This document shows positions 1 to 64,000 of a stretch of 64,000 bases of DNA, one piece after another (position 1 is the stretch's first letter; every line of letters starts with the position of its first letter). The position numbers were made by a program, and so were the translations under genes. The DNA comes from Bacteroidota bacterium. Its GTDB lineage: Bacteria > Bacteroidota > Bacteroidia > Bacteroidales > VadinHA17. The stretch is from NCBI GenBank assembly GCA_011050615.1, contig DRFJ01000050.1, positions 64,509 through 128,508 on the forward strand, read 5' to 3'. The notes below the pieces were generated by a model, which had not been told where the DNA came from, did no database searches, and worked only from the letters and a program-made list of their open reading frames with translations.

Positions 1-2
1 CG

Positions 3-395
3 ATTTCAAGTATTGATGAGGTAAAAGCCTGTTTCATCAGTGTTGAAGTAATAAGAAAATTATTCAGACAGAACAGAGACTTTGCGGATGGTATTATTAA
101 GGAAATTAGTATTATGTCCAATTTTTATCTCCATAAACTGCTGAGTATGACACAGAAAAAAATGCCTGGCCGTGTGGCTGAGGTTCTTTTGTACCTTGCC
201 GATGAAGTATTTTGTTCAGATGAATTCAAGCCCCTCCTTACCCGGCAGGAGCTGGCTGATATGGCCGGAATGGCCAAGGAGAGCATAGTCAGGATACTGA
301 AGGATTTTTCAAATGAGGGGATAATATGTTCAGATTGTCCTGAAATAAAAATATTGAAGAAAGAAACACTTGAAATGATATCAGAAAACGGATAA
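3..395 (+). CDS. Crp/Fnr-family transcriptional regulator, C-terminal part (5' end outside window)
   Basis: Frame open from position 3; Crp HTH signature LTRQELADMAGMAKESIVRILKDF; stop overlaps the next ATG (TAATG). Confidence 0.88.
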   Translation: MSSIDEVKACFISVEVIRKLFRQNRDFADGIIKEISIMSNFYLHKLLSMTQKKMPGRVAEVLLYLADEVFCSDEFKPLLTRQELADMAGMAKESIVRILKDFSNEGIICSDCPEIKILKKETLEMISENG

Positions 396-3300
396 TGTTA
401 CCTATGAAACTTAATTTTAAAATGCTTTTTTCACCCGTTTTTACGGGTGTTTTATTTGTGGTCTTTATTGTTGCAATGGCAGCAGCTACATTTATAGAGA
501 ATGATTTCGGAGCAGCATCGGCCAGCCAGATGGTTTATAACAGCAGATGGTTTGAGCTGATATTCCTCATGCTAGTCATTAACATGCTTGGGCAGGTCTT
601 TATATATAAGCTCTATAAGAAGAAGAAAATCACCATTCTGATTTTTCACCTTTCATTCATCGTAATTATTGCAGGAGCTGCTATTACAAGATATACAGGC
701 TACGAGGGAAGGGTTCATATACGTGAGGGACAGGCTGTTTCATACGGGCTGACAGGTGATGAATATATGGCAGTTAATGTTTATGACAGCAAGAACAGAT
801 TGCTATTGTCCCATAGAGAGAAAGTGATGGTTACAAATACTTCACTGGGAAGTTTCTACAGGGAAGAAAAAATTAACGAAACCCCTTTTTCGGTCAGATA
901 TTCAAGGTATATACCGAATGCCAGTGAAACTGTGGTTGATACTGAAGGGGGAAGACCAATGGCAGCTTTGCTTGTAACGAATGCGAGGAGATTCCGTAAG
1001 GTGGTATACCTGGCAGAAGGAGACATTAAAATAGTTGATAAGCTGAAGATAGGCTTTGGTACGGATGAAAGTTGTGACCTGAATATAAGCCTGAAGGCTG
1101 ATACTTTCATCGTCAGGTCGAATAAGGAACTCACTGGTATGAGTATGATGACACGGGAAATGATTACCATCCCTGCAGGAGAAGAGGCCCCTTTGAGGGA
1201 AATGCTTATTTACAGCACTCCCAATTACCGCATAGTCCCTCAAAAATTATCGCTGAGCGGAACAGTGGTGCCCGTAAGTCTAAATACGGAAAATTCCCTT
1301 ACCGGTAAGGATGCCTTCGAAATTGAACTCAGATACGGGACTGAGTTCAGAAAAATGTATGTATATGATGTTTACAACGGAGAAATTGATACGGCTGAAA
1401 CAAAAATTGGTTCTGACAGTTTTGTGTTAACATATGGACCGGAGAGGATAGAATTTCCTTTTTCTTTAATGCTGGAGGATTTTAAGCTGGAAAGGTACCC
1501 GGGTTCATCAAGCCCCTCCGGCTATCGCAGTGAAGTAGTTCTTGTCGATAAAGAACACAACGTTAACATGCCCTTTTCAATTTATATGAATAATGTCCTG
1601 AAATACAGGGGTTACAGGTTTTATCAGTCGTCATATGACCCAGATGAAAAAGGAACCATACTGTCTGTTAACCATGATATGATGGGGATGCTTGTTACTT
1701 ACTCGGGCTATGCCCTGCTCTTTGTTTTTATAATTCTTTCATTAATAAACAAAGATTCAGTCTTCCGCAGGGTGAAGCCGTCCCTCTGGAGGAATTCCGG
1801 GTCAAGATTGTTGGGACTTATCATAGCCTTCCTCGCAATCAACATTGGTGCCGGGGCAAATCCCTCCAAAATTATTTATGAAAAGAAGAAAGTGGATGAA
1901 TTTGGCAGGGTACTGGTACAGGATCAGAAAGGGAGAACAAAGCCTCTTTATACCCTGAGCCATGACATCCTCAGAAAGATACACCGCAGTAACACTTATA
2001 AGGGGCTTTCTCCCATGCAGGTCTTTACTGGCTTCAGTACAGACTTCCAGAACTGGAAGGATGAGCCACTGATAAAAGTATCGAATAAGGATCTCAGAAC
2101 AACAATAGGTATAACGGAAGAATATGTTTCAATAAGCCAGCTTGTTGATTTTGAAAAGGGCGAATACATGCTGGCCGGAATGATACAGGAGGCAGTTAAT
2201 AAACCAGCCGGCGAAAGAGATAAGATGGATAAAGAGATAATAAAGGTTGACGAGAGGGTAAACATCGTAATGATGCTGGCAAGGGGTGAATTTTTCAGGC
2301 TTTTCCCGCTGAGGAATGGTACAGATAGCTGGGGTACACCATCGCAGGCTCTGCAGAATGCCCTGGATGAGAATGACAGCCTCTACATCAGCAATATCCT
2401 GTCTCTTTATACAGGTGCTCTGTATGAAGGTAAAACTACAGGTAACTATAATGAGGCCGATGAGTATCTGGAGTCACTGCTGAATTATCAGCGTAAATAC
2501 GCCAGCTATGAATTACCATCGGAAAGCCAGGTCAGAGCGGAAATATTCTATTGCAAGTCCATGATTTTTGAACGCCTCTTTCCATATTATGCAACAACAG
2601 GCATTATAATGCTTGTTATACTCATTACAATGATAATCAGGGGAAAGACCGGCAGGACTTCCCTGGTAAGGGTCTTTTCAGGTCTTATACTTCTGGGTTT
2701 TGTATTCCATACAGCCGGGCTGGGTATACGATGGTATATATCAGGTCATTCACCTATGAGCAACGGGTATGAATCGATGCTTTTCATATCGTGGGTGACT
2801 GCTCTGGCAGGCCTGCTTTTCAGTCGCCGCTCTTCCCTCACCCTTGCTGCCACAGCAGTGCTGGCATCACTTACGCTCATGGTGGCCCATCTCAGTTTCA
2901 TGGACCCGGAAATAACCAACCTGGTGCCCGTATTACAATCATACTGGCTGACACTGCATGTGTCAGTTATAACTGCCAGCTACGGCTTCCTCGGGCTGGG
3001 AGCCATCCTGGGGCTGGTGAATATGATACTTTTTGCCCTTAGCACTCCGGTGAACAGGAAGCACATCCTGAAAACGGTTGATGACCTTACAGTAATTAAT
3101 TACCGCACACTCTCACTTGGACTGTATTTCTTAACAATAGGGACCTTCCTGGGTGCTGTGTGGGCAAATGAATCGTGGGGGAGGTACTGGGGATGGGATC
3201 CCAAGGAAACATGGTCATTGATAACAATGATGGTTTACGCCTTTGTTATCCATTCAAGAAATATAAAAGCACTGAACAGCATTTTTTCCTTTAGTATATT

Positions 3301-3496
3301 GGCGGTATATGCCTTCTCCTCAGTGCTGATGACCTATTTCGGGGTAAATTATTACCTGTCGGGTTTGCATTCCTATGCCGGAGGTGACCCGGTTCCCATA
3401 CCTGCTTTTGTATATATATCCATAGCTGTTTTACTGGCTCTGTCATTTTATTCCTACAGCAGGTATAACAGGATGGTCAAGGCCTTGTCGACCTGA
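395..3496 (+). CDS. ccsA: System II cytochrome c biogenesis protein, fused CcsB(ResB)-CcsA
   Basis: N-terminal ResB-like TM region and periplasmic domain (FYQSSYDPDEKGT); C-terminal WWD motif WANESWGRYWGWDPKETW and GLHSYA. Confidence 0.93.
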   Translation: MLPMKLNFKMLFSPVFTGVLFVVFIVAMAAATFIENDFGAASASQMVYNSRWFELIFLMLVINMLGQVFIYKLYKKKKITILIFHLSFIVIIAGAAITRYTGYEGRVHIREGQAVSYGLTGDEYMAVNVYDSKNRLLLSHREKVMVTNTSLGSFYREEKINETPFSVRYSRYIPNASETVVDTEGGRPMAALLVTNARRFRKVVYLAEGDIKIVDKLKIGFGTDESCDLNISLKADTFIVRSNKELTGMSMMTREMITIPAGEEAPLREMLIYSTPNYRIVPQKLSLSGTVVPVSLNTENSLTGKDAFEIELRYGTEFRKMYVYDVYNGEIDTAETKIGSDSFVLTYGPERIEFPFSLMLEDFKLERYPGSSSPSGYRSEVVLVDKEHNVNMPFSIYMNNVLKYRGYRFYQSSYDPDEKGTILSVNHDMMGMLVTYSGYALLFVFIILSLINKDSVFRRVKPSLWRNSGSRLLGLIIAFLAINIGAGANPSKIIYEKKKVDEFGRVLVQDQKGRTKPLYTLSHDILRKIHRSNTYKGLSPMQVFTGFSTDFQNWKDEPLIKVSNKDLRTTIGITEEYVSISQLVDFEKGEYMLAGMIQEAVNKPAGERDKMDKEIIKVDERVNIVMMLARGEFFRLFPLRNGTDSWGTPSQALQNALDENDSLYISNILSLYTGALYEGKTTGNYNEADEYLESLLNYQRKYASYELPSESQVRAEIFYCKSMIFERLFPYYATTGIIMLVILITMIIRGKTGRTSLVRVFSGLILLGFVFHTAGLGIRWYISGHSPMSNGYESMLFISWVTALAGLLFSRRSSLTLAATAVLASLTLMVAHLSFMDPEITNLVPVLQSYWLTLHVSVITASYGFLGLGAILGLVNMILFALSTPVNRKHILKTVDDLTVINYRTLSLGLYFLTIGTFLGAVWANESWGRYWGWDPKETWSLITMMVYAFVIHSRNIKALNSIFSFSILAVYAFSSVLMTYFGVNYYLSGLHSYAGGDPVPIPAFVYISIAVLLALSFYSYSRYNRMVKALST

Positions 3497-3520
3497 TTGT
3501 ATCCCACATGATAAGGTTAA

Positions 3521-3799
3521 GGCTCCACCATAGCCGGATATGCCGATCCGGAGGGGATAATAATTGATAATGAGTACTGGATCTTCCCTGCCAGGTCTGA
3601 CCAGTACAGTGATTCTGTTACAGTGACCCATTTTACGGGACAACAACTTAATGTCAGGACTAATGCTATTAATAAGCAATACGGAGGAATAGGTGTTGCA
3701 GTTGCGGATAATCCCGGCGGCCTTTTCAGAGATGACCTGGGGAAGCCGGCTGCCTGCGGCAGCCAACGGTTTTTTGTTTCATATGGCTTATGCCGGTAA
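3521..3799 (+). pseudogene. Glycoside hydrolase family 43 remnant (no start codon, internal deletion, truncated)
   Basis: Frame 2 reads GYADPEGIIIDNEYWIFP...NAINKQY|GGIGVAVADNPGGLFRDDLGKP, two recognisable GH43 blade motifs. TAA at 3518-3520 upstream and no ATG. Confidence 0.72.
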
Positions 3800-3816
3800 A
3801 CTGTCAACGCCATATG

Positions 3817-3852
3817 AAACAAAAAGCCGGCACAATCAAACTGTGCCGGCTT
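3817..3852 (-). terminator. Intrinsic terminator of tRNA-His
   Basis: 11-bp stem AAGCCGGCACA/TGTGCCGGCTT (3824-3834 and 3842-3852) followed by a U-rich tract on the minus strand. Confidence 0.8.
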
Positions 3853-3862
3853 CAAGGGTTTG

Positions 3863-3937
3863 GGTGAAAGATGGGATTCGAACCCACGACCCCTGGAACC
3901 ACAATCCAGTGCTCTAACCAACTGAGCTACATTCACC
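3863..3937 (-). tRNA. tRNA-His (GTG)
   Basis: Minus strand GGTGAATGTAGCTCAGTTGGTTAGAGCACTGGATTGTGGTTCCAGGGGTCGTGGGTTCGAATCCCATCTTTCACC: D loop, GTG anticodon (3900-3902), TTCGA T loop, G-1:C73. Confidence 0.97.
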
Positions 3938-3992
3938 ATGTACGGAATGCAAAGAAAATGCAAAAAAATTATATTACAAAATTTTAGGGCTT

Positions 3993-4025
3993 TTTGCAGT
4001 ACTCATTGTTCAATTATTATCTTTG
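3993..4025 (+). promoter_or_regulatory. Bacteroidota primary-sigma promoter (-33 TTTG / -7 TAnnTTTG)
   Basis: TTTG (3993-3996), 21 nt spacer, TATCTTTG (4018-4025), upstream of the flippase-like gene. Confidence 0.6.
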
Positions 4026-4116
4026 CACGGTTCCCCATAAAATGAACCAGGGATGAGTTTTCTTAATCAGCCTTTGATACTGCCCTTCTTTCACTAAAAT
4101 AAAGCAAGAGAATATT

Positions 4117-5463
4117 TTGGCAAAACCAAAATTCATAAACAATATTTCCGGCCTGCAACTGTTTCAGTTACTTCGTTTTGTAGTATTTTTTATAATCAGC
4201 ATCGTCTTTACAAAAAGTCATCTCACTCCTGCAGAGATAGGTTCATGGGAAATGTTCATGTTTATTGCCAGTTTCATGAGTTTTTTCTGGGTAACAGGAA
4301 TAATACAATCCTTACTGTCATTATATAACAGGAACCGCTCGTTCAGAAGACTGGGTGAAAATATAAGCGAGAAATCTCCCGAGATTTTTAATGCCTTCCT
4401 CTTGCTTCTGGCTTTCAGCCTTATGTTTTTTTTAACAGGCCATGCCCTGAAATACAACTTCTCGGTTTACGGGAATACCGGGAGTACTCCCTACCTGAAC
4501 CTGCTGCTGCTATATTTATTCCTGAGCAGCCCTGTTTGCCTTATAGAATATATTTACCTTCTGATGAATCGTCCACACCGGATATTCCAGTATGGCATTT
4601 ATACATTTTTGGCACAACTGTTATTCATTATTGTGCCCATACTGGCGGGTAAGGATATAATATGGGCCATATACGGATTACTACTGATAAGCCTGGTGAG
4701 ATGGGTATGGCTCATAATGCTTCTTTTCAGGTATTCAGAGTTCAGGATATCCCTCGATTTCATGAAGGAGCATCTTAAACTGGGCTGGCCATTGATAATT
4801 ACCTCGCTTATAAGCGGGTCAGCTCAATACATTGACGGTATCATTGTATCAGCTCATTTTGATGACCCGGGTATGTTTGCTATTTTCAGGTATGGGGCCA
4901 AGGAATTTCCCGTGGTGATGATGCTGGCCACAGGCCTCAGCAATGCAATGCTGCCCCAGTTCGGTACAAGGGCAAAGATCAGGGAATCGCTTGAGGTCAT
5001 TAAAAAGAAATCACGCAACCTGATGCACTACCTTTTCCCCATGGCAATGCTGGTATTGCTGTTTGCACGATGGTTGTACCCCCGGATGTTCACTCCTGAT
5101 TTTATGCGGAGTGCCGATATATTTATGATTTATATAATGCTTGTCATACCGAGGTTATTATTCCCCCAGACAATTATTATCGGGAGAAAAAGGACAGGTG
5201 TGGCAATGAGTGCAGCCATTTTTGAGCTTGCCCTGAATATCCCCCTCAGTTTATGGCTTGTAAAAGATTACGGGGCTGTTGGTGTTGCTCTTGCAACTTT
5301 TGCTGTGTATTTTATGAGTAAATTATACATGGCGGGCTACCTATGGGTAAAAATGAAGATAAAACCCGGTGAATATATACCACTTATGACATTCTTTATC
5401 TATTCCGTATTATTAACAATTTTGTTCGTTCTTATTGACCACAGGATAATAGATATCAATTAA
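4117..5463 (+). CDS. MOP-superfamily (Wzx/MATE-like) polysaccharide flippase-type membrane protein
   Basis: About 12-14 hydrophobic segments; FAIFRYGAKEFP and LNIPLS...GAVGVALAT C-terminal pattern; TTG start. Confidence 0.72.
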   Translation: MAKPKFINNISGLQLFQLLRFVVFFIISIVFTKSHLTPAEIGSWEMFMFIASFMSFFWVTGIIQSLLSLYNRNRSFRRLGENISEKSPEIFNAFLLLLAFSLMFFLTGHALKYNFSVYGNTGSTPYLNLLLLYLFLSSPVCLIEYIYLLMNRPHRIFQYGIYTFLAQLLFIIVPILAGKDIIWAIYGLLLISLVRWVWLIMLLFRYSEFRISLDFMKEHLKLGWPLIITSLISGSAQYIDGIIVSAHFDDPGMFAIFRYGAKEFPVVMMLATGLSNAMLPQFGTRAKIRESLEVIKKKSRNLMHYLFPMAMLVLLFARWLYPRMFTPDFMRSADIFMIYIMLVIPRLLFPQTIIIGRKRTGVAMSAAIFELALNIPLSLWLVKDYGAVGVALATFAVYFMSKLYMAGYLWVKMKIKPGEYIPLMTFFIYSVLLTILFVLIDHRIIDIN

Positions 5464-5797
5464 CACATCACATAAACAATAAATATTTGGTTTTTTAAAA
5501 ACAATATTTTATATTGTTATATCTTGTTTCTTGATTTATTGTCAGGTCCTTCTACCCGCCTTACCATTCAGGGTAGGTCCTCACGCAGACGCACAATATG
5601 TGTTAAATATGGAGTGCAATATGTATTGGTTTACATCTGAAATATGAAAACCGGTAAATTAATGCATTTGCATGTTTTTTATGAAAGTTTAACCTTACCT
5701 ATTAATTCAGGGGCAGTTTATTTTCAAGACAAATAGTCATTACAGGTTTTCTCCTGTTATAAGAATATACCCTAATTCTAACTTAAACTAATTTCTT

Positions 5798-8700
5798 ATG
5801 AGAAAAGCTTTACTTACTTTGATTCTTGTGATTGCGCCTGTGTTTATTTTCCAGGCCTTTGCACAGGATAGAACAATTACCGGCGTGGTGACTTCATCTG
5901 ATGATGGCTTGCCCCTGCCGGGAGTATCTGTAGTTGTCAGGGGAACAACAATTGGTGCCACTACTGACATAGATGGCCGATATTCCCTTTCCGTTCCGGA
6001 GAATGCAAGAACCCTTGTATTCACTTTTGTGGGGATGATTCCCCGGGAGGAGTTAATTGAAGGCAGGAGCAGTATTGATGTAAGCCTGGAGCCTGACGTT
6101 CTTGGTATAGAGGAAATCATTGTTACCTCTTTCGGGACCTCCAAAAAGGGAGCTTTTACCGGTTCAGCGGTACAGGTTAATGCCAGCAAGATTGAGAACA
6201 GGCCAATCTCCAATCTTACCTCGGCCATTGAAGGTGCCAGTCCCGGCATCCAGGTAACTGCAGGAAGAGGTCAGCCCGGAAGCTCTCAGTCCATTCGCGT
6301 CAGGGGCTTTGGCTCATATGGTGCATCTAATTCACCCCTGTATGTTGTTGACGGTGCTCCATATTCAGGTGATATCAGTGCCATTAACCCAAATGACATT
6401 GAAAGTGTCACTGTACTGAAAGACGCTGCATCAACGGCATTATATGGTAATAAGGCAGCCAATGGAGTGATACTTATCACAACAAAGCGTGGTAAAATAG
6501 GGGAAGGGCAGCTTTCAGTAAATGCATCCTACGGAGTGCTGAGCAGGGCCCAGCCTGAGTATGATATGATTGACGCTTTTGATTATTATCCCATTATGTG
6601 GGAGGCTTACCGTAATGGCATTGCAATACCAGGTGTTGATGATCCAGCAGATGTGACTGCTGCTAACCAGGAAGCCACGGATATGATCTTCGATGAACTC
6701 GGAGGATATAATCCATTCAATGTTCCTGATGACCAGATTGTGGATATTAATGGAAACATTAATCCGAATGCCAGATATAAAGGTGATTATGAGGAGGCGG
6801 TGGACTGGCTGGGAGCACTTACACAGAATGGCCAGAGGCAGAATATCGATATGAATTACCAGGGAGCTACTGAAAAGACTGATTACTACATCTCTCTGGG
6901 ATATCTTTTTGAGGAGGGCTTTATCATTGAGTCGGACCTTCGCAGGATTTCAGGACGTGCCAATGTTAATTTCCAGGCTGCAGACTGGTTAAAAACAGGT
7001 TTTAAAGTCAACGTTTCCAACAGGGACCTGAATTATGCCCAGACCGGGAGCAGTAGTACCTTTGTAAACCCCATCCGCTTTACAAGGGGAATAGGTTCAA
7101 TATATCCTGTATGGCTGCTTGACCGGGAGACTGGCAAGTATATCCTGGATGATAATGGAGAAAGGCAGTTTGACATATATGATACCCGCGCCGGCGGCGC
7201 CAGTTCGGGACGGCATGTTATTGCTGAAATACGATGGGACCAGGATACTGATGTAATATCTTCACTTGGTGGCAAAACATATCTTGAACTTTCCTTTACC
7301 CAGGATCTGAAATTTACTGTTAATGCCAGTCTCGACCAGCGTTTCAGTTACAACACCTTCTACAACAACCCACTGGTTGGTGATGGTGCACCGGGTGGGC
7401 GTGCCTATAAAACATACAGGCGGACCAATTCATACAACTTTAACCAGTTGCTCACTTATAAAAAAGTTTTTGGTGTCCATGGCTTGGACATTACCATGGG
7501 TCATGAGAATTATTCATACAAATATAACTATCTGAGTGGAGCAAGAACCCAGCAGATTGCTGATGACAATACGGAACTCATCAACTTTGTAACAATAACA
7601 AGGAGCACATCCTATGAAGATAATTATGCTACCGAAGGTTATTTAGGCCGCGTGAACTACGATTATGACCAGAAGTATTACCTCTCAGCATCATACAGGA
7701 GAGATGGTTCTTCAAGGTTTCATAAGAGCAACCGCTGGGGTGATTTCTGGTCAGTAGGTCTTGCATGGAGAATGGATCAGGAAGCATTCATACAGAATAT
7801 AGATTTTATTGATCTTATTAAGCTCAGGGCATCTTATGGTGAACTGGGTAATGATGCCGGAATAGGTTATTATGCCAGCCAGGGACTTTATTCCCTCGGT
7901 TATAACAACCAGGCAGAGCCGGGCATCCTCCAGGATAAACTGCCTGCTGAAGAACTCGTATGGGAGTCAAATAACAGTGTGGACCTGGCTATTGAGTTTG
8001 GTTTATGGAACCGCCTGTCCGGAACCCTGGAATTTTATCACCGTATCTCGGAAAATCTTCTTTTCAATGTGCCTTTACCACTGTCTAGTGGCGTAGCATC
8101 CAAAGCTGAGAATATTGGTGCCCTGTTTAACCAGGGGATCGAGTTCCAGGTTAATTATGACATCATTAAATCCCGGGATCTGCAATGGACTCTTGGTTTC
8201 AATCTGACCACCCTGAAGAATGAGTTTACAAAACTACCACAGGAAGAGATCATAGATGGTTCAAAGAAACTGATGGAGGGCCATGGAATTTATGATTTCT
8301 GGCTACGAGAATGGTGGGGAGTTGATGAGGACGATGGAGCAGCCCTTTACAGGGCTGAGGATGTTGAAGCTTCCTCGGTGAGAATAAAAGGAGCCGATAC
8401 ACTGACCACTGATATTAATAATGCCAAATACAAGTATTCCGGAAGTGCCATACCCGATTTCTTTGGGTCATTCTCCAGCAATGTACGTTATAAAGGAATA
8501 CAGCTGAGTTTCATGTTCACCTACCAGGTGGGCGGACTGGTGCTTGATTATAACTTCCGGTCGGCTATGAGCTCGGGAACCTATGGCACGGGATACAGCA
8601 CTTATATCCTTAATCGCTGGCAGAAGCCGGGCGACAAGACTGATGTGCCCAGGATGGATGATTCACAGACGAGCAATTTCAATGCCACATCCACACGATG

Positions 8701-8935
8701 GCTGACTGATGCCTCCTTCCTTAACCTCAGAAACGTGGTACTGTCTTATGATATCCCCAGAAGTTTTGTTGGCAGGATAGGGGTGAGCAGCGCAAGTGTT
8801 TATTTCAGCGGGGAAAACCTTTTCCTGATAAATGCGCGAAAAGGAATGAATGTGCAGCAGAACTTTGCCGGTACTACCTCCAACGTATTTACGCCAAACA
8901 GGGTAGTGTCTATGGGCTTAAATGTTAAATTTTAA
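5798..8935 (+). CDS. susC: SusC/RagA TonB-linked outer membrane transporter
   Basis: Signal peptide, CarboxypepD-like N-domain (GLPLPGVSVVVRGT), plug motif VLKDAASTALYGNKAANGVILITTK, SYRRDGSSRF, C-terminal Phe. Confidence 0.96.
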   Translation: MRKALLTLILVIAPVFIFQAFAQDRTITGVVTSSDDGLPLPGVSVVVRGTTIGATTDIDGRYSLSVPENARTLVFTFVGMIPREELIEGRSSIDVSLEPDVLGIEEIIVTSFGTSKKGAFTGSAVQVNASKIENRPISNLTSAIEGASPGIQVTAGRGQPGSSQSIRVRGFGSYGASNSPLYVVDGAPYSGDISAINPNDIESVTVLKDAASTALYGNKAANGVILITTKRGKIGEGQLSVNASYGVLSRAQPEYDMIDAFDYYPIMWEAYRNGIAIPGVDDPADVTAANQEATDMIFDELGGYNPFNVPDDQIVDINGNINPNARYKGDYEEAVDWLGALTQNGQRQNIDMNYQGATEKTDYYISLGYLFEEGFIIESDLRRISGRANVNFQAADWLKTGFKVNVSNRDLNYAQTGSSSTFVNPIRFTRGIGSIYPVWLLDRETGKYILDDNGERQFDIYDTRAGGASSGRHVIAEIRWDQDTDVISSLGGKTYLELSFTQDLKFTVNASLDQRFSYNTFYNNPLVGDGAPGGRAYKTYRRTNSYNFNQLLTYKKVFGVHGLDITMGHENYSYKYNYLSGARTQQIADDNTELINFVTITRSTSYEDNYATEGYLGRVNYDYDQKYYLSASYRRDGSSRFHKSNRWGDFWSVGLAWRMDQEAFIQNIDFIDLIKLRASYGELGNDAGIGYYASQGLYSLGYNNQAEPGILQDKLPAEELVWESNNSVDLAIEFGLWNRLSGTLEFYHRISENLLFNVPLPLSSGVASKAENIGALFNQGIEFQVNYDIIKSRDLQWTLGFNLTTLKNEFTKLPQEEIIDGSKKLMEGHGIYDFWLREWWGVDEDDGAALYRAEDVEASSVRIKGADTLTTDINNAKYKYSGSAIPDFFGSFSSNVRYKGIQLSFMFTYQVGGLVLDYNFRSAMSSGTYGTGYSTYILNRWQKPGDKTDVPRMDDSQTSNFNATSTRWLTDASFLNLRNVVLSYDIPRSFVGRIGVSSASVYFSGENLFLINARKGMNVQQNFAGTTSNVFTPNRVVSMGLNVKF

Positions 8936-8946
8936 TACTGACAGCT

Positions 8947-10437
8947 ATGAAAAATATTGTATATAGTTTAGTTTTTATTTTTGGAGCGTTCTTAATTTTC
9001 TCAGCCTGTTCAGAGGATTATCTTGAGATATTGCCAACAGACGGTGTTTCTGATGCAGGGGTGACTTCTTCTACAGGGACCGCCATGGCTTCACTAAATG
9101 GAATTCACCGGGCAATGTATGATCGTTACGGAAGCCAGGGGCGTGTTGGCATAAGCTCATGGTATTATCATATTGATGAACAGGGTGAGGACATGGTTTT
9201 CAACTATCCCACCTGGACCACTCACCTGCGCTGGCTGCACAGAAGTGCGACAAGTTCTTATAACAGATCTCCCTGGGGGATGTTCTATGCATGGATCGTA
9301 AATGCCAATATTCTTATCAACGGAATAGATGAAAACACGACAGGAAGCCAGGAGGATAAGGATTATATTGTCGGGCAGGCATTGGTTTACAGGGCATTCC
9401 TGCACTATCAACTGGTGCAGCAGTGGGCCGACCGCTATGTGCCCGGCGGAGACAATACACATCCTGGTGTACCCTATATGAAAATAGCAACCTCAGAGGG
9501 TCAGCCAAGAAATACTGTGGAAGAGGTCTATACTTATATCAATCAGGATCTTGATGATGCCATCATTCTGCTGGAAGGTAAATCCCGTAAAAATAAGTCA
9601 CACATAAATGTTGATGTGGCACGTGGGATTAAGGCAAGGGTGGCCCTTACAATGGGTGATTACCCCACTGCGGTTAATTATGCCCAGTTGGCAAGGACCG
9701 ATTATGAATTAATGGACTCTGCAACATACTCACTTGGCTTCAGAATGGGATCTGAATCCAGTGGTGAATATATGTGGGCCAGCCAGATACAGGAAGACCA
9801 GACAGATAAGTGGGGGAATTTCGGGGCATATATGTCCAGAAACTTCAGTTCTACCAGTATTAGAAGGAACCCCCGGTCTATTTTTTCTGTGCTCTATGAT
9901 CAGATAGCTGATACGGATGTGCGTAAAACCTTATGGGATCCTACTGGCGAGCATCTGGACTTACAGGCCAGAGGTATTGAGATAGTTGCAAATGCCGCAA
10001 GATATCCTTACACCAACCAGAAGTTTATTGCAGTCAGCACCTCCGACAGTCGTGTTGATGTTCCACATATGCGCGTCTCCGAAATGTACCTGATAGAAGC
10101 AGAGGCTGAAGCAAGGCAGGGTCACGATGACCTGGCGGCGGCAGCATTGTATCCGATGGCAGTTGCCCGTGATCCTTCATATACCCTTTCAACAAATACA
10201 GGCCAGGATCTTATTGATGAGATAATGATACAGCGCCGTGTTGAGCTTTGGGGCGAAGGTCAGCGTTTCTTTGATCTTAAACGTCTCAACCTGCCTCTGG
10301 ACCGTACAGGTGGTAACCATTCATCATCCATTAACGGAACCCTTATGCAGGTACCGGCAGGTGATACCCGCTGGACATCACTCATTCCGCAGGCTGAGAT
10401 GGATGCCAATCCGCTCATGACGCAAAATCCTCTGTAG
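8947..10437 (+). CDS. susD: SusD/RagB nutrient-binding lipoprotein
   Basis: Lipobox FSAC; RVSEMYLIEAEA and RRVELWGEGQRFFDLKR motifs; directly follows susC. Confidence 0.96.
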   Translation: MKNIVYSLVFIFGAFLIFSACSEDYLEILPTDGVSDAGVTSSTGTAMASLNGIHRAMYDRYGSQGRVGISSWYYHIDEQGEDMVFNYPTWTTHLRWLHRSATSSYNRSPWGMFYAWIVNANILINGIDENTTGSQEDKDYIVGQALVYRAFLHYQLVQQWADRYVPGGDNTHPGVPYMKIATSEGQPRNTVEEVYTYINQDLDDAIILLEGKSRKNKSHINVDVARGIKARVALTMGDYPTAVNYAQLARTDYELMDSATYSLGFRMGSESSGEYMWASQIQEDQTDKWGNFGAYMSRNFSSTSIRRNPRSIFSVLYDQIADTDVRKTLWDPTGEHLDLQARGIEIVANAARYPYTNQKFIAVSTSDSRVDVPHMRVSEMYLIEAEAEARQGHDDLAAAALYPMAVARDPSYTLSTNTGQDLIDEIMIQRRVELWGEGQRFFDLKRLNLPLDRTGGNHSSSINGTLMQVPAGDTRWTSLIPQAEMDANPLMTQNPL

Positions 10438-10463
10438 AAACCAGATCATTTGATAATTACATG

Positions 10464-10499
10464 AAAAAAAAGGACTGCCCCCGGGCAGTCCTTTTTTTT
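10464..10499 (+). terminator. Bidirectional intrinsic terminator after susD
   Basis: A8-GGACTGCCC-CC-GGGCAGTCC-T8. Confidence 0.92.
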
Positions 10500-10585
10500 C
10501 GTTCGGACAGGTTAATCTTAAATCCATTATTCCATTTAAAAAATCTGAATATCTTTGTAAACCTTATTATCATCTATCTGGGAAA

Positions 10586-12061
10586 GTGATGAACGAACTG
10601 GAAAAGTACTTTCAACAGTACAGGGATAATATAGTGGGTATTGATGCTCATTATGAATCTCCTTACGGGAAACAGCCTTTAATCTACTGTGACTGGATAG
10701 CCAGCGGAAGGTTATATGAACCCCTGGAAAGAAAGATCAGCGGTGAGTTCGGTCGGTTTGTTGCCAATACCCATACCGAGACCAGTGAAACGGGGAAACG
10801 CATGACCTGGGCTTATCATGAAGCCCAGAAAATAATCAAAAGACATGTAAACGCAGGTCCAAATGATGTACTTATTACAGCAGGATCGGGAATGACAACC
10901 GTCATAAACAAGTTTATGCGTATTATGGGCCTAAAAAGCTGCCAGCATACAGACCTGCCATGCCTGAAAAATATCGAAAAACCGGTCGTCTTTATTACAC
11001 ATATGGAGCATCACTCAAATCAGACCTCATGGTATGAGACACTCACTGATGTTGTTGTGCTCCCCCCGGGCGAAGACCTGCTGGTTGACCCCGGGATACT
11101 GAAACGGGAACTGAAGAAATATGAAGACAGGAAGTTTAAAATAGGCTCATTTACCGCATGCTCCAATGTTACGGGTGTAAGTACACCCTATTATGAGCTG
11201 GCAAAAACAATGCACGAACATGGAGGTATATGCCTTGTTGATTTTGCTGCCTCTGCACCTTATGTCGACATTAATATGCATCCCGCAGATCCTATGCAAA
11301 AACTGGATGCAATATTCTTTTCTCCCCATAAATTCCTGGGAGGACCGGGTTCTTCGGGAGTATTGGTGTTCGACTCAGCCCTTTATGAAAGAGAGGTGCC
11401 TGATAATCCTGGCGGAGGCACGGTAGACTGGACGAATCCCTGGGGAGAATACAAATATGTCGATGACATAGAGGCCAGGGAAGATGGTGGAACACCGGGT
11501 TTTATCCAGGCTATACGTACAGCCCTGGCCATCAGGCTAAAAGAACAGATGGGAACAAGCAGGATAAAGGAAAGGGAGGATCAGCTGGTACAAAGGACCT
11601 TCAGGGAACTGAGATCGATAAAGGGACTTAAGTTATTGGCTGATAATGTAGAAGAAAGACTGCCGGTATTCTCCTTTTATATCCGGGATATACATTATAA
11701 TCTGGTAGTCAAGGTTTTAAGCGACAGATATGGTATACAGACAAGGGGAGGGTGTGCATGTGCAGGTACCTATGGACATTACCTGCTGCAGGTGTCATAT
11801 GATAAAAGCCATAGGATCACTGAAAAGATCAACAGTGGTGACCTGTCTGAAAAACCCGGTTGGATAAGGATGTCGCTTCATCCTACCATGACTGATAATG
11901 AGCTGGATTATGTAATATCTGCAATAAGGGAAATAACTGAAAAAAAAGAGATCTGGAAGAAAGATTATCTTTACAGGAAAGGAAGTAACGAATTTATACA
12001 TAAGGATGAGTCAGGAATCTCAGTTGAACAGGTGAAAAGCTGGTTTAATATGAATAGTTAA
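10586..12061 (+). CDS. Class V PLP aminotransferase (cysteine desulfurase/selenocysteine lyase-like)
   Basis: EHHSN, DFAA, SPHKFLGGPG (PLP Lys), RGGCACAG Cys loop; TATCTTTG -7 box at 10550-10557. Confidence 0.88.
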   Translation: MMNELEKYFQQYRDNIVGIDAHYESPYGKQPLIYCDWIASGRLYEPLERKISGEFGRFVANTHTETSETGKRMTWAYHEAQKIIKRHVNAGPNDVLITAGSGMTTVINKFMRIMGLKSCQHTDLPCLKNIEKPVVFITHMEHHSNQTSWYETLTDVVVLPPGEDLLVDPGILKRELKKYEDRKFKIGSFTACSNVTGVSTPYYELAKTMHEHGGICLVDFAASAPYVDINMHPADPMQKLDAIFFSPHKFLGGPGSSGVLVFDSALYEREVPDNPGGGTVDWTNPWGEYKYVDDIEAREDGGTPGFIQAIRTALAIRLKEQMGTSRIKEREDQLVQRTFRELRSIKGLKLLADNVEERLPVFSFYIRDIHYNLVVKVLSDRYGIQTRGGCACAGTYGHYLLQVSYDKSHRITEKINSGDLSEKPGWIRMSLHPTMTDNELDYVISAIREITEKKEIWKKDYLYRKGSNEFIHKDESGISVEQVKSWFNMNS

Positions 12062-12070
12062 AAATTCATT

Positions 12071-13273
12071 ATGATAATCAAAGAAGTTGTTAACAGGAAG
12101 GAAAGTAGAAAATTTCTCAATTTTCATAAGACACACTACAGGGATGATCCGAACTGGGTATGTCCGCTTGATTCGGAATTCAAGGCAATATTTGACCCGT
12201 CAAAAAACAGGACCTTCAATCATGGCATACTGAAACGGTGGCTTCTTTACAACAGTGATAACAGTGTTATAGGACGCATAGCTGCCTTTGTTGATTATAA
12301 CCGGTCAAAAGCTTACAGACAGCCTACTGGCGGAATAGGCTTTTTTGAAGTCATTGAAGATGAAAAGGCTGCCTTCCTCCTCTTTGATACGGCAATCGCC
12401 TGGTTAAAGGAAAACGGGATGGAAGCTGTTGATGGCCCGGTGACATTCGGATCCAATGAATCAAACTGGGGATTGCTTGTAGAAGGCTTTGTTCAACAGG
12501 GTTACGGGATGCCCTATAATAAGAAATATTATAAAGATCTGTTTGAGAAATACGGTTTCCGGAATTATTTCAACCAGTATAGCTTCCACCGGGATATTGC
12601 ATCTGTAAACGTGTTCCCGGAGAGATTTATGAAAATAGCTGAATGGATTAGTCAGAGATCAGGCTATTCATTCGAACATTTTTCCTTTAGTAATCCCGAC
12701 AAATATGTTAATGACCTTGTTGATATTTATAATACCACATGGTCTGAATTCAGGGAGGATTTCCAGCCTATGGTGCCTTCTGATTTCAGGGAAACCGTTC
12801 AGAAGGGTAAAGCTTTCCTTGATGAGGAATTGATATGGTTTGCCTACCATAATGATGAGCCAATTGCCTTTTTTGTGCTCTTCCCTGACCTTAACCAGAT
12901 ACTCAAACACCTTAATGGCAAGCTGCATCTTTTGAACATCCTGAAATTCCTCTACCTGAAAAAAAGGAAGACCATGACACGCATGAGGGCAGTTGTGGCC
13001 GGGGTTAAACCAGCTTTCAGGAACAGCGGTGTTGAATCGGCTATCTTTAAATGCCTGTATAATGTTTTTATGAAAAAAAGATATTACAGGGAACTGGAAC
13101 TGTCATGGGTGGGCGATTTCAACAAGCCCATGCTTTCGGTTTATAAGGCTATCGGTGCAGAACATGCAAAAACACACGTCACCTACAGGTATTTAATAAA
13201 TAATAATATAGAATTTATTCGCCTGGAGGATGAAATGAAGGGCCTGGTTGAAGGCAAGGAAGAAAAATCGTAG
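12071..13273 (+). CDS. YghO/bCerS-like double-GNAT acyltransferase
   Basis: WVCPL..FDPSKN, GRIAA, GFFE, GP..F...WGLLVEGF, YNKKYY and ELSWVGDFN motifs of the YghO-type GNAT family. Confidence 0.7.
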   Translation: MIIKEVVNRKESRKFLNFHKTHYRDDPNWVCPLDSEFKAIFDPSKNRTFNHGILKRWLLYNSDNSVIGRIAAFVDYNRSKAYRQPTGGIGFFEVIEDEKAAFLLFDTAIAWLKENGMEAVDGPVTFGSNESNWGLLVEGFVQQGYGMPYNKKYYKDLFEKYGFRNYFNQYSFHRDIASVNVFPERFMKIAEWISQRSGYSFEHFSFSNPDKYVNDLVDIYNTTWSEFREDFQPMVPSDFRETVQKGKAFLDEELIWFAYHNDEPIAFFVLFPDLNQILKHLNGKLHLLNILKFLYLKKRKTMTRMRAVVAGVKPAFRNSGVESAIFKCLYNVFMKKRYYRELELSWVGDFNKPMLSVYKAIGAEHAKTHVTYRYLINNNIEFIRLEDEMKGLVEGKEEKS

Positions 13274-13290
13274 AATTTGCAAGGCAATTC

Positions 13291-13321
13291 TTTGTGTTTT
13301 AATAATTCTTGATTAATTTTG
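13291..13321 (+). promoter_or_regulatory. Primary-sigma promoter of rpmE2
   Basis: TTTG (13291-13294), 19 nt spacer, TAATTTTG (13314-13321). Confidence 0.65.
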
Positions 13322-13359
13322 CGTGCCCTAAGAGTAAGAATTTTAATAAAAAAAGAGAG

Positions 13360-13626
13360 ATGAGAAAGGGAATACATCCGGAAAATTACAGGTATGTCGT
13401 GTTTAAGGACATGTCAAACAATACATCCTTTTTAACAAAATCTGCCGCTCCCTCCAAGGAAACGGTAAAGTGGGAGGATGGCAACGAATACCCGCTGATT
13501 AAACTCGAGATATCCGATACATCACATCCTTTTTATACAGGAAAGATGAAACTGGTTGACACTGCAGGAAGGGTAGACAAGTTCATGAATCGATATAAAA
13601 CACATATTGATAAAAAGAAAAAGTAA
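13360..13626 (+). CDS. rpmE2: 50S ribosomal protein L31 type B
   Basis: [11 protein letters not shown]...SHPFYTGK...GRVDKF; no Zn-binding CxxC; true start ATG 13360. Confidence 0.96.
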
Positions 13627-13645
13627 GGCAGAAATATACGCCTGT

Positions 13646-13675
13646 AAAGCCCCTGGTTACAGGGGCTTTTTTTTT
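13646..13675 (+). terminator. Intrinsic terminator after rpmE2
   Basis: AAAGCCCCTG-GTTA-CAGGGGCTTT plus T tract. Confidence 0.9.
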
Positions 13676-13696
13676 GACCGGACTACCCCTGAGAAC

Positions 13697-13711
13697 TGGC
13701 ATGATGATTGC
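13697..13711 (+). promoter_or_regulatory. Putative sigma54 -24/-12 promoter of lon
   Basis: TGGCATGATGATTGC, i.e. GG-N10-GC, about 70 nt upstream of the lon ATG. Confidence 0.55.
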
Positions 13712-13779
13712 CGGAACGAGAAGGACCCAAAAATTAATTGATTTGTGAAAACAAAATGTAATTTTGACATGTCAGAAAT

Positions 13780-16236
13780 ATGAAAAGTAAGCAAAATAAA
13801 GCATTGAATAATATTTTTTTACCAGAGATAGTGGATAATGAAGGTGAAATAATACCCATTATTGCAGATAATGATGATATGGAAATGGACGAATCACAGG
13901 TGCCTGATGAATTGCCGGTATTGTCTTTGCGTAATAATGTTCTTTTCCCCGGCGTTGTATTACCTATCTCAATAGGCAGGGCAAAATCTGTCAAACTGAT
14001 ACGGGATGCCTACCAGGGCGACAGGCTTGTGGGTGCTGTAGCCCAGGTTGATCCGGAGATAGAAGACCCCAGGTTTACCGACCTTCACAGGATAGGGACT
14101 GCAGGGCATATAATTAAGCTTCTTGAAATGCCCGACGGCTCAACTACGGCAATTATTCAGGGCAGGAAAAGGATTGAGTTCACAGAAGCAGTGAAGACCG
14201 ATCCTTACCTTATAGCAAGGGTGATAGTGCGACCCGAACAAAAAACAAAGGAAAGAACAAGGGAATTCGATGCAATTGTAAGTTCTCTTAAGGATCTTTC
14301 GCTCAGAATAATAAAGCTGAACCCGACTATGGCCCAGGAGGCTTCTTTTGCCATCAAGAATATTGAGAATAAATCGTACCTGATAAACTTTATCTGCTCA
14401 AATACAGAACTGAAAGTAAAGGAGAAGCAAAGACTTCTGGAAGCAAACAGCCTGCACGACAGGGGCATTATGCTACTGGAGAATCTGGTGCAGGAAATGC
14501 AGCTCCTGGAACTGAAGAATGAATTGCAGTCAAAGGTCAAATCCGACCTTGACCAGCAGCAGAGGGAATTTATGCTGCTTCAGCAGATGAAAACAATACA
14601 GAATGAACTGGGTGATAATCCGCAGGAAAAGGAAATTGAGGAATTCAGGGAAAAGGCAAAGGACAAAAAATGGACCGGGGAAGTTGAAGAAGTATTTGAA
14701 AAGGAACTGAATAAACTTCAGAAACTGAATCCTGCTGCAGCTGAATATTCCGTTCAGGTAAACTACCTGCAGACATTGGTCGATCTTCCCTGGGGTGAGT
14801 TCACAGAGGATAACCTTGACCTTGAACATGCCAGGAATATCCTTGACCAAGATCACTACGGCCTGGAGGAGGTTAAAGACAGGATTCTCGAGCATCTTGC
14901 TGTAATAAAGCTTAAGGGAAACCTTAAATCACCCATCCTCTGTCTTTACGGACCTCCCGGTGTGGGAAAAACCTCACTTGGCAGGTCGGTAGCCAGAGCC
15001 CTTGGCAGGCAGTATGTAAGGATGTCACTGGGCGGACTGCATGACGAGGCTGAAATAAGAGGGCATCGCAAAACATATATAGGGGCAATGCCAGGCAGAG
15101 TGATACAAAACATAAAAAAAGCTGCTTCATCAAATCCTGTCTTTATACTGGATGAAATAGACAAGGTAGGTAAGGATTTCCGGGGTGACCCGGCTTCAGC
15201 CTTGCTTGAAGTACTCGACCCTGAACAAAACAGCGCCTTCCATGATAACTTCCTTGAACTGGATTATGACCTGTCCAATGTATTGTTTATTGCAACTGCA
15301 AACACCCTATCTACAATAAGCCCTGCATTAAGGGACAGGATGGAACTGATTGAAATAAACGGCTACCTGCTGGAGGAAAAGATAGAAATTGCCAGGAGGC
15401 ACCTGCTTCCCAAACAACTCGATAATCATGGGGTAAAGAAAACACAGTTCAGGCTTAACCGTTCTGTACTTACAGGCCTGATTGATAATTATACAAGGGA
15501 ATCCGGGGTCAGGGAACTGGATAAGAGGCTGGCTAAACTCATACGAAGCACGGCCCGGGATATAGCTTACGGCAAAGAACCGGATATATCGCCCGATTAT
15601 GAGAAGATAAGCTCCATCCTCGGGCCACCTAAATACAACAGGGAGCAGTATTCGGGTAATGAACAGGCAGGGGTGGTTACCGGCCTGGCATGGACAGCTG
15701 CCGGAGGAGAGATACTATTTATCGAAACAAGCCTTAGCAGGGGAACAGGAAAACTCACCCTGACGGGGAATCTTGGTGATGTGATGAAAGAATCAGCCAT
15801 TATCGCCCTTGAATATCTTAAATCACATGCCGACCTGATTGGCCTCCCTGATAATTTTTCGGATAACTGGAATGTCCATCTTCATGTTCCGGAAGGAGCC
15901 ATACCAAAAGACGGCCCGTCAGCCGGAATCACAATGGCAGCATCAATGGCCTCTGCATTCACCCAGCGTAAAGTGAAGAAAAACATTGCAATGACAGGGG
16001 AGATAACCCTCAGGGGCAAAGTGCTTCCCGTGGGCGGGATAAAGGAGAAAATCCTGGCTGCCCGCAGAGCCGGACTTAAGGAAATAATACTATCCTCCGG
16101 GAACAGGAAAGATGTTAACAGCATTAAGGATGTATACCTTAAGGGGCTTAAATTTTCTTATGTAGAGACAATTATGGATGTCCTCGATTTATCACTTCTT
16201 AAGCAGAAGGTTGTAAATCCTAAAAGGATAGTTTAA
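13780..16236 (+). CDS. lon: ATP-dependent protease La
   Basis: LON N-domain, GPPGVGKTS Walker A, DEIDK, PKDGPSAG catalytic Ser, GGIKEK. Confidence 0.98.
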   Translation: MKSKQNKALNNIFLPEIVDNEGEIIPIIADNDDMEMDESQVPDELPVLSLRNNVLFPGVVLPISIGRAKSVKLIRDAYQGDRLVGAVAQVDPEIEDPRFTDLHRIGTAGHIIKLLEMPDGSTTAIIQGRKRIEFTEAVKTDPYLIARVIVRPEQKTKERTREFDAIVSSLKDLSLRIIKLNPTMAQEASFAIKNIENKSYLINFICSNTELKVKEKQRLLEANSLHDRGIMLLENLVQEMQLLELKNELQSKVKSDLDQQQREFMLLQQMKTIQNELGDNPQEKEIEEFREKAKDKKWTGEVEEVFEKELNKLQKLNPAAAEYSVQVNYLQTLVDLPWGEFTEDNLDLEHARNILDQDHYGLEEVKDRILEHLAVIKLKGNLKSPILCLYGPPGVGKTSLGRSVARALGRQYVRMSLGGLHDEAEIRGHRKTYIGAMPGRVIQNIKKAASSNPVFILDEIDKVGKDFRGDPASALLEVLDPEQNSAFHDNFLELDYDLSNVLFIATANTLSTISPALRDRMELIEINGYLLEEKIEIARRHLLPKQLDNHGVKKTQFRLNRSVLTGLIDNYTRESGVRELDKRLAKLIRSTARDIAYGKEPDISPDYEKISSILGPPKYNREQYSGNEQAGVVTGLAWTAAGGEILFIETSLSRGTGKLTLTGNLGDVMKESAIIALEYLKSHADLIGLPDNFSDNWNVHLHVPEGAIPKDGPSAGITMAASMASAFTQRKVKKNIAMTGEITLRGKVLPVGGIKEKILAARRAGLKEIILSSGNRKDVNSIKDVYLKGLKFSYVETIMDVLDLSLLKQKVVNPKRIV

Positions 16237-16245
16237 ATTTATATC

Positions 16246-16728
16246 ATGGAAAATACAGGAAAGAAAATAGCAGTGTTCCCGGGATCATTCGACCCCTTCA
16301 CACGTGGACATGAATCAATAGTGAACAGGGCCCTCAGCCTTTTTGATGAAATTATAATTGCAATAGGGGCAAATGCCCTGAAAGATGGCTTTTTTACACT
16401 GGAGAACAGGAAAAGGATGATAAGCGATGTTTTTAAGGGTATTGATATGGTGAAGGTGTCACATTATGAGGGTCTTACGGTTGATTTTTGCAGGAGAAGC
16501 AATGCCGGTTTCCTTCTCAGGGGCATAAGAACCGCTGCTGACTTTGAATATGAAAGAGCAATTGCACAACTGAATAAGGCCATGGCACCTGAAATAGAAT
16601 CAGTCATGCTGCTGACTGCACCGGAAATGACACCGATCAACAGTACCATAGTACGCGATATAATCCGGAACGGGGGTGATGCGTCAAAATTCCTCCCATC
16701 AAGCATTGATATAAATAATTACCGCTAG
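16246..16728 (+). CDS. coaD: Phosphopantetheine adenylyltransferase
   Basis: FPGSFDPFTRGH, RGIRTAADFEYE, INSTIVR. Confidence 0.97.
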   Translation: MENTGKKIAVFPGSFDPFTRGHESIVNRALSLFDEIIIAIGANALKDGFFTLENRKRMISDVFKGIDMVKVSHYEGLTVDFCRRSNAGFLLRGIRTAADFEYERAIAQLNKAMAPEIESVMLLTAPEMTPINSTIVRDIIRNGGDASKFLPSSIDINNYR

Positions 16729-17250
16729 ATGAAATTATTTCTGACGGCTGTCCTGATTATCCTGAGTCCGGCAGCAATCAGTGGCATTGATGTGCTGTTG
16801 GAAGGGTATGCCCCGGGGGCAGCCGGTAAACAAATACATGTTTTCAAGCTTCCTGACCCCGTAAGGGGTAAAAAGGTGTTGATTGACAGGCTCAGGGTAG
16901 ATATCAATGATAAATTTAATATCAGGAAAACATAAAACACCTGATCCGGATGATATTGAATTGACAAAAAATACATTCTCTCCACGAATGCCTTCTTATG
17001 CCGAACTGGTAAAACAGGTGTTTAATGGCTGCCTGAGCCGGCTTATGAGAAATATGATTTTATTTTCCTTGACGGATCAGTATCAGAAAAGCTTCTGAAT
17101 GATTACGAGATAAGGTATCTGCCGGCTTTTTATTTTCTTGACAGGGAAACGAAACTGATATAGTCTCCTGCAGCCATGCCTTCAGAAAACCTGAGGCAGT
17201 CAGTTGTCTCCAAGATAAATGAGAGCTTCATTTATGACTCCGGAAATTGA
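16729..17250 (+). pseudogene. Fragmented TlpA/redoxin-like exported protein
   Basis: Signal-peptide fragment (frame 1, to 16935), a middle fragment (frame 2), and a C-terminal thioredoxin-like fragment KYDFIFLDGS..LLNDYEIRYLPAFYFLDRETKLI*SPAAMPSENL (frame 1, in-frame TAG at 17161). Confidence 0.6.
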
Positions 17251-17820
17251 AGGCCATGTATTTTTATGTACATCTTCTATTTCATCCCTTCCAAACCATC
17301 TTAGCCCGCTGATGCCTTCCGCAACCTGGGGAAGGGCTTTCCCTTCGCCGTTGTAATCAAATATATACCAGTTTGTTTCTTTCAAAATCCAGTTATCACC
17401 CAGGGGATAAATATGATATGTTGGTTTGAGAATTGCCAGCCGCGTTCCCGGTATAAGTCCTGTTTCCTCCTCTATTTCCCTTCTTGCGCATTTCTCCAGG
17501 GCTTCGTTTCCTGACAGGTGGCCTTTGGGAATATCCCATTTACCGTTTCTTCTGATAAATAATAGTTTTCCATAATTGTTTACCAGTAAGCCACCAGCTG
17601 CAGTCCTGTTTTCAAAGTATGCCCTGAAGGCTTCCCATAAACTATTTATCTCCTGAAAATAAATGTTAAACGTGCGAAATTTATCATTTTCAATAAAGCC
17701 TGAAATTTTGGCATAAAGCTCGTCTTTATGATGGTATTTGTGTAATAAGCAGTATTTTTGCTCCAGGTCGGGCTGACCGCTGATTACTATATAACTTTTA
17801 TTGAAATAAACTTTATACAT
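17200..17820 (-). CDS. NUDIX hydrolase
   Basis: Nudix box KGHLSGNEALEKCARREIEEETG; MYKVYFN start typical of the Bacteroidota pyrE-linked NUDIX. Confidence 0.9.
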   Translation of the reverse strand: MYKVYFNKSYIVISGQPDLEQKYCLLHKYHHKDELYAKISGFIENDKFRTFNIYFQEINSLWEAFRAYFENRTAAGGLLVNNYGKLLFIRRNGKWDIPKGHLSGNEALEKCARREIEEETGLIPGTRLAILKPTYHIYPLGDNWILKETNWYIFDYNGEGKALPQVAEGISGLRWFGRDEIEDVHKNTWPSISGVINEALIYLGDN

Positions 17821-17826
17821 CAGTTT

Positions 17827-18459
17827 ATGGAAAACACTGCAAAAACGATTGCCGCTTACCTCTTACAAATTAAAGCAATAAAACTGCAACCGTCAAATCC
17901 TTTTACATGGGCCTCAGGATGGAAGTCTCCAATATATTGTGATAACAGGAAAACACTTTCTTTTCCCGACGTGAGGCAGGCAATAAGGGAATCTTTTGTC
18001 CGGGTGATAAAAGAAAAATTCCCTGATGCAGAACTGATTGCCGGGGTGGCCACCGGTGCTATTGCACACGGAGTACTGGTAGCGGAAGCCATGGGCCTTC
18101 CTTTTGTATATGTCCGTTCAGGGGCTAAAGAACATGGCCTGCGTAACCAGATAGAGGGATTTTATAAAAAGGGACAGAAAGTGGTTGTCATCGAAGACCT
18201 GGTCTCTACCGGGGGGAGCAGCCTGAGAGCTGTCAGTGCCCTCAGAGAGGCTGGCTGTAATGTCATGGGAATGATAGCTATATTTACCTATGGTTTTCAG
18301 AAAGCCAGTGATAACTTTAGTGCCAGTGAAGTCACACTGTTTACACTGAGTGACTATAATACCCTCATTGATAAGGCATTATCGACAGGCTTCATTGCCC
18401 TTAATGATATCGACACACTTAAAGAATGGAGACAGGACCCATCAAACTGGGGTAAATAG
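17827..18459 (+). CDS. pyrE: Orotate phosphoribosyltransferase
   Basis: FTWASGWKSPIYCDNR, PRPP motif VVVIEDLVSTGGS; start ATG 17827. Confidence 0.96.
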   Translation: MENTAKTIAAYLLQIKAIKLQPSNPFTWASGWKSPIYCDNRKTLSFPDVRQAIRESFVRVIKEKFPDAELIAGVATGAIAHGVLVAEAMGLPFVYVRSGAKEHGLRNQIEGFYKKGQKVVVIEDLVSTGGSSLRAVSALREAGCNVMGMIAIFTYGFQKASDNFSASEVTLFTLSDYNTLIDKALSTGFIALNDIDTLKEWRQDPSNWGK

Positions 18460-18466
18460 AGTAACT

Positions 18467-18898
18467 ATGGATAATTTTTCTTTATATGAGAGCAGGGTAG
18501 GAAAAATCAGGTCTGGAGCAAAGGAAATTTTTTCCTTCGTTACCGATATGAGAAATTTCAGCAGGTTTTTGCCCGGACATACAATTGAGAACTGGAAAGC
18601 ATCGGTCGATGAATGTTCATTTGAAGTATCGATGGTGGGTGAGGCCAGGATCAGGATTGTGCAAAAAGACCCTTGTAATACAGTAAAATATACAGGCTAC
18701 GGTCTTAATAATACGCAATTTTACCTGTGGATCCAGACGAAAGAAGTGGGTGATAAGGATACCAGGATAAAATTGACAATCAAAGCTGATCTGAATCCCG
18801 GGCTGAAAATGATTGCATCAAAACCCATAAACGACTTTCTCAACAAACTGGTAGGCGGGATGGAAGAATTCAATGACTGGGAAAATACTAAGGAATAA
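18467..18898 (+). CDS. SRPBCC/START-like family protein
   Basis: 143 aa from ATG 18467; IFSFVTDMRNF..W..S.D.CSF and LNP.LKM.ASKP pattern; usual pyrE neighbour. Confidence 0.75.
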   Translation: MDNFSLYESRVGKIRSGAKEIFSFVTDMRNFSRFLPGHTIENWKASVDECSFEVSMVGEARIRIVQKDPCNTVKYTGYGLNNTQFYLWIQTKEVGDKDTRIKLTIKADLNPGLKMIASKPINDFLNKLVGGMEEFNDWENTKE

Positions 18899-19628
18899 AT
18901 TTAATCTCATTTAAACCGTATATACCGGTTTTTCCATCATTCATCCTTATTTTTATACGTCCATACCTGTCAACCCCTCTGATAATTCCCCTGACTCTGC
19001 TTTTGTTGATAATAAAATCAGATTCTGTGTTAAGCCTGTAAAGCTTCTTTTGATATTTTTCATTTATTTCGGCAAAAAGGCCTTCCTTCAGCCTGCCGTA
19101 CCATAGATCGAGTATCTGGCTAAAATCCGAAAGCAATGTATCAGTATTATATTCACGCTTATTTATAATGTATAAGGAAACAGGATTTGGCAAGTCCTCC
19201 GGGAAGTCAGCCTGGTTAATATTTATACCGGCACCTGCAATGCAACTCTGTATCTTATTTCCCTCAAGCGAAGCTTCTATCAGGATACCTGCAATTTTGT
19301 CATCTTTAAAATAAATGTCATTTGGCCATTTTATACTTATTGAGCCCGAATAGGGTTCCAGAAGATCACATATTGCAAGTGATATGATTTTTGAAACCAT
19401 GAACTGCTCGTCTGCATGCAAAAAACAGGGGAGAAGTATTACGCTAAAGGTCAGGTTCTTACCCGCTTCGCTTATCCAGGCATTTCCCTTTCTCCCCCTG
19501 CCCATGCTCTGCTCACGGGCATAAATCACTGTGCCTTCCGGAGCGGCATTGGCAGCCAGCATTTCAGCTGCCAGATCATTGGTTGATGACACTTTTTCAC
19601 GATATATTATTTTTGAGGCTATTGGCAT
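18888..19628 (-). CDS. birA: Biotin--[acetyl-CoA-carboxylase] ligase (no HTH)
   Basis: SSTN, QSMGRGRKGNAW, IKWPND, KIAGILIE. Confidence 0.95.
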   Translation of the reverse strand: MPIASKIIYREKVSSTNDLAAEMLAANAAPEGTVIYAREQSMGRGRKGNAWISEAGKNLTFSVILLPCFLHADEQFMVSKIISLAICDLLEPYSGSISIKWPNDIYFKDDKIAGILIEASLEGNKIQSCIAGAGININQADFPEDLPNPVSLYIINKREYNTDTLLSDFSQILDLWYGRLKEGLFAEINEKYQKKLYRLNTESDFIINKSRVRGIIRGVDRYGRIKIRMNDGKTGIYGLNEIKFIP

Positions 19629-19793
19629 GTTAATCAGGTTGTTATGTCAAATTATTACAATGGGTTCACTGTATATGTCATAATTGCAGAATCTGGCACT
19701 GTAATTGTAAAACTTATGATGCTATAACAAAAGTAAAAATAATGTTCGTATTTTTGTGGGCGCTAATAATGTAATAAACAGAATCTGAGATTA

Positions 19794-20162
19794 ATGACAG
19801 AAAATAGTGACGAAGTATTACCATTGATTGACAATATAGTAAAGGGGATCTTTGAAAAAAAGGGAGAAAGGGTATTAAAACTTGATTTCAGGTCTTTGGA
19901 AAATTCAGTATGTGATTACTTTATAATATGCCATGGTAATTCAGTAACACAGGTTGATTCCATAACTGAATCAGTAGAATTACAGGTGAAGAAAAATACC
20001 GGCGGGCATCCGCATCACAGGGAAGGCATTGAGAACTGCCTCTGGGTATTACTGGATTATGGGGATGTTGTTGTACACATATTCCAGGAAGAATACAGGA
20101 ACTTCTATAACCTGGAAGCGTTATGGGCTGATGCGCTTATTGAAGAAATCAGGGATAATTAA
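19794..20162 (+). CDS. rsfS: Ribosome silencing factor
   Basis: DYFIICHG, WVLLDYGDVVVHIF, FYNLEALW. Confidence 0.96.
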   Translation: MTENSDEVLPLIDNIVKGIFEKKGERVLKLDFRSLENSVCDYFIICHGNSVTQVDSITESVELQVKKNTGGHPHHREGIENCLWVLLDYGDVVVHIFQEEYRNFYNLEALWADALIEEIRDN

Positions 20163-20176
20163 AATTATAGTTTGAG

Positions 20177-22306
20177 ATGACGGAAAAAAGCAGAAGAGAT
20201 CAAAATACAAATAAACCTGGTGGTGGTTCAGGGAAGAACGACAAGCCAAAAATAAATCCTATCTGGATATATCTTGCTATTGGCATTGGACTTATAGCCA
20301 TTAATTTTATGTTCGGGGGTAAGAGGGTTGAGAAAGTAGAGCAGTGGGGCCGTATTGAACAAATGATAGCTAATAAGGATATCAATAAAATCGTGGTTGT
20401 AAACAAGGAATACGCTGAGATATACCTTACCACACAGGCAATAGAATCAGGCAGGTATCCCGATATTTCAGGCTCCGGGAATTTTAGCTTTTCAGGGCCG
20501 TCTCCTAACTACACCTATCATTTTGCAACAGTTGAATTGTTCGATTCACGCATTAACGAGGTTCAGGAACAAAACAATTATGCAGAGTCGGAATGGATAC
20601 ATCCCATTTATGAAACCAGGAAGAATTATCTGGGTGAGATAATGGCCTGGATATTGCCCATGCTCCTGATTCTTGCCATCTGGTTATTTATTTTCAGGCG
20701 TATGGCAGGTGGCGGTGGCTCCGGGGGAGGCGCAGGTAATATCTTTTCTGTGGGAAAGTCCAAAGCAAAAATATTTGACAGGGAATCAAATGTGAAGATC
20801 GACTTCCATGATGTGGCCGGTCTTGAAGAAGCCAAGACGGAAGTTAAAGAAGTAGTTGATTTTCTCAAAAACCCGAAGAAATATACTGCACTTGGAGGTA
20901 AGATACCTAAAGGCGCATTATTGATTGGTCCTCCGGGAACGGGGAAAACCCTGCTTGCAAAGGCAGTGGCCGGGGAGGCAAATGTTCCTTTCTTTTCAAT
21001 TTCAGGATCCGACTTTGTCGAAATGTTTGTTGGTGTGGGAGCCTCAAGGGTTCGTGACCTGTTTAAGCAGGCAAAAGAAAAGGCACCATGTATTGTCTTC
21101 ATTGATGAGATAGATGCTGTAGGAAGGGCCAGGGGAAGGAACCCCAGTTTCGGGGCCAATGATGAACGTGAGAATACTCTTAACCAGTTGCTCACTGAGA
21201 TGGATGGCTTCGACAGTAATATAGGGGTCATTATCCTGGCAGCTACCAACAGGGCAGATGTGCTCGACAGGGCGCTTTTGAGGGCCGGACGATTCGACAG
21301 GCAGATTCATGTTGAACTGCCCGACCTTAATGAGAGAAAAGAGATATTTAAGGTTCATTTGCAACCTTTAAAACTCCCAAGGTCATTTAACATTGACTTT
21401 CTTGCCAAACAAACCCCCGGATTCTCAGGTGCTGATATTGCAAATGTATGTAATGAGGCAGCACTTATAGCCGCACGGAAAAACAAGAAAATGGTTGGCA
21501 AACAGGATTTTCTGGATGCAGTAGACAGGATAATTGGAGGACTGGAAAGGAAAAACAAGATTATTTCACCAGAGGAAAAAACAACCATAGCCTATCACGA
21601 AGCAGGACATGCAACCGTAAGCTGGTTGCTTGAACATGCCAGCCCCCTGGTGAAGGTTACAATAATACCACGTGGACGCGCACTTGGTGCAGCATGGTAC
21701 CTGCCGGAGGAAAGACAGCTCACCACAAGGGAACAAATCCTCGATGAGATAGCCTATGCCCTGGGAGGCCGGGCTGCCGAGGAACTGGTATTTAGCAGGA
21801 TATCAACGGGAGCTCTTAATGACCTTGAAAAAGTAACCAAGCAGGCCTACGCCATGGTAACTTATTTCGGCATGAGCGATCAGGTGGGTAATCTGAGTTT
21901 CTACGATTCTTCGGGCCAAAACGAGTACGGCTTCACCAAACCTTACAGTGAGAAAACTGCAGAATTGATTGATAAAGAAGCTAAACGGATTGTCGATGAG
22001 GCCTACCAGAGAGCTCTTGAGGTTTTGAAGAAACACAGAAAAGGCCTCAATACACTGGCTTCCCAGTTACTCGAAAAGGAAGTTATCTTCGGTGAAGACC
22101 TTGAAAAAATATTCGGGAAGAAAAAGGGGAACAGGCCGGCAATAGAAAAAACAGGAAGGCCGGCTAAAAAAAGAACTTCAAAAAAATCCCCGCCGACAGG
22201 AAAATCAGATGCGAAGAAAATAGATAAAGAAGACCCTGCAGGGAATAATACGGAAGGTGAATCAGCTGATAATAACCAGGCTGACACGAATGATTCACCT
22301 AACTAA
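20177..22306 (+). CDS. ftsH: ATP-dependent zinc metalloprotease FtsH
   Basis: Two TM segments, [20 protein letters not shown] second region of homology, HEAGH zinc motif. Confidence 0.98.
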
Positions 22307-22320
22307 TCAGGCTTGAACAT

Positions 22321-22518
22321 ATGGAGAAGAAATGGGTCAAGATATATGAATCAAATAATGAAGTTAAAGTGGAAATGGCCCGTCAATTACTTGAGGATAA
22401 CGACATTGAAAGCGTTATTATAAACAAGAAAGACAGGTCCTACGGTTTTGGAGACTATGAGCTGTACTGCATGCGAGATTATGTTATAAGGGCAAAACTA
22501 TTGTTAAAAGAACTCTGA
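22321..22518 (+). CDS. DUF2007-like small protein
   Basis: 65 aa; W..IY....EMARQLLEDNDIESVIINKKD pattern; operonic position. Confidence 0.7.
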   Translation: MEKKWVKIYESNNEVKVEMARQLLEDNDIESVIINKKDRSYGFGDYELYCMRDYVIRAKLLLKEL

Positions 22519-22520
22519 TC

Positions 22521-23363
22521 TTGAGAAACTTATCCAGGCGAACACTAACAGGCTTTTTTTTAGTTGTTATTATACTGGGAGGATTGTGGCTGCACCCCCT
22601 GTCCTATCTCACAATAGGCTTAATATTGCTTGTCGGATCATTATATGAATATTACCGGCTTATTTCCGCTGCCGGATCACCGATACAGGAAGTAACAGGA
22701 ATAATTACGGCTGTTATAATATATATAATATCCGTATTTGTAGCGGCGGGCATTCTTGATGCTATATCCTACCTGCTTGTAATGGTTGCTGTTATCCTCA
22801 TTATTATTACTGAACTCTTCAGGAATGATGGTAAACCCTTTGACACACTTGCCCATACCATCTTCGGCCTTATCTTTATTTCAATTCCATATTCACTTTT
22901 TCCCTTTATGGCTTTTGGCTTCACGGAACCGGAAACTATTCTTCCGAATCGTATCCCGGGATTTTCACCAGGCCTGATGCTGGGCTTCCTGGTTCTGTCA
23001 TGGGGATTTGATGTCGGAGCCTACCTTTTTGGATCATACTTCGGGAAACATAAATTATTGGAAAAGATATCCCCTGATAAATCGTGGGAAGGTTTTATTT
23101 TCGGTCTTGTGACTGCTGTTTTGCTTGCGTGGCCGGTTTCCCTGTGGATTGAAACCCCGGGAACAAGAGGCTGGATACTTATAGCAGTACTAATATCCGT
23201 TACAGGTACCCTGGGCGACCTGGTAGAGTCGATGCTGAAAAGAAGCGCAGGAGTAAAAGATTCAGGTTCGCTACTGCCCGGGCACGGGGGAATACTGGAC
23301 AGGTTTGACAGCCTTATTCTCTCCCTGCCTTTCGTTTTCCTTTTCATCACACTCTTTGGTTGA
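22521..23363 (+). CDS. cdsA: Phosphatidate cytidylyltransferase
   Basis: ISPDKSWEG, GDLVESMLKR..GVKDSG..LPGHGGILDRFDS. Confidence 0.96.
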   Translation: MRNLSRRTLTGFFLVVIILGGLWLHPLSYLTIGLILLVGSLYEYYRLISAAGSPIQEVTGIITAVIIYIISVFVAAGILDAISYLLVMVAVILIIITELFRNDGKPFDTLAHTIFGLIFISIPYSLFPFMAFGFTEPETILPNRIPGFSPGLMLGFLVLSWGFDVGAYLFGSYFGKHKLLEKISPDKSWEGFIFGLVTAVLLAWPVSLWIETPGTRGWILIAVLISVTGTLGDLVESMLKRSAGVKDSGSLLPGHGGILDRFDSLILSLPFVFLFITLFG

Positions 23364-23393
23364 TTTATACTATATTATTAGTTTCATGACACC

Positions 23394-24050
23394 ATGAAGA
23401 TTCACAAAGAAGGACATAAATTGATCTTTTACAGTATCGCTTCCCTGTCGGTACTGAATATCATAGTGATATACTTCTTTAAGGAAATTCAGCCTTTATG
23501 GATAAGCATACTTTCACTATCAATACTCATGCTGCTTTTTATAGTCTCTTTCTTCAGAAAACCGGAAAGGGAAGTAAAAGAAAGCCCGGGTAAAATCCTT
23601 TCCCCTGCTGATGGCAGGGTGGTGGCCATAGAAGAAATGCATGAAAATGAATACTTCAATGAAAGGAAATTACAGGTCTCGGTCTTCATGAGCCTGATTA
23701 ATGTACATTATAATACATACCCGGTGTCAGGTACGGTTAAATATGTGAAATACCATCCCGGGAAATTCTATCCTGCATATCATCCGAAATCTTCAGTCAA
23801 CAATGAAAGAATAAGTATAGTGATTGAAACTGATGAGGGTACTGAAATACTGATCAGGCAAATTGCAGGCTTCGTTGCCCGGAGAATTACCACAGATGCA
23901 AAGCCGGGAATGAAAGTAAGGCAGGGCGACGAACTTGGCTTTATTAAATTTGGCTCAAGGGTGGATATTTTCCTTCCCCCCGGGACCAGAGTGAATGTTG
24001 GCTTATCACAGCCGGTCAGGGCAAGCCGGGATATTATGGCTGAAATATAA
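23394..24050 (+). CDS. psd: Phosphatidylserine decarboxylase proenzyme
   Basis: FFRKPER, SPADG, NVHYN, GFIKFGSRVD self-cleavage motif. Confidence 0.95.
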   Translation: MKIHKEGHKLIFYSIASLSVLNIIVIYFFKEIQPLWISILSLSILMLLFIVSFFRKPEREVKESPGKILSPADGRVVAIEEMHENEYFNERKLQVSVFMSLINVHYNTYPVSGTVKYVKYHPGKFYPAYHPKSSVNNERISIVIETDEGTEILIRQIAGFVARRITTDAKPGMKVRQGDELGFIKFGSRVDIFLPPGTRVNVGLSQPVRASRDIMAEI

Positions 24051-24079
24051 TTATTTTAAACACTAATTCGTACCGAGAG

Positions 24080-25315
24080 ATGAATACAAGTGAAAAAAAG
24101 GAAGATAATAGGGTAATTGACATAACAAATGATGTAAGCTGGATAGGAATCCTTGATTATGATATCGTGACCTTTGATATTGTTATGAAGACGGAGTATG
24201 GGACTACCTATAATTCTTATTTTATCAATGCAGATAAAAAAGCCATTATCGAAACGGCAAAGGAAAAATTTGCGGATGTTTATATTAAAAAAATAAAACA
24301 GCTTGCCGACCCTTCAGAGATTCAATATATCATCTTAAATCATACCGAGCCCGATCATTCCGGATCGTTGAAACATGTGCTTGAGCTGGCTCCCGGTGCA
24401 ACAGTTGTCGGTAGCGGTAATGCCATAAGATATCTGAATGACATGTTCGACTTTTCTTTTAAGAGCATGGTAGTAAAGGATGGAGATACTCTTGATCTGG
24501 GCAATAAGACACTCAGGTTTATTTCTGCTCCCAACCTGCACTGGCCCGACACAATGTACACCTACCTTGAGGAAGACAAATTGCTCTTTACCTGTGATTC
24601 ATTCGGCGCCCATTATTGCGATGAACGAATCTTTGATGACATGGTAGGTGACTTCAACGATGGTTTCAAATATTATTTCGACGTTATCCTTAAACCTTAC
24701 AGCAGGTTTATGCTTAAGGCAATCGATAAAATACGGTCGCTTGAGATTGACGCTATTTGCACAGGTCATGGGCCAGTACTGAGAAAAAATTGGAAGAAAT
24801 ATGTTGACCTGAGTGAAAAATATGCCCGTGAATATATCGATGCCACAACGGGAGAAAGAAAGATGAGAGTTCTAATTACTTATGTTTCAGCCTATGGCTA
24901 TACAAAAGAAATGGCAGAAGCTATTGCCATGGGCGTTGAAAGCGGGGGAAACGTAGAGGTCAGAATTCTTGATATTGAGAATATAGAATTGGGTGATCTT
25001 GATTCTGAAGTACTTAAGGCTGATGCTCTTCTCGTGGGATCTCCCACCATCAATCAGAATACCCTGCTGCAGGTCTATAAACTTTTTTCGGTAATTAACC
25101 CGCTGAGAGACAAGGGTAAACTGGCTGCATCATTTGGCTCTTACGGTTGGAGCGGAGAAGCCCCGGCCATTATTGCTTCAAACCTGAAAAACCTTAAGTT
25201 GAAAGTGCTGGAGGAAAATGCCGCTTTCAAGTTCAGGCCCGGAGAAGAAACAAGAACCGAACTGGTTGCTTACGGCAATAGATTTGCGAGGGAACTGACA
25301 TCTTTAATGGGTTGA
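24080..25315 (+). CDS. fprA: Flavodiiron protein (FprA, metallo-beta-lactamase plus flavodoxin)
   Basis: HTEPDH, HWPD, CDSFG, GHG diiron ligands; SAYGYT and FGSYGWSGEA flavodoxin motifs. Confidence 0.95.
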   Translation: MNTSEKKEDNRVIDITNDVSWIGILDYDIVTFDIVMKTEYGTTYNSYFINADKKAIIETAKEKFADVYIKKIKQLADPSEIQYIILNHTEPDHSGSLKHVLELAPGATVVGSGNAIRYLNDMFDFSFKSMVVKDGDTLDLGNKTLRFISAPNLHWPDTMYTYLEEDKLLFTCDSFGAHYCDERIFDDMVGDFNDGFKYYFDVILKPYSRFMLKAIDKIRSLEIDAICTGHGPVLRKNWKKYVDLSEKYAREYIDATTGERKMRVLITYVSAYGYTKEMAEAIAMGVESGGNVEVRILDIENIELGDLDSEVLKADALLVGSPTINQNTLLQVYKLFSVINPLRDKGKLAASFGSYGWSGEAPAIIASNLKNLKLKVLEENAAFKFRPGEETRTELVAYGNRFARELTSLMG

Positions 25316-25456
25316 ACTCCTTTTAAACTTTAAGGCACAAAGCCTTGCGCTTAATCTCATACGCACAGGTGGTGTGTCTCTACTTTTATCTTTTTACTTT
25401 TGTCTTTATTATTATATTTACACTCTGAACCAGGCCTGACCGTAAAATTTTATAAT

Positions 25457-25696
25457 ATGGGGTTGCTGAAGAATACCTTTTATAATATTTTCCGATTTTA
25501 CAGGAATGGTTTTCTTTCCATGCCGGCATGGGGAAGGAAGGTATGGCTGGTAATCCTGATTAAGCTGTTTATAATGTTTGCTGTACTGCGAATATTCTTT
25601 TTCCCCGATATCCTGAAGAAAAACTTTGACAGCGACAGGGAAAGGGGAGAGCATGTACTTAATGAATTAATAATTAAACCTGATACTGATGATTGA
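25457..25696 (+). CDS. DUF4492 small membrane protein (cydAB-associated)
   Basis: FYRNGF..M..WGRKVWLVILIKLFIMFAVLRIFFFPD; overlaps the cydA start. Confidence 0.85.
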   Translation: MGLLKNTFYNIFRFYRNGFLSMPAWGRKVWLVILIKLFIMFAVLRIFFFPDILKKNFDSDRERGEHVLNELIIKPDTDD

Positions 25697-27257
25697 GAAT
25701 ATCGACTTGTCTTTAGTCGATTGGTCAAGGGGGCAGTTTGCCCTGACCGCCATTTATCACTGGCTCTTTGTTCCGCTTACGCTCGGTTTGTCCTTGATTC
25801 TTGTCATTATGGAGACAAAATACGTGCGTACGGGCTCTGAAAAATGGAAGAAAACAACCAAATTCTGGATGAAATTATTCGGCATTAATTTTGCCATAGG
25901 CGTATCTACCGGGCTGATTCTTGAATTTGAGTTCGGTACCAACTGGTCAAATTATTCATGGTTCGTTGGAGATATTTTTGGAGCCCCCCTGGCCGTTGAG
26001 GGCATTATGGCTTTTTTTCTTGAATCAACCTTTGTCGCGGTGATGTTTTTTGGATGGGATAAGGTAAGCAAACGCTTTCATCTTGCCTCAACATGGCTGG
26101 TGGCTATAGGAGCTAACCTGTCGGCTCTTTGGATACTTGTTGCCAATGCCTGGATGGAGAACCCTGTAGGAATGGTCTTTAATCCCGATACGGCAAGAAA
26201 CGAAATGCAAAGCTTCTGGCAAGTATTATTTAACCCGGTGGCAATGGATAAATTCTTTCATACAATAACTTCGGGTTTTGTACTGGCTTCCTTCTTCGTA
26301 ACCGGAATAAGTGCATGGTTCCTCATTCGTAACAGGGAAAAGGAAATGGCGGTAAAAAGTATAAAAGTGGCTGCCATATTTGGCACATTTGGATCGCTGG
26401 TACTGATCTTTACAGGTGATACATCAGCCAGGACACTAGCACAGGTGCAGCCCGTGAAATTTGCTGCTATGGAAGCATTATACGAAGGGCAAACAGATGC
26501 CGGCTTAACCGCTTTCGGTATCCTTACCGGTAAGGATGGGGCAGACGAAGATGGCCTGGATGAGAAAGATATAATTGCTTCAATAGAAATACCCGGCCTC
26601 CTGTCAATAATGACAAATGGGGAACGTGATTCATACGTCGCAGGCATAAAGGATCTTGTGTACGGGAATGAAGAAAGGGGCATAATACCCGTTTCCGAAA
26701 AGATAGAAAGAGGCAGGCTTGCAAGGCAGACCTTGATTGATTACAGGGAAGCACAGGAAATGGGTAATGAGGCAGTGGCAAATGAGTTGGGGAAGAAGTT
26801 CGGAAGTAATGATTTCCAGGAAGAATACTTCCGTTATTTCGGGTATTCATATATAAACAGGCCGGCCGATGTTGTACCAGACGTGCCTTTGATCTTTTAC
26901 AGTTTTCACCTTATGGTGGCGCTGGGTTTTCTCTTCCTGCTTCTCCAGATCCTTGCATGGTTTTATACGGCCCGGGGCTCAATGGAAAATAAAAAGATAT
27001 TCCAATGGATACTTTTATTAAGCATCCCCCTTCCTTACCTTGCCTCAGTTCTTGGCTGGCTGGTAACAGAAATGGGGAGGCAGCCCTGGATAATACAGGA
27101 CCTGATGCCTGTCGGTATTGCTGTATCCAGCATTAGCACATCAGCTGTTCAGACAACATTCTGGTTATTCGCAGCTCTCTTCACGGCCTTGCTGATCGCG
27201 GAGGTCTCTATAATGACCAGGCAAATCAAAATCGGACCTAAAATAGAGGAGGAATAG
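25689..27257 (+). CDS. cydA: Cytochrome bd ubiquinol oxidase subunit I
   Basis: QFALTAIYHWLFVPL, EFEFGTNW, QPVKFAAME, EMGRQPW. Confidence 0.97.
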   Translation: MIENIDLSLVDWSRGQFALTAIYHWLFVPLTLGLSLILVIMETKYVRTGSEKWKKTTKFWMKLFGINFAIGVSTGLILEFEFGTNWSNYSWFVGDIFGAPLAVEGIMAFFLESTFVAVMFFGWDKVSKRFHLASTWLVAIGANLSALWILVANAWMENPVGMVFNPDTARNEMQSFWQVLFNPVAMDKFFHTITSGFVLASFFVTGISAWFLIRNREKEMAVKSIKVAAIFGTFGSLVLIFTGDTSARTLAQVQPVKFAAMEALYEGQTDAGLTAFGILTGKDGADEDGLDEKDIIASIEIPGLLSIMTNGERDSYVAGIKDLVYGNEERGIIPVSEKIERGRLARQTLIDYREAQEMGNEAVANELGKKFGSNDFQEEYFRYFGYSYINRPADVVPDVPLIFYSFHLMVALGFLFLLLQILAWFYTARGSMENKKIFQWILLLSIPLPYLASVLGWLVTEMGRQPWIIQDLMPVGIAVSSISTSAVQTTFWLFAALFTALLIAEVSIMTRQIKIGPKIEEE

Positions 27258-27259
27258 TC

Positions 27260-28390
27260 ATGTTATTTGCTATGTCACATTCTTTTCTCCAGGAGTACTG
27301 GTGGTTTCTCGTTTCACTTCTCGCCAGCCTGCTGGTATTTCTGATGTTTGTACAGGGCGGACAGTCATTTATTTTTACCCTGGCTGCGAATGAACAACAA
27401 AAAACTATGATTGTAAATGCCATGGGACGTAAGTGGGAATTTACATTTACCACCCTGGTAACTTTCGGGGGAGCATTTTTTGCTTCTTTCCCTCTTTTTT
27501 ATGCTACCAGTTTCGGCGGAGCTTACTGGGTCTGGATGGCTATTCTTTTCAGCTTTGTGATCCAGGCTATAGCATATGAATATCGAACCAAACCGTCCAA
27601 TGTGCTGGGAACAAAAACCTTTGAGATCTTTCTCCTGATAAACGGAGCACTTTCACCTTTCTTGATAGGTGTTGCTGTTGCTACATTCTTTACGGGAGCT
27701 AATTTTTCTATCAATGAAATGAATATGGGTAAATGGGATACACCGTGGCACGGTCTTGAAGCCTTATTGAACCTGAGAAATTTATCCCTGGGATTAACGG
27801 TTCTTTTCCTTGACCGCCTCCTGGGTTTGATGTATATTATTAACAGCATTGATGATGATGAATTAATACTGGGGGCCAGGAAGAAAGCTATCATAAACCT
27901 GGTCCCCTTTCTTATAGGCTTCCTTTATTTTATTATTAGCCTTTTAATTGCAGAAGGCTTTGCTGTTGACCCGGAGAGTGGAAGGGTCTTTATGGAAAAG
28001 GCCAAATACTTTCACAATCTGGTGGAAATGCCCCCGGTCTTCATAATGTTTCTCTCAGGTACTGTACTTGTGCTCTTTGGCCTCTACCGTACTGTTTTTA
28101 CTGAAAGAACCGACCCGGTATGGTTTGCTGGCTTCGGCACAGTAATAGTGGTTTTGTCATTATTCCTTCTGGCGGGGTATAATAATACTTCCTTCTATCC
28201 CTCATTAAGCGATTTGCAGAGTTCACTGACCATCAGGAATGCTTCTTCAAGCCATTTTACGCTGAAAACAATGATGTATATCTCGTTTATCATTCCCTTT
28301 GTTTTTGCTTATATCTGGTATGCATGGAGTGCTATTAACAGGAAAAAAATTGATAAGGAAGAAATAGGTGGTGAAGGACATTTATATTAG
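27260..28390 (+). CDS. cydB: Cytochrome bd ubiquinol oxidase subunit II
   Basis: KWEFTFTTLVTFGGAFFASFP, SLTIRNASSS. Confidence 0.96.
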   Translation: MLFAMSHSFLQEYWWFLVSLLASLLVFLMFVQGGQSFIFTLAANEQQKTMIVNAMGRKWEFTFTTLVTFGGAFFASFPLFYATSFGGAYWVWMAILFSFVIQAIAYEYRTKPSNVLGTKTFEIFLLINGALSPFLIGVAVATFFTGANFSINEMNMGKWDTPWHGLEALLNLRNLSLGLTVLFLDRLLGLMYIINSIDDDELILGARKKAIINLVPFLIGFLYFIISLLIAEGFAVDPESGRVFMEKAKYFHNLVEMPPVFIMFLSGTVLVLFGLYRTVFTERTDPVWFAGFGTVIVVLSLFLLAGYNNTSFYPSLSDLQSSLTIRNASSSHFTLKTMMYISFIIPFVFAYIWYAWSAINRKKIDKEEIGGEGHLY

Positions 28391-28397
28391 TAAGTAA

Positions 28398-29522
28398 ATG
28401 AGTATTCTCAGGATACAGGAATGGTTTGATGATATTGGTGTCAGGCCGGTTATGATAGCCGGTCCGTGCAGCGCTGAATCGGATGTACAAATACAGAAGA
28501 CAGCTGATGCTTTAAGCGGCCCATGCAGACCTTCATTATTCAGGGCGGGAATATGGAAACCACGGACCAGGCCCGGCACCTTCAGCGGTGTGGGAACAAA
28601 GGGTCTGCAATGGATGATTAAGGTAAAAGAGCGAACGGGTATGAGGTTAACAGTTGAGGTAGCCAGCCCCCGCCATGTGGAAGCATGCCTGAAAGCAGGG
28701 ATAGATGTAATATGGCTGGGTGCACGAACAGTCTCAAATCCCTTCTCCGTACAGGAAATTGCCGAATCTTTAAAAGGAACGGATATACCGGTACTGGTTA
28801 AGAATCCGCTTAATCCTGATATTGATCTATGGATGGGAGCCATCGAAAGGATAAATAATGCAGGTATAAGTAAACTGGCTGCCGTTCACCGGGGCTTCTC
28901 ACCCTTTGAAAGAACAAGGTACAGGAATATGCCCAAATGGGAAATTGCCATTGAACTCAGGCGAAGGATAAAGGAGATATCTGTCCTGTGCGACCCAAGC
29001 CACATAGGAGGTGATGTTTCAGTGGTGCCTGAACTGGCACAGAAAGCAATGGACCTGAATATGGATGGACTGATGCTGGAAGTGCACCATGATCCTCTTT
29101 CTGCCCTGAGCGACAGCAGGCAGCAACTGCTTCCGGAGAATTATTGCAGTCTGATGAGAAACCTGGTGATAAGATGCCCCAAACCTGAAGACCCGGGATT
29201 CATCAATCAGCTTGAAGAATTGAGAAGCCAGATTGATTCTGTTGATCATCAGTTAATTGAATTGTTATCAAGACGGCTCGAGATAATAGATTTGATAGGA
29301 CAGTATAAGTACAGGAATAATGTTGCTATCCTTCAAATGGACAGATGGTTGGAAATCCTTAATACACGGCTGGAGCTGGCAGGCCTACTGGGACTTGATC
29401 GTGATTTCACCGAAAAATATCTGAAGCTCATGCATCAGGAGTCGATTCGCAGACAGACTGAAATAATGCAGAAACTGGAAGAAAAACCCGGAGGCTCAGC
29501 TGATAAGGGCCCAGATAATTGA
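28398..29522 (+). CDS. Bifunctional DAHP synthase (I-beta)/chorismate mutase
   Basis: IAGPCSAES, WKPRTRPG, LCDPSH; C-terminal AroQ-like LRSQIDSVD...R...IG.YK. Confidence 0.92.
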   Translation: MSILRIQEWFDDIGVRPVMIAGPCSAESDVQIQKTADALSGPCRPSLFRAGIWKPRTRPGTFSGVGTKGLQWMIKVKERTGMRLTVEVASPRHVEACLKAGIDVIWLGARTVSNPFSVQEIAESLKGTDIPVLVKNPLNPDIDLWMGAIERINNAGISKLAAVHRGFSPFERTRYRNMPKWEIAIELRRRIKEISVLCDPSHIGGDVSVVPELAQKAMDLNMDGLMLEVHHDPLSALSDSRQQLLPENYCSLMRNLVIRCPKPEDPGFINQLEELRSQIDSVDHQLIELLSRRLEIIDLIGQYKYRNNVAILQMDRWLEILNTRLELAGLLGLDRDFTEKYLKLMHQESIRRQTEIMQKLEEKPGGSADKGPDN

Positions 29523-30194
29523 TACAATTATGTAAAGTATAATTATCAGGGGTAGGGATGCAAATCCTGCTCCCCCTATCAACAAAGCCGATGAGCCAAG
29601 AAAAACTATCCTTAATTCATTCCCTTTAAACCTCAGATGCCTGAATTTGAATGAAAACATTGGTATGCCGGTAATCATAAGCGAAGAAAACAGTATGGTA
29701 AGAAAACACAGGACCGCCCTTGAATTGATAAGACCCTGAATCAACTGACTGTTTCCATACTCAGCGGCAAAAACAAGGGAAATAATAAAGAAAGCATTCC
29801 CCGGCGTGGGCAAACCCCTGAAATGATCACTCTGGGCTTTGTCAATATTGAACCTTGCAAGACGCAGGCCCGAAAAGGCAGGTATCAGAACAGGAGTATA
29901 TTGTATATAGCCTGCAATGGAATCAAGCCCCTCAGCTGAAACAATAAGTCTGTACATTAATAAGCCGGGAGCAATACCAAAGCTCACCATGTCGGCAAGA
30001 CTGTCAAGCTGCAGGCCAATCCCGGAAAAGGCTTTTAGCAGGCGGGCAGCCAGACCATCTCCAAAATCAAACAGGAGAGATGCTGTAATAAACCATACTG
30101 AAAGCTTAAGGTTACCATTCATTATCATTATAATGGCAACGAAACCTGAAACCAGGTTCATAAGCGTCAGCAGGTTTGGAATGTGCTTTTTCAT
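29496..30194 (-). CDS. pssA: CDP-diacylglycerol--serine O-phosphatidyltransferase
   Basis: IPNLLTLMNL, DFGDGLAAR...G..LDSLADMVSFG, RLARFN, FRGLPTP; start ATG 30194. Confidence 0.92.
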   Translation of the reverse strand: MKKHIPNLLTLMNLVSGFVAIIMIMNGNLKLSVWFITASLLFDFGDGLAARLLKAFSGIGLQLDSLADMVSFGIAPGLLMYRLIVSAEGLDSIAGYIQYTPVLIPAFSGLRLARFNIDKAQSDHFRGLPTPGNAFFIISLVFAAEYGNSQLIQGLINSRAVLCFLTILFSSLMITGIPMFSFKFRHLRFKGNELRIVFLGSSALLIGGAGFASLPLIIILYIIVSIIWALIS

Positions 30195-30284
30195 GTAAGG
30201 AGTCAATCCCGTATATTGATGTAAATTAATATAAATTTTATCAATAATCCCAATTTGTATATTTTTACATGAATTTAATATCTG

Positions 30285-30734
30285 ATGGAAAATTTGCATA
30301 ATCTTAAAATAGCTATTGATTTCGACGGAACTATTGTTGAACACGAATACCCTGAGATAGGTAAGGAAAAATTATTTGCCTTTGAAACAATGAGGGAATT
30401 GCAGAAACATGGTGCCCTACTTATATTATGGACCTTCAGGGCTGGAAATGAACTGGATGAGGCAGTTGAATATTGCAGAAAAAAAGGGATAGAGTTTTAT
30501 GCCGTCAACAAAAACTATCCTGAGGAAGAATTCAACAGTGCAATCAGCCGGAAAATAAATGCCGATGTATATATTGATGATAAAAATATCGGAGGTTTCC
30601 CGGGATGGAGCAGCATCTGGCAACAACTGAGCATGTATGATGATATGGAAAAGGAAGCTATCAGGAAGCTTAACCGCCGCAAATCAGTTTTCAGGAGGCT
30701 GTTTGGCCGAAAGAAAGAAGGTGGTCGAAGTTGA
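30285..30734 (+). CDS. BT0820-like HAD phosphatase
   Basis: IAIDFDGTIV, WTFR, RKINADVYIDDKN. Confidence 0.88.
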   Translation: MENLHNLKIAIDFDGTIVEHEYPEIGKEKLFAFETMRELQKHGALLILWTFRAGNELDEAVEYCRKKGIEFYAVNKNYPEEEFNSAISRKINADVYIDDKNIGGFPGWSSIWQQLSMYDDMEKEAIRKLNRRKSVFRRLFGRKKEGGRS

Positions 30735-30767
30735 TAGGGTTGATAAAGTTTATAAAGTATATAAAGT
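30732..30767 (+). repeat. Four degenerate 9-nt tandem repeats
   Basis: TGATAGGGT TGATAAAGT TTATAAAGT ATATAAAGT. Confidence 0.7.
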
Positions 30768-30785
30768 TTTTTTAGTTTTTAGGAG

Positions 30786-31886
30786 ATGAGACATATGTAC
30801 CTTGTATATTCAGTATTGATTATTCTTGCCTTTGCCTGTAAGGATTCTGCCAGGGAGTCAGCTAACGGAAGACAGGCAGAAGAAAAACAGGCGAGAGTGC
30901 TGGCAGCAAACCTTGTGAATATTGAAGAGCCGGCTGACGGAGCACGATACAGCTCGGGGGATGAAATAAATCTGAAGCTGAGCCTGCGGGGAACTAATAC
31001 TCCCGACTCGGTGAGAGTGTTTTTTGATGGTGCTCAACTGGTAACACTGCCTGACGGGGTTCTCGAATATTCCATTGACACGAGGTTATCGAGGCTGGGT
31101 AAAATTCCTCTTAAGATAATGGCCTATGAAGGAGACAGGAGGCCACAGACACTAACCCATTTTACAACAATCATTTCCGACATTGAACCTGAACTTTTTT
31201 CCTACAGGGTGGTGAATAGCTACCCGCATGACAAAACAGCCTATACCCAGGGTTTGCTGTATCATGATGGCTACTTCTTTGAAAGCACGGGAGTGGAAGG
31301 CAAATCAACATTAAGAAAAGTGGAAACTGAAACGGGAAATGTTCTTCAATTACATAATCTTGAAAGTAAATTCTTTGCAGAAGGGCTGGTCCTTCATGAA
31401 GGCTACCTTTATCAACTGACATGGAAGAATAACCTTGGTTTTGTATATGATATTCAGAACTTTGAAGAGATTAAAAGAGTTCATTATACCACACAGGGCT
31501 GGGGTCTTGCCAGTAATGGTGAGGAGCTGATAATGAGTGACGGCACAAATAAACTTTATTTTCTTGAGCCTGATTATTTCACGGTTTTATCATCAATAGA
31601 GGTATATGACAATAAAAACCATGTATGGAATCTGAATGAGCTTGAATATATCAACGGCGAGATTTGGGCAAATATATATACAACTGATCGAATTGCACGC
31701 ATAGATCCTGGCACGGGCAAGGTGCTGGCATATATAGATCTCTCCGGTTTATTGCCTGAAAAGGATTATCATCCTGACCTGGCTGAACTGAACGGCATAG
31801 CATGGGATGGAGGGAATGAGCGCTTATTTGTTACCGGTAAAAACTGGCCCCGGCTTTTCGAGATTAAAATTGTCAGTCGCCGGTGA
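30786..31886 (+). CDS. Glutaminyl-peptide cyclotransferase (type I, beta-propeller), lipoprotein
   Basis: Lipobox AFAC; YTQGL, FAEG, QLTW, GWGL, SDGT, LNELE, LNGIA, TGKNW. Confidence 0.92.
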   Translation: MRHMYLVYSVLIILAFACKDSARESANGRQAEEKQARVLAANLVNIEEPADGARYSSGDEINLKLSLRGTNTPDSVRVFFDGAQLVTLPDGVLEYSIDTRLSRLGKIPLKIMAYEGDRRPQTLTHFTTIISDIEPELFSYRVVNSYPHDKTAYTQGLLYHDGYFFESTGVEGKSTLRKVETETGNVLQLHNLESKFFAEGLVLHEGYLYQLTWKNNLGFVYDIQNFEEIKRVHYTTQGWGLASNGEELIMSDGTNKLYFLEPDYFTVLSSIEVYDNKNHVWNLNELEYINGEIWANIYTTDRIARIDPGTGKVLAYIDLSGLLPEKDYHPDLAELNGIAWDGGNERLFVTGKNWPRLFEIKIVSRR

Positions 31887-32823
31887 TGCCCTGTACAATA
31901 TTTATTGACCTGGGAAGTATATTAAATTCAATGGGTGAATGACCGAGGGATTCCCCATCGGCTTCAACATGTATCAGTGGATCTGAATCAATCTTTATTC
32001 TCGACCCCGTATAACCCTCTACCTTTGGATGATCGAGTATTGTACCGTTATAGAGTCTTTTCAGGCTGCGTATGATTTCACCCTTGCGCATTCTCTTTAT
32101 CAGGGTAAGCTCAAACAGTCCGTCATCTGCAACAGCTCCGGGTGTTTGCATCATGCCTCCTCCGGAGTATTTGCCTATACCCAGGCTTATTGAAAAGGTG
32201 TCGTTCTGAATTTTTTTACCGTCTATCTCAATACTGGTACTGGTATGTTTGTATGAAAGCAGGCTCCTTAACAATACCCAGAAATAGAGTGTTTTGCTGC
32301 TGTGGCCCCTTTCTTTTTGCCGGTTCGACCTCTGTACTACCAGGGCATCAAATCCAAGGCCGGCAATGTTAACAAAATACCTTTCCCTGACATCCGTACC
32401 CGAGTAAAATTTTATTACCCCTGTATCCTGGAGAAATATATCTTCATTTTTTATTACCCTGATAGCCGCTTCATAATCCATGGGTATGTCAAACATCCTT
32501 CCCCAGTCATTTCCAGTACCTACCGTAACCATTCCCAGTATTATATCCGTTGTTGGCACCTCCTTCTGGCGGAAAGCACCGTTTACAACTTCATTCATGG
32601 TACCGTCGCCTCCGACAACAAGTATCTTCCTGCATCCTTTCCTGATAGCATCAGCGGCAAGATCCATTGCATGGTGCTTGGCCTCTGTGAAGATATAACT
32701 GAAGGGAATGTCATAACGATTTAAAAGATATGATATGATACTCCAATCCTTGTATCCTTTCTTCTTCCCTGCATTCGGATTGACTATTATATGCCATTCC
32801 CTTTTTATCTTTGCTCTGCCCAT
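31873..32823 (-). CDS. Diacylglycerol kinase-family lipid kinase
   Basis: IVNPNAG, VGGDGTMNEV, GTGND, GLGFDA, ADGE. Confidence 0.93.
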   Translation of the reverse strand: MGRAKIKREWHIIVNPNAGKKKGYKDWSIISYLLNRYDIPFSYIFTEAKHHAMDLAADAIRKGCRKILVVGGDGTMNEVVNGAFRQKEVPTTDIILGMVTVGTGNDWGRMFDIPMDYEAAIRVIKNEDIFLQDTGVIKFYSGTDVRERYFVNIAGLGFDALVVQRSNRQKERGHSSKTLYFWVLLRSLLSYKHTSTSIEIDGKKIQNDTFSISLGIGKYSGGGMMQTPGAVADDGLFELTLIKRMRKGEIIRSLKRLYNGTILDHPKVEGYTGSRIKIDSDPLIHVEADGESLGHSPIEFNILPRSINIVQGITGD

Positions 32824-33032
32824 AATAATTAGATTGGGGAGCTGTAAAGATGCTAAAAAAATATCTATTCGAAAATGTTAACCTGATTTAACCACAAAAA
32901 CATGTTAATAAAGTGTTGAAAACCGTAACCGAAATGTTTACAATTACATCGTTGATCAAGGATTTACGGGAATCAGAAATATTATTTTTGAGACTCCCAA
33001 AAAGACATAATTAAATTAAATAAAAAAAGCAG

Positions 33033-33824
33033 ATGGCGAGGATTATTTCATTGACAAACCAGAAGGGTGGAGTAGGTAAAACAACAACGGCTATAAATCT
33101 TGCTGCCAGCCTGGCAGCACTTGACAGGAAAGTACTGGTGGTAGATTTTGATCCTCAGGCTAATGCCACTTCAGGATTTGGAATTGATAACCGTAAGATT
33201 GAAACAACAATTTATGACTGTATCATCAATGATGCGCACCCGGAAAGTGCAATTACAGCTACCGAAATTGATAATCTTGAAATTATTCCTTCAAATATTG
33301 ACCTTGTTGGCGCAGAAATAGAGATGCTGAATACTGAAAAGAGAGAGAGTATTCTGAAGAATGTTTTGAAAGCCATACCTGACAGGTATGATTATATGCT
33401 CGTTGATTGTTCACCCTCACTGGGATTGCTTACGGTGAATGCACTGACGGCCTCCGATTCAGTTATCGTGCCTGTTCAGTGTGAATATTTTGCACTTGAA
33501 GGGCTTGGCAAATTGCTTAATACCATTAAAATAATACAGAAAAACCTTAACAGGGAACTTGTAATCGAAGGATTCCTGCTTACAATGTATGATTCAAGGC
33601 TGAGGCTCTCAAACCAGGTTGTCGAAGAGGTAAGAAAGCATTTCCAGCAAATGGTCTTTGACACAATAATACAACGTAATGTGAAACTCAGTGAGGCTCC
33701 CAGCTATGGACAGCCAGCTATTTTATATGATGCTGAATCAAGGGGTGCGGTCAATTACCTTAACCTTGCCCAGGAATTAATCGACAAGGGTGAAAACGGT
33801 ACAGGGAGAAATACTGATATCTAG
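33033..33824 (+). CDS. parA: Chromosome partitioning ATPase ParA/Soj
   Basis: NQKGGVGKTT, DPQAN, DCSPSLG, QCEYFALEG. Confidence 0.96.
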   Translation: MARIISLTNQKGGVGKTTTAINLAASLAALDRKVLVVDFDPQANATSGFGIDNRKIETTIYDCIINDAHPESAITATEIDNLEIIPSNIDLVGAEIEMLNTEKRESILKNVLKAIPDRYDYMLVDCSPSLGLLTVNALTASDSVIVPVQCEYFALEGLGKLLNTIKIIQKNLNRELVIEGFLLTMYDSRLRLSNQVVEEVRKHFQQMVFDTIIQRNVKLSEAPSYGQPAILYDAESRGAVNYLNLAQELIDKGENGTGRNTDI

Positions 33825-33850
33825 CAGATGATATTAATACAGATAGTGTT

Positions 33851-34732
33851 ATGGTAAAGAAACAAGCATTGGGAAGAGGACTTGGTGCATTAATAGACGA
33901 TGCTGAGAGGGAGAAACTGGAGGAGAAAGTTGAAGCGAACCTCGAAATCAATATTGATGATATTGGGCTCAACCCTTTTCAGCCACGAACAAGGTTTGAT
34001 GAACAGTTACTTGAAGAGCTGGCTTCTTCAATCCGTAAACTGGGAATTGTACAGCCTCTTACGGTCAGGGAAAAGGGAGATAACAAATACCAGCTTATTG
34101 CCGGTGAACGACGATTAAAAGCAGCACGCCTGGCAGGACTCAAAAGAGTGCCTGCCTATATTCGTACCGCTGATGACCAGGCAATGCTGGAACTGGCCCT
34201 GGTTGAAAATATTCAGAGAGAAGATCTCGATGCAATTGAAATAGCCATAAGTTATCAGAGACTTATAGAGGAATGTAAGCTTACACAGGAAAAACTGAGC
34301 GAAAGAGTGGGAAAACAAAGATCAACGGTTACCAACTACCTTCGATTGCTTAAACTGCCCGCAGAAATACAACTGGGGATAAAAAATAAACAGCTTACAA
34401 TGGGCCATGCACGCACCCTGGTTAATATTGAAGATGCCAAGCAGCAAATAAAAGTATACTACAGGATAATCGATGATGGCCTTTCGGTTCGTAAAACTGA
34501 AGAACTGGTTCGTAAGCTCCAGATGACAAAGTTGAAAGACCCTGAAAAAAACCAGAAGAAAAAACAACTTAACAATGATTTCCAGGACCTGTCCGGGCAC
34601 CTTTCCGAAATATTCAAGTCTGATGTCCAGTTCAGAATAAATGAAAAGGGGAAAGGTAAGATTGTTATACAATTTGATAATACCGAACAAATGGAGAGGA
34701 TTTTAGAGGTATTGGATAAACTTAACTCCTAA
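33851..34732 (+). CDS. parB: Chromosome partitioning protein ParB/Spo0J
   Basis: LGRGLGAL, NPFQPR, AGERR, ENIQREDL. Confidence 0.96.
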   Translation: MVKKQALGRGLGALIDDAEREKLEEKVEANLEINIDDIGLNPFQPRTRFDEQLLEELASSIRKLGIVQPLTVREKGDNKYQLIAGERRLKAARLAGLKRVPAYIRTADDQAMLELALVENIQREDLDAIEIAISYQRLIEECKLTQEKLSERVGKQRSTVTNYLRLLKLPAEIQLGIKNKQLTMGHARTLVNIEDAKQQIKVYYRIIDDGLSVRKTEELVRKLQMTKLKDPEKNQKKKQLNNDFQDLSGHLSEIFKSDVQFRINEKGKGKIVIQFDNTEQMERILEVLDKLNS

Positions 34733-34810
34733 AATATATATCTTTGCCTTATTGTCATAAGCGTGAGTTAATCCATGCCCCGGTTTAAATAAGAGTGACA
34801 ACAAAAGGTA

Positions 34811-35464
34811 TTGATATTGAAAATAGTTAAACTGAGCATATTACTCATTATACTGGCAATAAATGCCTGTGCCCAGGTCATTATAGAAGAAAGAGATACA
34901 ACATCCCTGGACCGGGAACAGACAGAGCAGCTTACTTTTTCCCGGAGAGAAATATCACCCGTGAAAGCCACTATGATGGCAGCTGCCTTACCCGGACTGG
35001 GTCAGGTGTATAACAGGAAATACTGGAAAATACCTCTCGTATATGCGGGTTTTGGTGCCCTGGGATACAGCATAATACGAAATTCACAAAATTTTGACGG
35101 TTATCTCGGTGCCTACCAGGACATAACGGATAACGTTCCTGAAACCAGGAGTTATGAGAAATATACTCCTTCGTTTGATTCCGGGGAAATAGATCCCGCA
35201 CTGGGGGCTGATAACTATAACCCTCAGACTCACAGCTGGGTAAAAGACCAGATGCTTAATGCTATATCGTATTACAGGAGATACCGTGATTTATCTTATA
35301 TTGGTGTCGGTTTCTGGTATATTTTATCAATACTGGATGCAAATGTTGATGCTCTTATGGCAGACTATGATATCAGCCCTGAATTGAGCCTCAGTGTTGA
35401 TCCTGTACCTATCGGTACAGTTTATGGCCCGACAATGGGCCTGGGGATAAAAGTAACATTTTAA
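34811..35464 (+). CDS. DUF5683 protein
   Basis: ALPGLGQVYNRKYWKIPLVY, YRRYRD, ILDANVDA; usual position after parB. Confidence 0.85.
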   Translation: MILKIVKLSILLIILAINACAQVIIEERDTTSLDREQTEQLTFSRREISPVKATMMAAALPGLGQVYNRKYWKIPLVYAGFGALGYSIIRNSQNFDGYLGAYQDITDNVPETRSYEKYTPSFDSGEIDPALGADNYNPQTHSWVKDQMLNAISYYRRYRDLSYIGVGFWYILSILDANVDALMADYDISPELSLSVDPVPIGTVYGPTMGLGIKVTF

Positions 35465-35474
35465 TGATAAAGCC

Positions 35475-36998
35475 ATGCGAAGAATAGTGATTTTAATAGC
35501 AGGAATAATATTTGTTAATGTCCCGGTCTCGGCAGTGAATGATACAATAATTACCGGATCAGACAGTGAATTTATTGAAAGAAAACTCGATAGCCTGACC
35601 CATATATGGTTTCTTGAAAGAATGGTCCCCGGAGAAGACAACTTTGCAGAAGACGCTCTGCCTGTAGTTGAATTTCCGGATTCTGTCTACAGGGAACGCC
35701 TGCATAATATTCATTCGGTGGTGAACCTTCCCTATAACAGTGTTGTGAAAAATCATATTCATGTTTACACGGGGAAGAAGAGAAGTAATTTTGAAATTAT
35801 GCTTGGGATGAGGGAATACTATTTTCCCATGATAGAGGATATTTTTGATTCTTATGGCCTGCCGGCCGAATTAAAGTATATGGCTGTCATAGAATCTGCT
35901 CTTAATCCCAATGCTGTCTCAAGGGTCGGTGCAACCGGCTTATGGCAATTCATGTACAGCACAGGCAGAGCCTACGGTCTGACAATTAATTCAGTGGTGG
36001 ATGAAAGAAGGGATCCCATAAAATCAACTCATGCAGCAGCCAGATATATCAAAGACCTATATAATATTTACAATGACTGGGGCCTGGTAATTGCTGCTTA
36101 CAACTGTGGCCCGGGAAATGTGAATAAGGCAATAAGAAGATCAGGTAACAAAAAAGATTACTGGGAGATTTATTACAGGCTTCCAAGAGAGACAAGAGGC
36201 TACCTGCCCGGTTATATTGCCGCTACCTATGCAATGCATTATTACAGGGAACATAATATTATACCCCGGAAGGTAAATTTTTCACTTGCAACAGATACAA
36301 TAATGGTTACCAGGGATATACACCTGGAACAAATGTCAGAAGTAATGAACATTCCCCTGGCAGAGTTAAAGGCGCTCAACCCACAGTACAGGACACTGAT
36401 AGTGCCAGGCAGAAGTAAGGCTATGGCAATAAACCTGCCTATAAAATACATGGGCGACTTTATCTCTCTCCAGGATTCTGTAGCAGCATACCGGGCCGAT
36501 CATTATTTTAAGCCGGAACTAAAAAATGCCAGCCCTACACAATCAACATATATACCACCCAGCATTAATGGTAAGACAAAACTGACATATACCGTTAAGG
36601 AAGGTGATAACCTTGGTTATATTGCAAGCTGGTATAATGTAGGAGTATCTGACCTGAGATACTGGAATAATATTTACCGTAATCTTATTCGTATTAACCA
36701 GAAACTTGCAGTATATGTGAACCCTTCTGAAAAAGAATATTATTCTGTCGTTGATGGTCTAAGCTTTGCCGAAAAGCAGGCAAGGATTGGAAAACCTGTC
36801 ATTGTTCAAAAAATTACTGATGAGGAAACTGCTGATAATGATTATGTTTATCATACGGTGAGATATGGGGACACGGTCTGGGATATAGCAAAAAAATATT
36901 CGGGAGTCAGTGCCACCGATATCCTCAACCTTAATGGACTGAGCCAGTCGGGGAAAATTCATGCAGGGCAAAAACTGAAAATTAAGAAGAAAAGCTAA
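35475..36998 (+). CDS. mltD: Lytic murein transglycosylase D-like (SLT plus two LysM)
   Basis: IESALNP, GATGLWQFM, AAYNCG, ETRGY; two LysM repeats (YTVKEGDNL, HTVRYGDTVWDIA). Confidence 0.92.
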   Translation: MRRIVILIAGIIFVNVPVSAVNDTIITGSDSEFIERKLDSLTHIWFLERMVPGEDNFAEDALPVVEFPDSVYRERLHNIHSVVNLPYNSVVKNHIHVYTGKKRSNFEIMLGMREYYFPMIEDIFDSYGLPAELKYMAVIESALNPNAVSRVGATGLWQFMYSTGRAYGLTINSVVDERRDPIKSTHAAARYIKDLYNIYNDWGLVIAAYNCGPGNVNKAIRRSGNKKDYWEIYYRLPRETRGYLPGYIAATYAMHYYREHNIIPRKVNFSLATDTIMVTRDIHLEQMSEVMNIPLAELKALNPQYRTLIVPGRSKAMAINLPIKYMGDFISLQDSVAAYRADHYFKPELKNASPTQSTYIPPSINGKTKLTYTVKEGDNLGYIASWYNVGVSDLRYWNNIYRNLIRINQKLAVYVNPSEKEYYSVVDGLSFAEKQARIGKPVIVQKITDEETADNDYVYHTVRYGDTVWDIAKKYSGVSATDILNLNGLSQSGKIHAGQKLKIKKKS

Positions 36999-37030
36999 CA
37001 GATCTTTTATGAGCTCATAATACCCAGGCT

Positions 37031-40030
37031 ATGCGTCCATACAAGACCTTTCTTATTTTCCTGGTCTTAATGCTTCTCCTTTACGGGCCGGCATTTTTTC
37101 TCAGGGGCCCGCTTAAAATAGCACCCGGCATGTCTGTCAGGTGGCCGGATATCAATTTGGCTTATATGAGCAGTGATAAGCCGGGGGAAGAAAGCCTGAA
37201 TACAATTTCACCTATCGATACATTAACCGGCAGCTCTGCTGCTGCAGATACTCTCACCCCGGGTTTAAAAACTGCTGAAAGCTATCTTTATGATTTCTCT
37301 GATTACCAGCAGCTAACGCATTCATTAAACAGTTTGGTAAGTAATGATACCGGGCAGCTGAGATTGATGTATTATGGTGATTCTCAGCTTGAAGGAGACA
37401 GGATTACCTGCCGCTTGCGTGAAGAATTAAGGAAGATAAATCCGGGGAGCGGACCGGGCTTGCTGAGTATAAGCCCGCTTGTGTCCTACACAAGAACATC
37501 CCATGTCAGGTCGTCAGGTAACTGGGATGACTATGATTATCTTGATTACCGGGACGGACTGATAAGCCATCAGAAACTGGGACCAATGATGAGTATCAGC
37601 AGGTTTACTAAACCGGGCAGGAGGGGAGAAACACCTGAAATAGCATGGTTCAGTGTTGAACCTTCGATATTCTCAGATAGCTTATCAGCTAAATATGATT
37701 TGTTCAGGCTGTTCTATGGCAACCTGAAAGATACCATGAAGATTGAAGTCTATACAGGTGAGTATTTAATCAGCAGGGATACCCTGATACCCTCGGACAG
37801 CGAAAGTGAATATTCAGTTCCCCTGGGATCATCTTCTTACATAAGGGTCGTTTTTGAAAGTAAGTCCAGTCCTGACTTTTACGGATTCAGTATTGAGGGT
37901 AAACAGGGTGCAGTGGTTGATAATATACCAAGAAGAGGAAGTGCTGGCTTTGAATATACAATGGTTTCAGAGGATAATCTTGCAAGCCTTTATGGAATGA
38001 TAAAACCGGATATCCTGGTAATGCATTACGGTCTTAATGTGGTTTTGAATGTGAGATCGAGCTATAAGTATTATGAAGAAGGCATATACCGGCAGTTGCT
38101 CAGGTTAAAGGAGTTGTGCCCGGGAACAGTTGTTATACTTGTCGGACTTACCGATATGGCCCATAAGGTTGACGGAGAGTTTCAATCATATGAAAATATT
38201 CCCCGGATAAGGGATGCACAAAAAAAAGCGGCTGAAAGGGCAGGGGTATTATTCTGGGATTCATGGCAGGCCATGGGTGGTGAAAACTCAATAATAAAAT
38301 GGAGCCGGAAAGTTCCGGCTCTGGCATCCGATGATTTCACTCATCTTACATATGCAGGTGGTGATGCCCTGGCCGATTTAATTCTCAGGGATATTATTAC
38401 GGTTGAAACACCGCAAAAAAAGGAAATTGCCCAAAGGGTAATGATTTCCCCGTCTCTATATGCTGATACCACAGCTGAAAAATCAGACGATGAAAAAAAT
38501 CTCCGGGCTGCTGCCGGACGGATGTTTCTTGACATGATTTCATACGACCAGGGCAAACCCCTGCTGTTCTCAAGAGCCTCATTCTGGATCTTCCTGTTCA
38601 TAGCCCTGATGTTTTACAGCCTCTTATTTACTAAACCCTTGCTCAGAAACACCTATCTCTTCCTGTTCAGCCTGTTTTTCTATTACAAGTCGGGAGGGGT
38701 TTTCTTCTTCCTGCTGATAATATCCACGCTGACAGATTATTTCGCGGGACTTATGATATACAGGGCAAGAAGAAAAACAGTGAAGAGACTTTTCGTTTTT
38801 TTAAGCTTGCTGGTTAACCTGGGCATGCTTTCATATTTTAAATATACCGGTTTCTTTACGGGTATCTTTAATAATATCTTTAATACTGACCTGCCTGTAA
38901 TTGACTGGTTTGCTGCTCTTTCCAATTTCTACCTTGGGACGGGTTTCAATATTGACGTAATTTTGCTTCCCGTTGGAATATCTTTCTTTACCTTCCAGAC
39001 CATAAGCTATACCCTGGATGTATACAGGGGAAAAACTGAGCCTGTGAGGAATATACTTGATTTCGGTTTTTATGTTTCTTTCTTCCCTCAGCTGGTTGCC
39101 GGACCCATAGTCAGGGCATCTGAATTTGTCCCGCAGCTTTATGCACCCTTCAACCTGTCAGAAAGGGAGTGGGGTCATGCCCTCTTCCTTATAGTGGGGG
39201 GTCTGATAAAAAAGGTGGTAGTATCTGATTTCATTTCTGTGAATTTTGTTGACAGGGTATTCGATACGCCTTTAATGTATTCAGGGCTGGAGAACCTTAT
39301 GGCTGTTTATGGTTACGGCCTGCAGATTTATTGTGACTTTTCCGGATATACTGACATTGCCATCGGTATAGCATTAATGCTCGGATACAGGTTACCGGTC
39401 AACTTTAATTCACCTTACAAGGCATATAATTTAACTGATTTCTGGCGAAGATGGCACATATCACTTTCGCGATGGCTCAGGGATTATTTATATATCTCCC
39501 TTGGCGGTAACAGGGAGGGCCGTTTCAGGACCCTGGTGAATTTGATGGTAACCATGTTGCTGGGAGGCTTATGGCACGGGGCTGCATGGAGGTTTGTCTT
39601 ATGGGGTGGCCTGCATGGACTGGGCATGGTGGTGAATAAGTTATGGATGAATATCTTCCCCCGCAGAAGAGGACCGGGCAGAATAAAAAGGTTTATATCT
39701 GTTTTTATCACTTTTAATTTTGTAAGCTTCTGCTGGATATTTTTCAGGGCTCCTGATATGAAGGGTGTTTTAATAATGCTCAGGCAAATATTCACAGCTT
39801 TCAGCCCGGGTAGCCTGATCAACGTTTTTACTGCCTACAGCCAGGTGATAATAATAATTGTCTGTGCTTATATTCTTCATTTTATGCCGGTAAAAGTGAA
39901 AGAATCATACAGGGGACTTTTTATCAGGCTTCCGCTTATTGCAAAGATTATTCTTGTATACCTCGTGGCCCTGGTTCTTTATAATGTGCAATCCGCAGAT
40001 ATACAGCCCTTTATCTACTTCAGGTTCTGA
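37031..40030 (+). CDS. SGNH/GDSL (PatB-like)-MBOAT O-acyltransferase (PatA/AlgI-like) fusion protein
   Basis: SGNH blocks GDS, RGSAG, YGLN, DDFTH; MBOAT motifs LPVGISFFTFQ, FFPQLVAGPI, DFSGYTD, FWRRWHISLS, GLWHG; C-terminal PFIYFRF. Confidence 0.88.
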   Translation: MRPYKTFLIFLVLMLLLYGPAFFLRGPLKIAPGMSVRWPDINLAYMSSDKPGEESLNTISPIDTLTGSSAAADTLTPGLKTAESYLYDFSDYQQLTHSLNSLVSNDTGQLRLMYYGDSQLEGDRITCRLREELRKINPGSGPGLLSISPLVSYTRTSHVRSSGNWDDYDYLDYRDGLISHQKLGPMMSISRFTKPGRRGETPEIAWFSVEPSIFSDSLSAKYDLFRLFYGNLKDTMKIEVYTGEYLISRDTLIPSDSESEYSVPLGSSSYIRVVFESKSSPDFYGFSIEGKQGAVVDNIPRRGSAGFEYTMVSEDNLASLYGMIKPDILVMHYGLNVVLNVRSSYKYYEEGIYRQLLRLKELCPGTVVILVGLTDMAHKVDGEFQSYENIPRIRDAQKKAAERAGVLFWDSWQAMGGENSIIKWSRKVPALASDDFTHLTYAGGDALADLILRDIITVETPQKKEIAQRVMISPSLYADTTAEKSDDEKNLRAAAGRMFLDMISYDQGKPLLFSRASFWIFLFIALMFYSLLFTKPLLRNTYLFLFSLFFYYKSGGVFFFLLIISTLTDYFAGLMIYRARRKTVKRLFVFLSLLVNLGMLSYFKYTGFFTGIFNNIFNTDLPVIDWFAALSNFYLGTGFNIDVILLPVGISFFTFQTISYTLDVYRGKTEPVRNILDFGFYVSFFPQLVAGPIVRASEFVPQLYAPFNLSEREWGHALFLIVGGLIKKVVVSDFISVNFVDRVFDTPLMYSGLENLMAVYGYGLQIYCDFSGYTDIAIGIALMLGYRLPVNFNSPYKAYNLTDFWRRWHISLSRWLRDYLYISLGGNREGRFRTLVNLMVTMLLGGLWHGAAWRFVLWGGLHGLGMVVNKLWMNIFPRRRGPGRIKRFISVFITFNFVSFCWIFFRAPDMKGVLIMLRQIFTAFSPGSLINVFTAYSQVIIIIVCAYILHFMPVKVKESYRGLFIRLPLIAKIILVYLVALVLYNVQSADIQPFIYFRF

Positions 40031-40036
40031 TTAATA

Positions 40037-41266
40037 CTATAAATATTCTTCCCAGCCGAGGTCAGGTCCGGTAAAGGGGGCAATGGCCCTCCTGTATATA
40101 CCCTGCACCCATGCTATGGTCATCCCGTAGTTGGTCACGGGTATGCCTGCTTCTATTGCCGGCCTGAGCCTGTTATGCAGTTGTTTACGCGTTATCATGC
40201 ATCCTCCGCATTGTATGACCAGTGAATAATCTGTCACCGGTCTTTTGGATGCGTCAAGTCCTGCCACAACATCAAAATGCAGTTTTTTTCCTGTGAAAGC
40301 ACTTAGCCACCTGGGTATTTTAATTCTGCCAATATCATCACATGACACATGATGAGTGCATGACTCAAGGAGCAATACACGGTCCCCGTCTTTGAGGTCT
40401 GAAATTTTTGGTGTGCCCCTCAGGTAACTGCCAAAATCACCTTTCAGCCTTGCAAGGACTATGCTGAAACTGGTAAGGGGTATATCCTGTGGTACTGAAG
40501 CATCAGCCTTAACAAATATTTGTGAGTCAGTTACCGCAAGTGCAGGTTTAACAGCAGATCTTTTCAGGAAGGTGTCTATTTCCCTCTCCTTTAAGACTAT
40601 TGCAATGGCATCATTATCGATAATATCCCTGATAGTCTGAACCTGGGGAAGGATAAGCCTGCCTTCCGGGGCTTCAGCGTCAATTGGAGTTATCAGGAGC
40701 ACCATATCACCTTGCTTAAGAAGATCACCCAGTAAAGTTGGTGCTTTAAGTGCATGTTCTGGTATAGTGTACTTTATCAGCTTAATAAGCTTTTCGTAAT
40801 TATCTTTTGTCACTGCAGAAAAACTTATCAGCTCTTTACCCGTTATATTTTTTACCTTTTCTATAAAGCCTGCCGAGGGTGCTTCAATATCTGATTTGGT
40901 TTGGACAATAATATAGGGGGTATCTGTATTCCTGAAGCTGTTTATAATCATTTCTTCATACTCATCCCACAAATTATTGTTAAGCAAAAGTATTCCGAGG
41001 TCGATTATTTCCAGTACTTTAAGTGATCTTTCCACACGTTTGGATCCCAGCTCTCCAATATCGTCTATACCTGCAGTATCAATAAGTATCACCGGGCCGA
41101 AACCGCTTATTTCAAATGATTTTTTTACCGGGTCGGTGGTGGTACCGGCCTGTTCAGAGACAATAGCTATTTCCTGCCCGGCCAGTGCATTTATAAGGCT
41201 GCTCTTGCCGTTATTCCTCCTTCCGAAAATACCAATATGGGGTGTGCTTTCCCTGCCTTTATTCAT
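40037..41266 (-). CDS. hydF: [FeFe]-hydrogenase H-cluster maturation GTPase
   Basis: GRRNNGKSS, GTTTDPV, DTAG, APEGRLILPQVQ, ESCTHH...QCGGCM, TNYG. Confidence 0.95.
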   Translation of the reverse strand: MNKGRESTPHIGIFGRRNNGKSSLINALAGQEIAIVSEQAGTTTDPVKKSFEISGFGPVILIDTAGIDDIGELGSKRVERSLKVLEIIDLGILLLNNNLWDEYEEMIINSFRNTDTPYIIVQTKSDIEAPSAGFIEKVKNITGKELISFSAVTKDNYEKLIKLIKYTIPEHALKAPTLLGDLLKQGDMVLLITPIDAEAPEGRLILPQVQTIRDIIDNDAIAIVLKEREIDTFLKRSAVKPALAVTDSQIFVKADASVPQDIPLTSFSIVLARLKGDFGSYLRGTPKISDLKDGDRVLLLESCTHHVSCDDIGRIKIPRWLSAFTGKKLHFDVVAGLDASKRPVTDYSLVIQCGGCMITRKQLHNRLRPAIEAGIPVTNYGMTIAWVQGIYRRAIAPFTGPDLGWEEYL

Positions 41267-41281
41267 AGTAGACGCAAATTA

Positions 41282-42733
41282 TTAGTAATTATGGCTGCTT
41301 ATATCGTCAAGGGAAAATCCCATTTTGAGCAGGTTGGCAGGTTTAAGTATATCATCCAGTTTTTTACTTTCGAAGTATCCTGTCTGTTCACACGCCTTAA
41401 AAATATCAGTATTTTTTTCTTTCATGTACAGTGCAATCTCAGTAGCCTTATTATAACCTATATAAGGAATTAAGGCGGTACTTATGACCGGGCTCTTAAC
41501 CAGGATCTCGTAGGCTGCCTTCCTGTTAACCTTAAGATCATAAATAAGGTTCATCGACAGGCTCTTATTTGCATTTATTAGCATTTTGAGGCTTTCAATA
41601 ATACTATGACCTATGACTGGCAGGTATGCGTTAAGATCGAGGCAGCCCTGCCCGCACAGGTTAGCCAGAAGCATATCATTGGAATAGATCTTATGAGCAG
41701 TACTTATTACAAATTCGGGTATCACCGGGTTAATCTTCCCTGGCATTACAGAGCTGCCCTTCTGTCGCTCCGGTATACTTATAAGGCCTGACCTGCTTAT
41801 GTCAGATGCCATAAGCCTTATATCCGATGCTATTTTTTCAAGGTTTACGGCATGGGATTTAAGAGTGGCGTGTATTTCAACCCACCTGTCAAGGTTTGAT
41901 GTTGCATCATTTAGATTTTCGCTTCGGGTAAGTGGTAGTGAAGTAAGATGTCTAAGTTCCGGTACTACTTCTATTATAAAGAACCGTGGTGTTGCAAGTC
42001 CGGTTCCTGTTGCTCCCCCACCGAGATTTACAACCTTAATTCTTTCCTTGCATTTTGAAACCCTCCACCAGTCGCGTGATAAGGCATCATTATATGCGCT
42101 GAACAGCCTGCCGAAAGATGAAGGAACGGCTTCCTGCATCTGTGTATAGGCGGGACGCAGGTGTTCCCGGTATCTTGTTTCCAGTGTTTCTATATTTTTC
42201 CTGAGTGAATTTATTGCTTCCTCGAGTTCTTCAAGAAGCTTCATAGAAGCAATGGTAAGGGCCGTGGGAATGACGTCATTTGTAGACTGGTAAACATTGG
42301 CATGCTCGATAGGATCTATAAACTTATAATCACCTGCATTGTTCCCGCTGTTTATAAGTGCTGCATTTGTGATTATCTCATTTATATTCATATTTATGCT
42401 TGTGCCGGCACCACCCTGGATGGCTGGTACGATAAAATGACTGAAATACAGTCCGTCAGATACTTCGACCGCAGCATTTTCGAGTGCATCGATAATTTCC
42501 GGTGGAATAATTTTAAGTGGAGAATCCCCGTCATATTTCTTTTGTACGGCTTCGGAAAAATGCCTGTACACGCGATAGCAGGCCTGTTTTACCAATCCGG
42601 TTGCCCTGTACCATTCCTTCTGGAAAGGTATATCTCCCGGGAAATTTTCCACTGCCCTTATTGAGTTAATGCCGTAAAGGGCTGCTTCAGGTATTCTTAC
42701 TTCCCCAAGCTTGTCAGATTCAATACGATCCAT
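41282..42733 (-). CDS. aspA: Aspartate ammonia-lyase
   Basis: QGGAGTSINMN, QSTND, TQMQEA, GSSVMPGKINP fumarase/aspartase signature. Confidence 0.88.
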   Translation of the reverse strand: MDRIESDKLGEVRIPEAALYGINSIRAVENFPGDIPFQKEWYRATGLVKQACYRVYRHFSEAVQKKYDGDSPLKIIPPEIIDALENAAVEVSDGLYFSHFIVPAIQGGAGTSINMNINEIITNAALINSGNNAGDYKFIDPIEHANVYQSTNDVIPTALTIASMKLLEELEEAINSLRKNIETLETRYREHLRPAYTQMQEAVPSSFGRLFSAYNDALSRDWWRVSKCKERIKVVNLGGGATGTGLATPRFFIIEVVPELRHLTSLPLTRSENLNDATSNLDRWVEIHATLKSHAVNLEKIASDIRLMASDISRSGLISIPERQKGSSVMPGKINPVIPEFVISTAHKIYSNDMLLANLCGQGCLDLNAYLPVIGHSIIESLKMLINANKSLSMNLIYDLKVNRKAAYEILVKSPVISTALIPYIGYNKATEIALYMKEKNTDIFKACEQTGYFESKKLDDILKPANLLKMGFSLDDISSHNY

Positions 42734-42860
42734 TGGCTTAATTATTTCTCATCCACAAATTTAGTCAAAAAAAGCGGCCCGGTCATTCTTAAGCCAGTAC
42801 AAAATCTCCTTTATCTGTATAATCTGCATAAATCAAAGTAACTCAGCGCAATATGTATCC

Positions 42861-44153
42861 TCAGTTACCGAACCTCGGGTTTACAACATTATTGTATATT
42901 GAACCGAAAGAATAAGTAAGTCCCAGTTCAAATGAGTAGGAATAACTTGTTTTGAGTACCCTCTGTCGTGTAAGGACTTCCTGTTCGGTGGCATCACCCT
43001 TGACCAGGTTGCGCTGATCGTGTATCAGGTTTGCCCTGCTCTGGACATTAACAGACAGGCCTTTATATATCCTGTAATAAATACTGGCCCTCAGCCCGAG
43101 ATTATTTTCGGAAAAATCATGGAGGTAGTTTGACCATGTCATTGATGCCCACCCGGAACCCCAGGGCTGGTTAAAGCCAAGAGAAGTGCTGAGATAATGA
43201 CTCAGCAGGAATTCACTTGTTTTAAAGTAGGTAGTTGTATCGTTGTAATTATTGTATTTGGCATTAAGTCCGTACTGTATCCTGAACTGTCTTTTAAACG
43301 ACTCTTCATACGGGAAGAGGTTATATTCAATAGCCGGCCCCACGTTTGTTGCAAGCTTATAATTGTTATAAGTGTCACTTTCTATTGATACACGTCCTCC
43401 GGCCGACCACTTATACCCCAGGCTTTTCACCAGTAGAGATTGTATGCTCCAGTTTTCCCGGTATGATTTGCTTCTGGTGCTTGTATAATAGGTCTGCCTG
43501 TTTGAATACCTCAGGTCAAATTCCATTTTAAGATCCGGAGTTACCCTGTCAGCAGACAGTGAGGAGCTGGCCCTTGATGTTTCATAGTTTTCATCTTTTT
43601 GAAACTCCCCTGAACCACTGAGCCTGAATATCCAGCTCTTCCATGGATCATCCTGAAAAGAGCTTTGAATTCCTCTGTTACCATCACTACCCGTACCATC
43701 ATCTTCATAGCTGATTCTTATATTTTTACTCATCGGAGTACGGGCCACATATTTCATGAGCCCCATGGCTAAGACATTTGCCCTGGCCTTCCTGGTCTCA
43801 TCTGCAGTCTGGTCAATGGGTGAGAAGAAAATCATTTCTTCCTGAATATCCAGGAATTCACCCTGTCCGATAAAGTCGATAATATATTCACCTCCTCCGC
43901 CTCCTGTAACTCTTCTTCGCACAAGGATATGTACGTCGGCTTCATCCTTATTATTAACATAATTAACAAAGGGGATTGTCTGCTTGATATAATTCCTGTC
44001 GCACCACCGGCAGTCTAAAAATATGTTCAGGGCCTCGTGGCGGAGACTTGTGTTTTTAGTATTTTCCTCCTTCACGCCGGCACCTTTAATATCCTGTGCA
44101 AGGGAGACATAACTTACTGCCAGTAAAAGGAATATGGTAAAATATCTTTTCAT
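42861..44153 (-). CDS. Uncharacterised outer-membrane beta-barrel protein with N-terminal CxxC domain
   Basis: Signal peptide ending SLA-Q; FLDCRWCD; amphipathic aromatic-rich strands; TAGCTTTG -7 box upstream. Confidence 0.6.
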   Translation of the reverse strand: MKRYFTIFLLLAVSYVSLAQDIKGAGVKEENTKNTSLRHEALNIFLDCRWCDRNYIKQTIPFVNYVNNKDEADVHILVRRRVTGGGGGEYIIDFIGQGEFLDIQEEMIFFSPIDQTADETRKARANVLAMGLMKYVARTPMSKNIRISYEDDGTGSDGNRGIQSSFQDDPWKSWIFRLSGSGEFQKDENYETSRASSSLSADRVTPDLKMEFDLRYSNRQTYYTSTRSKSYRENWSIQSLLVKSLGYKWSAGGRVSIESDTYNNYKLATNVGPAIEYNLFPYEESFKRQFRIQYGLNAKYNNYNDTTTYFKTSEFLLSHYLSTSLGFNQPWGSGWASMTWSNYLHDFSENNLGLRASIYYRIYKGLSVNVQSRANLIHDQRNLVKGDATEQEVLTRQRVLKTSYSYSFELGLTYSFGSIYNNVVNPRFGN

Positions 44154-44254
44154 GTCATTATAAGTGTAAAAAAGTGAATTACAAAGCTATCCAAATACCC
44201 ACTTATTAATGAAGCATGGCTGTTAAAAAAAGTTAAGCAGATAATCCGGTGGTA

Positions 44255-45427
44255 TTATTTATTACCGGAGATGGGATGTGCATAAGCAACCACATCCCTG
44301 CCTGTAATTTTTTCGGGGCAAAGTATTATCAGGCGTTCAAGCACATTTCGGAATTCCCTGATATTGCCGGTCCATTCTATCTTTTTTAACTCCCTGATGG
44401 CAGAATCTTCAATAGTCCTGAGACTTATTCCGTATTCATGACAGATAAGATGGTTAAAATGTTCAGTCAGAAGGGGTATGTCGTCAATCCTTTCATTTAG
44501 TTTCGGGACATCTATTAATATAACACTCAGGCGATGGTACAGATCCTCCCTGAAGTTGTTTTTATCGATTTCCTCACTTATATTTTTATTTGTTGCGGCA
44601 ATGACCCTGACATCAACCTTAATGTCTTTATCTGAGCCAACACGGGATATCTTGTTTTCCTGCAGTGCTCTCAGGACTTTTGCCTGTGCAGTGAGGCTCA
44701 TATCTCCAATTTCATCGAGAAAGATAGTTCCCCCGTTTGCCTGTTCAAATTTCCCTATCCTCTGTTTATGGGCAGAGGTAAAAGAACCTTTCTCATGTCC
44801 GAAAAGTTCACTTTCGATAAGCTCTGAAGGTATGGCAGCGCAGTTCACCTCAACGAATGGACCTTTGGACCTGCTGCTTTTTTCATGTATCTGGTGAGCC
44901 ACAAGTTCCTTCCCCGTTCCGCTGGCCCCTGTTATCAGAACCCTGGCCTCTGTGGGGGCTATCCTGTCGATCATTTCTTTTACCCTGACTATTTTTTCTG
45001 ATTCGCCTACAATCTCAAACCTTTTGCTTACCTGTTTCTTCAGAGTCCTGGTCTGTGTTATCAGCGTTGATTTGTCCATGGCATTTCTCATGGTAATTAA
45101 AAGCCTGTTCAGGTCAAGTGGTTTTTCCAGGAAGTCAAAAGCTCCTTTTTTAATTGCTTCAACGGCTGTATCAATATTTCCATGCCCTGATATCATTATC
45201 ACCGGGATGTCATCAGATACATCCTGGATTTTCTCAAGAACTTCTATTCCATCCATTTTGTCCATCTTGATGTCGCACAGGATAACATCATAGTCGTTCT
45301 CTCCGAAAAGCTCCAGACCGCTGATCCCGTTTTCGGCAAGGTCAACTTCATGCTTCTCGTACTCAAGTACCTCTTTCAGGGTATTCCTTATTGCTTTTTC
45401 ATCGTCTATTACCAGTACCTTGGCCAT
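44255..45427 (-). CDS. Sigma54-interacting response regulator (NtrX/NtrC-like, no C-terminal HTH)
   Basis: REC domain (IDDE, CDIKM, KP), GASGTGKE, ESELFGHEKGSFTSA, FLDEIGD, WTGNIRE; ends right after the AAA domain. Confidence 0.92.
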   Translation of the reverse strand: MAKVLVIDDEKAIRNTLKEVLEYEKHEVDLAENGISGLELFGENDYDVILCDIKMDKMDGIEVLEKIQDVSDDIPVIMISGHGNIDTAVEAIKKGAFDFLEKPLDLNRLLITMRNAMDKSTLITQTRTLKKQVSKRFEIVGESEKIVRVKEMIDRIAPTEARVLITGASGTGKELVAHQIHEKSSRSKGPFVEVNCAAIPSELIESELFGHEKGSFTSAHKQRIGKFEQANGGTIFLDEIGDMSLTAQAKVLRALQENKISRVGSDKDIKVDVRVIAATNKNISEEIDKNNFREDLYHRLSVILIDVPKLNERIDDIPLLTEHFNHLICHEYGISLRTIEDSAIRELKKIEWTGNIREFRNVLERLIILCPEKITGRDVVAYAHPISGNK

Positions 45428-45430
45428 TAT

Positions 45431-45491
45431 AGTTTAGAAGTTTGGAGGTTCAGGGTTTTTTAAGGTGTTGTTGAATTATTGAATCGTTTAA
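45431..45491. repeat. Two blocks of degenerate 8-nt tandem repeats
   Basis: AGTTTAGA AGTTTGGA GGTTCAGG ... TTGTTGAA TTATTGAA TCGTTTAA. Confidence 0.5.
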
Positions 45492-45498
45492 TCTCGCC

Positions 45499-46863
45499 TC
45501 ACCCTTTATATCTTATCCATTTCCACATTTCCTTATATGTAACTTTCTTACCGTACATTAGTATTCCAATCCTGTATATTCTTGCGGCCAGGTATACAAA
45601 AGCTACAAATGTTGCTATAAGGACTGCTATTGAGACTACCACCTCCCAGACCGGAACCTCAAAGGGCAAGCGTGCCATCATCACTATGGGAGAGGTGAAG
45701 GGTATCATTGAAAACCAGAAGGACAGTGAACTCTCCGGATTTTCCATGGTCCCAATAGCCACAAAAAGTGCAAGAATTATGGGTAGCATTATTGGGAACA
45801 TGAATTGCTGCGTATCAGTATCTGTATCCACGGCTGAGCCTATGGCGGCAAAAACAGAAGCATAAAGCAGGTAGCCGAATATGAAATAGAAGAAAAACGA
45901 AGTGAGGATAAACGGCCAGTTTACATTCATCAGGTTATTGAAGATCTTTGCAAATTCCTGTTCCTGTGCTGAAAGGTCCGCGGACTGCATGAAAGCTTCA
46001 TTATCCATGCCTGCCCGTGCCTGGTTCATTACACTCTGGGAAATCTGTTCGCTCATTGCCTTCGGATTATCCGGAAGGACTTTTGACTGTATAACTGTAA
46101 GTATACCAAATGACAGGATGATCCATATCGAGAACTGGGTAAGTCCTACCAGCGCTATCCCGATGATTTTTCCCATCATGAGCTCGACAGGTTTAACCGA
46201 TGATATTATTACTTCAACGATACGGTTGTTCTTCTCTTCAAAGACACCTCTCATAACCTGTACTCCGAACATGATTACTACCATGTACATTAAGAATGCT
46301 CCTATATAAGCCAGCACCATGGATATTCCCGTGCTTGTTTCTTTAGTTTCCCCGGCATCATCGATCCTGATTGTCTGCACCGCAACGTTAGTCTGGACAC
46401 TTTTCAGGATTTCATCCAGATTCTCTATATTGTAGGCAAGCAGTTTCTTATTTTCAATATCCTGTTCGAGCATTCTTTCGATGTACTGGAGCAGGTCCAT
46501 GGGTGGTTGTTTCTTTGATATCAGCTGTACAGCCTGAGGTACATTTGTCACCACGGGTGATATATATAGTATACCGTAGTAACCTGCTTCTTCGAATGTT
46601 CCTTTCAGCTGATTAATATCTGCATTGTCAATGTATTCAAAATCAACATCGTCCCTGTCCTTTAGCACTCCTTTGAAGAGGTCACTGCCGTCTTCTATAA
46701 CTGCTATTTTTTTAAATTCTTTATCCTGGTTGCCCATTATCAATACAGGTACCAGAAAAAGAGCAACAAAAATCAGGGGGGTAAGGACAGTCATTAATAT
46801 GAATGATTTCTTCTTAACCCTTGAGGTGTATTCTCTTGTTATTATGGTTGATATGTTTCCCAT
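45499..46863 (-). CDS. ABC-2 transporter permease (NatB/YhaP-like)
   Basis: REY..RVKKKSF, EEKNNRIVEVIISSVKP.ELMMGKI, IPFTSPIVM. Confidence 0.9.
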   Translation of the reverse strand: MGNISTIITREYTSRVKKKSFILMTVLTPLIFVALFLVPVLIMGNQDKEFKKIAVIEDGSDLFKGVLKDRDDVDFEYIDNADINQLKGTFEEAGYYGILYISPVVTNVPQAVQLISKKQPPMDLLQYIERMLEQDIENKKLLAYNIENLDEILKSVQTNVAVQTIRIDDAGETKETSTGISMVLAYIGAFLMYMVVIMFGVQVMRGVFEEKNNRIVEVIISSVKPVELMMGKIIGIALVGLTQFSIWIILSFGILTVIQSKVLPDNPKAMSEQISQSVMNQARAGMDNEAFMQSADLSAQEQEFAKIFNNLMNVNWPFILTSFFFYFIFGYLLYASVFAAIGSAVDTDTDTQQFMFPIMLPIILALFVAIGTMENPESSLSFWFSMIPFTSPIVMMARLPFEVPVWEVVVSIAVLIATFVAFVYLAARIYRIGILMYGKKVTYKEMWKWIRYKG

Positions 46864-46880
46864 GATTTTGAATGTTTGGG

Positions 46881-47795
46881 TCAGTTGTTTTTATTAGCTT
46901 CAACTACACGTATGAATATTTCGTTCATTGAAGGAAGGGTAGGATTAAAAGACAGCACCCTTCCCTTATCGGTCATATCCCTGATAATATTGTTAATATC
47001 AATATCACCTGGTGTTTTAAGCCTTACAGTGGTTCTGCCATTATTACTTTCACTTTTAAGAACTTCGTAATGGCTGTTTCCCAATATGTTGGCTTCGCCC
47101 CTGAATACCACATCGTATTCATTTGCAGCCCATTCTTCCCGTATTTTTGAAACACTGCCCTCGAGTATCGACTTTGACCTGTCAATCAGGGTAATATTAT
47201 CGCACATTTCTTCTACAGAGCCCATATTATGTGTAGAGAAGATAACAGTAGCTCCCTTTTCCCGGAGTTTAAGTATTTCATCCTTCAGAATACTTGCATT
47301 AATAGGGTCGAAACCACTGAAGGGCTCATCAAAGATTAGCAGCCTGGGTTCATGAAGAACCGTGGTGACAAACTGAACCTTCTGCTGCATTCCCTTAGAT
47401 AGTTCCTCCACTTTTTTGTCCCACCAGGCAATTATTTCGAGTCTGGTAAACCAGTCTTTGAGTTTGACCATTGCTTCACTCTTACTCAGTCCCTTCAGGC
47501 GGGCCAGGTAGAGAGCCTGTTCTCCTACTTTCATCTTTTTATAGAGGCCTCTTTCTTCCGGAAGATATCCTATATTAGCGAGGTCATTCCTTGTAATCTT
47601 GTGACCGTCAAGCAATACCGTTCCGCTGTCGGGAGCAGTAATCTGGTTGATTATCCTGAGCAGGGTGGTCTTTCCTGCTCCGTTGGGTCCCAGGAGTCCG
47701 TAAATGGACTGACTTGGCACTATCATACTCAGATTATCCAGTGCCAGGTGGTTTCTGTACTGTTTAATTACATTTTCAGCCTGCAGAAGTGACAT
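46881..47795 (-). CDS. ABC transporter ATP-binding protein (YhaQ-like, DUF4162)
   Basis: GPNGAGKTT, LSKGMQQK, FDEPFSG, STH. Confidence 0.93.
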   Translation of the reverse strand: MSLLQAENVIKQYRNHLALDNLSMIVPSQSIYGLLGPNGAGKTTLLRIINQITAPDSGTVLLDGHKITRNDLANIGYLPEERGLYKKMKVGEQALYLARLKGLSKSEAMVKLKDWFTRLEIIAWWDKKVEELSKGMQQKVQFVTTVLHEPRLLIFDEPFSGFDPINASILKDEILKLREKGATVIFSTHNMGSVEEMCDNITLIDRSKSILEGSVSKIREEWAANEYDVVFRGEANILGNSHYEVLKSESNNGRTTVRLKTPGDIDINNIIRDMTDKGRVLSFNPTLPSMNEIFIRVVEANKNN

Positions 47796-47848
47796 TTGTT
47801 TTATTTTAACGCGTTAAATATTGAGTGTGTAAATATATAAAACAATTG

Positions 47849-49003
47849 TTATTCAAAGTATGATTTCATACGTTCGAAGAATCCCCTGCTATCTTTTCCC
47901 GGTTGCGGGGTAAACGATTCTGAGTTGCTCATTTTCTCAATTATTTTCTGTTCTTCGGCGCTTATCTTTTTAGGTATCCATACATTGACATTGACAAGAA
48001 GATCCCCTTTACCATATCCGTTTACTTCAGGGAGGCCTTTACCCCTGAGCCTTAATATCTTACCCGGCTGGGTACCCTGTTCTATCTTAATTTTAACCTT
48101 GCTTTCAACAGTTGGTATTTCAACATTGGTACCCAGTATTGCCTCGGGTACACTTATATAGAGGTTATAAATAAGGTCTTTGCCTTCCCTGTAAAGATCG
48201 GGGTGTTCTTCCTCGTCAATCATAACAAGCAGATCCCCGGGCACTCCTCCGCGTCTTGCTGCATTTCCTTTGCCACTGACAGTCATCTGCATCCCTTTGC
48301 CCACACCTGCTGGAATATTGATCTTGATTATTTCCTGGTCTTTGATTATTCCTTCACCAAAGCATTTACTGCACTTTTTTATAATGATCTTACCTTCCCC
48401 TCCGCAGGTCGGGCAGCTTGAAGTACTCTGCATCTGCCCCAGCAATGTATTGGTTACCCTGGTTACGTGCCCTGAACCCCGGCATGTATCGCAGGTGGCG
48501 TAACTGTTACTGTCGGCAGCACCTGAGCCTCCACAGTCAGAACAGCTAACATATTTGTTCACCTTTATTTTTTTCTCGGTACCATTAGCTATTTCTTTCA
48601 GGTTCAGTTTTACCTTAAGCCTGAGGTTTGAACCCCTGTTCACTCTCTGTCGTCTTCTTCCGCCGCCACCAAAGCCACCAAAGCCACCGAAGTCCCCGAA
48701 AGCGTCACCGAAGATATCACCGAAGGAAGAAAATATATCTTCCATGGTCATGCCACCACTGCCAAAACCGTTTTGACCGCCAAGGCCGGCATGACCATAC
48801 CTGTCATAACGTGCCCTCTTATCATCATCACGTAAAACTTCGTATGCCTCGGCTGCCTCCTTGAATTTATTCTCCGCTTCCTTATTACCCGGATTTTTAT
48901 CGGGATGATATTTCAGAGCTTTCTGCCGGTAAGCTTTCTTTATCTCTTCTTTTGTTGCATTCCTGGATACACCCAGTACTTCGTAATAATCTCTTTTACT
49001 CAT
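47849..49003 (-). CDS. dnaJ: Chaperone DnaJ
   Basis: J domain with HPD, G/F region, four CxxCxGxG repeats. Confidence 0.98.
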
Positions 49004-49014
49004 CCTCTCTGTTA

Positions 49015-49671
49015 TTATTCTCCCACTACTACTTTAGAGTAACGTATGATCTTATCATTCAAATAATAGCCTTTTTGAATCACATCTACAATCTTTCCTT
49101 TTTTCTTCTTTTCAGAGGCTGGAATCTTAGTTACTGCCTCGTGCAAATCGGTATCAAAATCTTTATCCATAGCTTCTATTTCCTTTACACCATTCTGTTT
49201 GAGGAAATCCTTCATCTTGCCGTAAATGAGGTTTATCCCTTCCTTCATTGCCTTACAGTCTGATACATTTTCCATCAGGCTCATAGCCCTGTCAAAATCA
49301 TCCATTACAGGCAGGAGCTTAACCAGGATGCTTTCACCCGCTGATTTTGTAAGTTCTATTCTCTCTCTTAATGTTCTTTTGCGGTAATTATCAAATTCAG
49401 CAGACAGGCGCAGATATTTATCCTGCAATTCTGCCAGTTTTGCCTCAAGATTTTCCCCGCTTTTTTCACTCTTGTCAGCTACCTCTTCTTTTTCAAGCTC
49501 TGCAGCCTCCTGGCTGCTTTCTCTTTCATTTGATTCCTTTTCCCTTTCCCCAACAGGCTCCTCTTCTGCCTGTCTTATATCAGGCCGTGCTTTATTATCT
49601 TCTTTAACAGTCTGTTGGGCCTCAGATTGCCTGTCCTTTTCTTCCTTTTTACCGCTGTTCTTCTTGACCAT
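49015..49671 (-). CDS. grpE: Nucleotide exchange factor GrpE
   Basis: [46 protein letters not shown]. Confidence 0.97.
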
Positions 49672-49706
49672 ATGTTTTCATTTTTCAGTTAATCATAAGT
49701 GGGAAC

Positions 49707-49722
49707 AGCAAATAACCTGCCA
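49707..49722 (-). promoter_or_regulatory. Putative sigma54 -24/-12 promoter of grpE-dnaJ
   Basis: Minus strand TGGCAGGTTATTTGCT (GG-N10-GC), about 35 nt upstream of the grpE ATG. Confidence 0.6.
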
Positions 49723-49828
49723 TATGACTTGTGGGGACAAAATGTCATGAAGTGTTGCCAATCTATGAATTAATTGTAGTTATTTAATTTTGTACGAGTC
49801 TAATATATAAAAATGTGTGCCAAAGATC

Positions 49829-50308
49829 ATGGATGAAATTGCAGATAAGATTTATTCAAACCAGGACATCATAAACAGGATATGCTTTGCCTTTTTCAGT
49901 GAAAGGGCCGACAGGGAAGACCTGTTTCAGGAAATTGTTTACAGGGTTCTTAAATTTTACAGAGGTTTCAATGAGAAATCTTCGTTTACTACCTGGTTGT
50001 ACAGGATTGCACTTAATACAGCAATAACATACAAGACGAAAAAAAGACCTGATTTTCCTGAGGATAAGAGTCAGGCAAAAATAGAAGACAACTCTGAATC
50101 GAATGACCTTGACGAAGATATCAGAATTCTCTATAAGGAAATCGGACAACTTGCTAAGCTTGAAAAAGCAATAATCCTTCTTTACCTTGATGAATATTCT
50201 TACCGGGAAATTGCAGAGATTACTGGCCTTTCTCCAAAAAATGTAAGTGTTAAGATATACAGGATAAAGAAAAAGCTGCATGAATTATATATAAAGTTAA
50301 CTGTTTAA
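49829..50308 (+). CDS. ECF RNA polymerase sigma-70 factor
   Basis: DREDLFQEI, SSFTTWLYRIALN (region 2), YSYREIAEITG..NVSVKIYRIK (region 4); start is ATG 49829 or GTG 49817. Confidence 0.92.
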   Translation: MDEIADKIYSNQDIINRICFAFFSERADREDLFQEIVYRVLKFYRGFNEKSSFTTWLYRIALNTAITYKTKKRPDFPEDKSQAKIEDNSESNDLDEDIRILYKEIGQLAKLEKAIILLYLDEYSYREIAEITGLSPKNVSVKIYRIKKKLHELYIKLTV

Positions 50309-50320
50309 ATTATTTAAGTT

Positions 50321-51040
50321 ATGGAAGAGATAAACTTGAAAAAAATTTGGAAAGAAAAGAATGTGGAAACTAAATCAAAAATTCTTTTGACAAGGGAACA
50401 GATCTCCGGGCTGGTAAGAAAGAGAGAAAGTCAGCTTACAGGATCGGTAAGGTTGGCTGTTATAACGGGATTATCCATTAAGTTTTTGTTACTGATTGGA
50501 ATACTGGTATTCTCGTTATTATATTTTGAATCCTCCAACATGGGTTTTTCAATTTCAGCATTATTTATTATTACAACAGGGATGATTATTTATGACTTCT
50601 ATCTTCTGAAGTTACTGGCCGGCTTGAACAATTATGCTGATACTATTGAATCCAGGCTTGGTAAATTTAATGATTTCCTTTCGGTGCATTTTCCGGTGTA
50701 CCAGATTGAGAATTCATTATCGACGCCTGTTCTGGTTATTATGGGTATGTTTTACTATCACTTCATAAAATACTCTGAATTTAAGTTCAGGTCATATGAT
50801 GATATTATCGTTTTTATTTTGGTTGTTTTAATAAGTTTTGCTGTCTCCTTTTTAGCAACCAGATATAGCCTGAATGCCTTCAGAAAAGAAGCCATGGAAC
50901 TATTGGAAGCAGGAAATGAGCAGGATGAGATTGTGGATTTTGAAGACAGAATGAGAAAAAATCGCAGAAAGCGACTGCTCATTTCTTTATTGATACTTTT
51001 AGCAGGCCTGGCTTTATTCATACTTTTGCTGCTGTTATAG
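50321..51040 (+). CDS. Putative membrane anti-sigma factor
   Basis: LKKIWK N-terminus and about 5 TM helices, 12 nt after the ECF gene. Confidence 0.6.
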   Translation: MEEINLKKIWKEKNVETKSKILLTREQISGLVRKRESQLTGSVRLAVITGLSIKFLLLIGILVFSLLYFESSNMGFSISALFIITTGMIIYDFYLLKLLAGLNNYADTIESRLGKFNDFLSVHFPVYQIENSLSTPVLVIMGMFYYHFIKYSEFKFRSYDDIIVFILVVLISFAVSFLATRYSLNAFRKEAMELLEAGNEQDEIVDFEDRMRKNRRKRLLISLLILLAGLALFILLLLL

Positions 51041-51186
51041 GTTACTCTACCTGCTCTGGCTAAATTCAGGATAGCATTGAATGACCTTATGAGTTATTTT
51101 TTTACCAGGTATTTAATCAGGGTCAGAACATATTTAATGGTTTACTGTTATTGCTGATATAAAATTAAAGAAAAGAACAGATCAGT

Positions 51187-51585
51187 ATGGAACTTGAAGT
51201 TTTTTTTGAGGGGAATAAGAAAGTGAATGCAAGGCTGAACGGTCATATAATAGCAACCGATCAGCCCAGGCGTAGTGGTGGTGATGAATCAGCACCGGAA
51301 CCATTCAGTCTTTTCCTGGCATCTATTGGTACATGTGCAGGTATTTATGTCAAGTATTTCTGCGAAAAGAGAGGGTTAGATGCAAGTAAAATAAAAATAA
51401 TACAGCGTCATAATTTCAATCCTGAGACCAGGATGATTGACAGAATAGAACTGGAAGTGATTTTGCCTGAAGATTTTCCCGGGAAATACAGGAGTGCTGT
51501 TGTAAATGCCATGGACCTGTGTGCTGTTAAAAGGCACCTGAGCAATCCTCCTGTGATAGAAACATTTACAAAAATTGGCAGGTAG
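51187..51585 (+). CDS. OsmC-family protein
   Basis: TDQP..GG..APEP..LFLASIGTC and CAVKRHL conserved cysteines. Confidence 0.9.
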   Translation: MELEVFFEGNKKVNARLNGHIIATDQPRRSGGDESAPEPFSLFLASIGTCAGIYVKYFCEKRGLDASKIKIIQRHNFNPETRMIDRIELEVILPEDFPGKYRSAVVNAMDLCAVKRHLSNPPVIETFTKIGR

Positions 51586-51615
51586 AGACATTGCATGCAA
51601 GATCTCTGCGACCGG

Positions 51616-52011
51616 TCATATTGCTGCAACAGCTTCAATTTCGATAAGTACCCCGTAATGCAATTCCTTTGTTGGCACCACTGCCCTTGCAGGTTTATGT
51701 TTGCCAAAGAATTTTCTGTAAACCTCGTTCACTCTTGGCCAATTCGCCATATCAGAAATATAGGCTGTTGTTTTCAGGATTTTTCCCCTGTCTGAACCGG
51801 CATCCTTTAGGATTGTTTCGATATTTTCCAGAACCTGCAAGGTCTGGTCTTCTATATCACCTTTTACCGCTTCTCCTGTAAATGGATTCACAGGCAGCTG
51901 GCCGGAAACAAAAATAATATTATTAAACAGTACCGCCTGGGAATAATGACCCTTCGGTTCTGGAATATTCGGTGTATAAAGTTCTTTGATTCTTGGATCT
52001 TTCTTTGACAT
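51616..52011 (-). CDS. ridA: RidA/YjgF enamine deaminase
   Basis: GHYSQA, FVSGQLP, VNEVY..FF..KPAR, IEIEAVA; start ATG 52011. Confidence 0.9.
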   Translation of the reverse strand: MSKKDPRIKELYTPNIPEPKGHYSQAVLFNNIIFVSGQLPVNPFTGEAVKGDIEDQTLQVLENIETILKDAGSDRGKILKTTAYISDMANWPRVNEVYRKFFGKHKPARAVVPTKELHYGVLIEIEAVAAI

Positions 52012-52159
52012 ATTAATTGGTTTGAAAGTTCTTGAACTGTTAAACTGTTGAACCGAACCCAGGGTCTCCCGGTGTGAGCCCGAAGAAGCCAATCGGGATT
52101 CCCGGCTCACCGCCCATCACTCATCTGGTCAACGTTCATCTCTCATACCTCATTTCTTC

Positions 52160-53467
52160 TCAATCTTCCCTCACGATCTTCGCTCCCAGCGCATTCAATC
52201 TTCCGTCTATATTCTGGTAGCCCCTGTCTATTTGTTCTATATTATGGATGGTACTGATGCCTTCTGCTGACAGGGCGGCCAGCAGCAAGGCAACGCCAGC
52301 CCTGATATCAGGGGAGGTCATTGTAGTAGCCCTGAGCCTGAATTTTCTATCAAGTCCTATGACAGTGGCCCGGTGTGGATCACACAGTATTATCCGGGCG
52401 CCCATATCAATGAGTTTATCAACAAAGAAAAGCCTGCTCTCGAACATTTTTTGGTGGATAAGCACCGAACCTTTTGCCTGTGTGGCCACAACCAGGAATA
52501 CACTCAGCAGGTCAGGTGTCAGTCCGGGCCATATAGCATCTGAGACAGTCATTATTGACCCGTCAATATAAGTTTCTATTTCATAGCAGGGCTGTGCAGG
52601 GATGTAGATATCATCTCCTTTTTTTTCGAGCTGTATACCCATGCGTTTAAATGAATAGGGTATTATTCCCAGATTCTCATACGAGACATTGTTGATAGTG
52701 ATCTCGGAGCCGGTAATTGCAGCCATTCCGATGAATGATCCTGTTTCAATCATATCCGGTAATATTGTATGTTCACAGCCCCCCAGGTCACTGACTCCCT
52801 GTATATGAAGAAGGTTCGATCCTATTCCTTCGATTTTTGCACCCATTGACACGAGCATGCGGCATAACTGCTGAACGTAGGGCTCGCATGCTGCGTTATA
52901 GATGGTGGTCTGGCCTCTGGCCAGCACAGCTGCCATGACAATATTTGCAGTACCCGTTACCGATGCTTCATCAAGGTGCATATAACATCCGGTAAGTTTT
53001 TTTGCCGAAACGAAATATATTGATTTCCCGGGGTCATAGTTGAAACTGGCGCCAAGGTTTTGAAATCCTGTCAGGTGTGTGTCGACTTTACGCCGGCCTA
53101 TTTTATCCCCTCCGGGTTTAGGCATGCTGGCTTTACCTGATCTTGCAAGAAGGGGGCCGAGTATCATGACAGAACCTCTGAGGGCAGAACTCTGTTCAAT
53201 GTAATGAGGCGATTCGAGGTATTCAAGGTTAATGCTACGGGCCTGGAATGAATAAGTTCCTTCTTTGAGCTTTTCCACATGGGATCCCAGGCTGGATATA
53301 AGTTCAATAAGTTTGTTTACATCTCTTATATCAGGGATATTGTTTAAAACAACTTTCTCAGATGTGAGCAAGGTGGCGCAGATAACCTGAAGGGCTTCAT
53401 TTTTAGCCCCCTGTGGCTGTATTTTACCTTTTAGTTTTCTGCCTCCTTCAACTATGAACTTACTCAT
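52160..53467 (-). CDS. murA: UDP-N-acetylglucosamine 1-carboxyvinyltransferase
   Basis: GAKNEAL, PGGDKIGRR, SVTGTAN, PDIRAG, IDRGY. Confidence 0.97.
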   Translation of the reverse strand: MSKFIVEGGRKLKGKIQPQGAKNEALQVICATLLTSEKVVLNNIPDIRDVNKLIELISSLGSHVEKLKEGTYSFQARSINLEYLESPHYIEQSSALRGSVMILGPLLARSGKASMPKPGGDKIGRRKVDTHLTGFQNLGASFNYDPGKSIYFVSAKKLTGCYMHLDEASVTGTANIVMAAVLARGQTTIYNAACEPYVQQLCRMLVSMGAKIEGIGSNLLHIQGVSDLGGCEHTILPDMIETGSFIGMAAITGSEITINNVSYENLGIIPYSFKRMGIQLEKKGDDIYIPAQPCYEIETYIDGSIMTVSDAIWPGLTPDLLSVFLVVATQAKGSVLIHQKMFESRLFFVDKLIDMGARIILCDPHRATVIGLDRKFRLRATTMTSPDIRAGVALLLAALSAEGISTIHNIEQIDRGYQNIDGRLNALGAKIVRED

Positions 53468-54093
53468 TGTCGCCTCGACTGATATTTTTTCTTGTGCTGG
53501 TTCTTTTGTTTAAGCGGTGGTTTTTTCTTTCTTGGACCCAGTAAGTCTTTAACATCAAGCAGTTTCATGTTTTCAGGGATGTTCAGTTTGTTACCTGACA
53601 TATCCCGCAGGTCTTTCAGAATGACGTCGTCATTTACCTGGCTGCGATTCCATGTTGCAGAAGCCTTCTTCATCTGGTTAGCTATAAGCACTATAAGGTA
53701 ATCCTTCTTTTCACCTTCTTCCATCTTACAGGCCTCATCTATCATCATTTTCATGATTCTGCCGTAGTGCATGTATTTAACGTCACCTTTCTTATAGGCT
53801 ATTTCCCTTGGTTTTTCAAGCAGAATTTCCTTTGCCGGTGGCGGATAGGGAGCATCGATATCGAGTTCAAAATCTGCAATAATTGTCAGGTGGTCCCACA
53901 ATTTATGCTTTACATCACCTGAATCCCTGAGGTTGGGGTTCAGGTTACCCATTATCTGTATTACTGACCTGGCGGCACGCGAACGCTCATCCCTGTCTTT
54001 AAGGGTTTTTATATGATCAACCATTTTTTGTACATTCCTGCCGTATTCGGGAAGCGCCATTTTCTTTCGCTGGGTGTTATAATCGTGGTTCAT
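53464..54093 (-). CDS. DUF4290 protein
   Basis: YNTQR...PEYGRNVQKM, HKLWDHL; usual murA neighbour; TAGCTTTG -7 box at 54109-54116. Confidence 0.9.
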   Translation of the reverse strand: MNHDYNTQRKKMALPEYGRNVQKMVDHIKTLKDRDERSRAARSVIQIMGNLNPNLRDSGDVKHKLWDHLTIIADFELDIDAPYPPPAKEILLEKPREIAYKKGDVKYMHYGRIMKMMIDEACKMEEGEKKDYLIVLIANQMKKASATWNRSQVNDDVILKDLRDMSGNKLNIPENMKLLDVKDLLGPRKKKPPLKQKNQHKKKYQSRRQ

Positions 54094-54351
54094 TAATATA
54101 ATTTTCTACAAAGCTAATTAAATAAATGTAATTTGCTCGTCAAGACAGCTTAATTTGTCTGGCTTTGCCAGAGCTTGATTCATAAGAATACCTGCACCGG
54201 GCTTAGGTAGGCGTCCATAATTTTTAAAACTTGTTAAATACCTGCAGTAATATTTACCTCGGGGAAATGTATCATCATTTTACTCTGAATTAATACTATC
54301 TGATAGTTTAATAAATTACCTTTGCAGCCAGTAAGTGTAAAACCTGAAATT

Positions 54352-55947
54352 ATGAGAATTATTACCGTCATAATGTTTATCCTTTTATCATTTCCTCTGG
54401 CAGGGACTGATAAATACCCCGTCAACAGCAGTATTGATGTTGTTCATTATGAATTCACCATATACCTTTCTGACAGTTATAATATTATAAGGGGAGAGGC
54501 AAGATTAAGTATAAATCATACCGGAAGTACAAATAAAATTATTCTGGATTTTGTTGATCTTAATGATGATGGTAAAGGGATGAATGTTGAGACAGTGAGG
54601 CTTGATGATGCACCCGTGGACTGGGAACACAGGGATGACAGGCTACAGATTGACCTTAAGAGGGTGAAAACCGGAGGGGAGACATCAAACCTGTATATCA
54701 GTTATTACGGGATTCCCGCTGATGGTCTTATCATATCAAGCAACAGGCATGGTGATCGCACCTTTTTTTCCGATAACTGGCCCGACAGGGCCCGAAACTG
54801 GATCCCCTGTGTTGATCATCCTTCGGATAAGGCTTTTGTCGATTTCATAGTACATGCCCCCGAAAAATACAAGGTTGTTTCTAACGGTTACCTTTATGAA
54901 GAAAGCACCCTGCCTGAAGGAATAAAACTCACTCACTGGAAGGAGGAAATCAGCATACCAACAAAGGTTATGGTAATAGGGGTTGCCAAATTTGCTGTAC
55001 GTATGGCAGGGAAAATAGGAGAGACAAAGATTTGGACCTATGTTTTCCCTGAAGACAGGAAGGCCGGTTTCTCTGATTATTCCGTTGCTCCTGAATCATT
55101 TAAGTGGTACAGTGAGAAGATAGGGCCCTATGCATATGAAAAACTGGCCAATGTACAGTCAAAAACCATATTTGGTGGAATGGAAAATGCAGGATGTATA
55201 TTTTATTCCGAGTCTTCGGTAAGCGGACAGGGTATGGCTGAACGCCTGATAGCCCACGAGATTGCTCACCAGTGGTTCGGGAATTCAGTTACTGAAAAGG
55301 ACTGGCATCATATATGGTTAAGCGAAGGCTTTGCCACATATATGACAGCTCTTTACCAGGGTAGCAGGGAAGGAGAAACACGACTCAGGGCTGTTATGGA
55401 CATGGCCAGGCAAAGAGTTATCGCCGCAGATAAGAGGAGGCAATCACCCGTAATTGATACCACCATTTTTGATTTTATGAAATTGCTCAACACAAATTCA
55501 TACCAGAAGGGTTCGTGGGTTTTGCATATGCTGAAAAATGAACTGGGAGATGATCTTTTCTGGACAGGCATACAAACATATTATGCCAGGTACCGTAACC
55601 GGAATGCCCTGACCTCTGACTTTGTAGAAACAATGGAAGACGTTTCGGGCCGTGACCTGCGTGGTTTTTTTGACCAGTGGCTTTACAGGTCCGGTCATCC
55701 CGAACTTAAAATAAGCTGGACATATAACAACAGGAGAAAGGAAATAAATATGCTGGTTGAACAGTGTCAGGAAGGCTCTGCCTATGAATTTCCTCTGGAT
55801 CTGAAAATAATTGACCAGAGCGGTTCTCGGATGGAAAGGATAATGGTAAGCCGGGAGGTTCAGTCTTTCATTATTAAAACCACAGACTCCCCGGATGATA
55901 TAATACCTGATCCTGAGGTAAGACTCTTATTTGAGCTCAGGAACTGA
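54352..55947 (+). CDS. Secreted M1-family aminopeptidase
   Basis: Signal peptide; GGMEN, HEIAHQWFG...WLSEGFA, YQKG; TACCTTTG -7 box at 54317-54324. Confidence 0.93.
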   Translation: MRIITVIMFILLSFPLAGTDKYPVNSSIDVVHYEFTIYLSDSYNIIRGEARLSINHTGSTNKIILDFVDLNDDGKGMNVETVRLDDAPVDWEHRDDRLQIDLKRVKTGGETSNLYISYYGIPADGLIISSNRHGDRTFFSDNWPDRARNWIPCVDHPSDKAFVDFIVHAPEKYKVVSNGYLYEESTLPEGIKLTHWKEEISIPTKVMVIGVAKFAVRMAGKIGETKIWTYVFPEDRKAGFSDYSVAPESFKWYSEKIGPYAYEKLANVQSKTIFGGMENAGCIFYSESSVSGQGMAERLIAHEIAHQWFGNSVTEKDWHHIWLSEGFATYMTALYQGSREGETRLRAVMDMARQRVIAADKRRQSPVIDTTIFDFMKLLNTNSYQKGSWVLHMLKNELGDDLFWTGIQTYYARYRNRNALTSDFVETMEDVSGRDLRGFFDQWLYRSGHPELKISWTYNNRRKEINMLVEQCQEGSAYEFPLDLKIIDQSGSRMERIMVSREVQSFIIKTTDSPDDIIPDPEVRLLFELRN

Positions 55948-55960
55948 ACAGGTTAACTAA

Positions 55961-56368
55961 TCACTTGCTTCTTTTAATAAATCTGACATTCCTGAAGCGT
56001 AAAGCAGTCCAGTCCTCGTCAATGGATACCTGTCTGACAGGTCCAAAACCATAGGAGTTAAGAAGTCCCCACCCCTTATCCCTGCTTATATCGGATTTAT
56101 ACTTACTTGAGCTTTTCTTCGGATATGCAAACCACAGCACTCCGTCTTCTGCAAGATTATGAATGCTCCGGGGAACAGTATCTGTCAGTTCTGACTCATA
56201 TTTTGTGAAAATAAGACAAAACTCATACAGAAACTTTGGATCTATCTCCCTGTCAACCCTGACAGAGGGTCTCAGACTGTTTATTTTTTCAACGAAGCCG
56301 TTATTTGCGTTAACTATGCAAATTCGTTCCTGTTCTTTGTAGTTAAGCTTCTTTAAAAGATATTCCAT
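55961..56368 (-). CDS. Conserved hypothetical protein (DUF3052-like)
   Basis: LWFAYPKKSS...DISRD.GW, VRQVSIDEDWTALRFR. Confidence 0.75.
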   Translation of the reverse strand: MEYLLKKLNYKEQERICIVNANNGFVEKINSLRPSVRVDREIDPKFLYEFCLIFTKYESELTDTVPRSIHNLAEDGVLWFAYPKKSSSKYKSDISRDKGWGLLNSYGFGPVRQVSIDEDWTALRFRNVRFIKRSK

Positions 56369-56442
56369 GGTTTTACTCCCTGCAAATAAAATTTGCAGGG
56401 CAAAAGTAAGAATTTTTTACAAATGATATGATCCTCCTCATA

Positions 56443-56474
56443 TTTGCAGACTCATATTAATCTTCTTACCTTTG
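56443..56474 (+). promoter_or_regulatory. Primary-sigma promoter upstream of the TPP riboswitch
   Basis: TTTG (56443-56446), 20 nt spacer, TACCTTTG (56467-56474). Confidence 0.75.
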
Positions 56475-56484
56475 TAATATCAAA

Positions 56485-56560
56485 AAAATGGGGTGCCTTA
56501 ATATACGGGCTGAGATTATACCCTCTGTACCTGATACGGATAATGCCGTCGTAGGAAAAG
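56485..56560 (+). ncRNA. TPP riboswitch (THI box)
   Basis: GGGGTGC...GCTGAGATTATACCC...ACCTGAT.CGGATAATGCCG.CGTAGG, upstream of a TonB receptor and pnuC-like gene. Confidence 0.95.
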
Positions 56561-56604
56561 AGACCTCATTCTTTTGATTTAAGTTTAATAAAATCAAAAG
56601 AAAA

Positions 56605-59037
56605 ATGAAAAAACTCTTACTGAACTTTTCACTTTTGTTTCTTATTGCAATAAGTGTTTTTCCCGGGCAGCAGGAACAAAAATATATCCTCAGCGGAAAA
56701 GTAACGGATGATAAAGGGCAGCCCCTTGCCGGCGCCGCTGTCGTTATTAGAGATACTTACCTGGGCACTACTGCGGGTTCTGATGGAACATTCAGGTTTA
56801 AACCAATAAAAAATGGTGAGTATACGATTGAAGTATCTTACCTGGGTTATGAGTCTGCAGAAAAAGAAGTAATCCTCGATAGTGATGTTTACCTGGAATT
56901 TAAACTGAGGGTAGCACTTTTCCATGCCGATGAAATAATGGTTGTTGGAACCAGGGCTACGGAAACCACACCGGTGGCTTACAGTAATCTTGAAAGAGAA
57001 GAAATAGAAAAGCTGAATACAGGACAGGATCTTCCCTTCCTCCTTTCTTCAATGCCATCGCTGGTTGAAACATCGGAAGCAGGTACGGGGATGGGATATA
57101 CCAACTTCAGGATAAGGGGGACCGATCCCAGCAGGATTAATATCACTATTGACGGAATACCCATTAATGACCCTGAATCACAGCAGGTTTTCTGGGTTAA
57201 TATGCCTGACCTGGCATCTTCAGTATCGAATATACAGGTCCAGCGTGGTGTCGGGACATCGAAAAATGGAGCGGCAGCCTTCGGGGCAAGCGTGAATTTT
57301 CGTACCGAAATGCCTTCCGACGAGGCCTATGCAGAAATAAGCAGCAGTATAGGTTCATTTAATACATTCAAGGGAACAGTTAAAATGGGTACGGGACTGA
57401 TAAAGGAAAGGTTTAAATTCGACCTCAGATTGTCAGGGCTGACAACAGATGGCTATATTGACCATAGCGGATCTGACCACAGGTCCCTGTTTTTTACTGG
57501 ATTATATAAATCCGGAATAGGCACTTTTAAAGCAAATGTTTTACTGGGTGAGGAGGTAACGGGGATAAGCTGGTGGGGCGTTCCCCGTGAAGTGCTTGAT
57601 ACAGCACGAACCTATAATCCCGCAGGAGAATATACAGATGTCTTCGGAGATAAAAGATATTACGACGATCAGAAGGATGATTATAATCAATACCACTTCC
57701 AGTTATTTTACAGGAAGGCTCTTAACGATCATATCCAGCTTAATGCTGCATACCATTTCACATATGGAGCAGGATTTTATGAACAGTACAGGGAAGATGA
57801 ACTGTTGTCAGATTACGGCCTTCCAAACTGGATGGCAGGTCCCATCCTGATCGACAGGGTTGACCTGGTACGCAGGAAGTGGATGCTCAATAATTTTTAT
57901 GGGGGAATAGCTGATATAAAATACAGTAAGGGTAAAGTGGATATCAGCATGGGAGCAGGTTTCAATAAATACATAGGTGACCATTTTGGCAGGGTTATAT
58001 GGATAAGAAATGCGGGTTGGACAGAGAAAGACTATCAATGGTATTTTAACAGCGCCTCAAAAGGAGAAATAAATGCATATGCAAAAGTTGATTACAGGAT
58101 GACAGACCGGCTTAGCGCATTTGCTGATGCACAGTACCGGAATATCCATTATATAATGGACGGGGAGGATGATGACCTGTTGGATTTAGGGCTTAACAGG
58201 TACTTTGATTTCATTAATCCAAAGGCTGGATTATTCATGGAACTTGATCCAAACCAGGATATCTTTCTATCAATATCAGTGGCCAACAGGGAGCCCACAA
58301 GAGCAAATTACAAGGATGCAAAAGGAGATCCCGCAGCCATGCCTCATCCTGAGACACTGTACGATCTGGAGGCAGGATATAAGCTCAACAGGTCAGACTT
58401 CAGGGCGGGCATAAACCTTTACTATATGCATTATGATGACCAGCTGGTGCCAACCGGCGAACTTAGTAATACGGGATATCCCATTATGACCAATGTTGAA
58501 ACATCGTACAGGACAGGGGTGGAACTGACAACAGCCTTTAAACCCCTGCAGACCCTTGAATGGAACATTAATGCAACATTAAGCCGAAACAGGATAAAAG
58601 ATTTTGTAGAGCATTATCTTGATTATAATACTGCAAGCTCAGAGGAAATACCAATGACCAAAGAACTTGGGGATGTCTCTATAGCCTATTCTCCGGGACT
58701 CATACTCAACAGTGACATCGCCTGTTACCCTTTTGAGAATTTCGAAATGCATTTTATAAGCAAGTTTGTGGGAAAGCAATATTTCGACAATACCAATAAT
58801 GAAGACCGTACTATAGATCCGTATTTTGTTAATAATATAAGGCTTGATTACAGGTTCTCATTAAGAGGCTTTGAAAGGATAGCACTCCAGCTTCAAATAA
58901 ATAACCTCTTTAACTCATTATATGAGAGTAATGCTTACGGAGGCAATTACTATATTGACGGCCAGGAATATACATGGGCTTACTATTTTCCGCAGGCAGG
59001 GATTAATTACCTTCTCAGATTGTCGGTAGCTTTCTGA
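56605..59037 (+). CDS. TonB-dependent receptor, probable thiamine uptake
   Basis: CarboxypepD-like N-domain, plug RINITIDGIPIND.ESQ.VFWVN, QRGVGTS.NG, YYFPQAG; under the TPP riboswitch. Confidence 0.9.
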   Translation: MKKLLLNFSLLFLIAISVFPGQQEQKYILSGKVTDDKGQPLAGAAVVIRDTYLGTTAGSDGTFRFKPIKNGEYTIEVSYLGYESAEKEVILDSDVYLEFKLRVALFHADEIMVVGTRATETTPVAYSNLEREEIEKLNTGQDLPFLLSSMPSLVETSEAGTGMGYTNFRIRGTDPSRINITIDGIPINDPESQQVFWVNMPDLASSVSNIQVQRGVGTSKNGAAAFGASVNFRTEMPSDEAYAEISSSIGSFNTFKGTVKMGTGLIKERFKFDLRLSGLTTDGYIDHSGSDHRSLFFTGLYKSGIGTFKANVLLGEEVTGISWWGVPREVLDTARTYNPAGEYTDVFGDKRYYDDQKDDYNQYHFQLFYRKALNDHIQLNAAYHFTYGAGFYEQYREDELLSDYGLPNWMAGPILIDRVDLVRRKWMLNNFYGGIADIKYSKGKVDISMGAGFNKYIGDHFGRVIWIRNAGWTEKDYQWYFNSASKGEINAYAKVDYRMTDRLSAFADAQYRNIHYIMDGEDDDLLDLGLNRYFDFINPKAGLFMELDPNQDIFLSISVANREPTRANYKDAKGDPAAMPHPETLYDLEAGYKLNRSDFRAGINLYYMHYDDQLVPTGELSNTGYPIMTNVETSYRTGVELTTAFKPLQTLEWNINATLSRNRIKDFVEHYLDYNTASSEEIPMTKELGDVSIAYSPGLILNSDIACYPFENFEMHFISKFVGKQYFDNTNNEDRTIDPYFVNNIRLDYRFSLRGFERIALQLQINNLFNSLYESNAYGGNYYIDGQEYTWAYYFPQAGINYLLRLSVAF

Positions 59038-59042
59038 TTATT

Positions 59043-59639
59043 ATGGACTGGCTTGCGGCTCATTATATCGAAGTATTCGGTGCTCTTACAGGTATCCTGT
59101 ATGTTGTGCTGGAAATCAGGCAAAGCATATGGCTGTGGCCTGTAGGGCTGATTACTTCGGGTGTATATATCTGGGTCTTCTTTTCAAGCAAATTTTATGC
59201 TGATATGGGCCTCCAGACCTATTATGTGCTAATAAGCATATACGGGTGGTACTGGTGGCTGAAGGGGGGAAAGAAGTATGAAAGAGAATCTCTGCCCGTA
59301 ACCAGGGTGTGTACAAGGATGGCAGCTGTTCTTTTAATTGTTTTTATTATACTTTTTGCGGGAATATGGTATATCCTGGATAAGCATACCGATTCACCCC
59401 TTCCACTGGGAGATGCTTTTACTACAGCCTTATCTGTTGTTGCCACCTGGATGCTGGCCCGGAAGATTATTGAGCACTGGCTTTTATGGCTTGTAGCAGA
59501 CCTTGTTTCGATGGGACTTTATATCTACAAAGGACTCTACCCAACGGTTATACTCTTCGCTGTATATACAATGATGGCTGTAATAGGCTACCGTGAATGG
59601 CGGAAGAGCCTCTCTCATCCCTGCCCTCTGTCATCCTGA
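59043..59639 (+). CDS. pnuC: PnuC-family transporter, probable thiamine-specific PnuT
   Basis: WPVG, YAD..LQ.YY, YGW..W, DAFTT..S, ARK.IE.W..W; thiamine context. Confidence 0.9.
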   Translation: MDWLAAHYIEVFGALTGILYVVLEIRQSIWLWPVGLITSGVYIWVFFSSKFYADMGLQTYYVLISIYGWYWWLKGGKKYERESLPVTRVCTRMAAVLLIVFIILFAGIWYILDKHTDSPLPLGDAFTTALSVVATWMLARKIIEHWLLWLVADLVSMGLYIYKGLYPTVILFAVYTMMAVIGYREWRKSLSHPCPLSS

Positions 59640-59683
59640 GTGAATCGAAGGACTTGTGTAATGGCAGGGAGCAGAAGGCAGGG
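59619..59683. repeat. REP-like element with flanking inverted repeat
   Basis: TGTCATCCTGAGTGAATCGAAGGA core inside the inverted pair CCCTGCCCTCTG / CAGAAGGCAGGG. Confidence 0.5.
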
Positions 59684-59727
59684 CTTGATTCATTGACTAC
59701 CTGGCAGTAACTTTGGGGTGGTTCTCT

Positions 59728-60351
59728 CTAAGTTGGTATCTCAAGAAATACCAGTACCCTCCCCTTGTTAAAATCCAGGCTGAAATTATCTCCCGTGGAT
59801 TCATTCAGTGTGCCCATCCACCAGTTTTCCAGTTCAATGTTTTTAAGTGGATATTTAAGGCCTGTTGAGCTTATGAACATTCCCTTATCAATGGCAAAGA
59901 TTGATACCTGCTGGCCTGGCCAGCTACTGATGGCTTTACCTGGCTTAGCAGGGATGAATATACCATAGTCGGTCACCATCCTGACAGAAACAGACTCTGC
60001 ATAATCTGCCAGCAGGGAGATATTTCCAAGTGTATGATCCTCCCTGAGCCCTGTGGCACCCAGTATGACTATATCAGTTATACCCTCCTCAAGACAGAAC
60101 TTAACGGCTTTGGTCAAATCGTTTGTTTCCTGGTCATCAGAATGATAAAGCCTGGCAGCATAAGTCTTCCTTAGTTTATCAGGTACTGAATCCAGGTCAC
60201 CGGCTATGGCCCATGGTTCCAGTCCATATTCAATAAGGTTGGCAACAGAGCCGTCGCAGCAAACTATACGTTCAGCATTATTTAGATATCCCAGTGCCAG
60301 TCCGCTGCCGGGAAACCGGCCGTTGGCTAATATTATAACTGGTTTTGACAT
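59728..60351 (-). CDS. thiN: Thiamine pyrophosphokinase
   Basis: CCDG, GDLDS, DQETNDLTKA, GATGLREDHTLGN, GLKYPL, GTLNE. Confidence 0.94.
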   Translation of the reverse strand: MSKPVIILANGRFPGSGLALGYLNNAERIVCCDGSVANLIEYGLEPWAIAGDLDSVPDKLRKTYAARLYHSDDQETNDLTKAVKFCLEEGITDIVILGATGLREDHTLGNISLLADYAESVSVRMVTDYGIFIPAKPGKAISSWPGQQVSIFAIDKGMFISSTGLKYPLKNIELENWWMGTLNESTGDNFSLDFNKGRVLVFLEIPT

Positions 60352-60353
60352 AG

Positions 60354-60402
60354 GTTAAAGATAAAAGATAAAAGCCAAAAGGAAAAAGCCAAAAGGAAAA
60401 AG
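60354..60402. repeat. Seven degenerate 7-nt tandem repeats (NNAAAAG)
   Basis: GTTAAAG ATAAAAG ATAAAAG CCAAAAG GAAAAAG CCAAAAG GAAAAAG. Confidence 0.75.
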
Positions 60403-60443
60403 TGTTGGGAGGAAGCTCCCTTCCAATGCTTGTCACCGCCAGG

Positions 60444-61769
60444 TTATTCATTGAACAGGTCAATCATAGTCCCGGCCATTGCCGCTACTCCTCCACGGAA
60501 AGTAGGATAAAAGTCGGGGCAGAAGGCAGCGTTGTGCAGGCCGGGCAGGGGAGTACCATTTTCAATATGATCAGCATATTTTTCATGCTGCACGCCTCCC
60601 AGCCAGAAGAGGGCTATTGGCACCTGCTCCGCTGTACGGCCATACCTCCCAAAATCTTCCCCTACGGTATTCGGATTGACTTTATTTATGTTATCTCTGC
60701 CGAGCATTTTCTCCATTGATAATACGGCCGTATTGACCAGTCCCGCGTCGTTTGCCACCGGCGGGGTAAGACCTTCCAGGGTAATAACTTCCGGCATTCT
60801 ATTTTCAGGTAAGCCTGCAGACAGGGCGATGCCCCTGGTAATGCGTTTCAGGCCCTCAATGATCTGCTCATATATCTTATCCTCAAAGAAGCGTACCGTA
60901 AGCTGGAGGTCCACCCTGTCGGGGATGACATTATGCTTTGATCCGCCATGAATTGATCCTACGGTCACAACTGCGGGCTGGAAAGGTTCTATCTCCCTGC
61001 TTACCAGTGTCTGGATGGCCATTACTATTCGCGAGGCCAGCACTACCGGATCTATGGTTGTGTGCGGCATGGCTCCATGGCCGCCATAACCGTATACGTG
61101 AATATCCACCGAGCTCACCCCCCCGAAAATGGGGCCGGGATAGTAACCAATGGAGCCTGCGGGTAATTCTGCATTAACATGGTAAGCCAGAGCATAGTCG
61201 GGTACGGGGAATTCACGGAAAAGACCGGCCTCAATAAGCCTGTTTGCCCCGGCACTGATTTCCTCAGCCTGCTGCGCAATGGCTATGATCGTTCCTGACC
61301 ACTGCTGTTTTAATTGCACCAGTGTTTTCAATGTCCCCAGCCACACAGTCATATGCATATCATGTCCGCAGGCATGCATGGCAGGCACCATGTTTCCATC
61401 AGCATTCTCCTTTACCATCCTGCTGGCATATGGCAGGCCTGTTTCTTCCCTGATTGGAAGGGCGTCCATATCAGTACGAAGCATAATGACAGGCCCTTTC
61501 CCATTTTCCAGCACTCCCACCAGACTGTTGCCGCTAAAATTACGACTTACTGAAAAGCCCATATCCTTAAGATGCTCAGCCATTTTTGCCGAGGTCTCAA
61601 ATTCCATGAGCGATAATTCGGGGTGAATGTGAAGATATTTGTATGTTTCGTAATATTCATCTTCAATGCTTTTTATAATGGATTCTATCTGGCTTTTCAA
61701 ATTATCCTGGGCTACTATAATAAAACTGTAAAAAAAGCATAGAAAAAACGGCAGAAATATTTTTTTCAT
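60444..61769 (-). CDS. Secreted M20D amidohydrolase (hippurate hydrolase-like)
   Basis: HPELS, RTDMDALP, MHACGHD, QQAEE, GGHGA.PH, GEDF, LHN; start ATG 61769 with signal peptide. Confidence 0.92.
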   Translation of the reverse strand: MKKIFLPFFLCFFYSFIIVAQDNLKSQIESIIKSIEDEYYETYKYLHIHPELSLMEFETSAKMAEHLKDMGFSVSRNFSGNSLVGVLENGKGPVIMLRTDMDALPIREETGLPYASRMVKENADGNMVPAMHACGHDMHMTVWLGTLKTLVQLKQQWSGTIIAIAQQAEEISAGANRLIEAGLFREFPVPDYALAYHVNAELPAGSIGYYPGPIFGGVSSVDIHVYGYGGHGAMPHTTIDPVVLASRIVMAIQTLVSREIEPFQPAVVTVGSIHGGSKHNVIPDRVDLQLTVRFFEDKIYEQIIEGLKRITRGIALSAGLPENRMPEVITLEGLTPPVANDAGLVNTAVLSMEKMLGRDNINKVNPNTVGEDFGRYGRTAEQVPIALFWLGGVQHEKYADHIENGTPLPGLHNAAFCPDFYPTFRGGVAAMAGTMIDLFNE

Positions 61770-61915
61770 AGTTAAATTTTTAGCTGATAATAGTAAAGAT
61801 AAGTAAATAATGCGAGCCTTTATGCTCAAATCATAATCAGCCGTAAGGCACCAGTATTTTGTACAGTCCTGTTAATAGGGGTAACTTTACCCTGCTCATT
61901 ACCCCCTGCCCTGAG

Positions 61916-63127
61916 TTACCGGTACAGGTATAAAAAACCCCTGAACTCTTTCCCTTCGTAGACCACATCATCCCATCCCCGGGCACGTATGATATAGAAA
62001 TAGACACCCGGGCTGGCCTTGCTGCCACCAATGGTGCCATCCCACCCCTGCCAGTCTTTAAGCGCATCACCGCGGCCGTCAAAGACATACACCCGTTGCC
62101 CGTTACTGCTGAATACCCGGACAAATATGCTTCGCAGTGATTTATTGTCAACATAAAAATAATCATTAATACCATCGCCATCGGGGGTGAAAACGTTTGG
62201 TATATTGAGTGATGAGGGTTCCACAATAAGCTTTACACTGGAGGAGTCTCTGCAAAACTTGTCACTTTCAATAAACAGCCTCAGGGTATAATTGCCCGGT
62301 ATATAATAAGTATGTGAAAAAGGTTCTGCCTGGTATGAAACGGAATCATCCCCGAATTCCCACCTGTAAGTACTCGCGCGTACGGAGTTATCTGTAATGA
62401 ATACCTCAAGTGGTGCTTCCCCCTGGGTGGGGTCTATTTCAAAATCTGCCTTTACATGAATTGATTCATAGAAAAATGATGAATCAGATGTACACCCAAA
62501 ACTGTCAACAACATGGAGGTTATACCATACATCTTCAAGAGGTGGGTCAAAGGTCTGGGGATTAATTTCAATCTCGGGGTAAGGAATTGAAGATGCAGGT
62601 TCAGACGACCACCTGAACCTGTAATCGTTGGGAAGTATTATTGCAGTCCCGTTATTAAGGTCAGTATAATGAAAAGTGTCAATAGCTGCAAATCCTGAGA
62701 GGGCCACATAATTGCATTTAAAATCCCTCAGACTCGCAACTGATCGGGGCTTGTCAAGGTGTACCCACGCAGTAAGTACGGTATTATAACCTGTATCATC
62801 TGATATCTCAACCCGGTAAGCCCCTTCGCCAAGTCCTGAAATTTCTGATGATAAGACATCATAATGCTGGGCAACCGGTATGGAAAAAGAGAGAACTGAC
62901 TCATCCCATTTAGTCCATATAAAATCAAAAGGACCGGTCCCTCCGGGGCTGTTGGCAATCAGACGTCCCGTTACATTACCATCGTAATTGCAGAAAATAA
63001 AAACAGGGTCATTGTTGCCTGTTGAGATATAATCGGTATACCTTGTCGTGCCGGAGCCTGGTGCTGTTATCTGGGCATTGGCATTAAGTGTGAAGGCCAG
63101 GAATATTATTATAATATGGGATCTCAC
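61916..63127 (-). CDS. PKD-domain protein with T9SS type-B (gliding motility-associated) C-terminal domain
   Basis: Signal peptide; PKD motif YRWEFGD..HTY..PG.Y; CTD IPNVFTPDGDGINDYF...WDG...GVYFY. Confidence 0.88.
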   Translation of the reverse strand: MRSHIIIIFLAFTLNANAQITAPGSGTTRYTDYISTGNNDPVFIFCNYDGNVTGRLIANSPGGTGPFDFIWTKWDESVLSFSIPVAQHYDVLSSEISGLGEGAYRVEISDDTGYNTVLTAWVHLDKPRSVASLRDFKCNYVALSGFAAIDTFHYTDLNNGTAIILPNDYRFRWSSEPASSIPYPEIEINPQTFDPPLEDVWYNLHVVDSFGCTSDSSFFYESIHVKADFEIDPTQGEAPLEVFITDNSVRASTYRWEFGDDSVSYQAEPFSHTYYIPGNYTLRLFIESDKFCRDSSSVKLIVEPSSLNIPNVFTPDGDGINDYFYVDNKSLRSIFVRVFSSNGQRVYVFDGRGDALKDWQGWDGTIGGSKASPGVYFYIIRARGWDDVVYEGKEFRGFLYLYR

Positions 63128-63336
63128 TCTGTATATGCTGATTAGTCAGAAAAATAACGGTTAGGGCCCTGATTTGGTATATTAATGTACAAGTATAATA
63201 AATGTGCTTCGCCTGTGCAAGCTATGATTTACCTATTTTGATGTTAATAACCTGGCGGGCTAATACACTTCTGAGTTTTACTTATTATGATCTCTTTTAG
63301 TACCTTTGTGCTCACCTTAAATGTGGATTTATTTCG

Positions 63337-64000
63337 ATGGCAGCTAATTATCTCAATGAATTAAATGAAGCACAAAAAACAGCGGTTGTTAACACTGAAG
63401 GACCTTCACTTGTTATTGCCGGAGCAGGGTCTGGTAAGACCAGGGTGCTTACTTACCGGATAGCCCACCTTCTGCAAAAGGGCGTTCCCGCTCACTCAGT
63501 CCTGGCCCTGACCTTTACCAATAAAGCTGCCGGGGAGATGAAGGAAAGGATAATCAATATAGCCGGTTATGATAATAGCAGATACCTGTGGATGGGAACT
63601 TTCCATAGCATATTTGCCAGAATACTCAGAAGCGATGCAGATAAACTTGGTTATCCCTCCTCATATACCATCTATGATTCCACTGACACCCGCAGTCTTA
63701 TAAGGACAATTATCAGGGAAATGGGACTTGATGATAAGGTATATAAGCCTTCTTCCGTTGCGGCAAGGATATCCGCTGCCAAGAATAACCTGGTAAGCGC
63801 AAGGGATTATGCATCAAACAGGTCAATAACAGAGAGAGACCGTATGGCAAAAGTCCCAATGCTGTCAGAAATATACCTCAAATATGCCGGTAGGTGCTAT
63901 AAGGCGGGTGCAATGGATTTTGACGACCTGCTCATGAATACAAATATTCTCTTCAGGGATTATCCTGAGGCCCTGGCAAAATACCAGGCCAGGTTTAGTT
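63337..64000 (+). CDS. UvrD/PcrA DNA helicase, N-terminal part (runs off window; not in ORF track)
   Basis: MAANYLNELNEAQKTAV..EGPSLVIAGAGSGKTRVLTYRI, LTFTNKAAGEMKER, GTFHS, MDFDDLL; TACCTTTG at 63301-63308. Confidence 0.95.
   Translation, partial: MAANYLNELNEAQKTAVVNTEGPSLVIAGAGSGKTRVLTYRIAHLLQKGVPAHSVLALTFTNKAAGEMKERIINIAGYDNSRYLWMGTFHSIFARILRSDADKLGYPSSYTIYDSTDTRSLIRTIIREMGLDDKVYKPSSVAARISAAKNNLVSARDYASNRSITERDRMAKVPMLSEIYLKYAGRCYKAGAMDFDDLLMNTNILFRDYPEALAKYQARFS

Follow-up and report, generated by a model that had tools for sequence, protein, structure and literature searches.

Organization of the locus

The window, that is, the whole stretch of 64,000 nucleotides analysed here, contains, at 37031..40030, an open frame of 999 codons plus a stop, which starts at an ATG, has no internal stops in the ORF call, and encodes an SGNH module followed by an MBOAT module in one polypeptide. 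The fused gene, its features and the genes upstream of it are listed below; invariance was counted over 44 close fused homologues and over 32 divergent fused representatives.

33033..33824, + strand: ParA-like gene (label from reading the translation, not from a family search)
33851..34732, + strand: ParB-like gene (label likewise from the translation, not from a family search)
34811..35464, + strand: DUF5683 gene (Pfam)
35475..36998, + strand: lytic transglycosylase with an SLT and two LysM domains (Pfam SLT E 2.7e-31, LysM E 1.2e-24), ending 32 bases before the fused gene
37031..40030, + strand: whole fused gene, with anchor, predicted Ape1-type SGNH module, linker and PatA-type MBOAT (ORF call, Pfam domains, full-length homologues, indel-free contigs)
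37037..37102, + strand: N-terminal membrane anchor, residues 3-24 (hydropathy peak at 6-24; helix 3-23 in the model)
37283..38404, + strand: predicted Ape1-type SGNH module, residues 85-458, an SGNH core with an inserted beta-sandwich (model pLDDT about 83-94; structure and profile match to Ape1)
37376..37384, + strand: SGNH block I, GDS, residues 116-118, with nucleophile Ser118 (invariant in 44/44 and 32/32; aligns with the GDS of Ape1)
37448..37930, + strand: beta-sandwich insert between blocks I and II, residues ~140-300, boundaries approximate (strands at 143-300 in the model; spanned by the Ape1 alignment)
37937..37939, + strand: block II glycine, Gly303 of RRGSAG (RGSAG is 302-306; aligns with the G of Ape1 'ING')
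38030..38038, + strand: block III G-L-N with Asn336 (YGLN is 333-336; G334 and N336 invariant)
38333..38344, + strand: block V DFTH with Asp435 and His438, both invariant (DDFTH is 434-438, at 38330-38344)
38405..38509, + strand: polar linker, residues 459-493 (pLDDT <50 in the model; consensus with no majority residue; indel-free in four runs)
38510..40027, + strand: PatA-type MBOAT domain, residues 494-999 (Pfam MBOAT, DltB profile and structure match)
39575..39577, + strand: MBOAT catalytic His849 (WHG is 848-850; invariant in 44/44 and 32/32; aligns with the WHG of DltB)
40010..40027, + strand: C-terminal acyl-shuttle hexapeptide FIYFRF, residues 994-999, within QPFIYFRF, with Tyr996 (FxYxxF motif)

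The initial annotation had described an uninterrupted 999-aa frame with an N-terminal anchor, a complete SGNH domain, a linker, a complete MBOAT and a terminal FIYFRF, and the ORF call, Pfam and hydropathy agree with it; the motif coordinates it gave are all exact, and GDS, RGSAG, YGLN, DDFTH, WHG and QPFIYFRF are all present. Its further claim, that the SGNH triad (S118/D435/H438), MBOAT His849 and the terminal Tyr996 occur in one polypeptide, is borne out as well, and these relay residues are invariant in 44/44 close and 32/32 divergent fused homologues.

Of the 73 related loci that extend far enough to tell, 72 have a lytic transglycosylase gene immediately upstream, as do all 64 fused loci among them. 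The order of the ParA-like, ParB-like and DUF5683 genes (33033..35464) is kept in related loci, with ParB and DUF5683 present in 65/80. In the two class-level loci examined, the transglycosylase gene was not found in this position, so that its presence here backs a role in peptidoglycan only within this lineage.

Integrity, distribution and origin of the fused gene

Over positions 36900-40100, contigs of four runs from four studies, one of which may be the window's own source, carry no insertion, deletion or stop, including in the linker, where a stop or frameshift had been considered at the outset; they differ by just three substitutions, two synonymous and one T457A. Both halves lie in one stop-free frame of at least 900 aa in 66 of 80 related loci, and all of the best 120 database homologues of the fused protein span 909-1043 aa, with coverage of 89-100%. 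Because the contigs of the four runs are free of indels, 66 of 80 loci are fused and the relay residues are invariant, the fused frame is neither a chance product nor an assembly error. That a sequencing or assembly error had deleted a stop or frameshift between two real genes might be argued from the split relatives that hold both genes in one frame with one stop between them (L005-L008, n=4) and from two frameshifted loci (L019 and L044), but it is contradicted by the four-run contigs, by the fusion of 66 loci in separate assemblies and by the 120 full-length homologues, and we reject it as extremely improbable.

The homologues are not always split, a finding that would have told against the reading of the initial annotation had it been otherwise: besides the 66 fused loci, at least 93 of 151 sampled genomes of the same GTDB family have both halves in one stop-free frame. 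The fused or split state has changed at least five times on the tree, and a single clade of all fused forms is rejected (p-AU 2.4e-6). In most Bacteroidota searched, an SGNH gene lies upstream of an MBOAT gene as its neighbour, and in three-gene relatives, seen in related loci and in a genome of the same class, the order is type A, type B, MBOAT, where types A and B are our labels for two SGNH subtypes of the Ape1 family. Type A, to which the fused module belongs, has the signature GDSQxEGDR, RGSxG, DFTH and is more distant from Ape1 than its type B paralogue. Many Bacteroidota genomes have 2-4 MBOAT matches each, and hence paralogues that serve other targets.

Proteins of the fused architecture are plentiful in databases, where homologues are labelled 'DltB (MBOAT superfamily)/lysophospholipase L1-like esterase', 'AlgI' or 'DltB', and an Atlas cluster name, 'GDSL-like Lipase/Acylhydrolase family/MBOAT', covers both domains. 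Moreover, the gene order ape1b-(ape1c)-pat is given for Bacteroides and Porphyromonas in the relevant part of Weadge et al. 2005 (PMC1199599). The locus had been put forward as the best candidate for an undescribed system; given the adjacency of its parts in most Bacteroidota searched, their published order and the abundance of the fusion, this was overstated, and the fused gene is no new system but the product of known neighbours that are commonly fused in nature. A description of a natural SGNH-MBOAT fusion was not found in the literature searched.

The SGNH module resembles Ape1

Judged by its modelled fold and its sequence, the SGNH module is of the Ape1 type and not of the PatB type, a point overlooked in the first reading of the locus and, in our view, the more interesting one. 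In structural comparisons (VIA-align) the model matches Neisseria meningitidis Ape1 (4k3u) with Z 36.2 and rmsd 2.8 over 338/350 residues, and Campylobacter jejuni Ape1 (8gkd) with Z 32.4; Foldseek gives E 5e-16 to Ape1, with TM 0.77-0.78 normalised on the target. The profile match to 4k3u (E 1.1e-19) aligns blocks I, II, III and V. By single sequence, the match of the fused protein to Ape1 (E 4.1e-9) is limited to residues 307-451 and is weaker than those of type B paralogues (E 2.2e-19 and 1e-18), and Pfam Lipase_GDSL_2 at 322-443 is barely above its cut-off (33.0 vs 32.9 bits). The module has a Ser-Asp-His triad (S118/D435/H438) and a Gly/Asn oxyanion hole (G303/N336), and on the model its beta-sandwich insert corresponds to the carbohydrate-binding module that Ape1 has. 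The position of Gly303 is that of the oxyanion-hole residue of canonical SGNH hydrolases.

The PatB family, DUF459 (PF04311), gave no match at E <=0.01 in the protein scan, and the alignment of the model with C. jejuni PatB (8tlb; Z 15.5, 188 residues) covers the SGNH core only, at a level with unrelated GDSL esterases. In PatB and OatA, the block II glycine is replaced by Ser or Asn, which the relevant passages of PMC12148441 treat as a mark of transferases, and PatB is described there as having no carbohydrate-binding-type insert like that of Ape1. That mark is missing here: Gly is found at block II in 31/32 divergent fused representatives, and Asn in one. A PatB-like trait is present in the single N-terminal hydrophobic anchor (6-24) ahead of the SGNH domain. 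Overall, the modelled fold and the block II glycine make the module look like the esterase of the Neisseria/Campylobacter system rather than its transferase.

The MBOAT module, the C-terminal tyrosine and predicted topology

Pfam MBOAT (PF03062) matches residues 674-884 with E 4.6e-31 and 108.8 bits (cut-off 27), and the MBOAT half matches DltB (6bug) by profile with E 1.4e-34. Although pLDDT in this half is just ~55-90, the model aligns with DltB (8jem) over 370 residues (Z 19.4, rmsd 4.1), ahead of human MBOAT7, PORCN and HHAT (Z 17.4 and below). The DltB equivalog (TIGR04091, NCBIfam) was considered as an identity for this half and rejected (158.6 bits vs a cut-off of 375), and a Pfam scan found no AT3 match (PF01757) within the fused protein. 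At the C-terminus, residues P993-F999 are invariant in 44/44 close fused homologues, and F994, Y996 and F999 in 32/32 divergent ones; FIYF[RQK]F terminates 79 of 80 related loci, the remaining one being cut by the end of its contig. In C. jejuni, PatA acetylates itself on the Tyr of its C-terminal FXYXXF, a reaction demonstrated for this enzyme alone, and an acetyl-Tyr peptide serves PatB as donor (PMC12148441, in the passages on mechanism).

Ahead of the anchor, the fused-homologue alignment shows a conserved M-[RK]-P-x-[RK], with M1 and P3 invariant and a basic consensus at positions 2 and 5. The anchor is thus predicted to lie N-in. Passages of PMC12148441 give predictions of a single N-terminal anchoring helix for PatB and of a periplasmic N-terminus for PatA; together with the conserved N-terminal motif, the latter suggests that the SGNH module lies outside the cytoplasm. 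The linker, which matches the tail of the SGNH gene and the intergenic stretch of split relatives in the alignment, is polar as the initial annotation had it, but is shorter than the ~45 aa given there, at ~35 aa (459-493, pLDDT <50). In the full-length model, inter-domain confidence is moderate (pTM 0.61), and the last ten residues, Tyr996 included, have pLDDT <50.

A proposed single-chain route for the acetyl group

A reasonably probable reading, in our view, is that the product is an O-acetyltransferase in one membrane-bound chain that modifies an extracytoplasmic glycan, its most likely target being the C6-OH of MurNAc in peptidoglycan. Peptidoglycan O-acetylation bears on lysozyme resistance and on the control of autolysins. 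The gene would have arisen when two neighbours in the O-acetylpeptidoglycan cluster of Bacteroidia became joined in frame, one for an anchored type A SGNH protein of the Ape1 family and the other for the patA-like MBOAT downstream. In the proposed arrangement, the N-terminal helix would anchor the chain with its N-terminus inside, which would place the SGNH module in the periplasm and let the chain enter the MBOAT from outside. The MBOAT, through His849, would then pass acetyl from cytoplasmic acetyl-CoA to Tyr996 of FIYFRF at the outer face, and the tethered SGNH module would take it up on Ser118 (triad with His438 and Asp435; oxyanion hole Gly303 and Asn336) and deliver it to a glycan held by the inserted beta-sandwich. 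The resulting O-acetylation would block lysozyme and the lytic transglycosylase encoded directly upstream. Bacteroides peptidoglycan is indeed heavily O-acetylated, to 27-69% or 56-66% in the values taken from PMC1199599 and PMC11382707, respectively.

The fused gene is the sole MBOAT found in the window's own genome, which is 85% complete, so that a missing partner may yet exist. Within this genome no DUF459/PatB was found above cut-off (the best score, 16.8 vs 27.2 bits, falls inside the fused gene), nor a second Ape-like SGNH, nor an AT3 over cut-off, for which there is only a sub-threshold fragment elsewhere. Across 81 family genomes, a type B query at E <=1e-12 matched only fused genes or an SGNH gene beside an MBOAT. 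Since a separate esterase was not found, removal of acetyl groups may fall to this SGNH site as well, and we expect the module of the fused protein to carry out transfer rather than, or besides, hydrolysis.

Other readings of the fusion

The resemblance to Ape1 lends itself to another explanation, in which the SGNH module, as an Ape1 orthologue, is an esterase acting on O-acetylated peptidoglycan. Its tether to the MBOAT would then either unite writer and eraser in a single polypeptide or simply carry the esterase along as a passenger, and acetyl would pass from Tyr996 to the glycan directly or via another partner. The closest structure and sequence match of the module is a characterised de-O-acetylase, it keeps the block II glycine, which the relevant passages of PMC12148441 take as a hydrolase trait, and it has the Ape1-like insert. 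We nonetheless think this explanation unlikely. The search of the window's genome (85% complete) and the type B query in the 81 family genomes turned up nothing else among SGNH, PatB or AT3 proteins that might carry out the transfer, and the recurrent fusion to the MBOAT argues for a partner in a direct hand-off. Moreover, the type B protein of three-gene relatives is nearer Ape1 than the fused, type A module (E 2.2e-19 vs 4.1e-9) and is thus the better esterase candidate, leaving transfer to type A, which is N-terminally anchored like PatB. This last point is countered by some two-gene relatives, in which the sole SGNH partner of the MBOAT is type-B-like.

Alternatively, the relay may operate as proposed on another envelope polymer (capsule, exopolysaccharide, lipopolysaccharide or the glycan of a glycoprotein), as in AlgI/AlgJ/AlgX or WssH, its peptidoglycan-like features being inherited baggage. 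Several polymers are acylated by MBOAT-SGNH pairs (as described in parts of PMC12148441 and PMC9558356), and the 'AlgI' and 'DltB' labels of homologues and the 2-4 MBOAT matches of many Bacteroidota genomes are in keeping with such a role. The fused gene, however, is flanked by no glycosyltransferase or polysaccharide export gene, its neighbours being ParA, ParB, DUF5683 and the lytic transglycosylase; both nearest solved relatives of the SGNH module act on peptidoglycan, no second MBOAT was found in the window's genome, and the score against the DltB equivalog falls well short of the threshold. We regard this as quite improbable.

Returning to single-chain O-acetylation of peptidoglycan, we tentatively suggest, as a possibility that we hold with some doubt, that the acceptor-side enzyme of Bacteroidia is an Ape1-type module, with a hydrolase-style site and a glycan-binding insert, rather than a PatB-like one, and that it is here welded to the MBOAT, so that one serine would both write and erase O-acetyl groups near the membrane, co-encoded with a lytic transglycosylase in a parAB cluster. 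The fusion suggests that the MBOAT is partnered in Bacteroidia by an Ape1-type module whose active site is that of a canonical hydrolase, and thereby bears on the idea that block II substitution sets transferases apart from esterases; if such a module is the acceptor-side transferase, loss of the block II glycine would be no general rule for telling the two apart, and the fusion would offer a natural model, in one chain, of the hand-off from MBOAT to SGNH. The authors of PMC12148441 state, in a passage of that paper, that they did not achieve a clean reconstitution of PatA-to-PatB transfer, and the hand-off might be captured more readily, by structure and by biochemistry, in a naturally covalent pair than with PatA/PatB. 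The lineage is environmental and the parts are otherwise known; what the fusion offers is therefore, in our view, a useful variant and no new principle.

Comparison with known systems

Reviews and a 2025 mechanistic paper distinguish, in their relevant parts, two bacterial kinds, an MBOAT with a separate SGNH protein and a fused AT3-SGNH protein (PMC12148441, PMC9558356). The fused protein shares with PatA/PatB of Neisseria and Campylobacter, which occur with Ape1, the MBOAT catalytic His and the Tyr shuttle of a C-terminal FxYxxF, an N-terminally anchored SGNH partner, adjacency of the genes and a tie to the control of lytic transglycosylases (as described in parts of PMC12148441). It differs in being one polypeptide, with the SGNH module ahead of the MBOAT, and in that this module is not of the PatB/DUF459 family and keeps the block II glycine; unlike the PatA/PatB/Ape1 set, no separate esterase gene was found here. 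With Ape1 (4k3u, 8gkd) it shares the whole two-part fold, an SGNH core with an inserted beta-sandwich, but the module here is a divergent type A, fused to an MBOAT and anchored in the membrane, and the MBOAT probably supplies it with acetyl, so that its role would go beyond removal.

The OAP cluster of Bacteroides and Porphyromonas, as set out in part of PMC1199599, belongs to the same phylum and likewise has an insert-bearing SGNH gene upstream of an MBOAT gene; here, in contrast, the first SGNH and the MBOAT share a frame, and no middle SGNH gene is left between them. Types A and B may correspond to Ape1b and Ape1c; the Ape1c of Weadge has no insert in that description, whereas type B here has one.

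OatA and OafA also combine a transmembrane acyltransferase and an SGNH domain in a single chain, and acetyl-Tyr and then acetyl-Ser intermediates are reported for OatA (in a passage of PMC12148441); the membrane domain is an unrelated AT3 there and an MBOAT here, and the order of domains is reversed, with AT3 first in OatA and SGNH first in the fused protein. The fold and sequence of the MBOAT (E 1.4e-34) and the FxYxxF tyrosine motif are shared with DltB/DltX/DltD, as far as the sources consulted describe it, but in the Dlt system a separate microprotein bears the motif, a carrier protein serves as donor and DltD, the SGNH protein, is a chain of its own.

The fused gene and its two modules

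The gene at 37031..40030 (+) is one uninterrupted frame of 999 codons with an ATG start, as the initial annotation had proposed, and the motifs assigned to its two halves were all recovered at exactly the positions claimed. Pfam matches the MBOAT domain at E 4.6e-31 and Lipase_GDSL_2 marginally above the cut-off (33.0 vs 32.9 bits).

Features of the fused protein and its gene
Residues 6-24: hydrophobic segment
Residues 116-118, 37376-37384 (+): GDS, SGNH motif
Residues 302-306 (+): RGSAG, SGNH motif
Residues 333-336 (+): YGLN, SGNH motif
Residues 434-438, 38330-38344 (+): DDFTH, SGNH motif
Residues 459-493: interdomain stretch, polar and unconserved
Residues 848-850 (+), with His849 at 39575-39577: WHG, MBOAT motif
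C-terminal end of the 999-aa chain (+): QPFIYFRF

AlphaFold2, run with 44 homologues, gave a model (mean pLDDT 75.5, pTM 0.61) in which residues 85-455 are well predicted and the linker and final ten residues fall below pLDDT 50. The N-terminal module of this model is closest to the peptidoglycan O-acetylesterase Ape1, with the N. meningitidis enzyme at Z 36.2 (rmsd 2.8, 338 of 350 residues) and that of C. jejuni at Z 32.4; these alignments span the SGNH core together with the inserted beta-sandwich, and a family profile aligns to Ape1 at E 1.1e-19 over blocks I to V. In contrast, C. jejuni PatB aligns over the core alone, at a Z of 15.5 that equals those of unrelated GDSL esterases, and in sequence searches of solved structures PatB was not among the hits with E 0.01 or better. 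By model and profile alike, the N-terminal module is of the Ape1 type and not PatB-like. The MBOAT half matches DltB at E 1.4e-34 (profile) and Z 19.4 (model). Across 44 close and 32 divergent fused homologues, S118, N336, D435, H438, H849, F994, Y996 and F999 are invariant. A complex prediction for the MBOAT half (494-999) with the SGNH module (85-458) gave a score of 0.00 and a mark of 0.32, uninformative either way.

The fusion is real and is the majority state of its family

The initial annotation would have been refuted by a stop or frameshift in the linker, or by homologues that are always split; the contigs show no such break, and fused homologues are many. The interval 36900-40100 is spanned by contigs of four public runs from four studies, and one of these runs may have been the source of the window itself. 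The contigs carry no insertion or deletion and differ by three substitutions (two synonymous, and T457A). In a word-indexed protein search (8000 candidates scored, 6859 at E 0.001 or better), the best 120 of the 6859 matches are all 909-1043 aa long with query coverage of 89-100%. A scan of species-representative genomes gave 80 loci, all in uncultured Bacteroidales/Bacteroidota genomes: 66 hold both halves within one stop-free frame of at least 900 aa, 4 are truncated at contig ends, 2 contain frameshifts and 8 are genuinely split. An assembly artefact is rejected on the strength of the indel-free contigs and the 66 fused loci. Of 151 genomes sampled from the GTDB family of the window, 135 gave matches. 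Among the matches listed (66 more lay beyond the listing), a hand count finds at least 93 of the 151 genomes with a single stop-free frame that spans the two halves, or 98 once five frames of 986-1074 aa are added for which the MBOAT half alone was listed; an MBOAT frame of its own, about 500-650 aa long, is present in 26. The contig cover, the lengths of the homologues and the counts of loci and genomes thus establish that the fusion is real and is the majority state within this family.

The two frameshifted loci are L019 (5983-9028) and L044 (4964-8973), the latter with its transglycosylase gene broken too; both come from close relatives, and either gene decay or faulty assembly may account for the breaks. 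In G563, a genome of the family, there are two full-length fused copies (C24:13787-16771 and C12:882-3881), with frames of 1006 and 1001 aa sharing 57% and 53% identity with the window's protein.

A common and recurrent architecture

Among representatives of clusters at 50% identity, 37198 match at E 0.001 or better, and 31 of the best 150 are at least 900 aa long. The order SGNH then MBOAT, for which the initial annotation had proposed a domain-architecture search, was seen in all 30 of the long representatives scanned (GDSL, then MBOAT). A tree was built from 83 MBOAT domains (29 fused, 52 split, 2 other), "split" being assigned by catalogue protein length and possibly including fragments; it left out 67 of the 150 matched proteins, whose BLAST alignments fell short of most of the domain. 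At least five changes between the fused and split states are needed on this tree (FastTree; IQ-TREE quick), and IQ-TREE rejects a tree in which all the fused forms make up one group (p-AU 2.4e-6), in a test set up after the first tree had been seen. A second, deep fused clade holds 18 representatives. The SGNH-MBOAT architecture is both common and recurrent. In the ESM Atlas, a cluster named "GDSL-like Lipase/Acylhydrolase family/MBOAT" was found at a score of 0.92; it has 54 members, most commonly Bacteroidota among the 8 of known phylum.

Planctomycetota clusters of the Atlas (about 830-860 aa) score 0.76-0.77 to a fused representative and serve as leads only; one carries the automatic name "Peptidoglycan O-acetyltransferase family protein". 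Three representatives (P0164, P0170 and P0187, 1232-1319 aa) have 550-650 extra residues ahead of GDSL and MBOAT, with no Pfam match in this extension at E 0.001 or better. At the C-termini of the 80 loci (L013-L092), FIYFRF occurs 71 times and FIYFQF 7 times, all seven of the latter within the 8 split loci, the eighth of which (L083) is cut by a contig end. Since FIYFQF also ends fused proteins of other clades in the wider set of representatives, the R/Q difference tracks lineage and not fusion.

Split and three-gene relatives

Beyond the window's family, the two parts mostly sit side by side as genes of their own. When the phylum was sampled evenly, 118 of 301 genomes matched, with a full-length frame only in the window's own genome; all 11 loci taken from other genomes have an SGNH gene (about 465-490 aa) immediately upstream of an MBOAT gene (about 500 aa), and at four of these (L005-L008) the two share one frame with a single stop between them. 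Even sampling of the order gave matches in 219 of 251 genomes; a stop-free full-length alignment is confined to two genomes of the window's family, one being G000, and seven further genomes have frames of 907-1201 aa, known by frame length alone. Because the fused protein keeps, after the linker, the N-terminal helix of separate MBOATs, the fusion looks like the loss of a stop and a short spacer.

Some relatives have a three-gene form, in which a membrane-anchored SGNH of the kind fused here (type A) comes with another SGNH, type B, and an MBOAT; the same three genes are present in one genome of the same class. The available text of Weadge, Pfeffer and Clarke (2005; PMC1199599) gives the layout ape1b, ape1c, pat for Bacteroides and Porphyromonas, a layout like that of type A, type B and MBOAT.

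Other arrangements were seen. An IS200-like Y1 transposase gene lies between the type A SGNH and MBOAT genes at L078:7493-7945 and L082:7385-7837 (Pfam Y1_Tnp, E 1.8e-17 for L082), so that the pair is split by a mobile element at both loci. Locus L002 (G101:C5, 1102-5570) has one SGNH gene followed by two tandem MBOAT genes of 503 and 507 aa, each ending in FIYFQF. At L094 (G211:C1, same class, 7011-8684) the MBOAT ends in PIYLQF and not FIYFxF, and the type B SGNH gene is convergent and just downstream, not between type A and MBOAT.

Gene neighbourhood

Four same-strand genes precede the fused gene, with gaps of 10-78 bases.

Genes upstream of the fused gene
ParA-like and ParB-like, same strand: labels from a reading of the translations
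DUF5683 and lytic transglycosylase (SLT and LysM), same strand: labels from Pfam

A promoter and terminator scan of 32700-41400 found no plus-strand terminator-like site in the gaps from the ParA-like to the fused gene, with sigma-70 patterns that may not suit the phylum. The transglycosylase gene is directly upstream in 72 of the 73 related loci with enough sequence (64 of 64 for the fused ones); in the two class-level loci examined it is not next to the cluster. The convergent genes downstream (40037-42733, -) encode a HydF-type GTPase (Pfam) and an aspartase/fumarase-like protein (translation reading), and most related loci also have them beside the fused gene.

Proposed mechanism

In the available text of Anderson et al. 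(2025; PMC12148441), PatA of C. jejuni is reported to acetylate the Tyr of its own C-terminal FXYXXF, and PatB can move acetyl from an acetyl-tyrosine peptide to glycan; predictions place the PatA N-terminus in the periplasm and give PatB a single N-terminal helix as its anchor. This scheme can be accommodated in one chain by the fused protein: its anchor would point inwards and its SGNH module outwards, the chain would enter the MBOAT from outside, and the FIYFRF motif would lie at the outer face. We therefore infer, by analogy, a single-chain O-acetyltransferase in which acetyl would be relayed by way of His849, Tyr996 and Ser118. The acceptor is most likely peptidoglycan, because the SGNH module is homologous to Ape1, because the lytic transglycosylase gene is conserved upstream and because Bacteroides peptidoglycan is heavily O-acetylated, as stated in the available parts of PMC1199599 and PMC11382707.

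The main doubt is that the SGNH module looks like an esterase. It has the Ape1 fold, it carries the glycan-binding insert and it retains the block II glycine (G303, kept in 31 of 32 divergent fused homologues), while in the portions available of PMC12148441 the replacement of this glycine and a hydrophobic wall are what make PatB and OatA transferases. Against a purely esterase role, searches turned up nothing else that could carry out the transfer: in the window's genome (85% complete) they found no second MBOAT, no other Ape-like SGNH, and no DUF459/PatB or AT3 above the cut-off, and a type B query against 81 family genomes matched, at E 1e-12 or better, only fused genes or the SGNH gene adjacent to the MBOAT. 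Moreover, the fusion arose repeatedly, and the three-gene relatives have, in type B, a more Ape1-like paralogue (E 2.2e-19 to Ape1, vs 4.1e-9 for the fused type A module). In some two-gene relatives, however, the MBOAT is paired with a type-B-like SGNH alone, so that any division of labour between the types is tentative.

Comparison with known systems

The C-terminal acyl-shuttle motif was reportedly introduced by Schultz, Snow and Walker in 2023. Full-text literature searches found no paper describing a natural SGNH-MBOAT fusion; Schultz et al. (2023) may mention fused forms. Two kinds of system, an MBOAT with a separate SGNH protein or a fused AT3-SGNH protein, are recognized in the available text of PMC12148441, the SGNH review and the AT3 review (PMC9558356). 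No natural SGNH-MBOAT fusion is mentioned there, nor in the available parts of the TmAT paper, Anantharaman and Aravind (2010) and the 2024 gut review (PMC11382707); the review of Sychantha et al. (2018; PMC6174289) has no mention of Bacteroid-, fused, fusion, Ape1b or Ape1c. The fused protein is built from known neighbouring genes, and both domains are already named in some database annotations. The fusion is nevertheless real and widespread in one lineage, and the Ape1-type partner is unexpected. The protein belongs to the MBOAT superfamily and to the Ape1 family. It falls outside the PatB and AT3-SGNH families and is not a DltB equivalog; a DltB identity was rejected at 158.6 bits to NCBIfam DltB (threshold 375), with no other NCBIfam match. 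In its mode of working it would resemble PatA/PatB, and it could be useful as a natural single-chain model.
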